Shown here in pieces: positions 1 to 37,305 of a DNA stretch of 37,305 nt. A model generated the notes under the pieces. The model saw only the letters and a program-made list of their open reading frames with translations, did no database searches and was not told the DNA's origin. Position 1 is the first letter of the stretch; each line of letters opens with the position of its first letter. This DNA is from a virus (lineage: Duplodnaviria > Caudoviricetes). Position numbers and translations under genes: made by a program. Location of the stretch: IMG/VR virus record IMGVR_UViG_3300035102_000519, positions 1-37,305 of that record; one strand, written 5' to 3'.

Positions 1-351
1 TTACAGATGTTGAAACAGAGAGCCCTGTTTCGGGGCGCGCCGTTCGCGCTCGGCTTTGAGGATACGGTAGATCGTCTGACGGGACAACCTGAACTTTTTG
101 ACTAAGGTATTGATGTTGTCTCCGGTGAAGGCGTCCATAATCTCCGCATTACGGGTGTGCATTCTGGTGGCCAGGTCCATAGGGATATAGAGCACCTGCC
201 CACCCCAGTTGTCGGCAATGCGCACGGCAACGTCTTGGGCAATGCCTTTGGCTACGCCGTCGGGAAGCTGTACTTTGTTGGTCAGAACGTCGGCCACGTG
301 GTCCCGCAGGTCCATGAGGAGTTCCGCTCCAACTTCGCCGGGCTTATTCAT
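1..351 (-). CDS. mor: Mor/C family transcription activator
   Basis: WGGQVLYIP motif, RNAEIMDAFTGDN and C-terminal HTH (LVKKFRLSRQTIYRIL); follows gemA. Confidence 0.93.
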   Translation of the reverse strand: MNKPGEVGAELLMDLRDHVADVLTNKVQLPDGVAKGIAQDVAVRIADNWGGQVLYIPMDLATRMHTRNAEIMDAFTGDNINTLVKKFRLSRQTIYRILKAERERRAPKQGSLFQHL

Positions 352-787
352 CGCATTCCTCCACGCGTTGCTGCCATTTCTTGAGCGCCTCGATGATGCT
401 GCTTGCCTGCCAGCGGTTGAGCCATCGGTAGGACGCGACGCCGGGCTTGTTGTCGCGCCGGGTCATGCGTTGGGTGTAGGCGTTGAGCGCGGCCTCGCTC
501 GGGTCGCGGACGGCTCCGGCCTTGTGCAGTTCCTGCCACAGGACAAATATCTTGCGGGCCTGGGCGTCGGGGAGCGACGGTTTTTGCGTGGTCTGGCCGG
601 TCAACGTGTCCAGGTGGGCGCACAGGTTTTTGAGCTGCCCGTCGTTCAGGTCGGCAGTAGATGACACCTTGTAGCGCTCCTCCAGCATTGCCTGGTAGTC
701 GTCGTCAGGCATGACCAGGATGCGCCTTTGCAGCGTCTTGCATTTGCGAATGAGCTTTGACCTCAAGGTTGCTCCCTTGGCTTTCAT
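344..787 (-). CDS. gemA: GemA / Mu gp16 family protein (DUF1018)
   Basis: DDDYQAML..SSTADL..QL, KIFVLWQEL..GAVRDPSEAALNAY, ASSIIEALKKW pattern; GAGGAG SD. Confidence 0.88.
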   Translation of the reverse strand: MKAKGATLRSKLIRKCKTLQRRILVMPDDDYQAMLEERYKVSSTADLNDGQLKNLCAHLDTLTGQTTQKPSLPDAQARKIFVLWQELHKAGAVRDPSEAALNAYTQRMTRRDNKPGVASYRWLNRWQASSIIEALKKWQQRVEECDE

Positions 788-811
788 GGCGCATCTCCTC
801 TGCTTGGTTTG

Positions 812-862
812 CTACGCGACGCCCTTGCGGGCGTTTCGTCCCTACGGACTCGTCAGGCGTAG
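812..862 (-). ncRNA. Type I hammerhead ribozyme
   Basis: Minus strand reads CUACGC-CUGACGA-GUCC(GUAG)GGAC-GAA-ACGCCC(GCAA)GGGCGU-C-GCGUAG: intact catalytic core, three fully Watson-Crick stems, GUC cleavage triplet (cut between 818 and 817); intergenic. Confidence 0.93.
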
Positions 863-865
863 TTC

Positions 866-1123
866 CTAGGGCCAGGGGTAAAAGCCCTCTATCTCGTACT
901 CTTCGTCGGCCATCTTCTCTGAGATTTTCACCTCCATGGATTCTCCCTCGGAAAGATCCTCCACGTTCCACTTTACTTCGCCCTCGTAGTGTTCGACGTC
1001 GAATACGTCGTCAATGTTGTCGTCCGCCCATTCTTGGGCGTCTTCTTTTGAGACAGAATCGGGGACCGTAAGGATTACGGTCTTCATTAACTTCTTTGTG
1101 ATATCAACTGCGTATGTTGCCAT
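866..1123 (-). CDS. Hypothetical acidic protein (85 aa)
   Basis: ORF with AAGGAG SD, very D/E-rich, AT-richer than flanking genes. Confidence 0.75.
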   Translation of the reverse strand: MATYAVDITKKLMKTVILTVPDSVSKEDAQEWADDNIDDVFDVEHYEGEVKWNVEDLSEGESMEVKISEKMADEEYEIEGFYPWP

Positions 1124-1156
1124 GTTGATTATCTCCTTTTACCTGCATCTTGCGGA

Positions 1157-1345
1157 TTAGTTGTTGTCTTCAACCAAGGGCAACAGCTCGACCAACTTTT
1201 CACGGACGGCCTGAAGTCTCACAGGATCAACCATCGGCATATTGAACGGTCCAGAAAGGTGGACATTGTTTGGATGGACAAGACCAGCAACCTCTTCAAG
1301 CAGACCGTTAAAATCGTACTTTTCGATGTCCACTTTCATTTCCAT
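1157..1345 (-). CDS. Hypothetical protein
   Basis: Small ORF co-oriented with early operon, GAGG SD; exact start uncertain. Confidence 0.65.
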   Translation of the reverse strand: MEMKVDIEKYDFNGLLEEVAGLVHPNNVHLSGPFNMPMVDPVRLQAVREKLVELLPLVEDNN

Positions 1346-1366
1346 CACCTCACTGCTAATACGTGG

Positions 1367-1708
1367 TTATTCGCCCTTGACCTTGGAAATAGCGTCTCGG
1401 ATGAAGTCATGGAGGGCTGTTATCTTTTGGTATTCCGGGGTATTTTCTACCGGAGTCCCTGCGTAATTTTCCACCATCTTAAAGAACTCCTTCTCCTCGA
1501 AAGGAGCGCACATCTCCAAGGCCGCAAGCAGTTCCTTGCGCTGCTCAATAAGAGTATCAAGCAGCTTGCCCGCGCGGACGATTTCGGCAGCCGAAGACTT
1601 CCGGCTTGCTTCGTCGTCTTCCAATTGGTCAGCAACCGATTGAGTCAATATGTTCAACGCGCATTCCCACGTCGGTGTCATGTCGATGGTGATCTCTTTT
1701 GCTTCCAT
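1367..1708 (-). CDS. Hypothetical protein (113 aa)
   Basis: Start MEAKEIT preceded by AAAGGA; helical, protein-like composition. Confidence 0.75.
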   Translation of the reverse strand: MEAKEITIDMTPTWECALNILTQSVADQLEDDEASRKSSAAEIVRAGKLLDTLIEQRKELLAALEMCAPFEEKEFFKMVENYAGTPVENTPEYQKITALHDFIRDAISKVKGE

Positions 1709-1734
1709 GATATTTCCTTTGGTCGTTGTTGCGC

Positions 1735-2109
1735 TCACCATTTAATGAGCGTGCCATCGAAAGGCAGCCCGTGTTCCTCGGCGATAAATTGCCGCAAGCC
1801 GTCGGCGTCCCGGAATCCGTCGGCCTGGGCCAACATGTCCAGCGCGTGGTCCTCTAGGGGCTTACCGTTGACGGTGACATTGATGCCCTGACCATTTGAC
1901 AGAAACCATATGGATATGGGCTCGGCGCTCTTGCACGATGGATCGGGCAGGACCAGCTTGCGGCAGCCCTGGGTGCGCATGCCGGTGTAGAGCTGCAACG
2001 GTTCGCCGGGGCGGGCGTGCCGCCGCTTGCCGTTGGCGCGGATGGTTTGCCGTTTTTTGAGGGCGGCCACATCATCCGCGAACTCCTGCTTAAAGTTGTA
2101 GGCAACCAT
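1735..2109 (-). CDS. ASCH/PUA-like domain protein
   Basis: MVAYNFK..F...V...KKRQTIR....RHARPGEPLQLYTGMRT..C and LAQADGF motifs; ATG overlaps upstream TAA. Confidence 0.7.
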   Translation of the reverse strand: MVAYNFKQEFADDVAALKKRQTIRANGKRRHARPGEPLQLYTGMRTQGCRKLVLPDPSCKSAEPISIWFLSNGQGINVTVNGKPLEDHALDMLAQADGFRDADGLRQFIAEEHGLPFDGTLIKW

Positions 2110-2351
2110 TACCGCTCCACCTCCTTCCGAATCCGCAGCATCCGGTCCGGCTCCACGCCCTCGGGCAGGGCGCAGGGGCCGAGTTCGCAGCCGAGGCAGA
2201 CCACGCCCTTGACGTTGTTCAGCTGGCGGGCCAAGGCAACGCCGGAGCTTTTGCACTTGAGCCCTGCGGGCATCCACAACGGCAGCGGCTGAGAGCCGCG
2301 CAGCTTGGGCTTGTCCTTTTCTTTGATGTACAGGTCTTTGCGAATCTCCAT
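2109..2351 (-). CDS. Hypothetical Cys-containing protein (80 aa)
   Basis: GGAGG SD, coupled to next gene; C..CLGC..C possible metal site. Confidence 0.7.
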   Translation of the reverse strand: MEIRKDLYIKEKDKPKLRGSQPLPLWMPAGLKCKSSGVALARQLNNVKGVVCLGCELGPCALPEGVEPDRMLRIRKEVER

Positions 2352-2359
2352 GAGGCCTC

Positions 2360-2560
2360 CTAGTGATCGGGCTGGCCGATCTCGGAACGGATCAGCCAGC
2401 CGGGGATTTCAAGGTCCAGCTCGTCGCCGCGCTCCACGTTGTCCGGGAACTCGACCTGGCTGCGGGGAATCCACATTTGAATGCCCGTGTCCTCAATCCT
2501 GCAAAGCACGGCCCGGCCGGTCGTGGCCTTGACCTGGACGATGTAGGTGCGATCAGCCAT
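2360..2560 (-). CDS. Hypothetical protein (66 aa, small beta-barrel-like)
   Basis: MADRTYIV start with GGAGG upstream; WIPRSQV..IPGWL motif common in small phage proteins. Confidence 0.72.
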   Translation of the reverse strand: MADRTYIVQVKATTGRAVLCRIEDTGIQMWIPRSQVEFPDNVERGDELDLEIPGWLIRSEIGQPDH

Positions 2561-2804
2561 GCTCCACCTCCGCAACCGCCGTCCTGGGGCCGGTGTGGCC
2601 GCTACAGGTGTCCTCGGTCTGCCCGGCCAGCACGGCCTCATGCCGCGCCACCAGCTGGTCCATGTGTTCGCATTGCGCCTTGGTCAGGCCGCCGTCCTCG
2701 CGGGCGTTCTTGAGCATCTTGACAAACTCGCGGACATCCTTCTGGAGGCGGAGGACTTGCGCCTCCGCCCCCTGCAACGCCTTGCAGCGTCCGCATTGGG
2801 TCAT
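2553..2804 (-). CDS. Hypothetical protein (83 aa)
   Basis: ATGA overlap with gam stop, overlaps next gene start; CxxC then coiled-coil. Confidence 0.68.
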   Translation of the reverse strand: MTQCGRCKALQGAEAQVLRLQKDVREFVKMLKNAREDGGLTKAQCEHMDQLVARHEAVLAGQTEDTCSGHTGPRTAVAEVEHG

Positions 2805-3310
2805 GCCTCACCTCCCAACTCTTCCTCGGCGGGTTCGATGAAGAACTCGTCGCTGACAACGCGGCGCATGCCCACGGTCTTGAGCTTGGAATCCTGCCAC
2901 CCGCGCATGGCCTCCTTGTTGACCGACTCTTTAACTGCGATGGCTTCTCTGATATCCAGCTCTTGGAGCCGCTCCAGGACCTGGGCCAGGGTCATCTTAG
3001 GAATGGGTTTGATCTTGGTAGCCTTGCGCCACCCGAAAACGCCATATGGCGTTTTTTGAGACTTGCGGGCCTTGAACAACTGATCCTTGTTCAGGGTCGC
3101 ATAGATGCACAGGGAGTTGCCGAGTTCTTTCTGGCGGGCCTTGAGCGGCTCCATTTCCGCCGCCGCGTTGGCCTTGATGAGGTCGATATTCTCCGCCGCG
3201 TCGATTTCGACGGCATTGATCTGTCGTCCCAACTGAGCCAGCTCCAGCATGGCCGCCTCGGCCTGCTTGGCGTCTGCAATGACTTTGGCTTTGGGTTTGC
3301 TTCTAGCCAT
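2801..3310 (-). CDS. gam: Host-nuclease inhibitor Gam family protein
   Basis: Coiled-coil N-half, KSQKTPYGVFGWRK, KESVNKEAM, GMRRVVSDEFFIEP signature. Confidence 0.88.
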   Translation of the reverse strand: MARSKPKAKVIADAKQAEAAMLELAQLGRQINAVEIDAAENIDLIKANAAAEMEPLKARQKELGNSLCIYATLNKDQLFKARKSQKTPYGVFGWRKATKIKPIPKMTLAQVLERLQELDIREAIAVKESVNKEAMRGWQDSKLKTVGMRRVVSDEFFIEPAEEELGGEA

Positions 3311-3551
3311 GGCAACCTCTCTCCAGCGGTGCGGTTTCCAGGGCGGCCACGGTATCGGCGTCGGCCAGGAGCGCATTGCAAATATGGGTGGCCATTTCGA
3401 GAGAGTCGGTGGGCATGTCCCGCTGGATGATGCACTTGAGCGCCATGGCCTTGTCCGCGATCTTGGCGCTGACGTAGCCCTCGGGGGCGGACCAGCCCAC
3501 GTTGCCAGTCTGACGGCGGGTTTCCTTGTCGGGCAGGATTCTGAGTTTCAT
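3303..3551 (-). CDS. Hypothetical protein (82 aa)
   Basis: GGAGG SD, tight packing between ATPase and gam. Confidence 0.72.
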   Translation of the reverse strand: MKLRILPDKETRRQTGNVGWSAPEGYVSAKIADKAMALKCIIQRDMPTDSLEMATHICNALLADADTVAALETAPLERGCHG

Positions 3552-3563
3552 GTCTGGAACCTC

Positions 3564-4721
3564 CTAGACTTGCTTGACGATTTCAGGGGTGACCAGCGGG
3601 GAGCCTACGTTGGCGGCCAGGTTCATGGCAGCAACCACCAGGTTGCCCACCGCCAGGGGGTAGACCAGGGAAACGGAGTCATTGACGCCCGAGCGGCTGG
3701 CCGCGCCGGTCAACTTGGAGCGCAGTGTCTCAATCGCTTCACCGGAGATGATCTTCTCAGCATCGGCCCCGACCCGGCCAAAACGAAACTTGACATAGTC
3801 CGGCAAGCTTCCGTTCATCGGGCGAAGCTCGATCTTCTCGCAGCGCTGGACCACCTCACGGACCTGGGCATTGGACTCGCTCAACTTGTGCTTGAGCTCG
3901 GGTTGGCCGAGCAGGATGATGGACATAAGCTTGCGGAATCCGTCCTCCAACTCCAGGAAACGTTTGAGGTGCTTGATGGTGGGAATGGGGAGCCCGTGAG
4001 CCTCCTCAATGATCAGGCAATGAGAGGACCCGGCCCGGCTCGACTCGCGCAAAACCCGGTGCAGTTGGTGGAACCGCGCCTCCGGGCTGGACTTGATGGA
4101 CTCGGACGGGGCTACGGTCTCCATGATCGCCTCGGCAATATGCAGCGCCTTGAGGGTCTTGCCCGTCTTGTCGTTATCCTCCATGGCCAGGACATACGGC
4201 TCAATGACGTGGACGGACTGATTCTCGCGGCTGATGCGGTCGACCAACTCCTTGCGCAGAGTGGACTTGCCGCTGCCTGACTCGCCGATCACGGCCACGA
4301 ATCCCCCCTTTCGGGCGGTCAGGAACATGGCCTCGCGCACGTATCGGATGTCCGGGGAAAAGAACACGTCCTCGGGGCCGGTAACCTCTCCGAATGGGTT
4401 AACCATCAGCCCGAAGTGGCGCTTGGTTTCGGGGAATAATTCCTGCTTACCTAACAACATAAACTCCTCCATTTCTTCGGCGTGTTGTGCCGGTGTTTTG
4501 GCGCGGCTCTGGCGGAACAGGTGCTTGACCTTGTTGCCGTCCGCTCCGGCCTTGCGCAGTTGCTTACGGATGCGAGCCTGGAGTTCCTGGAGGTCCAGGG
4601 TCTTGGGCCAGACATCGCGGTTGACGATCTCATTGACGGCCGCCGGGCTGAGTTCCAGGCCTCGGGCCAAGGCCCGCTGCGAGAGTCCGACTTCGGCCAA
4701 CAAATTTTTCAGCTTGGTCAT
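3564..4721 (-). CDS. Transposition AAA+ ATPase (MuB analogue, ExeA-like) with N-terminal HTH
   Basis: Walker A GESGSGKS, Walker B LIIEEAH, LLGQPEL, EVVQRCE; N-terminal LSQRALARGLELSPAAVNEI HTH; directly after transposase. Confidence 0.92.
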   Translation of the reverse strand: MTKLKNLLAEVGLSQRALARGLELSPAAVNEIVNRDVWPKTLDLQELQARIRKQLRKAGADGNKVKHLFRQSRAKTPAQHAEEMEEFMLLGKQELFPETKRHFGLMVNPFGEVTGPEDVFFSPDIRYVREAMFLTARKGGFVAVIGESGSGKSTLRKELVDRISRENQSVHVIEPYVLAMEDNDKTGKTLKALHIAEAIMETVAPSESIKSSPEARFHQLHRVLRESSRAGSSHCLIIEEAHGLPIPTIKHLKRFLELEDGFRKLMSIILLGQPELKHKLSESNAQVREVVQRCEKIELRPMNGSLPDYVKFRFGRVGADAEKIISGEAIETLRSKLTGAASRSGVNDSVSLVYPLAVGNLVVAAMNLAANVGSPLVTPEIVKQV

Positions 4722-4724
4722 GAG

Positions 4725-6443
4725 TTACCCCTGGTTTGCCACCAGCTTGAGCGGCGCGGGTGTGGCGTCTTGCTTGACGAAACGGGCCTCAATGGAATCC
4801 ATCTCGTCCATGGGGACGCCGTCCGGGTAGCGCTGTGTGAGCCATGCGTAGGCCTCGCCGGTCCACCGGTCGCCCAGGCGGGCCTTGAGCTGCATGGCGG
4901 CTTCCACGATAGTCAGCGGCGGCAACTCCCGTTTGCTCGCGTCCAGCCCCAGGTCCCGGCCTCGCTTGGGCAGGTACTCGGGGGCGGGCTTGATGTCGGC
5001 CATGACGTCCACGCGCTCGGGGGCGCGGGGGTGCTTGGCGTCGGGTCCGGCCGCCTCGTCGATCTCCTTGACGTGCCGGTCCGCAATGGTGTCGGGCTGC
5101 GCCTGGTATTCCTGGCCGTAAACCGGGGCGTCCTCCCAAAATCCGGCGTCGTTCATCTTCACCGGTTCGATGGTCCAGACCGGCGCTTCGGCCAGGGCCG
5201 GATCGGGCACGGCCACGTCCACGGCCGGGGCTCGGTACGGGTTGACCACAACCTGCACTTTCATGTTCGGCACCAGGCCGGGTAGCATGCGCAGGTCGTA
5301 GGTGTTCCGTCCGTATCCCTTAATGGCGTGAGTGATGGTCATGTCGGGCTTGACCTTGGCGTCCACCGGCTTGGTGGTGACCAGCTCGCGGCACAGTTCC
5401 AGGGCCGGGGCTAAGCGCAGTTGCGCCTCGGTGATGGTCAGCCAGATGTCGTTCCGCGACTTGCCTGTTCGGCTGTGGATGGCATGGGCGTTGTAATGCT
5501 GCCGCCAGCGGTCGGCCGCGTTCTGCAACTCCTCCAGGCTGTTAATATGGAGGTAGCCGAGGCGGCTCTCAAATTGCGTTTCAACAATGTTGTTCGCGCA
5601 CTCGACCTGCCCCTTGGCGCGGGGGTTGCCCGGTTTGTGGACCGCGACCTCCACGCCCAGGCGGGCGCAGAGGTTGAGGAACAGGTGGGAGGTGTTTGCG
5701 GACCCCGCGTCCATGCCCAGGATGTAGCAGATACCGTGCATGGGGTCGTGCCGCCCCCGGTAGCTGACAGCGTCCAGGAAGACGTCCACCAGCCCCTGGG
5801 CGGACTCGCCCGCGGCCTGCACATACCGGACGTAAATCGTGCCGGAGTAGTGGTCGGTAATGACGTAGCGCCACACCCGCTCACGCTCGGCCTTCTTCAC
5901 GTTCAGCGGCTTGTTCTTATAGAACTTGGCCTCCTCCATGACGGCCAGGCCGCCCTTGGGGAGGTAGAATAATACGCAGATGGACGGGTCCACCTGCCAG
6001 ACATGGTTGGGGTGCAGGGAGCGCATGTGGACGAACGGCTTGCCCGTGGCCAACATGTCCGGGTGGCAGCGGTATCGCCGCATGGCCCGGCTCAATGTGG
6101 TGGGGGAAACGTCGGCGTCCTCGAAACCGGAGTCCCGCAGGATCGCGGCGGCCACGGTCAGCGGCATGGTCCGCTTGCCGTTATCGCGGGTGGACTTGTG
6201 CATAAGGTGCGAGAGCGCCTTGCAGGTCCCCTCGGACACGGTCAAGTCACCGGCGTTACGCCTTTTCTTGCGCCCGGACTTCCAGCCTATATCGGACTTG
6301 AGTCGCCGGTATACGGTCTGCTCGGAGCAGTTGAGCAGCTTCGCCACCTGGCTAACCATGGGGGCGCGTTGACCATGCTCGGCAGCATCCAGACGGACGG
6401 CCAGGTCGCGCAGAGTGTCGAGGACGCCGAGGTTAGTGGTCAT
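4725..6443 (-). CDS. DDE transposase (MuA analogue, integrase core)
   Basis: HPNHVWQVD, DHYSG, MDAGSAN, NPRAKGQVE catalytic motifs; N-terminal HTH. Confidence 0.95.
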   Translation of the reverse strand: MTTNLGVLDTLRDLAVRLDAAEHGQRAPMVSQVAKLLNCSEQTVYRRLKSDIGWKSGRKKRRNAGDLTVSEGTCKALSHLMHKSTRDNGKRTMPLTVAAAILRDSGFEDADVSPTTLSRAMRRYRCHPDMLATGKPFVHMRSLHPNHVWQVDPSICVLFYLPKGGLAVMEEAKFYKNKPLNVKKAERERVWRYVITDHYSGTIYVRYVQAAGESAQGLVDVFLDAVSYRGRHDPMHGICYILGMDAGSANTSHLFLNLCARLGVEVAVHKPGNPRAKGQVECANNIVETQFESRLGYLHINSLEELQNAADRWRQHYNAHAIHSRTGKSRNDIWLTITEAQLRLAPALELCRELVTTKPVDAKVKPDMTITHAIKGYGRNTYDLRMLPGLVPNMKVQVVVNPYRAPAVDVAVPDPALAEAPVWTIEPVKMNDAGFWEDAPVYGQEYQAQPDTIADRHVKEIDEAAGPDAKHPRAPERVDVMADIKPAPEYLPKRGRDLGLDASKRELPPLTIVEAAMQLKARLGDRWTGEAYAWLTQRYPDGVPMDEMDSIEARFVKQDATPAPLKLVANQG

Positions 6444-6446
6444 GGC

Positions 6447-7889
6447 CTACCAGCTCCGCCCGTTGGGGGTGTTGGTCTGGCCCGCTTCCAGGTCGGCCTG
6501 GGCCGTCTCGCGCATCCAGGCCGGGCTGACCTCCTCCTCGAAGTCCACCGGGATATTGTGCTGGATCAGCGCCGCGTTGATGGCCTGGCAGTAGTTTCCG
6601 ACCGAACCAATCACATGCTGCGAGGTGTGCGCCGAAACGTCGTGGCTGTTCAAAATCGCCTCCACCTGGACCAGGAACTCGTTCCACCCCACCAGGGCGG
6701 TCATGTAGGCGTTTTCCAGCGCCTTGACGGCCTCGGCCTCGCGGGCCAGGCGCAGTTCTTGGTCCGCGTCCTTGGGCAGGCTCTTGAGCCGGAAAAGCTC
6801 CTCCTCGGTCTTCTCCAATCGGGTGGCCTTGTCTTCCAGCAGCTTGCCGCGCGCATCCAGGTCGGCGGTCAGGCCGTCCTTTTCTCTTTTCGCGGCTTCG
6901 CGTTCGGCCTGGTGCTTGGCCGCCATGTCTTCCAGGATCGCCAGGACATCCTCCTTGGACTCGGATTCGATGGCCTGCTTGACGATGGCCTGTTCCGCCT
7001 CGGGCAGCGCCTTGAGGGCGCGGTAATCCTTGGCCCGGAAGCCTATGCGCTCGGCGGATTCGTAGAGGTCGGAACCGAGGGTGCGGAGGTTGCCGATGAG
7101 GTCACGAACATAGCGCCCGGTCTTCCCGAGGAAGTGGTCGCAAAATTCATCAAAAGTGGAAATGTATTTCCGGTTTCCGTCGTTGTCATTATACGGCAAA
7201 CCTTTGTATTTCTTGTCTTCGCGCACCTGTCGGGCAAACTGCGCAGCGGAAATATTTCCGATTTTTGCGAAGAACGTGGACGCCTCAATCCGCCCGATTG
7301 CCTTGAAGACATCGGCACTATCCAGTACGGCCTGGTCGATGGCAGCGGCGGTATGCTGCGTCTCATTCAGGGCCGCGCCCCGCTCCGGCGTGATCTCGGG
7401 AACCAGGGGGGCGTCGGAGACTTCCTGAGGCTCGCCCTGGACGGCGATCAACTCGCACAGCCCCTCGGGCCGGGTGCACTTGCCGGTCTCGCCGGGAATC
7501 AGCTTGCCGGGCGTGGGGTTGCTCTTGGATTTGTGGTGCTTGCAAGTGGAGCAGGAACAGGTGGTCTCATCGGTATGCCCGCCCCATGCAGCGTCCTCAC
7601 GGTCGATGCAGTCACGAACGGCCAGGGAGAGCTTGACCGCCATGTCCTCGCCGTCAAGAAGCAAGGCTTGGCAGACGTCGGAGGCCAGTTCGTCCGGGCT
7701 CACGTCGCCGCGTTCGTCGGCCCAAAGACAGGCATAGGTGTCCAGGGCGGCCTGGGTCTTGGCGGTGCGGCTGACCGGGTTCTCAAAATTCGCCGCGATA
7801 AAGTCTTGGACGGTGGCGGGCAGAGTGCGCGTGGTGGTGTCGGTGGCCGGCAGAGTGCGCGTGGTGGTGTCGGTGGCCGGGCTAGTCAT
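6447..7889 (-). CDS. Early protein preceding transposase (DUF3102-like, coiled-coil C-terminus) with long N-terminal extension
   Basis: Position typical of B3-like phages; TFDEFCDHFLG motif, GFRAKDYRALKALPE; Cys cluster and tandem repeat in N-part. Confidence 0.75.
   Translation of the reverse strand: MTSPATDTTTRTLPATDTTTRTLPATVQDFIAANFENPVSRTAKTQAALDTYACLWADERGDVSPDELASDVCQALLLDGEDMAVKLSLAVRDCIDREDAAWGGHTDETTCSCSTCKHHKSKSNPTPGKLIPGETGKCTRPEGLCELIAVQGEPQEVSDAPLVPEITPERGAALNETQHTAAAIDQAVLDSADVFKAIGRIEASTFFAKIGNISAAQFARQVREDKKYKGLPYNDNDGNRKYISTFDEFCDHFLGKTGRYVRDLIGNLRTLGSDLYESAERIGFRAKDYRALKALPEAEQAIVKQAIESESKEDVLAILEDMAAKHQAEREAAKREKDGLTADLDARGKLLEDKATRLEKTEEELFRLKSLPKDADQELRLAREAEAVKALENAYMTALVGWNEFLVQVEAILNSHDVSAHTSQHVIGSVGNYCQAINAALIQHNIPVDFEEEVSPAWMRETAQADLEAGQTNTPNGRSW
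7811..7880. repeat. 30-bp in-frame tandem repeat (2 exact copies + partial)
   Basis: CAGAGTGCGCGTGGTGGTGTCGGTGGCCGG at 7821-7850 and 7851-7880; encodes PATDTTTRTL x2. Confidence 0.95.
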
Positions 7890-8169
7890 TGTTGGTCACC
7901 TCCCGCAGCGTGCGCTGCAAGTCGCGCAGCATCAGGCATTCCTCGCGCCCCTGCACGATGGCGGACATCCCCAGGGTGTGCCCTCCCGCTTTGGCGGGCA
8001 GACTTGTCGAACTCCATTTTTCGCGGGGGAGCAGGTCGCGCAGCTTTGAGCAGACGTCGGGCCCGGCAGCGGCCACGGCGTAGGCCATGGGCACGCCGTG
8101 CATGTCCGAAACGATGGGGACGAGAGAGAGGAGCTGTCCCATCTGGTAGCATTGGTACTCTTTGTCCAT
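7882..8169 (-). CDS. Hypothetical protein (95 aa)
   Basis: AAGGAGG SD, overlaps start of next gene. Confidence 0.72.
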   Translation of the reverse strand: MDKEYQCYQMGQLLSLVPIVSDMHGVPMAYAVAAAGPDVCSKLRDLLPREKWSSTSLPAKAGGHTLGMSAIVQGREECLMLRDLQRTLREVTNND

Positions 8170-8182
8170 GTGAGCCTCCTTG

Positions 8183-8482
8183 TTAGTTGAGCGCGCCCGC
8201 CATGACGCGCTGGTTGATTTCGTTCATGCGGTTGTTCACCCTGGCCATCTCGTTGGCGTGGGCCTGGGCTATTTGCAGCGTGGCGATGGAGGGGGCGTAG
8301 CGCCCGGTATCCAATCGGGTGACAAACCCCTCGTCCACCAGGACGGTCAGGGCGCGGGAAATATTGACGGCGCTTTCGCCCAGGGCCTGGGCTATTTCAC
8401 CGTTGGACAGTCCGTCCATGGTGCGGCCCTTGAGCATGGACAGGACGCGCAGCACACGCTGCGAGGAAGACATTTTAGCCAT
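8183..8482 (-). CDS. IclR-type winged-HTH DNA-binding protein
   Basis: RVLRVLSML..GLSNGEIAQALGESAVNISRALTVL..EGF..GRY pattern. Confidence 0.85.
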   Translation of the reverse strand: MAKMSSSQRVLRVLSMLKGRTMDGLSNGEIAQALGESAVNISRALTVLVDEGFVTRLDTGRYAPSIATLQIAQAHANEMARVNNRMNEINQRVMAGALN

Positions 8483-8696
8483 GGACGGCCTCCGATCCGG
8501 GGTTGACCGGGTACAGGGTGGCGCAGACGAACCCGCCCGCCAGAAGCCGGGCCACCAGGTCGGCCCGCTCGTCCGGCCTGGGGCAAATCTCCCGCAGGTC
8601 CGCGTCGGTGATGGTTCGCGTTCCGATCAGCTGCAACGCCTTGCGCATGCGCTGCATTTGCAGCGTCTCTTTGATGGTGATCTGCTTATACGCCAT
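8475..8696 (-). CDS. Hypothetical protein (73 aa)
   Basis: AGGAGG SD before MAYKQ; overlaps start of IclR-like gene. Confidence 0.65.
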   Translation of the reverse strand: MAYKQITIKETLQMQRMRKALQLIGTRTITDADLREICPRPDERADLVARLLAGGFVCATLYPVNPGSEAVHG

Positions 8697-8712
8697 GGGA
8701 ACCTCCTGCTGT

Positions 8713-8797
8713 TTGTGGGCACCGGTTCCTCCTGCTATGGTCGGGGTGTCCAAACCACGGGCGCTCTGCGGCGCTCGAACCGCACAGGAGGAACCGG
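8713..8797 (+). promoter_or_regulatory. Putative promoter of the antisense gene inside a 13-bp inverted repeat
   Basis: TTGTGG-N17-TATGGT with TG extension (8733-8741); CCGGTTCCTCCTG (8722-8734) / CAGGAGGAACCGG (8785-8797). Confidence 0.55.
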
Positions 8798-8801
8798 AAA
8801 T

Positions 8802-9233
8802 ATGTGGGATCAATTGCTCCCGGTAGTCGCTACCGGGGTTTTCACCTTGGCGGGATTCGGCTTGTCCGCCTTTATCGAGGGCCGGAAAAGCCGACAGCAA
8901 TTTTTGCAGATGGTCTTCAACAAGCGAGTCGAGACGTATACGGACCTCATCAGGAAGACCCACGAAATAGCGATTGGTTGTTTCTTTGACGGCAATAATC
9001 AGCGTGTCATCGAGAAGGGAATGAAATTCCTGGACGAGTTCGGCGGATGCGCCCTTTTCGCCAGTCAAGAGGTCGCAACTCTTGCTATGGATTTCGCCAC
9101 AACTGCCGCTCGAAACGAGATGCCATTCCCGGATAAGCAGGAAAAGCTGGGAGCGCTCCACCGCGAATTGCGCGGCCGATGCCAGCAGGAACTGGGGATG
9201 GCCGATCTTCAAAAACAGCTTGTTGAAGAGTAG
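8802..9233 (+). CDS. Accessory membrane-anchored protein, antisense to early operon (143 aa)
   Basis: AGGAGG SD, N-terminal TM helix (LLPVVATGVFTLAGFGLSAFI), AT-richer sequence. Confidence 0.8.
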   Translation: MWDQLLPVVATGVFTLAGFGLSAFIEGRKSRQQFLQMVFNKRVETYTDLIRKTHEIAIGCFFDGNNQRVIEKGMKFLDEFGGCALFASQEVATLAMDFATTAARNEMPFPDKQEKLGALHRELRGRCQQELGMADLQKQLVEE

Positions 9234-9334
9234 CTTGACGGGGAACGCCTCGGCGATGTGCCGTTCCCAGGGTCGGCCGCTCAGGACGTGCAGGAGATCG
9301 CGCTGCTCCAGCGCGGTGATGCCGGAGGGGCGCG

Positions 9335-9781
9335 TCATCCGATCTTCTCCCAAAGCTCGCGCTTGCGCTTGGCCCGCGCCTTGTCTTCGGCCGTGATCTT
9401 GCCCAACTCAAAGAGCGGAACCTCATCAGGACTGAGCAGCTTGTAACCCGTGCCCTTGAGCGCGGCTTGCACCAGGCCGCCGTCGCCGGTGATCTTCACC
9501 AGCGCGGCCAGGAATTGCAGCGGGGTAGGCCTGTCCTCCTTGGAGGGGCTGGCCCAATTGTTCAGGGTATGGACGGATACGTCGTGGCCGGTCAGCCGCG
9601 AAAGCTCCTCGGCCACCAAGTCGCGGGAGAGCCCGCAACCCTTGAGCGCTCCGTTCAAGGCGTCCTGGACAGCCTCCGTGGTCCGGCAGGAGCCGTTTTC
9701 CAGCCGCTGCGAAGGCAGGCTGGACAGAGGAAGGCTCAGTTGCACCATCCTTGCGTCTGATCTCGGTGGGCGGTTAGACAT
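9335..9781 (-). CDS. Putative DNA-binding regulatory protein (148 aa)
   Basis: LSRDLVAEELSRLTGHDVSVHTLNNWASPSK HTH-like segment; second gene of early operon. Confidence 0.75.
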   Translation of the reverse strand: MSNRPPRSDARMVQLSLPLSSLPSQRLENGSCRTTEAVQDALNGALKGCGLSRDLVAEELSRLTGHDVSVHTLNNWASPSKEDRPTPLQFLAALVKITGDGGLVQAALKGTGYKLLSPDEVPLFELGKITAEDKARAKRKRELWEKIG

Positions 9782-9813
9782 TGTTTTCCTGCTGTGTGCC
9801 GGGTATAGGTAGG

Positions 9814-10038
9814 CTACGCGTTCATTGCAGTAGCAAGTTCGTTGTCCTGGACGATCTCGCCGTCCTTGAGCCCGAGCTTTACCGCGATGCGGTGCGTCTG
9901 GCCGCGCGTCGGGTTCCGGCGTTCGGCCAGGATGTCGTAGACGAGATTCGGCGGGAATCCGTTGGAAACCGCCCATTGGGAAATGGAGATGCCCTTGCGC
10001 TTGAAATCTTCCCGAACCTGTTCGGAGGTACGAAGCAT
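9814..10038 (-). CDS. Ner/Cro-like DNA-binding protein (BcepMu gp16 family)
   Basis: TSEQVREDFKRKGISISQWA..NGF..LVY..RGQTHRIAVKLGLK signature; divergent from repressor. Confidence 0.88.
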   Translation of the reverse strand: MLRTSEQVREDFKRKGISISQWAVSNGFPPNLVYDILAERRNPTRGQTHRIAVKLGLKDGEIVQDNELATAMNA

Positions 10039-10075
10039 AACGTAATCCTTGGTGTTTCTCTTTTTTTTGCGTGGT

Positions 10076-10154
10076 TTTGTGTGAACCTGTTTTGCTTTGT
10101 GTGAATTTGTTATGACCCCAAATGGGTACTTTGTCAAGACTCTGTTTGGAGTCT
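10076..10154 (-). promoter_or_regulatory. Early promoter and operator region (genetic switch)
   Basis: Minus-strand TTGACA (10137-10132)-N17-CATAAC (10114-10109); dyads ACCC-N5-GGGT and AGACTC-N6-GAGTCT; direct repeat TTTGTGTGAA. Confidence 0.65.
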
Positions 10155-10165
10155 CAGGGATGTTT

Positions 10166-10504
10166 ATGGCTTTTGAAACTTTGGGAGATAGAATCGCCCA
10201 TGTTCGAGGGGGATTGACTCAACAGGAATTTGCGGAGCGCTTGGGCATAAGCCGCAATACGTTGGTTCGATATGAAAACAATAAAAGGATTCCTGACGCT
10301 GAGTTTTTATGTATGTTGGCCAGGAATTTCGGTGCTGACCCTCAGTGGTTGTTGATGGGAGGGGAGCCGCCCATGGAGCTTTCGCCACGTGAGTCTGCGC
10401 TCATCGCCAACTACCGGGCCAGCCCTGAGGAGGCTAAACGGAGTGTAGAAACGACGGCTGCTCTATTCGCGCAACCAAAAATGGACGTAGATAAGGCCGG
10501 ATAA
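10166..10504 (+). CDS. Prophage repressor (XRE/cI-type HTH)
   Basis: LGDRIAHVRGGLTQQEFAERLGISRNTLVRYENNKRIPD..WLL.G; alternative start 10160. Confidence 0.9.
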   Translation: MAFETLGDRIAHVRGGLTQQEFAERLGISRNTLVRYENNKRIPDAEFLCMLARNFGADPQWLLMGGEPPMELSPRESALIANYRASPEEAKRSVETTAALFAQPKMDVDKAG

Positions 10505-10513
10505 AGGAGGTGC

Positions 10514-11362
10514 GTGGTGGCAAAATTATTTCCCTCTCTGTTGCTTTTGTGGTTTGCCCTAGCGCTGCTCGGTTGTGGCGAAGGCCAAGGCATTCAACCA
10601 AAGTTTTCCAACGCCAAGATGCACATTGCCAAAAACGGGCGTCTCATCTTCAGCGCCGAGACGAATCTACCCGACGGCACAAAAGTTAATTCTTGGATTG
10701 GGATAAAGGGAAAGAGCCTATACTCGGATGCTCCAATTAATCCTCGGCAATGGGATGTGGTGGTGCAGGATGGCCGGTTCCAAAGTTGGTTCCCTACAGT
10801 TTATGAAAAAGGGCTCAAAGCAGGGCAATATGTTTTGACCTTCAGCGTCTTGCCCGGCCAGGACCCAGTCCTTGGGTTAAAAAATAAAAGGCTTTCCGGG
10901 CAAGGGGTGGAGGTCTGGGCGGATGGACAAAGAGTGTTTTCGGAGAAGACGCCAATTGATCTTCCCGACTTGCCCCCACACGGCCCGCTGGTAATATCTA
11001 GTTTTGTCCTCCCCGTTGATACGCCGCCCGAAACTCGGGAGCTGGTCGATTCCGTTTCTTTGGCCGTGGCGGATACCTTCCCCGGCCTTGTCAAATACTC
11101 GTCGCAGATGGATTGCATCGGAATCGCCAGGCGCGAGGTCCACGCTCATAATGGCGAGTGGCGCAAGGTGGTCGTCCTGGAGTTCGTGGTCCACAACGAT
11201 GCCGATCTGCCGCAGGGTTTGCTTCCCAGCCGGGGGCATCACATCTTTCTTGAAATCGGCGAGGACGGCAAAACCCTGGCCGTCAACAAGCAGGCCGCCG
11301 TGTCCCTGCTCCTGGACAAGCCGTTCCACGACGCGCCGAAGTTCCTGGATATCCCTCTCTAG
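10514..11362 (+). CDS. Accessory lipoprotein co-transcribed with repressor (282 aa)
   Basis: AAGGAGG SD, signal peptide with lipobox LLGC; start 10514 or 10517. Confidence 0.8.
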   Translation: MVAKLFPSLLLLWFALALLGCGEGQGIQPKFSNAKMHIAKNGRLIFSAETNLPDGTKVNSWIGIKGKSLYSDAPINPRQWDVVVQDGRFQSWFPTVYEKGLKAGQYVLTFSVLPGQDPVLGLKNKRLSGQGVEVWADGQRVFSEKTPIDLPDLPPHGPLVISSFVLPVDTPPETRELVDSVSLAVADTFPGLVKYSSQMDCIGIARREVHAHNGEWRKVVVLEFVVHNDADLPQGLLPSRGHHIFLEIGEDGKTLAVNKQAAVSLLLDKPFHDAPKFLDIPL

Positions 11363-11373
11363 CCTCACCATCT

Positions 11374-11403
11374 CGGGCCGCCTCTCTGGTGGCCCGTTTT
11401 TTT
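11374..11403 (+). terminator. Intrinsic terminator of repressor operon
   Basis: CGGGCCGCC-TCTCT-GGTGGCCCG followed by T7. Confidence 0.85.
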
Positions 11404-11446
11404 GTAACACCCGTTACAATACCGCACCGACAACCCCGCATATCGT
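11402..11446 (+). promoter_or_regulatory. Late promoter of lysis operon with putative Mor/C box
   Basis: TTGTAAC-ACCC-GTTACAA dyad (11402-11419), identical copy at 18781; -10-like TATCGT at 11441-11446. Confidence 0.75.
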
Positions 11447-11529
11447 TGGGCCTCTACCGTACCCCTGCGGGGGCGGTCCGGGGTTTTCTTCTGCTTGACC
11501 GGGCCGCCCTCCAAACAAGGAGAGGCCCG

Positions 11530-11841
11530 ATGCATACCCCCCGAATGACCAAGACCGCGACTCTGGCCCTGGCATTGCTCGCCCTGGTCGCCCTGATCTC
11601 CCCGCAACAGCTGCCCGTCATCGTCTACAAGGTCGGCCTGGTCCTCCTGGCCGGTGTGGCCGGGTACATCCTGGACCGGGCGCTGTTCCCCTACGCCCGG
11701 CCGGACAAGTGGCTGCCTAATCGGAATACCCCGACTGATTGTATGGGGTGCACGCTCAACAGCAAAAACTCGTTCCTCGCCCAGTTCCGCCGCGCCGTAA
11801 TCGTGGCCGCCGCCATGCTGGCCGTGGGGCTGGGGCTCTGA
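11530..11841 (+). CDS. Putative holin (2/3-TM family)
   Basis: SPQQLPV..YK..LV.LAGVAGY.LDRALFPYARPD and RRAVIVAA motifs; precedes endolysin. Confidence 0.88.
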   Translation: MHTPRMTKTATLALALLALVALISPQQLPVIVYKVGLVLLAGVAGYILDRALFPYARPDKWLPNRNTPTDCMGCTLNSKNSFLAQFRRAVIVAAAMLAVGLGL

Positions 11842-12473
11842 TGGTCCGCCGCCATTGGGAGCTGTGGCTGGCCGCCCTGGTCGCGGCCTTGACTGTACTG
11901 GCTATGGTGGCCTGGTCGCATGCCGGAGGCATCCCCTCCCGCGCCCACCAGTACCGCTCGGCGCTCATCCGCTGCGCCCGTTTCGAGTGGGGGCTGTCCG
12001 CTCCTGTGGCCACCTTCGCGGCCCAGGTCCACCAGGAAAGCGCCTGGAACCCCGACGCCAGGTCGCGCTATGCCGACGGCCTGGCGCAGTTCACCCCGCA
12101 GACGGCCGACTGGCTGCCGGAGGTAGCCCCGCAGGTCGGCAAGGCCGATCCGTTCAATCCGGGCTGGGCGTTGCGCGCCCTGACCGCCTATGACCTGTAC
12201 CTGTGGAGTCTTGTTCACGCCGCGACCGATTGCGACCGCGCGGCGAAAATGTTGTCCGCCTACAACGGCGGGCTCGGCTGGCTTCGGCGCGACGAGCGCC
12301 TGGCCGCGGCCCAGGGATTGGACCCGGCCCGCTGGTGGAATCAGGTGGCAGCGGTCAACGCGGGCCGGGCCCCCTGGGCCATCAAGGAAAACCGCGCCTA
12401 TCCCCGGCGCATTCTGCTGCTGCTTGAGCCCCTCTACGAGGAAGCCGGGTGGGGCCGGGGGATGTGCCCATGA
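11841..12473 (+). CDS. Endolysin, SLT lytic transglycosylase with N-terminal hydrophobic (SAR/signal-like) segment
   Basis: AAQVHQESAWNPDARS, GLAQFTP, AYNGGLGW, ENRAYP motifs. Confidence 0.92.
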   Translation: MVRRHWELWLAALVAALTVLAMVAWSHAGGIPSRAHQYRSALIRCARFEWGLSAPVATFAAQVHQESAWNPDARSRYADGLAQFTPQTADWLPEVAPQVGKADPFNPGWALRALTAYDLYLWSLVHAATDCDRAAKMLSAYNGGLGWLRRDERLAAAQGLDPARWWNQVAAVNAGRAPWAIKENRAYPRRILLLLEPLYEEAGWGRGMCP

Positions 12474-13120
12474 TAAGCCTGTCCACCGCTGTCTCCATGC
12501 TCACCGGCGGCACGACCAAAAAAGTGATCTTTGGCCTGATTGGCGGCCTGCTGCTAGCGGCCGCCCTGGCCTTCGGGGCCTGGAAGTGTTGGCATGCCGG
12601 ATACCACGCCGCCGACCAAAAGCGCCGGGCCGAAGTGGCCGAGCTGCAAGGGGCCCATTCCCGCGCCCTGGCCGCCGCCGAATCTGAGGCCCGCCGCGCC
12701 CTGGCCGCCGCCACGGCCCGAGGCAACGCCCTGGAGGCCGAATACCTGGCCGCCCGAAAAACCATCAACCGTCAAGCCCAAGAGCTGACCAGAAAGAGGA
12801 TAGCCAATGCGAGTCGTCCTGTTGTTACTGCTGACGGCGCTCTGCGCGTGGGCCCCGAGTGGGTGCGCGCATACAACGAGGCCATCGGAGCCGGTCCCGG
12901 TGACGGTGGTCACCCCTTGCCCGCAACCGCCCCCGGCGCTGCTGGAGCGGCCGGAGCCGCCCCGCCCGCTGACGCCGGGGTACTTCGAGGAGACGGCACC
13001 GTGACGCCCGCCGACATCCTCGCCCACGCCCGCGACTACGGACAACGCAACCGGGCCATGGCGGCCCAGCTTAACGCGCTGATTGATTGGGCCGAGGGGC
13101 TGCGGGAGGTGGCGCAGTGA
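12470..13120 (+). CDS. Inner-membrane spanin (Rz-like)
   Basis: N-terminal TM, Ala-rich coiled coil, follows endolysin, contains an embedded lipoprotein ORF. Confidence 0.8.
   Translation: MISLSTAVSMLTGGTTKKVIFGLIGGLLLAAALAFGAWKCWHAGYHAADQKRRAEVAELQGAHSRALAAAESEARRALAAATARGNALEAEYLAARKTINRQAQELTRKRIANASRPVVTADGALRVGPEWVRAYNEAIGAGPGDGGHPLPATAPGAAGAAGAAPPADAGVLRGDGTVTPADILAHARDYGQRNRAMAAQLNALIDWAEGLREVAQ
12807..13004 (+). CDS. Outer-membrane spanin (Rz1-like lipoprotein) embedded in +1 frame
   Basis: GAGGA SD, signal peptide ending PSGC, Pro-rich mature part with CPQPPPALL. Confidence 0.8.
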   Translation: MRVVLLLLLTALCAWAPSGCAHTTRPSEPVPVTVVTPCPQPPPALLERPEPPRPLTPGYFEETAP

Positions 13121-13434
13121 CCGAAGTAACGCTCCCCCTGTGGCAGCTGCTGACGTTAGGCACAACCCTGCTTCTGGCTTTTCTCGGATTCGCGTTCACT
13201 GCCTGGAGGCTGGTCTCGGCCGCAAAGGATCGGGCGCATGAAAATGCCGTGAAGTGCGCTAACGCGGCGGCGACGAAAGCGGACGACAACGAGAAGAGCA
13301 TCCTCAGGCTTCGCGCTGAATTGCCCCTGGAATATGTCCGGCGTGAAGACTGGATACGCAATCAAACCGTCATCGAGGCCAAGCTGGATGCCTTGGCCGT
13401 CAAGCTCGACAATGGAGGTCGTTGTGGAAATTGA
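13117..13434 (+). CDS. Membrane-anchored coiled-coil protein (Mu gp25-like position)
   Basis: GTGA overlap; TM helix; LRAELPLEYVRREDWIR motif. Confidence 0.78.
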   Translation: MTEVTLPLWQLLTLGTTLLLAFLGFAFTAWRLVSAAKDRAHENAVKCANAAATKADDNEKSILRLRAELPLEYVRREDWIRNQTVIEAKLDALAVKLDNGGRCGN

Positions 13435-13732
13435 TCATGCCCGCGCGCGGCGGGAATACTTACGATGGGTGCTTTTGCTTACGCTAAACAACGCCCGGCC
13501 CATGGGGTGTTACGACTCCACGGCCCTGGCCACGGTCCAGGGGGTTTATGCCGACGCCACTGAATTGGAAGTCCGCAGGGAATTGGACTACCTCGCTGAG
13601 CGCGAATTGATCTCGCTGAACAAGCTGCCCGATGGCCGCTGGATCGCCAAGCTGAATCGGCTGGGGGTAGACTTGGCGGAATACACCATTGACTGCGAAC
13701 CCGGCATTGCCCGGCCCGAGAAGTACTGGTAG
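13424..13732 (+). CDS. Mu gp26-like winged-helix protein
   Basis: GGAGG-GTG start; VRRELDYLAERELI, GVDLAEYT..CEPGIARP motif; precedes small terminase. Confidence 0.8.
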   Translation: MEIDHARARREYLRWVLLLTLNNARPMGCYDSTALATVQGVYADATELEVRRELDYLAERELISLNKLPDGRWIAKLNRLGVDLAEYTIDCEPGIARPEKYW

Positions 13733-13734
13733 CC

Positions 13735-14277
13735 ATGCCGCGCCGCTCCGCAGTCAATCAACTGCCTACCGAGGTCAAGGCGTGGCTGGACCGCGCCCTG
13801 GCTGAAAACGGATTTGCCGACTATCAGCTCCTGGCCGAGGAACTCAAGGCCAAGGGATTCGATATTTCTAAATCCGCCGTCCACCGGTACGGCCAGCAGT
13901 TCGAGGAACGTCTGGCCTCCCTCAAGCTGGTGACCGAACAGTCCCGCGCCATCGTGGAGGCCAATCCGGACGACGACAACGCCATCAATGACGCCCTCAT
14001 GCGCCTGACCCAGGAGAAGCTGTTCGGCATCCTCATGGAAATGGAGGTGGACACCAAGAAGGTCAACCTGGCAGGGCTGGCCAGGTCTATTGCCGAGCTG
14101 GGGCGCGCGTCGGTCACACAAAAGAAGTGGATGGCGGAGGCCCGCGAGCAGGCGCGCAAGGAAGCCGAGGAGCAACTGGTCCAGGCCGTCGAAGACGCGG
14201 CCAGGGAGGACGGCGGCAAGGCCTCGGCGGAAGACGTCCTGCAACGGATCAAGGCTATCTACCGGGGCGAGGCATGA
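13735..14277 (+). CDS. DUF3486 / Mu gp27 family (putative small terminase)
   Basis: MPRRSAVNQLP..ISKSAVHRYG signature. Confidence 0.88.
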   Translation: MPRRSAVNQLPTEVKAWLDRALAENGFADYQLLAEELKAKGFDISKSAVHRYGQQFEERLASLKLVTEQSRAIVEANPDDDNAINDALMRLTQEKLFGILMEMEVDTKKVNLAGLARSIAELGRASVTQKKWMAEAREQARKEAEEQLVQAVEDAAREDGGKASAEDVLQRIKAIYRGEA

Positions 14278-15632
14278 GCGGCGTCCTCCATCCTTATCAG
14301 CGCCAGTGGGTGGACGATATTTCCCGTTTCAAGGTCGGGATGTTCGCCCGCCAGACGGGCAAGACTTTTTCCACCACCTTGGAAATTGCCGAGGACATCC
14401 TGGGGCATGACGTCCGTGGCGAGCGTTCCCGGTGGGTCATTCTTTCCCGAGGCGAGCGCCAAGCCAAAGAGGCTATGGACGAAGGCCTCAAGCTCCACCT
14501 GCGGGCCATGGGCACGGCCTTTGACTATTTTGAGGAAGACTCCGGTTATCGCTACGAAGACGGCTCCAGCATCAAAGCCCAAGAAGTCGTCCTCAAGCAT
14601 GGCAGCAGGGTAACGGCGTTGCCCGCCAACCCCGACACGGCGCGCGGGTTCTCGGCGAATGTGTTTCTGGATGAGTTCGCCTTCCATGCGGACTCGCGTA
14701 AAATCTGGTCCGCACTGTTCCCGGTCATCTCCAAGCCCGGCCTCAAGCTGCGCGTGGTTTCCACCCCTAACGGCAAGGCCAACAAATTCTATGAGCTAAT
14801 GACCGACGCCAAGCTCGGCAAAGTCTGGAGCCGCCATGTCGTGGACATTTACAAGGCCGTTGAGCTCGGCCTGGATCGCAATATCCAAGAGTTGCGCGAC
14901 GGTGTCGGTGATGACGACGCCTGGGCCCAGGAATACGAACTGAAATGGTTGGACGAGGCGTCGGCCTGGCTTTCTTACGACCTCATCGGCGCGGCCGAGC
15001 ATGAGCGCGCCGGTATCCCCGAGAACTACACCAGCGGCCCCTGCTTCGTGGGCGTGGATATTGGCATCCGTGGCGATCTGTTCGTCATTTGGGTTTTTGA
15101 AAAGGTGGGCGACGTGCTGTGGACCCGCGACGTGATCGTCCGCAAGCGCATATCCTTTGCCGAACAGGACGCCCTCCTGGATGAGGTGTTCGCCCGCTAT
15201 AACGTGGTCGCCTGCCGCATGGACCAGACCGGCATGGGCGAGAAGCCGGTGGAAGACGCCAAGCGCCGCCACGGCGAGCTGCGCGTCCAGGGCGTGATTT
15301 TCAACCCGGCAACCAAGCTCTACCTGGCCACCATCGGTAAGGAAGGGTTTGACGACCGCACCGTCCGCATCCCCCTCGGCGATCCGGCCCTACGGGCCGA
15401 CTTGCACAAGCTCCGGCGCGAGTCCACCCCCACCGGGGCACCCCGCTTTGTCGCGGAGTCCGACTCATCTGGCCATGCCGACCGGGCGTGGGCCTGTTTT
15501 CTTGCCCAGGCGGCGGCCGATGGCGGCCACGAATCCTTCGGCTACCAAGCCGTCCCCAAACCCAACCTTGACGATGACCGAGACAACCGGGTGGTGCGCT
15601 GCACCGCCGGATTCGGGAGAGGCATGATATGA
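14274..15632 (+). CDS. Terminase large subunit (Mu gp28-like)
   Basis: HPYQ, ARQTGKT, LPANPDTARG, LDEFAFH, STPNG, GVDIG, HADRAWA. Confidence 0.95.
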   Translation: MSGVLHPYQRQWVDDISRFKVGMFARQTGKTFSTTLEIAEDILGHDVRGERSRWVILSRGERQAKEAMDEGLKLHLRAMGTAFDYFEEDSGYRYEDGSSIKAQEVVLKHGSRVTALPANPDTARGFSANVFLDEFAFHADSRKIWSALFPVISKPGLKLRVVSTPNGKANKFYELMTDAKLGKVWSRHVVDIYKAVELGLDRNIQELRDGVGDDDAWAQEYELKWLDEASAWLSYDLIGAAEHERAGIPENYTSGPCFVGVDIGIRGDLFVIWVFEKVGDVLWTRDVIVRKRISFAEQDALLDEVFARYNVVACRMDQTGMGEKPVEDAKRRHGELRVQGVIFNPATKLYLATIGKEGFDDRTVRIPLGDPALRADLHKLRRESTPTGAPRFVAESDSSGHADRAWACFLAQAAADGGHESFGYQAVPKPNLDDDRDNRVVRCTAGFGRGMI

Positions 15633-17167
15633 AGACGCCCGTTTTATACGACCACCGGAACAGGCCCATCAAACGCACTGAGTTGAAGCGGGAAGTCGCG
15701 GCCCCGACCCTGACCGGCATCAGGACCATATGGGACAACCAATCCGTGGCTCTGGGGCTGACCCCGGCCAAGTTGGCCCAGGTCATGCGCGACGCGGCCG
15801 ACGGCGACGCCCGCGAATACCTGATCCTTGCCGAGGAGATGGAGGAGCGCGACCCGCATTACGCCTCGGTCCTGTCCACCCGCAAGCGGGCCGTGGCCGG
15901 TATCGAGCCCAACGTGATCCCGGCCTCGGACGATCCCAAGGACATCGAGATTGCGGACGCGGTCCAGGCCCTGGTGGACAAGCCCGAGTTTTCCGTGCTG
16001 GTGACCGACCTCCTGGACGGCCTGGGCAAGGGCTACTCCGTGTGCGAGATCATGTGGGACCAGCGCGGTGCACAATGGACGCCCAGGGAATACCTGTGGC
16101 GAGATCCCCGCTTTTTCGTTTTTGACCGCGAGTCAGGCCAGAAATTGCGCCTCCTGGACGAGGCCGACTCCTTCGAGGGCCGCCCGCTGCCGCCGTTCAA
16201 GTTCATCACCCACATGCCGCACCTTAAAAGCGGCATCCCCATCCGCTCCGGCCTGGCCCGCCTGGCCGCTGTGAGTTGGATGTGCAAGGCCTATACCCTG
16301 GCCGACTGGATGGCCTTTGCCGAGGTCTTCGGCATGCCCCTGCGTCTCGGCCGCTACGGCGAGAACGCGAGTGATCGTGACAAGGAGGTATTGGCGCGGG
16401 CCGTTGCGAACCTCGGCATGGACGCGGCCGCCATCGTGCCCGACACCATGCGCATCGAGTTCATCGAGGCGGCCAAGTCGGCGGGCGGCCAGGACCTGTT
16501 CTGGCGGCTGGCCGAATGGCTGGACCGCCAGCTCTCCAAGGCCGTCCTGGGCCAGACCATGACTTCGGACGACGGCTCGTCAAACGCCCAGGCTCAGGTC
16601 CATAACGACGTGCGACTGGACATCAAGAACGATGACGGCAGGCAGGTTGGGGGGACCGTCAACCGTGACCTGGTCGTGCCGTTTGTGGACCTCAATTACG
16701 GCGTCCAGGAGCGCTACCCGCGCGTCCGCATCCATGAGGAGGAACCCGAGGACATTACGGCCCTGGCCGACGCCCTGGACAAGATCGTGCCTCTGGGCAA
16801 CGCCGGTATTTCCGCCCGCGAAGTACGCGAGCGCATGGGCTTTCCCGAGCCCGATGGCGACACGGAGCTGCTTGGCCAGCCCCTCGCGCCCGCCGAAGAT
16901 CTCCCGGCGCTCAACCGTGCCCGGAACCGATCCGGTGCGGCCGACGCCGACGAACTGGACCTGCTGGCCGTCGAGGCCCTGGCCGATTGGGAGCCCGCCA
17001 TGGGCCCGCTGATCAATCCCGTCATGGACCTGGCCGAGCGGAGTTCGAGCTATGACGAGTTCCTGGCCGGGCTGGGCGAGATCGCGCGCGATATGGACGC
17101 CGAAACGCTTGTCCGATCCATGGCCGAGGCGACCTTCAAGGCGCGCGGCCTGGGTGACGCGGAGTAG
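15629..17167 (+). CDS. Portal protein (DUF935, Mu gp29)
   Basis: EEMEERDPHY, FAEVFGMPLRLGRY, SKAVLGQTMT, VHNDVR motifs. Confidence 0.95.
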   Translation: MKTPVLYDHRNRPIKRTELKREVAAPTLTGIRTIWDNQSVALGLTPAKLAQVMRDAADGDAREYLILAEEMEERDPHYASVLSTRKRAVAGIEPNVIPASDDPKDIEIADAVQALVDKPEFSVLVTDLLDGLGKGYSVCEIMWDQRGAQWTPREYLWRDPRFFVFDRESGQKLRLLDEADSFEGRPLPPFKFITHMPHLKSGIPIRSGLARLAAVSWMCKAYTLADWMAFAEVFGMPLRLGRYGENASDRDKEVLARAVANLGMDAAAIVPDTMRIEFIEAAKSAGGQDLFWRLAEWLDRQLSKAVLGQTMTSDDGSSNAQAQVHNDVRLDIKNDDGRQVGGTVNRDLVVPFVDLNYGVQERYPRVRIHEEEPEDITALADALDKIVPLGNAGISAREVRERMGFPEPDGDTELLGQPLAPAEDLPALNRARNRSGAADADELDLLAVEALADWEPAMGPLINPVMDLAERSSSYDEFLAGLGEIARDMDAETLVRSMAEATFKARGLGDAE

Positions 17168-17169
17168 CC

Positions 17170-18432
17170 GTGGCCAAGCCCGCCCATCTCATCCGGCCGC
17201 CCAGGGAGGCCTTGGCCTGGTTCGACGCCAAGGGGATCAAGCCGAGTTTCGATTACACCGACGTCTGGCGTGAGGAGCACGCCTCGGCCTTCACCGTGGC
17301 CAAGGGGCTCCAGGCGGACATCCTGACCGACATCCGCGACGAGGTACGCCGCGCCTTGGCCGAGGGCCGCACCTTCCGCGACTTCGCCAAAGACCTGACG
17401 CCCACTCTTCAGCGCAAGGGCTGGTGGGGCGTTCAGTCGATGGACGACCCGCTGACCGGCGAGACGCGCACGGTCCAGTTGGGCAGCCCGCGCCGCCTCA
17501 AGGTTATCTACGAGACCAACATGCGCACCGCGCGCAGCGCCGGGCAATGGGAGCGCATCCAGCGCACCAAGGCCGGGCTGCCGTATCTGCTTTACCAGCT
17601 CGGCCCGTCGCGCAAGCACCGGCCCGAGCACGTGGCCTTTCACGGCCTGCTGCTGCCGGTGGATAACGAGTTCTGGTCAGCGCACATGCCGCCCAACGGC
17701 TGGGGCTGCAAGTGTTGGGTGCGCCAGGTATCCAAGGGCGAACACGCCCGCTTGGTCAAGACCGGCGTCCGCGCCCCGGAGCCGGAGCAGGAGATCGACC
17801 CGGATACCGGCCTGCCCACCGGCCGCCGCATGCCGTCCAACGTGCCGGTGCGGACCAAGGCCCCGGCCCTGGGCAGCCGTGAGTGGGTGAATAAGCGCAC
17901 CGGCGAGGTCCACCGGGTTCCGGTCGGCACCGACCCCGGCTGGGACTACAACCCCGGCGCTGTGGGGCGGCTGAACAAGGCCGTGGAGCTGGTGGGCGAG
18001 AAGCTGGCCATGGCCGGGCCCGAGGGCGGCGGGATCGTCCGCGAGCTGGCGGCCGGGACTCTGGAGGCCTGGGCCAAGTCGCCCAAGACCAATTTCCCCA
18101 TAGGGGTCATGGCCGAGGCGGACGCGGCCCGGATCGGCGGCAAGACCACCCTGGTCAACCTGTCGCCCGAGACCATGAGCAAGCAACTCGCCAACCACCC
18201 GGAAGTGGCTTTCGAGGAATACGGCGCGGTCCAGGACGCCCTGGATCGTGGCGAGCCTATCCAGGACGGCGCGCGCAGCCTGGTCTATTTGCTGGAGGAG
18301 GACGGGTATGTGGCCGTGGTCAAAGCCACCCGGACGGGCAAGGCCACCTTCTTGACGAGCTTCCGGCGGCTGTCCTCGGAACAGGGCAAGCGCGACCGTG
18401 AAATCGTCCGGTTGCGGAGCCGCCAAAAGTAA
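17170..18432 (+). CDS. MuF (gp30) minor head protein with C-terminal putative BECR-fold (PBECR2-like) RNase domain
   Basis: MuF motifs AFTVAK, RRLKVIYETN, RPEH, PPNGWGCKC, DPGWDYNPG; extra ~130 aa with KQLANHPE..YVAVVKAT..FLTSFRR. Confidence 0.85.
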   Translation: MAKPAHLIRPPREALAWFDAKGIKPSFDYTDVWREEHASAFTVAKGLQADILTDIRDEVRRALAEGRTFRDFAKDLTPTLQRKGWWGVQSMDDPLTGETRTVQLGSPRRLKVIYETNMRTARSAGQWERIQRTKAGLPYLLYQLGPSRKHRPEHVAFHGLLLPVDNEFWSAHMPPNGWGCKCWVRQVSKGEHARLVKTGVRAPEPEQEIDPDTGLPTGRRMPSNVPVRTKAPALGSREWVNKRTGEVHRVPVGTDPGWDYNPGAVGRLNKAVELVGEKLAMAGPEGGGIVRELAAGTLEAWAKSPKTNFPIGVMAEADAARIGGKTTLVNLSPETMSKQLANHPEVAFEEYGAVQDALDRGEPIQDGARSLVYLLEEDGYVAVVKATRTGKATFLTSFRRLSSEQGKRDREIVRLRSRQK

Positions 18433-18457
18433 AGCCCCCGGCATGGCCGAGGGCTTT
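18424..18457 (-). terminator. Intrinsic terminator, minus strand (possibly bidirectional)
   Basis: Minus: AAAGCCCUCGGC-CAU-GCCGGGGGCUUU-ACUUUU; the C/A mismatch on plus is G-U on minus. Confidence 0.7.
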
Positions 18458-18458
18458 C

Positions 18459-18564
18459 GCTGACCGGCGGGGCCTCCCACCCGGTAAAACCGGAAACCCC
18501 GCATGGCACTCCGACGCGAACGCCGGGTTACGGCCGGGAGAATCATCACCGTGTCGCGGCCAGC
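18459..18564 (-). ncRNA. Candidate cloverleaf (tRNA-like) structured RNA
   Basis: Closing stem GCUGGCCG/CGGUCAGC, three arms incl. UUCG tetraloop, loop-loop CUCCC/GGGAG complementarity, flanked by promoter-like element and terminator. Confidence 0.62.
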
Positions 18565-18571
18565 TACCTAC

Positions 18572-18600
18572 TAAATACATCCTCCGCACCGCCGAGTAAA
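18572..18600 (-). promoter_or_regulatory. Putative sigma70-type promoter of the candidate RNA
   Basis: TTTACT-N17-TATTTA, predicted +1 at about 18565, at the 5' base of the closing stem. Confidence 0.5.
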
Positions 18601-18761
18601 CCCCCTGGGCGCGAATTTCCGTCTAGACGCGCCGAGTCTGCCTTCCGCGCCCCGTTGCCCGGTTTTTCCACGAAAACGCCTTACAGGGCGTTCATGAACG
18701 CCTGTGAACACCGATCGAAAGGGGCGACGCGGCCGGGACCTCACCCCGCCGAAGACCGGCC

Positions 18762-18782
18762 CAGGGCGGCGGCCCTGTTTTT
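18762..18782 (+). terminator. Intrinsic terminator upstream of protease gene
   Basis: CAGGGC-GGCG-GCCCTG-TTTTT. Confidence 0.65.
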
Positions 18783-18825
18783 GTAACACCCGTTACAAGC
18801 CGCGCCCGGCGATCCGTGCGAACGT
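18781..18825 (+). promoter_or_regulatory. Late promoter of head/tail operon with putative Mor/C box
   Basis: TTGTAACACCCGTTACAA (18781-18798), GAACGT at the same offset as TATCGT in the lysis promoter; ATG follows after 7 nt. Confidence 0.75.
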
Positions 18826-18832
18826 CGGGCGC

Positions 18833-19918
18833 ATGAAAGACATCTTTATCGCCATGAACATACAGCTGGTCAATGGGAAGGCTCCCGAATGGGTGCAGCT
18901 CCTTCCGCCTGGTCCCGAAGTCCGAGGCCGTGACGGCCGTCATTGGTATTTCGGCACAGCCGAGCTCCAGGCCGTCCTGGACAACTTCGAGGGCGGGCGC
19001 ATCGACCTGCCCATCGACCGGGAACACTCCACCGACAAAAAAGGGGCCAACGGTGAGGAAGCACCGGCCGCTGCCTGGATTGTAGAAGTGGCCGACCGCA
19101 ACGGCGACGGCGGCGTGTGGGGCCGTGTGGATTGGACCGAGCGCGGCCGCGCCCAGGTCGAGGCCCGCGAGTACCGCTACCTGTCGCCCGTTTTCTACTA
19201 CACCGACGATCTGCGCATTGTGGCCCTGGATTCCGCAGGGCTGACCAATAAACCCAACCTGCACCTGGCCGCGCTCAACCGGCAGGTGGAAACCATGGAG
19301 GACGACGCCATGAAAAAGGCATTGTGCCGCAAGCTCGGACTGCCGGAGACGGCCACCGAGCAGGAAATCCAGGCCGCCGTGGCCAAGATCATGGGCGATC
19401 TCGACACGGCCAACAACCGGGCCATGAGCAAGGATATGTTGTCCGCGCTCGGCCTGGCCGAGGACGCGGGGGCCGACGCCGCCGTGGCCAAGATCAACGA
19501 GCTGGCCTTGGCCCAGAACCACGCCCAGGGGGCGGGTGCCATCGACATCACCAAGCTGGTGCCCCGCGCCGACCTGGAGATGGCCATCAACCGCGCCGAG
19601 ACCGCTGAGAAGGCGCTCAAGGATCGCGAGGCCGCCGAGCTGGAGGACAAGATCGAGGTCGCGGTCAATCGCGCCATCCAGGACGGTAAGATCGCCCCGG
19701 CCTCCAAGAACTTCTATGTGGCCTCCTGCCGCAAGGAAGGCGGCCTCAAGGAGTTCGAGGACTTCGCCAAGTCCGCCCCGCAGGTCATCGAGGACCCGCA
19801 GCTGCCCGACAAGCCCGAAGGCGAAGGCAAGGCCATGAACCAGCAGCAGGCGCACATTGCCGAGCAGTTCGGCAACAGCGCCGAGGACCTGGCCAAGTAC
19901 GCCGGGAAGGAGGGCTAG
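18833..19918 (+). CDS. Prohead protease I (Mu gp32) with C-terminal scaffold
   Basis: WVQLLP.G..GRDGR, IDREH, APAAAWI, VDWT, EYRYLSPVF, GLTNKPNL. Confidence 0.93.
   Translation: MKDIFIAMNIQLVNGKAPEWVQLLPPGPEVRGRDGRHWYFGTAELQAVLDNFEGGRIDLPIDREHSTDKKGANGEEAPAAAWIVEVADRNGDGGVWGRVDWTERGRAQVEAREYRYLSPVFYYTDDLRIVALDSAGLTNKPNLHLAALNRQVETMEDDAMKKALCRKLGLPETATEQEIQAAVAKIMGDLDTANNRAMSKDMLSALGLAEDAGADAAVAKINELALAQNHAQGAGAIDITKLVPRADLEMAINRAETAEKALKDREAAELEDKIEVAVNRAIQDGKIAPASKNFYVASCRKEGGLKEFEDFAKSAPQVIEDPQLPDKPEGEGKAMNQQQAHIAEQFGNSAEDLAKYAGKEG
19310..19918 (+). CDS. Scaffolding protein Z (in-frame internal start)
   Basis: GGAGG SD at 19297-19301 before MKKALCRKLGLP, right after the protease domain, as in Mu I/Z. 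Confidence 0.65.
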   Translation: MKKALCRKLGLPETATEQEIQAAVAKIMGDLDTANNRAMSKDMLSALGLAEDAGADAAVAKINELALAQNHAQGAGAIDITKLVPRADLEMAINRAETAEKALKDREAAELEDKIEVAVNRAIQDGKIAPASKNFYVASCRKEGGLKEFEDFAKSAPQVIEDPQLPDKPEGEGKAMNQQQAHIAEQFGNSAEDLAKYAGKEG

Positions 19919-19921
19919 GAC

Positions 19922-20323
19922 ATGGCTCTTATCGCAGACAGAAACACCCCGTTGAAAGACGGCGAGGAGATCGGCGTGCCCATGGCCGCCGGTGCCAAGA
20001 TTTACGGGGGCGGCATCGTGGTGGCCAATGCCACCGGCTACGCCGCGCCCGGCAGCACGGCGACGACACTCACCTACCTCGGCCGGGCCGAGGAACAGGT
20101 GGACAACACCAACGGAAACGACGGCGACAAGACTGTCCGCGTCCGCCGCCTGAAGGCGTTCAAGTTCGATAACTCGGACGCCGACCCCGTCACCCAGGCC
20201 AGCCTGGGCAAGCCCTGCTACATCGTGGACGACGAGACCGTGGCCGCGACCAACGGCGGTTCCACCCGATCCGCAGCCGGTACCGTGGTCGGCATCGACG
20301 ACGACGGCGTGTGGGTCCTGTAA
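19922..20323 (+). CDS. Putative capsid decoration/cement protein
   Basis: DRNTP..G, GRAEEQVDNT.G..G, G..CYIVDDETV, GVWV; between protease and capsid. Confidence 0.78.
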   Translation: MALIADRNTPLKDGEEIGVPMAAGAKIYGGGIVVANATGYAAPGSTATTLTYLGRAEEQVDNTNGNDGDKTVRVRRLKAFKFDNSDADPVTQASLGKPCYIVDDETVAATNGGSTRSAAGTVVGIDDDGVWVL

Positions 20324-20343
20324 TCCAAGGAGAAAGGAAAAAA

Positions 20344-21387
20344 ATGAAACGCATTTTCAATACTGCGCTGGCTTGGGTCCTGCTTGTCGGGGCCTGCCTG
20401 GCCTTTGCCGCCGTTCCCGAGACCGCATCGGCCGGAAGCCCGGACATGGGCGCACTGCCCGCCTTCGCCTTCGGCGGCCTGCTCGTGAACAAAGCTGTCC
20501 TGGGCGACATCTTCACCAACCTCAAGACCACCTTTAACAAGGCCTTCGACACCACGCCCGCCCAGTGGGAGAAGATCGCCATGCGGGTGCCGTCCAGCTC
20601 CAGCCAGAACGACTACTCCTGGCTGTCCAACTTCCCGCGCATGCGCAAATGGGTGGGCGACAAGGTGGTCAAGGCCCTGGAAGGCTTCAAGTACACCGTG
20701 GTCAATGACGACTGGGAAGCGACCGTCGAGGTCAAGCGCAACGACATCGAGGACGACAACCTGGGCGTCTACGCGCCCCAGGCTCAGAACGCCGGATATA
20801 GCGCCAAGACCCTGCCGGACGAGATCGTGTTCGAGCTGCCCGACAAGGGGTTTGAATCCACCTGCTACGACGGCCAATACTTCTTCGACACCGACCACCC
20901 GGTGGGCAAGACCAGTGTCAGCAACAAGGGCACTGTGGCCTTTGACATCTCCACCCTGGCGAAGGCCAAGGCCAGCTATGGCGCGGCCCGCACGGCCATG
21001 CGCAAGTTCAAGGACGAGGACGGCCGTCCCCTGGGCGTCAAGCCCAATGTGCTGCTTGTCCCGGCCGCTCTGGAGGACGACGCCAAGCTGCTCATGACCG
21101 CCGACAAACTGGCCGACGACCAGCCCAACCCCTACAAGGGCACGGCCGAGGTCGTGGTCGGCGATTACCTGACCAGCGACACAGCCTGGTTCCTGCTGGA
21201 CACCAAACGCCCGGTCAAGCCCTTCATCTACCAAGAGCGCAAGAAGCCCGTCTTCGTGCAGCAAATCGACGTGAGCGCGGACGACGTATTCTCCCGCGCC
21301 ATCTTCAAGTTCGGGGCCGAGGCCCGCGCCGCCGGAGGCTACGCCTTCTGGCAGATGGCCTGGGGCTCCACCGGCGAAGGCGCGTAG
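20344..21387 (+). CDS. Major capsid protein (Mu gpT family) with hydrophobic N-terminal extension
   Basis: YSWL..FPRMRKWVGD, V.RNDIEDDNLG, CYDGQYFFDTDHPV, AWFLLD..KPFIYQ.R, GYAFWQMA. Confidence 0.95.
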   Translation: MKRIFNTALAWVLLVGACLAFAAVPETASAGSPDMGALPAFAFGGLLVNKAVLGDIFTNLKTTFNKAFDTTPAQWEKIAMRVPSSSSQNDYSWLSNFPRMRKWVGDKVVKALEGFKYTVVNDDWEATVEVKRNDIEDDNLGVYAPQAQNAGYSAKTLPDEIVFELPDKGFESTCYDGQYFFDTDHPVGKTSVSNKGTVAFDISTLAKAKASYGAARTAMRKFKDEDGRPLGVKPNVLLVPAALEDDAKLLMTADKLADDQPNPYKGTAEVVVGDYLTSDTAWFLLDTKRPVKPFIYQERKKPVFVQQIDVSADDVFSRAIFKFGAEARAAGGYAFWQMAWGSTGEGA

Positions 21388-21399
21388 AGGGGGTAATCC

Positions 21400-21828
21400 A
21401 TGAGCATCACCATCACCTCCAAGCGCGCGGGTTTTCGCCGGTGCGGCATGCCGCACCCGGCCGAGCCCGTGACCTACGACGACGACAAGTTCTCCGAAGA
21501 GGAGCTGAAGGCCCTGAAGGCCGAGCCCATGCTCGTCGTGGTGGAGAGCGAGGACAAGGACGCCGCCAAAAAGAAGGCCGCGCCCGAGCCCAAGCCCAAA
21601 CCGAACGCCAACACCAGCGCCGGGACCGCCGTACCGACCAAGCCCGAGGGCGAAGCCCTGACGGCCGCCATTGTGGCGATCATTCCCGAGCTGAAGGGGG
21701 CCGAGGACTTCACCGCCTCCGGGACGCCCAAGGTCAAGTCCGTGGAAACGGCGCTCGGCTACGACGTCACCGGCGACGAAGTGGCCGCTGCCTTTGAAAC
21801 CTACACCAAGAGCAAGGATGACGCCTGA
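21400..21828 (+). CDS. HI1506-related / Mu gp35-like protein
   Basis: ITSKRAGFRRCG..H, LKAEPMLVV; C-terminal DFTASGTPKV small domain. Confidence 0.8.
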   Translation: MSITITSKRAGFRRCGMPHPAEPVTYDDDKFSEEELKALKAEPMLVVVESEDKDAAKKKAAPEPKPKPNANTSAGTAVPTKPEGEALTAAIVAIIPELKGAEDFTASGTPKVKSVETALGYDVTGDEVAAAFETYTKSKDDA

Positions 21829-22256
21829 TGGCCTACGCCACCACGCAAGACATCATCGACCGGTACGGCGAGGACCAGCTCCTGGTCCTCGCCGACCGGG
21901 ACGGTGACGGCATAGCCGACCAGGGCGTGACATCCCGCGCCCTGGCCGACGCCGATTCGGAAATCGACCTGTACGTCGGGAGCCGCTACGACCTGCCGCT
22001 CACGGTGGTGCCGTCGGTCCTGGTGCAAGTGGCCGTGGATATCGCCATCTACCGCATGAGCCCCGACGCCATGACGGCCACCGAGGAAGTCCGAACCCGC
22101 TACGCGGACGCGCGGGCCACCCTGAAAGCCATCGCCAAGGGCGAGGTGTCCCTGGGCCCCAGACCCGAGAAGTCCGGCGGCCAGGCAGCCAGCCCCGCCA
22201 TAGTCAGCGGACGGCCCCGCGTCTTCGGGCGCGGGCGTAATGGAGGCTTGTCGTGA
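21828..22256 (+). CDS. Head-tail connector (Mu gp36 / DUF1320)
   Basis: MAYATTQD, ALADADSEID.Y..RY.LPL, DIAIYR, IAKGEVSLG. Confidence 0.92.
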   Translation: MAYATTQDIIDRYGEDQLLVLADRDGDGIADQGVTSRALADADSEIDLYVGSRYDLPLTVVPSVLVQVAVDIAIYRMSPDAMTATEEVRTRYADARATLKAIAKGEVSLGPRPEKSGGQAASPAIVSGRPRVFGRGRNGGLS

Positions 22257-22729
22257 GTACGGACCTGATCGTTTCCCTGGGTGCCGTGGAGCGCCTGGCC
22301 GAGCGGATCGCCTTGCTCGGCGATATGGACACCCGGCCGCTCATGGACGAGATCGGCGCGCTCGGCGAATCACAGACCAAGCGCCGGATCGACGAAGAAA
22401 AGACAGCCCCGGACGGCACCCCGTGGCCCGCCTGGTCGGAATCCTACGCGGCCACTCGTCATCACGGGCAAAGCCTGCTGGTGGCGTCCCAGGCCCTGCT
22501 CGATTCCATCGACCATGTGGTGGGCATTGGCGGCGACTTCGCGGAGTGGGGCTCGAACCTGGTCTACGCGGCCGCCCACCAGAATGGCCTGGATATGTCC
22601 CTGGTCGGCTCGCGCCGTAGGATCACGGTCCCGGCGCGGACCTTCCTCGGGCTGTCCGCCGAAAACGAGGAGGACCTGGCCGTCCTGGTGGATGACTTCG
22701 TGGACCGCCAACTGGAGATGCTGCAATGA
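22253..22729 (+). CDS. Virion morphogenesis / tail completion protein (Mu gpG-like)
   Basis: PDGTPW, GSNLVYAAAHQ.G, VPARTFLGLS. Confidence 0.9.
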   Translation: MSTDLIVSLGAVERLAERIALLGDMDTRPLMDEIGALGESQTKRRIDEEKTAPDGTPWPAWSESYAATRHHGQSLLVASQALLDSIDHVVGIGGDFAEWGSNLVYAAAHQNGLDMSLVGSRRRITVPARTFLGLSAENEEDLAVLVDDFVDRQLEMLQ

Positions 22730-23286
22730 GCCTGGAAGACCTGCGCGACGCCGTAGTCAACACCATCAAGAGCGGCCTGGGGCCGGGCATAGGCTGCGAG
22801 CCCCACGGCGGCCGCTTTGACGTGGCCGAGTTGAAGCGCGTCTCGAAAAAGGCCCCGGCCGTGTTCGTGGCCTTCCTCGGCTTCCGCAACCTGACCTATG
22901 CCAACGACGGCAAGTTCCAGGCCAATGTGGCCTGGGGCGCGTTCGTGGTGGCCAAGGACAAGCGGAACCTCCGCCGCGACCTGGTGGCCGCCGCCGTGGT
23001 GGACCGGCTGACCCTTATTGTGCCTGGGAACACCTGGGGCACTGACGACTGTCTGGGAAGACCGGACAACGTGCGCGGAGACAATCTTTTTTCCTCGGTC
23101 GTGGACAATCTGGGCGTGGCCATGTGGGCCGTTACCTGGCAGCAGTCCATGGCCTTTGCCGAGGCCATGACGCCCGAAGATATGGCCGCGCTCGATCCCT
23201 TGGAAAACCTTTACGTCCGGTATCCGGTCGGGGACGACGCGCCCGAGGCCGTGGACCGGGTAAACCTGCCCCCGATCGGGGACTAG
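22726..23286 (+). CDS. Tail terminator-like protein (Mu gp37 / DUF1834)
   Basis: HGGRFD..EL..APAVFVA, NLFS..GVAMWAVTW; synteny. Confidence 0.8.
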   Translation: MSLEDLRDAVVNTIKSGLGPGIGCEPHGGRFDVAELKRVSKKAPAVFVAFLGFRNLTYANDGKFQANVAWGAFVVAKDKRNLRRDLVAAAVVDRLTLIVPGNTWGTDDCLGRPDNVRGDNLFSSVVDNLGVAMWAVTWQQSMAFAEAMTPEDMAALDPLENLYVRYPVGDDAPEAVDRVNLPPIGD

Positions 23287-23295
23287 GAGACCGTC

Positions 23296-23517
23296 ATGGA
23301 CACCACCTTGTACCTCAAGCCCCGCGCGGGGCTGACCGTGCGCGACCCGCGCACCAAGAAACCGATCCCGGCCTACGGCGCGGCCGTACCCAACAGCAGC
23401 TACTGGCGACGCCGCCGCAAGGACGGTGATGTGGAAGCCACCACGGCCGCCGCCGTCAAGAAAGGGGCCGACGCCGCCGCCAAGGCAGCGGCCGCCGCAA
23501 CCACCGAGGAGGGCTAA
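23296..23517 (+). CDS. DUF2635 / Mu gp38 protein
   Basis: KPRAGLTVRDP..G..V..SYWRRRRKDGDV. Confidence 0.9.
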   Translation: MDTTLYLKPRAGLTVRDPRTKKPIPAYGAAVPNSSYWRRRRKDGDVEATTAAAVKKGADAAAKAAAAATTEEG

Positions 23518-23520
23518 ATC

Positions 23521-24987
23521 ATGGCCATCAGCTTCAACGAAATCCCGCCCAACCTGCGGGTGCCCCTGTGTTACATCGAGTTCGACAACTCCAACGCGGT
23601 CCAGGGGCTGGCCGAGGCCGAGTATCAGTTGCTCGTCCTGGGGCAGATGCTCCCCACCGGATCGGCCGACGCGGCCGTGCCGGTGCGCGTCCTTTCCGCC
23701 GACCACGCTGTGGCCCTGTTCGGCAGGGGCTCCATGCTCGCTGCCATGTTCGACGCCATCAAGGGCGCGGACAAGTGGATGGAGACCTGGGCCATTCCCC
23801 TGGCCGACGCCGATGCGGGCGCGGCCGCTACCGGCTCCATCACCCTGACCGGCACGGCCACAGCGGCCGGTGTCCTCAACTGCTACGTCGCGGGCCAGCG
23901 TGTCCGCGCCGCCGTGGCCGCCTCCGACACGGCGGCCGAGGCTGCCACGGCCTTGGCCGAGGCCATCAATGAGGAGACGGACCTGCCCGTCACCGCCACG
24001 GCGGCGGACGCGGTCGTCACCCTGACCGCCCGGCACAAGGGCGAGTGCGGCAACGATATCGACGTTCGGTTCAACTATTACACCGGCGAGGCCCTGCCCA
24101 CCGGGCTGAACGTGGCCGTCACGGCCATGGCGGGCGGCGCTGGCAACCCGGAGGTGGCCGACGCCATCGACGTAATGGGAGACGAATGGTGGAACGCCAT
24201 GGCCGTGCCCTGGACCGACGGGGCCAACATGGCCGCCCTGGAGGCCGAGCTGCTTACCCGCTGGGGGCCCATGTCCATGCAGGACAGCCAGGCGTACACA
24301 GCCCTGCGAGGCACCCACGCTGAGGTCTCCACCTGGTCCGCGTCGCGCAATAGCCATCTGGTGAGCTGCATGCCCACCGGCCCTTCGCCGGTCCCGGCCT
24401 ACATCTGGGCCGCTGTGTACGCCACAGTGGCATCCGTGGCCGTGTCCGACGACCCGGCCCGGCCGCTCCAGACCCTGGCCTTGCCCGGCATCCTGGCCCC
24501 GGCCAAGGAGGCCCGTTGGACCAAGGAGGAGCGCAACCTGCTGCTTTATGACGGGCTGTCCACCTACACCGTGGACAAAGACGGCACCGTCAAGATCGAG
24601 CGCGGCGTGACCTCGTACCAGACCAACAGCTACGGCCTGGAGGACGTCAGCTACCTGGACGTGACCACACCGGCCACGCTCAGTTACATCCGCTACGCCA
24701 CCCGTGTGCGTATTACCACCAAGTTCCCGCGCCACAAGCTGGCCGACGACGGCACCCGGTTCGGGCCGGGCCAGAAGATCGTCACCCCGTCCATCATACG
24801 CGCCGAGCTGCTCGCCTTGTTCACTCAGCTTGAGGAGCAGGGCCTGGTGGAGAACTTCGCCCAGTTCAAGGCCGACCTGATCGTCGAGCGCAACGCGAAC
24901 GACCGCAACAGGCTGGACGTGCTCGCCCCGCCTGATCTGGTTAACCAGCTCATCCTGTTCGCCGAGCAAATCCAGTTCATTCTGTAG
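23521..24987 (+). CDS. Tail sheath protein (Mu gpL)
   Basis: ISFNEIP..LRVPL.YIEFDNS, FGRGSML, DPARPLQTL, KFPRHKLADDG, PPDLVNQL. Confidence 0.95.
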   Translation: MAISFNEIPPNLRVPLCYIEFDNSNAVQGLAEAEYQLLVLGQMLPTGSADAAVPVRVLSADHAVALFGRGSMLAAMFDAIKGADKWMETWAIPLADADAGAAATGSITLTGTATAAGVLNCYVAGQRVRAAVAASDTAAEAATALAEAINEETDLPVTATAADAVVTLTARHKGECGNDIDVRFNYYTGEALPTGLNVAVTAMAGGAGNPEVADAIDVMGDEWWNAMAVPWTDGANMAALEAELLTRWGPMSMQDSQAYTALRGTHAEVSTWSASRNSHLVSCMPTGPSPVPAYIWAAVYATVASVAVSDDPARPLQTLALPGILAPAKEARWTKEERNLLLYDGLSTYTVDKDGTVKIERGVTSYQTNSYGLEDVSYLDVTTPATLSYIRYATRVRITTKFPRHKLADDGTRFGPGQKIVTPSIIRAELLALFTQLEEQGLVENFAQFKADLIVERNANDRNRLDVLAPPDLVNQLILFAEQIQFIL

Positions 24988-24996
24988 GAGGACATC

Positions 24997-25350
24997 ATGC
25001 AAGTAACCGGCAAAGCAACCATCTACGTGGACGGCGCGCAGCTCAACACCGCCGACGACGCCACCCTGGACACCGGCGGCGTCAAGCGCGACCCGGTAAA
25101 GGGCGGCGGCCGCGTCATCGGTTATACCGAGGAGACCGTGGAGCCCGAATTGGAATGCACGGTCTTTCACACCAAGGAGACCTCTATTGAGGATATCAAG
25201 GCCATTACCGACGCCACCGTGATCTTCCAGACAGACACGGGCAAGCGCTACGTTTTAACAGGCGCGTTCGTTACCGAACCGCCCAAGCTCAAGACCAAAG
25301 GCGGCGAGCTGGACGTGAAGATGTCCGCCGTCACCTGCGAGGAGGATTAG
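24997..25350 (+). CDS. Tail tube protein
   Basis: Follows sheath; G.ATI.VDG, GGVKR, DATVIFQTDTG. Confidence 0.9.
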   Translation: MQVTGKATIYVDGAQLNTADDATLDTGGVKRDPVKGGGRVIGYTEETVEPELECTVFHTKETSIEDIKAITDATVIFQTDTGKRYVLTGAFVTEPPKLKTKGGELDVKMSAVTCEED

Positions 25351-25353
25351 ACC

Positions 25354-25731
25354 ATGCCCGAACGAGTACCCCTGACCACGCCCATCAAGATCGGCAAGAT
25401 AGATTACGACGAGTTGACTCTTGTCGAACCCACCAGCGCCCACATCCTGGACGCTCGCGAGGAGGCCGAAAAGGTGGTCATGACCGCCGACGGCCCGGCC
25501 CTGGTGGCCAGCCCGGCCCTGGTCGGCCAACATATCCTTCGTCGTCAGATATGCGTCGGCGATTTCAAGGGCGTGGACCTGGACATCCTCAAACGCCTCT
25601 CGCCCCAGGATCTGGCCCGCGTCCAGGACAAGGCCGACGAAATGGACATCCAGGCCGCGATCCGCGCCCAGGAAACCCTGGCCGCTCTGGACAAGCGGGG
25701 GCGATCTGGGGAGCAGGACGACCGAGGTTGA
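25354..25731 (+). CDS. Tail assembly chaperone (Mu gp41-like)
   Basis: Between tube and tape measure; LKRLSPQDL; ends near slippery CGG GGG CGA. Confidence 0.85.
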   Translation: MPERVPLTTPIKIGKIDYDELTLVEPTSAHILDAREEAEKVVMTADGPALVASPALVGQHILRRQICVGDFKGVDLDILKRLSPQDLARVQDKADEMDIQAAIRAQETLAALDKRGRSGEQDDRG

Positions 25732-25846
25732 ACGGCTGATCCTGCTCCTGGCCACCCGCACCGGCTGGTCCGAATCCGAACTGATGGCGCTGCCCCTGCG
25801 GCGGCTGATCCGGTACTGCAACGCACTGAGACGACTCTATGAGTAA
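25696..25846 (+). other. Programmed -2 frameshift site and extension of the tail chaperone
   Basis: GGGGGCGA at 25697-25704; shifted frame reads GDLGSRTTEVERLILLLATRTGWSESELMALPLRRLIRYCNALRRLYE* and overlaps tape-measure start. Confidence 0.8.
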
Positions 25847-27761
25847 CCTGCGCACCTCCGTACAGCTGGACCTGGCCGGGAACCTGCAATCCAAGGCCAG
25901 GTCCTACGGCAACGCCCTGGACGTCATGGCCAAGCGCGGCTCCCGCAGCATGAATTTGCTGCGGCGGTCCACGCGGGCCATGGGGCAGGGGCTGGACCGG
26001 CTCGGCAATCGGTACACCGCGCTGATTACGGGCGCGGCCGGAGCCGGTACGGTCAAGATGCTGATGGGTCTCCAGACCCGGTTTACCCGGTTGGGCATCC
26101 AGGCCTCGGCGGACGCCGAGCAAATGGAGCTGCTCAAGCGCCGTATCTACGAGGTGGCCCAGGCCCCTCAAATCCGCGTTGATCCCGGTGAAATCACCTC
26201 GGCCATAGAGGAGATTGTCGAAAAGACCGGAGATCTGAAGTTTGCCGAGAACAACATCGGCAACATCGGTACCGCCATCAGCGCCACCGGGGCTGCAGGG
26301 CGGGATATCGGCGGCCTGTTGTCCGAGTTCCAAAAGATGGACATCAAGAGCCCGGACGAAGTCCTGGAAGCTCTGGACATCTTGAACGCCCAGGGAAAGA
26401 TGGGGGCGTTCACCCTGCAACACATGGCCGCCCTCGGCCCGCGCGTCATCACAGCCTATACGGCGGCGGGGCGCGGCGGCACCCAGGCCCTGCGCGAAAT
26501 GGGGGCGGCGCTCCAGACGATCCGTATGGGTACTGGCTCATCGGAAATGGCTGCTACCGCCTTTGAGGCCACCATGCGCACGCTCGCCGATCCCAAGAAG
26601 CTCAAGCTCCTGGGCCGGGCCGGGGTCCAGGTCTTTGACCTCGACAAGCTGAAGGAAGGGCAACGAGTTCTGCGGCCCATCAACGAGATCATGACCGATA
26701 TCGTCGACAAGACCGGCGGCGACACGGTTAAGCTCGGTCGCTTTTTCGACGCCGAAGCGGTTCGCGCCTTCAACCAGGCCGCAGGCGAGTTCAAGCGCAC
26801 CGGTTCCCTGGACTCTCTGGTCAAGTTCATGCAGGTCCAGGGCGACGGGAAAACCACCCTGTCCGATTCCGCCCGCGCGGCAAAGGATGCCGAGGCCTCG
26901 ATGACCGCACTCTATACCGCGTGGCAGAAGTTCGCGGACTCCCGGCTGACCGCGCCCATCCAAAAAGCCGCCGACGTCCTCAACTCCCTGGGCTCGGAAG
27001 GCGCGGACACGGCCATGTCCGCGATAACATACGGAGCGGCCGGATTGGGTGCGCTGGTGTTGGGCCGCAAGGCCTACAAAGGGGCCCGAGCCCTTGGCGG
27101 GCTCTTCGGCCGGGGCAAAGGGGCCAAGGGCGGCCTGGGCGGTCTTCTGGGCGGCATGTCCTCCGGCCCGATCCCGGTCTATGTGGTCAACGACCGCATG
27201 TCCATGATGCCCGATTCCTACGGCGGCGGTTGGCAGGGCGGCTCCGGCAAGGCCGGGGCGTCCGTGGCCCGGCGCGGCGGCAGGTTGGGCCGTGTGCGCG
27301 GGGCCATGGCGGGCGCGGGCAAGTGGGCCGGGCGCGCGGCCGGGGCGCTGGCCCTGGCCGGGACCGCCTACGAGCTTTACGACGCCTGGTCCGACGACAA
27401 GCAGTCCACCGACGCCAAGGTCAATGCCTCCGGCCGCGCCGTGGGCTCCGGCCTGGGCGGTTGGGGCGGGGCCGTGGCCGGTGCGCAGCTCGGCGCGGCC
27501 ATCGGCTCCGTGGTGCCCGGTTTGGGCACGGCCATAGGCGCGATCCTCGGCGGCCTGGGCGGCGGCATTGCCGGAGCCTGGGCTGGTGGCAACCTTGGCG
27601 GGCAGGCCATGGACAATCTCGGATTTCATGACCAGGAGCGCCCCGAGGGCCGCCTGCGCATCGAAGTCAGCGACGACCGCACCCGCATCACCCGTATGGA
27701 TGCGCGGGGCATGGAGATGGACGTGGACTCCGGCATGTACATGGCGGGGGTGGGACAATGA
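25839..27761 (+). CDS. Tail tape measure protein
   Basis: 640 aa Ala/Gly-rich helical, PVYVVN motif, Gly-zipper C-terminus. Confidence 0.92.
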   Translation: MSNLRTSVQLDLAGNLQSKARSYGNALDVMAKRGSRSMNLLRRSTRAMGQGLDRLGNRYTALITGAAGAGTVKMLMGLQTRFTRLGIQASADAEQMELLKRRIYEVAQAPQIRVDPGEITSAIEEIVEKTGDLKFAENNIGNIGTAISATGAAGRDIGGLLSEFQKMDIKSPDEVLEALDILNAQGKMGAFTLQHMAALGPRVITAYTAAGRGGTQALREMGAALQTIRMGTGSSEMAATAFEATMRTLADPKKLKLLGRAGVQVFDLDKLKEGQRVLRPINEIMTDIVDKTGGDTVKLGRFFDAEAVRAFNQAAGEFKRTGSLDSLVKFMQVQGDGKTTLSDSARAAKDAEASMTALYTAWQKFADSRLTAPIQKAADVLNSLGSEGADTAMSAITYGAAGLGALVLGRKAYKGARALGGLFGRGKGAKGGLGGLLGGMSSGPIPVYVVNDRMSMMPDSYGGGWQGGSGKAGASVARRGGRLGRVRGAMAGAGKWAGRAAGALALAGTAYELYDAWSDDKQSTDAKVNASGRAVGSGLGGWGGAVAGAQLGAAIGSVVPGLGTAIGAILGGLGGGIAGAWAGGNLGGQAMDNLGFHDQERPEGRLRIEVSDDRTRITRMDARGMEMDVDSGMYMAGVGQ

Positions 27762-28969
27762 GCTGGCGCGAAGAACTCGACAGCCGCCCGGCGAGCTATC
27801 GTGGGGTGCCTTTCCAAGTCCGATCCCATGACATCAGCGGCGGGCGCAGGACCCGCTCCCTGGAATTTCCGCTGCGCGACAAGCCCGCCACCGAAGATAT
27901 GGGCCGCAAGGCCCACCGCTTCCGCGTGGAGGCCTTTATCCTGGGCGAGGATTACATGGACGCGCGCAACGCCCTGCTGGACGCACTGGACGCATACGGC
28001 GACGGCGTGTTGGTTCATCCCTACTACGGCTCTCGCACCGTGGCCGTGCAGGAATGGCATGCCCGCGAATCGACCCGCCGGGGCGGCATGGCAGTAATCT
28101 CCATCGAATTTGTCGAAGGTGGTCCGGTGGAATTGCCGGACGATGCCGAGGACACCGGATGGGCCGTGGAGAAAGCTGCCGAGGAATTGACCGAGGCCGC
28201 CGTCATAACCTTTACCGAGACTGTGGATGCCAGCGGGCCGGAGCGCAACCGGGAGAGCCTGCTGGACAGGATCGACAACGCCCTGGACGAACTGTCCGAC
28301 GCGGTCAATGAGGCCTGTGGTGCAATCCACAAGTTGACTGATCCGGTGACCAAAATCATAGCCATGAAGACTAAGATAGAGGCGTTGCTGGAACTCCCCA
28401 TAACCTTGGCCCGCCAGTTGTCGGGCCTGTTCGACGGACTTTTTTCCTTCGATCTGCCCAATTACAGGCTGTTGCTCAGTCTGTTTACCTCCAGCAGCGC
28501 CTGGCCGTCCGGGAGTTCGTCCTATTCCTCCAGCCCTAAGTCGGTCCTGTCCACCGTTGGGGCCACCATCGAGACCAACGCTGCGGCCGTAACCGGTCTG
28601 CTGCGGGCCTCTCTGGTAGCCGAGGCCGCCACCAGTGTATCCAAGACGGATTTCGCCACCTACGACGACGCCGAGGTGGTCCGCTCGGCCCTGCTCGACG
28701 CCCTGGACGAGGAGGCGGCTACGGCCGACGACACCGTTTACCTTGCGCTCGCAGCATTGCGGACCGCTGTAGTCCATGACTTCGCCGCCCGTGAGTCTCT
28801 GCCGAGGCTGACCACGTACACTCCGGGCGAGACGCTGCCCGCCCTGGTGGTTTCCCATGCCATTTACGGTAACGCCGACCGGGCCTCCGAGATCGTGAGT
28901 CGCAACAAGGTCCGCCACCCCGGCGCGGTACCCGGCGGTACGACTCTCAAGGTGGTGACCAATGGCTAA
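27758..28969 (+). CDS. DNA circularization protein (Mu gpN)
   Basis: MSWR..PASYRGVPF, EDMGR, GVLVHPYYG, LPALV..YG..R..EI..RN.VRHP. Confidence 0.93.
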   Translation: MSWREELDSRPASYRGVPFQVRSHDISGGRRTRSLEFPLRDKPATEDMGRKAHRFRVEAFILGEDYMDARNALLDALDAYGDGVLVHPYYGSRTVAVQEWHARESTRRGGMAVISIEFVEGGPVELPDDAEDTGWAVEKAAEELTEAAVITFTETVDASGPERNRESLLDRIDNALDELSDAVNEACGAIHKLTDPVTKIIAMKTKIEALLELPITLARQLSGLFDGLFSFDLPNYRLLLSLFTSSSAWPSGSSSYSSSPKSVLSTVGATIETNAAAVTGLLRASLVAEAATSVSKTDFATYDDAEVVRSALLDALDEEAATADDTVYLALAALRTAVVHDFAARESLPRLTTYTPGETLPALVVSHAIYGNADRASEIVSRNKVRHPGAVPGGTTLKVVTNG

Positions 28970-29996
28970 TCCCGACGTGCGCTTGAAGGTGGACGGCAGC
29001 CTTTACGGCGGCTGGCGGGAAATCTCCATCCGCCGCTCCATGGAGTATCTCTGCGCGGCCTTTGACCTGACCCTGACCGACCGCTGGTCCGGGACTTCCA
29101 CGGCACGCCCGGTCCGGCCCGGCGCGGCCTGCACCGTGCTGGTGGACGGCAGCCCGGTTATCGCCGGATTCGTGGATGAAGCCAACCCGAGCTATACGGA
29201 GCGCCGCCACGGAATCAGGGTGTCCGGCCGGGACCTGACCGGCGACCTTCTGGACTGTTCCGCGCCGTCCACGCAATTCTCCGGCCGGACTCTGGCTCAG
29301 GTGGCCACGGCCTTGTGCAAGCCCTACAACATCGGCGTCAAGTCCCTGACTGACGTGGGGGCAGCGTTCGATACCCTCAAGAACAATGAGGGGGACACCG
29401 TTTACGAGACTTTGGAGCAGGCCGCCCGAATCCGGGCCATGTTGCTCCTGTCGGATGGCCTGGGCAATCTGCTCCTGGCCCGCGCCGGTACCGACCGCCT
29501 GTCCACGGTCCTGGCCACGGGCAAAAACATCCTGGAGTGCGAGGCTCGTTATTCCCACCGGGACCGCTACAGCAAGTACACGGTCAAAGGCCAGACCGCC
29601 GGATCGGACGACTGGTACGGGGAGGACGCTGCCCAGCCCATGGGGTCAGCTTCCGACGCGGCCATAACCCGATATCGTCCGCTGACCGTGCTGGCCGAAA
29701 GCTCAGTGGACAAGGCTGCCGCCGCCAAACGTGCCGAGTGGGAACGTAACGTCCGCTACGGCCGCTCCAGACGTTTATGCTACATCGTTCCGGGCTGGTT
29801 CCATGCCGACGGATTGTGGGAGCCCAACCACTTGGTCCGCGTCCGGGACGCTTACCTGGGCCTGGACGACTACCGCCTTATTTCCGGCGTCAATCTGCGC
29901 TTAAACCGCGATGGATTTCGTACCGAGTTGGAACTTGTCCCGCGTGAGACCTTCGTGCTTACTCCCCTGCCCGAACAGGAGGGCGAAATATGGTGA
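28962..29996 (+). CDS. Baseplate hub protein (Mu gpP/gp44)
   Basis: YGGW..I.RS, GRDLTGDLLDCS, RYS.YTVKGQ, RYRPL, LWEPN. Confidence 0.92.
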   Translation: MANPDVRLKVDGSLYGGWREISIRRSMEYLCAAFDLTLTDRWSGTSTARPVRPGAACTVLVDGSPVIAGFVDEANPSYTERRHGIRVSGRDLTGDLLDCSAPSTQFSGRTLAQVATALCKPYNIGVKSLTDVGAAFDTLKNNEGDTVYETLEQAARIRAMLLLSDGLGNLLLARAGTDRLSTVLATGKNILECEARYSHRDRYSKYTVKGQTAGSDDWYGEDAAQPMGSASDAAITRYRPLTVLAESSVDKAAAAKRAEWERNVRYGRSRRLCYIVPGWFHADGLWEPNHLVRVRDAYLGLDDYRLISGVNLRLNRDGFRTELELVPRETFVLTPLPEQEGEIW

Positions 29997-30709
29997 TGCG
30001 CGTCCTTTACAAGGCTCTCGGTCCTGTCCGCCGCCGCATAGCTTTGATGATCTCCCGCGCCGTGCTGACCATGGCCGACGACACCACCCTATTGCAGGAG
30101 GCGCAGGCCAAGCTGCTCGGCGAGGAGACCATGTCCCGGCTGGAGCGCTTCCAGCAGTATGGTTTTACTTCCGTGCCGCTGGCCGGGGCCGAGGCCATCG
30201 CCCTGTCCCTGGGCGGCAACCGTTCGCATACCGTAATCGTGTCCGTGGATGACCGGCGCTATCGACTGACCGGCCTCCAAAACGGCGAGGTCGCTCTCTA
30301 CGATGATCGGGGCCAAAAAGTTCACCTGACCCGAAACGGGGCCGTGGCCACTATCCTGGGAGACCTTTCAGCCACCGTCACCGGCAGCGTCTCGGCTACG
30401 GCGTGGGGCGATGTTTCGGCCGTGGTTGGCGGCAGCGTGGCCATTGACGCTGGTGGCGATCTTATCGCCACGGTGGAGGGCGAAACCACCGTAGACTGCG
30501 AACGAACGATCGTGACCGGCGACCTGGAAGTCGGCGGAGGCCTGCTGGTGCACGGAACCGTTCACGGCCACGGCGGCCCGTTGAACATGACCGGCGGGCT
30601 GACCAATATCGGTGGCGACATCACCTCCAATGATATTGTCTTGGAGGCCCACCGGCACGGCGGCGTCATGTCCGGAGGCGAAAATACCGGGGGGCCGCTC
30701 GATGGCTGA
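29990..30709 (+). CDS. Baseplate spike protein (Mu gp45)
   Basis: ERFQQYGFTSVP..GAE, GGNRSH, DDRRYR, GEVALYD, C-terminal HRH metal motif. Confidence 0.92.
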   Translation: MVMRVLYKALGPVRRRIALMISRAVLTMADDTTLLQEAQAKLLGEETMSRLERFQQYGFTSVPLAGAEAIALSLGGNRSHTVIVSVDDRRYRLTGLQNGEVALYDDRGQKVHLTRNGAVATILGDLSATVTGSVSATAWGDVSAVVGGSVAIDAGGDLIATVEGETTVDCERTIVTGDLEVGGGLLVHGTVHGHGGPLNMTGGLTNIGGDITSNDIVLEAHRHGGVMSGGENTGGPLDG

Positions 30710-31148
30710 TGTTGCATTGATCTGGAAGGAGATGGGTGCGGACCTGTCCCTGGAAAACCTGGCCCTGGTTCGGGACGACACCCTCAAGACGGCCGTGATC
30801 CTGTCGCTGTTCATTGACCGCCGCGCCGAGGATGGCGACGAACTGCCCGGCAGCACCACGGACCGCCGGGGTTGGTGGGCCGATACCTACGCCGATGTCC
30901 TGGACGACCGTATAGGCTCCCGCCTGTGGCTGCTCAGCCGGGAGAAACAGCTGCCCAAAGTGCTGGTTAAGGCCAAGGAATACGCCGGGGAAGCCTTGGC
31001 CTGGATGGTCGAGGACGGGGTGGTCGAGTCCGTCGAGGTAACGGCCGAATGGGTCCGGCGCGGACTGCTCGGTCTGCGCATCCGTCTTTACAAGCCGAAC
31101 GCTCCGGCCATCGACTACAATTTCGCATACCTGTGGGAGGCCCTCTAA
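30702..31148 (+). CDS. Baseplate protein (Mu gp46)
   Basis: SLFIDRRA, RGWWAD, GSRLWLL.REK, EALAWMVEDG. Confidence 0.93.
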   Translation: MADVALIWKEMGADLSLENLALVRDDTLKTAVILSLFIDRRAEDGDELPGSTTDRRGWWADTYADVLDDRIGSRLWLLSREKQLPKVLVKAKEYAGEALAWMVEDGVVESVEVTAEWVRRGLLGLRIRLYKPNAPAIDYNFAYLWEAL

Positions 31149-32207
31149 ATGTCTTTTGACCGACCAACTTTGACCGAACTGATCGCCCGCATCAAGGCGG
31201 ATATCGAATCCCGTCTGGAGGGGGCCGACGCATCACTGCGCCGGACTCTGCTGGCCATCCTGGCCACGGTGGAGGCCGGAGCCGTGCATGGCTTGTATGG
31301 ATATATGTCCTGGATAGCCGCCCAGGTCATGCCCGACACGGCCGAAGCCGAGCAGCTGGACCGTTGGGGCTCAATATGGGGCAAGCGGCGCAAACGGCCG
31401 TCCACCGCCTCGGGGGTCATTGCGTGCGAAGGGGCGGACGGCAGCGTGATCCCCGAGGGCACGATATGGACGCGGGCCGATGGAGTGGAGTTCGAGACCA
31501 TGGTTGAGGGCTCCATTGTAGGAGGCAAAGCCGACGTGGACGTGGAAGCCGTTGGCGCGGGCGAGATCGGCAACACCGACGAAGGCACCAAGCTCTCGTT
31601 GTCCACCTCCGTGGAAGGGATCAAGTCCATGGCCACGGCCGGGGAACTGTCCGGCGGGGCCGACGAGGAGAGCGACGCGGACCTGCGTTCGCGCGTCCTG
31701 TCGCGCATACGCCAGGCCCCTCACGGCGGCGCTGACTTCGACTATGAGGCCTGGGCTTTGGAGATCGGCGGCGTGACCCGCGTCTGGGTCTATCCGCGTG
31801 AGATGGGGGCCGGAACCGTGACCGTGCGCATCATGACCGACGACACCACCGAGAACGGCATACCGGACGAATCCACCCTGGCCTCCGCCCAGGCATACCT
31901 GGATGGTCAGCGCCCGGTCACGGCCGAGGTCTACGTGGTCGCGCCGATCCCCGATCCGCTGGACATGGAGATCAACCTGGCCCCCAATACCGCCGCCGTC
32001 CGTGCAGCCGTACAGGAAGAAGTCACCGCCGTTATCCTGGCTGAGTCCGTGCCCGGCGGCGCCACGCTGCTCAGTCATTTGCGGGAGGCCATATCCGTGG
32101 CAACCGGCGAGACCGACCATGTCCTGGTCTCGCCCACGGCCGACGTGGAGCATGAGGTCGGCCATATTGCCGTACCTGGGACTATAACCTTCGGGGGATT
32201 GTCATGA
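31149..32207 (+). CDS. Baseplate J-like wedge protein (Mu gp47)
   Basis: RPTL.EL, GGADEESD.DLR.R, PHGGA..DY..WA, GAGTV. Confidence 0.93.
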   Translation: MSFDRPTLTELIARIKADIESRLEGADASLRRTLLAILATVEAGAVHGLYGYMSWIAAQVMPDTAEAEQLDRWGSIWGKRRKRPSTASGVIACEGADGSVIPEGTIWTRADGVEFETMVEGSIVGGKADVDVEAVGAGEIGNTDEGTKLSLSTSVEGIKSMATAGELSGGADEESDADLRSRVLSRIRQAPHGGADFDYEAWALEIGGVTRVWVYPREMGAGTVTVRIMTDDTTENGIPDESTLASAQAYLDGQRPVTAEVYVVAPIPDPLDMEINLAPNTAAVRAAVQEEVTAVILAESVPGGATLLSHLREAISVATGETDHVLVSPTADVEHEVGHIAVPGTITFGGLS

Positions 32208-32797
32208 GCCTGACCTCGGAACAGTACCGCGACCAATTAATGGCTCTGGCCCCGCCCGGAATGGCTTTGCCTACGGACTCGGACAGCATATGGGCGCTGC
32301 TTCTCTTGGCCCTGGCTGACGAACTGGCCAGAGCCGATGGCCGGGCCGATGATCTCTTGGACGAGGCCGACCCGCGCACGGCCCTGGAGATGCTTAGGGA
32401 TTGGGAACGCGTTTGCGGCCTACCGGGCGACTGTTCCCAAGACGCTGAAACCATCCAGGAACGTCGACGGGCATGCCATCTGACCCTGGCCGCTCAGGGC
32501 GGGCAGAGCGCCTCCTATTATATTGATATGGCCGCCGCCCTGGGCGTGACCGTGACCGTGGAGGAGTTTCGTCCGTTCCGGGCCGGTGTCTCATCGGCCG
32601 GTGATGCCCTGACCAACGGCGATTGGATATACGCCTGGCGCGTTCACGCCCCGGAGACCTCTATTCAATCATTCCAGGCTGGGGGCAACGCCGCAGGCGA
32701 TGCCCTGGCTAAGTGGGGCAGCGAGTCTTTGGAGTGCCGTCTGTCCCGCCTTGCCCCGGCCCATACAATCCTAATCTTTGCCTACGGAGAGGAGTAG
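32204..32797 (+). CDS. Baseplate protein (Mu gp48 / DUF2313)
   Basis: L.PPG.A, EADPRT..EML.DWERVCGLP, LEC..L.PAHT. Confidence 0.92.
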   Translation: MSLTSEQYRDQLMALAPPGMALPTDSDSIWALLLLALADELARADGRADDLLDEADPRTALEMLRDWERVCGLPGDCSQDAETIQERRRACHLTLAAQGGQSASYYIDMAAALGVTVTVEEFRPFRAGVSSAGDALTNGDWIYAWRVHAPETSIQSFQAGGNAAGDALAKWGSESLECRLSRLAPAHTILIFAYGEE

Positions 32798-32800
32798 AGC

Positions 32801-33769
32801 ATGCAACGCATTCAAGGCGATTATGCGACTGAGGACAATCGGTTCACCGATGGCAATCCGGCCGGAGGCGTGCCCGCAACGGTGGTCACGGACGAGTGGC
32901 TTAACGGGGTCCAGGAGGAGATCATGGCCGTCATTGAGGCGGCCGGGCTGACCGCTGACGGTGCAGACCTGACGCAGCTGCGTCAGGCCATCGCGGCCAT
33001 GATCGCCGCAGGAATCCCGGAGCCGGTCGGCTCGACCACGGGCTGGACGCCGCGCGGCCTGACCGTGCTGACCACCGGCACGGACGCCAATGTCGCCATT
33101 GCCGCCAAATCGCTGGTGGTCGCCGACGCAGACGGCCATGTCCGGGAGCTGTCGGGCGTGGACGTCACCGCCGCCACGACGGCCAGCGGCGCGGGCGGGC
33201 TGGACTCCGGCGCGGTCGCCACGGACACGTGGTACGCGGTCCATGTAATTGCCGACGGTGCGGGCAACGCGGCCGGGCTGCTGTCGCTCTCGACCGACAC
33301 CCCGACAATGCCGAGCGGCTACACCTACTCCCGGCGGGTGGGGTGGATCAGGACCGACGGCACCAACGGGTATCCGCTACCCATCGCCCAGTTTGGGCAG
33401 ACGGTTTACTACACTCCCGGTGCCGCCAATAATCTGATCGCATATCCGGCATTAGCAGCCGGGGTTGCAGGGTCAATAGTGACCCCCACATGGGTGCCCG
33501 TTAGTGTGTCGGCGACAGTCCCGCCCACCGCTGTAACCATATGTGTGCTCGGCCACGTCCAGTTGGAGGGCGGACTGCTTGTTGCTCCCTCTGGCGATTT
33601 TGGCGGGTACTCATCTTCGACAAATCCGCCCCCGATGTCGCTGGATGGTGGGCCAAACGCGTCGATGTCCATGTCAACGACAATGGTTTTACGATCAACT
33701 GATATTTATTACGCAGCTAAGGCCGCCGGAGACAGTCTCGCCGTCCGAGGTTGGGAGGATGTGATTTAA
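32801..33769 (+). CDS. Tail fibre protein
   Basis: N-terminal FTDGNP..GVPAT....WLNGVQEE anchor; GLDSG..TWY..PTMPSGYTY.RRVG domain. Confidence 0.87.
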   Translation: MQRIQGDYATEDNRFTDGNPAGGVPATVVTDEWLNGVQEEIMAVIEAAGLTADGADLTQLRQAIAAMIAAGIPEPVGSTTGWTPRGLTVLTTGTDANVAIAAKSLVVADADGHVRELSGVDVTAATTASGAGGLDSGAVATDTWYAVHVIADGAGNAAGLLSLSTDTPTMPSGYTYSRRVGWIRTDGTNGYPLPIAQFGQTVYYTPGAANNLIAYPALAAGVAGSIVTPTWVPVSVSATVPPTAVTICVLGHVQLEGGLLVAPSGDFGGYSSSTNPPPMSLDGGPNASMSMSTTMVLRSTDIYYAAKAAGDSLAVRGWEDVI

Positions 33770-34146
33770 TGGCAGGATACGCAGTACGTAACGACGGGAC
33801 ATTCGGTTGGCGAGCTATCAGGTCAGCCGAGGACATTCGAGACAATGAGATATATAGCGCAGCCGCCCCCGGCCCCTATGTGGCAACCGACGAGGACCTG
33901 GCCGAGGCCGTTCGGGCCGAGCGGGACCAGATGTTGGCCGATGGCGACAGACGGGTGTTGCAACTCGCCCGCCAAATCCGCGAGGCCGAGCGCAAGGGCG
34001 ATGACGCCACCGATCTGGAGGCCGAGTTGGCGGCGTGGGATGCGCGACAGGCCGCGTTGTGCGATGTGCCTCAGCAGGCCGGCTTCCCTCACGTCATAGA
34101 GTGGCCTGACACCCCGCCTCTGCGGGGTGATATTCCCCAGGAGTAG
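33769..34146 (+). CDS. Tail fibre assembly chaperone
   Basis: VRAERD.ML..D, RQAALCDVPQQAGFP..IEWP..P. Confidence 0.85.
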   Translation: MAGYAVRNDGTFGWRAIRSAEDIRDNEIYSAAAPGPYVATDEDLAEAVRAERDQMLADGDRRVLQLARQIREAERKGDDATDLEAELAAWDARQAALCDVPQQAGFPHVIEWPDTPPLRGDIPQE

Positions 34147-34149
34147 GTC

Positions 34150-34488
34150 GTGTTCCCTGGATATTGCGATCTACATATGATGCAGGGCAGTCATTTTGAG
34201 ACGTGGCTCCGCGCCAAGGACAGCGTCGGTGCCGATGTTGGCCTTGATCTGACCGGCTGTGTGTTCCGGTCGCAAATGCGGGCGGAGACGGGCGGCGCGC
34301 TACTTCTGGAATTTGATGTCGATCATAGCCGTTTGGCTGAGGGGTACGTCGGCTTGACAGCCACCGCCGCGCAAACCGCCATGGTAACCCGACCGGGCGT
34401 CTACGACGTGGAGTACTCGGACCCGGACGGCCGGACTTGGAAGTTGTTGCGCGGCAACATCAGCCTGACCAAGGAGGTGACTGAATGA
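34150..34488 (+). CDS. Putative virion adaptor (BppU-N-like beta-sandwich)
   Basis: QG..F, DLTG...RSQMR, L..TAAQT, GVYDVE, LLRG.I....EVT pattern. Confidence 0.7.
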   Translation: MFPGYCDLHMMQGSHFETWLRAKDSVGADVGLDLTGCVFRSQMRAETGGALLLEFDVDHSRLAEGYVGLTATAAQTAMVTRPGVYDVEYSDPDGRTWKLLRGNISLTKEVTE

Positions 34489-35111
34489 TAATCGAGGTCG
34501 TCGAGGTGTCCTTCCCCGGCCGCGTCCACGTGGTCGAAGTCGGTCAATTCCCGCTTCCCCCTTCAGTGAAGCTTTCCGGGGCCGAGATAGTCCAGGCCAT
34601 TGACGCGGAGTTGGGCGGCCAGGGCTGGCAGACGTCCAGCACCGAAAGCGGCCAGGACGGGGCGGACGCCTATGCAGTGGCCTTGGCCAATGGTTTTACC
34701 GGCACTGTTGAGGAGTGGTTGGATTCACTGGTCGGGCCTCAGGGAGAACAAGGCGTCCAGGGTGCCCAGGGGGAACCGGGTGGCCAGGGCGACCCCGGCG
34801 TGGCTGGAGAGGACGGAGAGGGAGGTGCCTCGGCCTACGAGTTGGCCGTTGCCGCTGGCTACATCGGCACCGAATCCGAATGGCTGGCCTCGCTTAAGGG
34901 GGACAAAGGCGAAACCGGTGCTGCCGGAACCAATGGCCAGGACGGTGAATCCGCCTACGAGCTGGCCGTTGCCGGTGGATATTCCGGCACTGAGGCCGAA
35001 TGGTTGGCTTCGCTGCAAGGAACTGCCGGAGCCGACGGCAGCATGATCACCGTATCAGCGACCGAGCCGAGCAATCCGGTCGAGGGGGACCTGTGGCTCG
35101 ACATTTCCTAG
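34485..35111 (+). CDS. Collagen-like fibre protein with three SAYELAV..G..GT..EWL.SL repeats
   Basis: Gly-X-Y runs; near-duplicate DNA repeats at 34833 and 34953 (120-bp period). Confidence 0.85.
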   Translation: MIIEVVEVSFPGRVHVVEVGQFPLPPSVKLSGAEIVQAIDAELGGQGWQTSSTESGQDGADAYAVALANGFTGTVEEWLDSLVGPQGEQGVQGAQGEPGGQGDPGVAGEDGEGGASAYELAVAAGYIGTESEWLASLKGDKGETGAAGTNGQDGESAYELAVAGGYSGTEAEWLASLQGTAGADGSMITVSATEPSNPVEGDLWLDIS

Positions 35112-35119
35112 GCGCTCCC

Positions 35120-35293
35120 ATGCCACTTTTTGCCCCGCTGACCAAGCGATCGCTCCGGGACTTTCAATATATTGAAACGAGCAACGTACTCCTGCACCTG
35201 CCCGCCTTCCGATGTTTTCATTGTGCCACCCAGGACCGTGCCGGACAGCTGCTTTGCAATGTCTGTGGACTGACCTATTGGGGATGGAGCTAG
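35120..35293 (+). CDS. Possible small CxxC-CxxC protein (57 aa)
   Basis: Fills the gap exactly; CFHC..CNVC; weak SD. Confidence 0.4.
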   Translation: MPLFAPLTKRSLRDFQYIETSNVLLHLPAFRCFHCATQDRAGQLLCNVCGLTYWGWS

Positions 35294-35494
35294 ATGAAAC
35301 GATACTACTTGACTCCGCTGGTGCCGGTAAACGATGGGTCAGAGGCCCTAGAGCCCGCCCTAGACGTCGTCTATAAAGGGACTTGGGGGTCTGACCCCGG
35401 CCCGACAATGGACACGCTGATCGTCTGGGCCGACGTTACCGACGAGGAACACGGGGCCATCCTGGCCGTGAACGGCGTTTCAGAGGTCGAGTGA
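35294..35494 (+). CDS. Hypothetical protein (66 aa)
   Basis: GGAG SD; GTGA overlap with next gene. Confidence 0.7.
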   Translation: MKRYYLTPLVPVNDGSEALEPALDVVYKGTWGSDPGPTMDTLIVWADVTDEEHGAILAVNGVSEVE

Positions 35495-36195
35495 TGACCA
35501 TATTGTTTGATTTTGATTTCTCCGCCTACTCCACCGGCACTGAACTTCAGGAGATCGCCCCAGAATGGGTATTGTCCGGTAGCCCGAGACTGGGGGTGCG
35601 CTCAACGGGCAGGCTTTCTCACACCGTATACACCGGGGGCTCTTATAAATACCATCGCCCTGGGCCAGTCCGTTGGTCCATTGATGTGTTCGCGGGAGAC
35701 CCCACGAATGGAGGCCCAGCATGGTATTTCGGCGTAGGCAACTCGGGGGTCTCAGACACCGCTGGCGCATACGTCCAATATAATTTTGCTGCCCAGCAGT
35801 GGCGCATTACCGAAGGGTATACCGTTCGTGGGTCGGTTGCCGATGACTGGCACACTCTGGGCGCAGCCCGTCGGCTGATCCTCGATTGGGCCCCGGCCGC
35901 CAAAACCCTGTCCCTGACGGTCGTGGATGGAGGTGTTGAGGTGGGCAGTTCGACTGTCACGGGCATAACTCCCGATGGGGATTATCTGTTTTTGGCCGCC
36001 CGTTGGAACGACGAGGCCTACCACACCATCACGTTGTCGGCCATGTCGGCCACGGATGGGGCCGTCGAGTCCACTCTTTTGCCGTTTAAAGCCTATGTCT
36101 CTGGTACCTGGGTAACAGGCACCTTTAAGTGTTACACCGACGGGGCCTGGATCCCCGGGCAGCTCAAGCGCTTCAACGGCACGAGTTGGGATTAG
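35491..36195 (+). CDS. Beta-rich hypothetical protein, possible receptor-binding/lectin-like tip
   Basis: Aromatic/Gly/Thr-rich; C-terminal triple K.Y..G.W repeat; position in fibre module. Confidence 0.7.
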   Translation: MMTILFDFDFSAYSTGTELQEIAPEWVLSGSPRLGVRSTGRLSHTVYTGGSYKYHRPGPVRWSIDVFAGDPTNGGPAWYFGVGNSGVSDTAGAYVQYNFAAQQWRITEGYTVRGSVADDWHTLGAARRLILDWAPAAKTLSLTVVDGGVEVGSSTVTGITPDGDYLFLAARWNDEAYHTITLSAMSATDGAVESTLLPFKAYVSGTWVTGTFKCYTDGAWIPGQLKRFNGTSWD

Positions 36196-36221
36196 CTTTT
36201 TGACAACTGAATAGGGCGACC

Positions 36222-36256
36222 AAAAGACAACAGCCCGCCGGATCACTCCGACGGGC
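36222..36256 (-). terminator. Intrinsic terminator, minus strand
   Basis: Minus: GCCCGUCGGA-GUGA-UCCGGCGGGC-UGUUGUCUUUU (GNRA loop, G-U pair only on minus). Confidence 0.7.
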
Positions 36257-36269
36257 CGAGCCAAGAGGA

Positions 36270-36354
36270 ACAGGCGGGGGCGCTGCAACGCCCCCACTGG
36301 CGCTGTACGGACATACAGCTCCACCGGCCGAGGCCAGCTGCTCCATTCACCTGT
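36270..36354 (-). ncRNA. Candidate cloverleaf structured RNA upstream of com
   Basis: Closing stem ACAGGU/GCCUGU with three hairpin arms; promoter-like TTTACA-N18-TATTTC at 36397-36368; terminator downstream. Confidence 0.5.
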
Positions 36355-36407
36355 ACAGGCTGAAGAGGAAATAGCAGGCCGCGACACAACATGTAAAGTA
36401 AGGTAAT

Positions 36408-36614
36408 ATGAATGAGTTTCGTTGTCGCAGATGCCACCGACTGCTAGCTATGGAAACTATCGAAGACGGCGCGCTAGACATCCAGTGCCCGCGTTGCAAG
36501 ACAATGAACCGTCTGAGGACCGAGAGTCCCGACCATGAAGGCCACCGAGCCTCCCCCAAGGAGCAACGACGTGCCTTCCCGAAAGAAACCCCATCATCCC
36601 CCCATCCCTGGTAG
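36408..36614 (+). CDS. com: Com family zinc-finger translational activator
   Basis: EFRCRRCHRLLA..IQCPRCKTMN; overlaps mom start. Confidence 0.92.
   Translation: MNEFRCRRCHRLLAMETIEDGALDIQCPRCKTMNRLRTESPDHEGHRASPKEQRRAFPKETPSSPHPW
36537..36578 (+). promoter_or_regulatory. mom translation-inhibition hairpin
   Basis: GAAGG-C-CAC (36537-45) pairs with GTG-CCTTC (36571-78); CTCC (36551-54) pairs with SD GGAG (36560-63). Confidence 0.65.
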
Positions 36615-37305
36615 ATTCGATCCGCCCACCGAAGACCGCCCCGGTTACATTGAGGGCGAGTCCGGTGTGGCCGGGTTCGGCTGCCGCGACTTCTACGTGG
36701 CCTGGATTCACTCCAGACTGGCCAGAGAGTTGATCCTCAAGCATCACTACTCTCATCGCATCGTCAACAACAGCTATTGCCATCTGGGCGTTTACTACCG
36801 CCGCAACTTGGCCGGGGCGCTGTCCTTTGGATACGCGCTGAACCCAGTTCAGGTAGGCAAGATCGTGCCAGACACTAAGATCGGCGAGTATATGGAGCTG
36901 AACCGCATGTGGCTGGCCGACGTGGCCCCCAGGAACAGTGAGAGTCGGGCATTGTCCTATGCTTTCAAGTACATCAAACGGGCTTGTCCCTCCGTGGCCT
37001 GGGTCCAGTCCTTCGCGGACGAACGCTGCGGGCGCAACGGCGTGGTCTACCAGGCGAGCAACTTCCTTTATTGTGGGCACCACTGGACAGACTTCTACTT
37101 CCTGGACGCGGAATATTATCACCCCATGTTGCTCACCGCGCACAAGAAAAGCGGTGTGCGAGGGCGTATCCTGCGCGAAGAGAAGAATCGAGCGATCCCG
37201 CTCCGCTTTAGGCAGTTTCGCTATGTCTATTTCATTAAAAATAGCTGGCGCAAGCGCCTGGCGCTCAAGACCCACCCATACCCCAAACCCGAGGCCCAGG
37301 ACTGA
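36571..37305 (+). CDS. mom: Mom adenine-modification enzyme (GNAT-like), GTG start
   Basis: HYS..VNNSY.HLGV, GYALNP, YMELNRMWL, PRNSESRA.SY, WVQSFADERCG..GVVYQASNF motifs as in Mu Mom; AAGGAG SD. Confidence 0.93.
   Translation: MPSRKKPHHPPIPGRFDPPTEDRPGYIEGESGVAGFGCRDFYVAWIHSRLARELILKHHYSHRIVNNSYCHLGVYYRRNLAGALSFGYALNPVQVGKIVPDTKIGEYMELNRMWLADVAPRNSESRALSYAFKYIKRACPSVAWVQSFADERCGRNGVVYQASNFLYCGHHWTDFYFLDAEYYHPMLLTAHKKSGVRGRILREEKNRAIPLRFRQFRYVYFIKNSWRKRLALKTHPYPKPEAQD

What the first reader, a model, noticed from the sequence alone, without database searches (positions are those of the whole stretch)
788..865. Hammerhead ribozyme in the early mRNA, 30 nt upstream of gemA-mor
Seen: all conserved core nucleotides (CUGACGA, GAAA, GUC) and perfect stems I (6 bp), II (4 bp) and III (6 bp, GCAA tetraloop) lie on the coding strand, filling the intergenic gap. 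Cleavage between 818 and 817 leaves a short leader with the GAGGAG SD of gemA. Established: hammerhead cleavage leaves a 5'-OH and a 2',3'-cyclic phosphate, and hammerheads have been reported in some phage intergenic regions, mostly without known function. Inference: self-cleavage releases a separate gemA-mor message whose 5'-OH end may alter its stability, tuning the early-to-late switch driven by Mor. It could also have arrived with the adjacent AT-rich gene cassette.
Basis: partly seen in the sequence, partly recalled or inferred. Interest (0 to 1): 0.85.

Follow-up and report, generated by a model that had tools for sequence, protein, structure and literature searches.

The report
Type I hammerhead before phage gemA-mor
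A textbook self-cutting RNA motif (type I hammerhead) fills the gap before the last two early genes (gemA, mor) of a Mu-like prophage and is conserved in four related phages; it likely cuts the early message to free a gemA-mor piece with a fixed 5' end, which is a known kind of RNA in its usual phage layout.

Summary
Observation confirmed. A type I hammerhead lies at 862-812 (minus strand): Rfam RF00163 35.4 bits against a cut-off of 34, and 0 descriptor hits in 200 shuffles. The predicted cut at 818/817 leaves a 30-nt leader for gemA. Four relatives carry it in the same slot, with 0-2 of 52 bases changed against 17-32% at silent gemA sites. One of them has an unrelated upstream gene, so it goes with gemA, not with the AT-rich cassette. 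Of 79 GemA loci, 5 have this type I motif and 2 a type II directly upstream, 16 a type II within 1.5 kb, 4 one farther off, 52 none; the sister clade lacks it. Cut-to-start distances of 25-45 nt are usual for phage type I hammerheads (30 of 42), and splitting of prophage messages was proposed in 2011 (PMC3088659). Best reading (0.55): constitutive processing that insulates gemA-mor. The effect on Mor is untested; two genomes of the probable host family encode RNase J, so the 5'-OH end could destabilise. The scan noted type II versions in other Mu-like phages before.

The parts
812..862 (-). Type I hammerhead ribozyme (stems I 6 bp, II 4 bp, III 5 bp plus A15.1-U16.1)
   Evidence: Rfam RF00163 35.4 bits, cut-off 34; descriptor 1 hit, 0 in 200 shuffles
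850..856 (-). Core C3-A9 (CUGACGA)
   Evidence: sequence; invariant in 5 of 5 aligned loci
842..845 (-). Loop II GUAG; ends in G where most natural hammerheads have A
   Evidence: sequence; PMC2632901 passages
834..837 (-). Core G12-A15.1 (GAAA)
   Evidence: sequence
817..818 (-). Predicted cleavage site, after C17 (818) of the GUC triplet
   Evidence: inferred from the hammerhead consensus, not measured
811..811 (-). C at position 1.7, possible partner of the loop II G (weakly supported)
   Evidence: invariant in 5 of 5; pairs with loop G but not as a general rule
788..817 (-). 30-nt leader left on the gemA-mor fragment; Shine-Dalgarno GAGGAG at 800-795
   Evidence: 28-30 nt in 5 of 5 loci, 7-nt spacer from GGAG to the start codon
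344..787 (-). gemA
   Evidence: PF06252 E 2.8e-29
1..351 (-). mor/C-family activator, the only one in the record
   Evidence: PF08765 E 2.1e-26; PHROG 532 late transcriptional activator
866..1123 (-). Upstream accessory ORF (85 aa, no family); its stop codon is 3 nt before stem I
   Evidence: homologue without ribozyme in L063

Best explanation
A canonical type I hammerhead sits between the variable accessory genes and gemA-mor of a Mu-like prophage, and it likely cuts the long early transcript constitutively, so that gemA-mor would be translated from its own fragment with a fixed 30-nt 5'-OH leader whatever gene lies upstream. Shown: motif, position, strand, conservation, and linkage to gemA rather than to the upstream gene. 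Inferred: one early transcript runs through the gap; the RNA cleaves in vivo; the upstream piece keeps stems II and III as 3' hairpins while the downstream piece starts with little structure; ribosomes loading on the strong Shine-Dalgarno 18-23 nt from the new end set its lifetime. It would work as a natural insulator (like the engineered RiboJ) that uncouples the level of GemA and Mor from the decay and folding of the swappable upstream genes. It would not be a ligand- or ribosome-controlled switch, and it is not essential in this phage group.
For: Perfect core and stems. Purifying selection: 0, 1, 2 and 1 differences in 52 nt in L164, L009, L010, L011, against 11/65, 12/63, 16/57 and 15/47 at four-fold degenerate gemA sites; binomial P 2e-4 to 5e-8. 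Leader length held at 30, 30, 30, 28, 30 nt although 6-10 of 21-23 leader bases differ in three relatives. Upstream gene sets differ among the five loci, and similarity to the window resumes at or just before the ribozyme. The five form one GemA clade (SH-aLRT 95, quick tree). A different topology (type II) fills the same slot in L299 and L300. Descriptor hits around gemA are 32 sense to 1 antisense. No sigma-70-like promoter in 1-3000, and gaps of 33 nt or less upstream, fit one transcript. The hammerhead is the lowest-energy fold at the moment stem I is completed. Tandem prophage hammerheads were shown to cut native polycistronic RNAs in vitro, and one set in E. coli (PMC3088659 section 6).
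Against: No cleavage or RNA-end data for this phage. 52 of 79 GemA loci, including the 5 sister loci, show no hammerhead in the DNA held (the upstream DNA held ranges from none to 7 kb). In longer contexts competing folds beat the hammerhead by 1.3-5.6 kcal/mol across the five loci, about 1.3 of it due to my constraint. The canonical U1.7-A contact is missing, which may slow cleavage at low Mg2+. No compensatory pair changes among the five loci (0 of 15 pairs); they are too similar to show any. RiboJ leaves a hairpin on the downstream RNA (PMC6206723 passages), this ribozyme little, so the analogy is partial. Recent recombination of the ribozyme could mimic selection.
Confidence: 0.55

Rival explanations
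1. Attenuator: the cut exposes a weakly structured 5'-OH end to RNase J, shortening the life of gemA-mor mRNA and so lowering or delaying Mor and late transcription (glmS-like outcome, without a ligand).
For: RNase J (TIGR00649) is above the cut-off in 2 of 2 Pseudodesulfovibrio genomes that hold related prophages. In Bacillus subtilis RNase J1 degrades the 5'-OH product of the glmS ribozyme (PMC3328962 and PMC11780869 passages). The predicted 3' product folds at only -5.7 kcal/mol over 33 nt, against a 5'-terminal hairpin (-15.0 over 60 nt) in the type II case L299. Mor is the sole Mor-family gene.
Against: The host of the window is inferred, not known; only 2 genomes were checked. The same layout (cut 25-45 nt before a start codon) precedes many unrelated phage genes (30 of 42), which suggests no Mor-specific brake. 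A ribosome on the nearby Shine-Dalgarno could shield the end (inference).
Confidence: 0.18
2. The cut mainly serves the upstream piece: type I topology leaves stems II and III and a 2',3'-cyclic phosphate as a protected 3' end for the accessory-gene mRNA, and gemA-mor is incidental.
For: The 5' product keeps two or more hairpins at its end in all 5 folds. In other Mu-like loci the hammerheads lie among accessory genes, 150-2200 nt upstream of gemA, often in pairs.
Against: The ribozyme stays with gemA while the upstream gene changes; leader length is conserved.
Confidence: 0.12
3. Regulated switch: translation of the upstream ORF, or a competing helix, turns cleavage on or off and so times Mor.
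For: The upstream stop lies 0-11 nt from stem I in all 5 loci. In the window a competing helix with the end of the upstream ORF wins at longer transcript lengths and disappears when that ORF is left out of the fold.
Against: The bases that form this helix differ in the four relatives, and the stop-to-stem distance varies. The cost of opening the Shine-Dalgarno to AUG stretch is higher after the cut in 4 of 5 loci, so cutting does not unmask it.
Confidence: 0.08
4. Passenger: the ribozyme came in with the AT-rich cassette or another mobile piece and has no selected role.
For: Absent from the sister clade, so gained once. Very similar hammerheads occur in unrelated contexts (L161, L163, L165).
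Against: Ribozyme without the cassette gene in L011, cassette gene without ribozyme in L063. Much more conserved than silent sites. The gap is 62.8% G+C, like the phage core, not like the 48.8% cassette.
Confidence: 0.07

Closest known systems
Type I hammerhead ribozymes, Rfam RF00163 (Hammerhead_1)
   Same: Core consensus, three stems, open stem I, GUC triplet; above the gathering score.
   Different: Loop II ends in G and position 1.7 is C, whereas 22 of 27 natural hammerheads in PMC2632901 have a loop 2 ending in A that pairs with a U (passages). No pseudoknot or stem I bulge conserved among the five loci.
Prophage hammerheads between genes of polycistronic transcripts (Perreault et al. 2011, PMC3088659)
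   Same: Sense-strand ribozyme between small, variable prophage genes; proposed to process long transcripts into operon- or gene-length mRNAs (section 6).
   Different: Single, not tandem (1 hit in the window); fixed before the conserved gemA-mor pair; no Desulfovibrio entry or this core string in the readable supplements (file 11 was cut when stored).
Type II hammerheads (RF02276) in the gam-gemA region of other Mu-like phages
   Same: Same region and strand; directly before gemA in L299 and L300.
   Different: Other permutation: type II leaves the stem I hairpin on the downstream 5' end and cuts about 47-78 nt before the next start; type I leaves the hairpins upstream and a 28-30 nt leader.
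glmS ribozyme (works-like comparison only)
   Same: Self-cleavage just upstream of a coding region, giving a 5'-OH mRNA.
   Different: Different fold; ligand-dependent; no ligand site here. RNase J1 decay shown in B. subtilis, untested in this host.
RiboJ synthetic insulator (works-like comparison only; PMC6206723)
   Same: Self-cleavage gives an identical 5' end whatever lies upstream.
   Different: Engineered, carries a 23-nt hairpin after the ribozyme, measured in E. coli (2-fold more mRNA); here natural, internal to an operon and without a strong 5' hairpin.

Membership tests
Hammerhead ribozyme, type I (RF00163) | Core C3 U4 G5 A6 N7 G8 A9, G12 A13 A14 A15, U16 H17 (criteria quoted from PMC3088659) | tested here: met
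Hammerhead ribozyme, type I (RF00163) | Paired bases next to the core in stems I, II, III; no bulges in short stems | tested here: met
   100% of 75 cells paired in 5 loci
Hammerhead ribozyme, type I (RF00163) | Stem I open, stems II and III closed by loops | tested here: met
Hammerhead ribozyme, type I (RF00163) | Covariance-model score above the curated cut-off | tested here: met
   35.4 against 34 bits; relatives 35.4, 31.6, 31.2, so two of three fall just below
Hammerhead ribozyme, type I (RF00163) | [quoted passage not shown] | tested here: inconclusive
   Canonical A with U1.7 absent. Loop A went with U1.7 in 35 of 35 keys and loop G with C or G-C in 13 of 13, but in a second set 9 of 21 new loop-G keys had U1.7 and only 3 had C
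Hammerhead ribozyme, type I (RF00163) | Site-specific self-cleavage | not testable with these tools
   needs an in vitro or in vivo assay
Hammerhead ribozyme, type II (RF02276) | Stem II open; loop I pseudoknot with the 3' tail | tested here: not met
   stem II is closed by a tetraloop
Mu-like (transposable) prophage | DDE transposase, MuB-like ATPase, Gam, GemA, Mor, Mu-type head and tail genes, Mom | tested here: met
   provirus, 100% complete by CheckV as reported
Ligand-controlled ribozyme (glmS-like regulation) | Ligand-binding element or conserved alternative structure | tested here: not met
   no extra conserved structure; competing helix not shared by relatives

The most novel reading that the evidence does not exclude
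Mu-like phages have recruited hammerheads of two different topologies into the same slot before gemA-mor, and the topology sets the outcome: type II leaves a protective 5' hairpin, while this type I leaves a bare 5'-OH end that RNase J of a Desulfovibrio-type host degrades, acting as a built-in timer on the phage's only Mor-family activator. It would use a G-C version of the loop II/stem I contact. This would be a defined biological role for a bacterial phage hammerhead, which reviews call an open question.
Probability: 0.15. Interest if true: 0.65.

Novelty: new member of a known kind. Interest (0 to 1): 0.3.

Why it matters
Reviews state that the role of bacterial and phage self-cleaving ribozymes other than glmS is largely unknown (PMC6765202 and PMC6155905 passages). 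This locus adds no new class, but it is a clean test case: one ribozyme, conserved under selection, directly before the phage's single Mor-family activator, with natural controls (sister phages without it, other phages with a type II in the same slot). Its host is probably a sulfate reducer with limited genetics, so type II cases in tractable hosts are easier to test.

Tried and rejected
Whole-window Rfam scan at gathering threshold found nothing: a filter miss, since the local scan passed the cut-off. Second ribozyme in the window: none by descriptor or Rfam. Arrival with the AT-rich cassette: rejected. Cleavage unmasking the Shine-Dalgarno: not supported in 4 of 5 loci. Separate sigma-70 promoter before gemA: none found in 1-3000 (simple consensus scan only). 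General G(loop II)-C1.7 covariation: strong in the first set, failed as a general rule in the second; it marks one lineage of related hammerheads, so the Fisher P values are not independent evidence. Other Rfam ribozymes replacing it in the sister clade: none in L012, L062, L063 or L287, L290 (only 1.5 kb upstream held). Loose core pattern in 401 Desulfovibrionaceae genomes: 77 genomes matched, with similar counts for the reversed control; by eye only G388 (the L011 prophage) had this motif. GenBank phage collection: no match to 740-900. Sequencing runs: no RNA holder was listed. Paper searches for hammerhead + Mu-like + prophage and ribozyme + GemA + phage Mu gave 0 papers; hammerhead + transposable phage gave 1 unrelated listing. 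PMC4787814 passages gave nothing on 5'-OH and RNase E. The careful GemA tree did not finish; only the quick tree is used.

Full report
Observation. The minus strand at 862-812 reads as a type I hammerhead with a full core, stems of 6, 4 and 5+1 pairs and a GUC triplet; the cut is predicted between 818 and 817. Rfam RF00163 scores it 35.4 bits against a gathering score of 34, E 8e-7; the whole-window fast scan missed it. My descriptor gave 1 hit in the window and none in 200 dinucleotide shuffles. It fills the largest gap (78 nt) of the 16 in the early gene run and leaves a 30-nt leader with GAGGAG. The isolated 52-nt unit folds as a hammerhead in 4 of 5 loci, not in L010. In a 96-nt context the window's lowest-energy fold is a competing one, but the hammerhead is the best fold at the moment stem I is completed, and stays so when the upstream coding sequence is left out.

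Setting. The record is a Mu-like provirus of 37,305 bases, rated complete. Transposase, MuB-like ATPase, Gam, accessory genes, gemA and mor run on the minus strand; lysis, head, tail and Mom-like genes run on the plus strand. Mor at 1-351 is the only PF08765 match and its best PHROG is a late transcriptional activator, so it probably turns on the late genes (inference). The named GemA relatives are from Pseudodesulfovibrio, so the host is probably in the Desulfovibrionaceae (inference).

Relatives. The same ribozyme lies directly before gemA in L164, L009, L010 and L011; L008 is identical to the window over 7,787 bases and was not counted. It differs from the window at 0, 1, 2 and 1 of 52 positions, while four-fold degenerate gemA sites differ at 11/65, 12/63, 16/57 and 15/47 (binomial P 2e-4 to 5e-8). 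All changes lie in loops or keep a G-U pair; none is compensatory. The leader is 28-30 nt in all five. Upstream genes vary: L011 has an unrelated gene before the ribozyme, and L063 has a homologue of the window's upstream gene but no ribozyme. The ribozyme therefore travels with gemA, not with the AT-rich cassette.

Wider survey. I scored 79 distinct GemA loci, after dropping 7 rows with identical GemA segments and the repeats of the same contigs or prophages (L001, L002, L005-L008, L286, L288, L289). Five have a type I and 2 a type II hammerhead directly upstream, 16 a type II within 1.5 kb upstream, 4 one farther upstream or downstream, and 52 none. The upstream DNA held ranges from none to 7 kb, so absences are soft; loci were fetched for 30 of the 40 family genomes with a GemA match. 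Hits were 32 sense and 1 antisense. Rfam confirmed type II in 8 of the 20 family loci scanned. In the quick tree the five type I loci form one clade (SH-aLRT 95), sister to five loci without a hammerhead; the direct type II pair is a separate clade (the careful tree did not finish). So one gain, kept under selection, in a group where the ribozyme is optional.

How ordinary. A core pattern retrieved 97 stretches in viral contigs, and only the known loci had gemA nearby. A stem III pattern retrieved 121 loci, 4 with gemA. Of 42 distinct type I-like hammerheads there, 33 have a Shine-Dalgarno and start codon within 70 nt of the cut and 30 within 25-45 nt. Perreault et al. 2011 (PMC3088659; I read section 6, passages and a term search of 11 supplements, one cut) report all three types in bacteria, often between variable prophage genes, propose processing into operon- or gene-length mRNAs, and show cleavage of three native arrangements in vitro and one in E. 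coli. Two reviews (passages only) call the role unresolved. Three searches found no paper linking hammerheads to Mu-like phages or GemA, and a Mu-like Pseudomonas phage genomics paper has 0 occurrences of 'ribozyme' (PMC4378225 passages). The library lacks most subscription papers, and the gene lists of the twister and pistol discovery papers were not seen. This scan had already noted type II hammerheads in the same region of other Mu-like phages (six notes) and nothing like this sequence or in this genome.

Mechanism. Shown: motif, strand, position, conservation, linkage. Inferred: a single early transcript (no sigma-70-like promoter in 1-3000; short gaps), cleavage in vivo, and the fate of the pieces. 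Type I topology leaves stems II and III on the upstream piece and a weakly folded 5'-OH leader on gemA-mor. I favour constitutive processing that gives gemA-mor a fixed 5' end independent of the swappable upstream genes (0.55), as the engineered RiboJ does (PMC6206723 abstract and passages). The direction of any stability change is open. That RNase E disfavours 5'-OH ends is recalled, not from a call. The two Pseudodesulfovibrio genomes checked encode RNase J and RNase Y above the cut-offs, and RNase E/G (above the cut-off in one, in two pieces in the other), and RNase J1 degrades the 5'-OH glmS product in B. subtilis (passages). An attenuating role is thus the main rival (0.18). Cutting does not make the ribosome-binding site easier to open in 4 of 5 loci, and the one competing helix is not shared by the relatives, which argues against a switch.

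Tertiary contact. Most natural hammerheads pair the 3' A of loop 2 with a U seven bases after the cut (PMC2632901 and PMC11875169 passages). Here the loop ends in G and that base is C. Among 105 pattern matches (4 not folded by the script, 48 distinct keys), loop A went with U in 35 of 35 and loop G never did in 13 (C in 8, G in 5). In a second set (121 matches, 58 with a 4-bp stem II, 50 folded, 28 keys), 9 of the 21 new loop-G keys had U, 7 G, 3 C and 2 A. A G-C contact is possible in this lineage but is not a rule. PMC2632901 reports that an A-to-G change at this loop position had a smaller effect than other changes, so activity is still likely.

Verdict. Real, selected and probably active; a new member of a known family in its usual layout. 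What is a little new is the type I form in a slot that other Mu-like phages fill with type II, and the RNase J question. Interest 0.3.

Noticed in passing
L074:1636-1690 (+), L128:2495-2545 (+), L070, L076, L088 and related loci: Type I hammerheads of the same loop-II-G lineage (L076: loop A) lie inside or beside phage tRNA arrays, in L074 and L128 a few bases after a tRNA 3' end; 11 of 16 such loci hold tRNA genes. Possibly tRNA precursor processing.
   Followed up: partly
L161, L163, L165, L069, L103, L143, L146 (just 3' of the hammerhead): Close sequence relatives of the window's ribozyme are followed by a shared element with a CCCA...UGUGA...UGGG hairpin-like core and a GC-rich tail; no Rfam family matched it at E 0.05 in the six of these loci scanned. 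Could be an undescribed structured RNA.
   Followed up: partly
L012:6905-7000, L062, L063, L291, L292, L293 directly upstream of gemA: Where the type I ribozyme is absent, the slot often holds a short Cys-rich coding stretch (CxxC...CxC-like), apparently in frame with gemA in L012 and L063.
   Followed up: no
L300:1420-1484 (+): Type II hammerhead directly before gemA with a core change at G8 to A, still 42.6 bits; may be slow or inactive.
   Followed up: no
L307, L311, L312, 940-1250 nt downstream of the gemA start: In one GemA clade the type II hammerhead lies downstream of gemA rather than upstream.
   Followed up: no
L008:7801-7850 and L009:7801-7850 (just past the mor stop, beyond window position 1): Three to four short direct repeats of about 10-bp period, shared by both phages before they diverge; candidate transposase or Mor binding sites at the phage end.
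   Followed up: no
window 866-1740: Three accessory ORFs at 48.8% G+C against 63.2% for the genome, without Pfam matches; only the last is shared by L009 and L164, two by L010.
   Followed up: partly
window 7790-7890 (-), start of the 480-aa ORF 6447-7889: A short tandem peptide repeat near the N-terminus.
   Followed up: no
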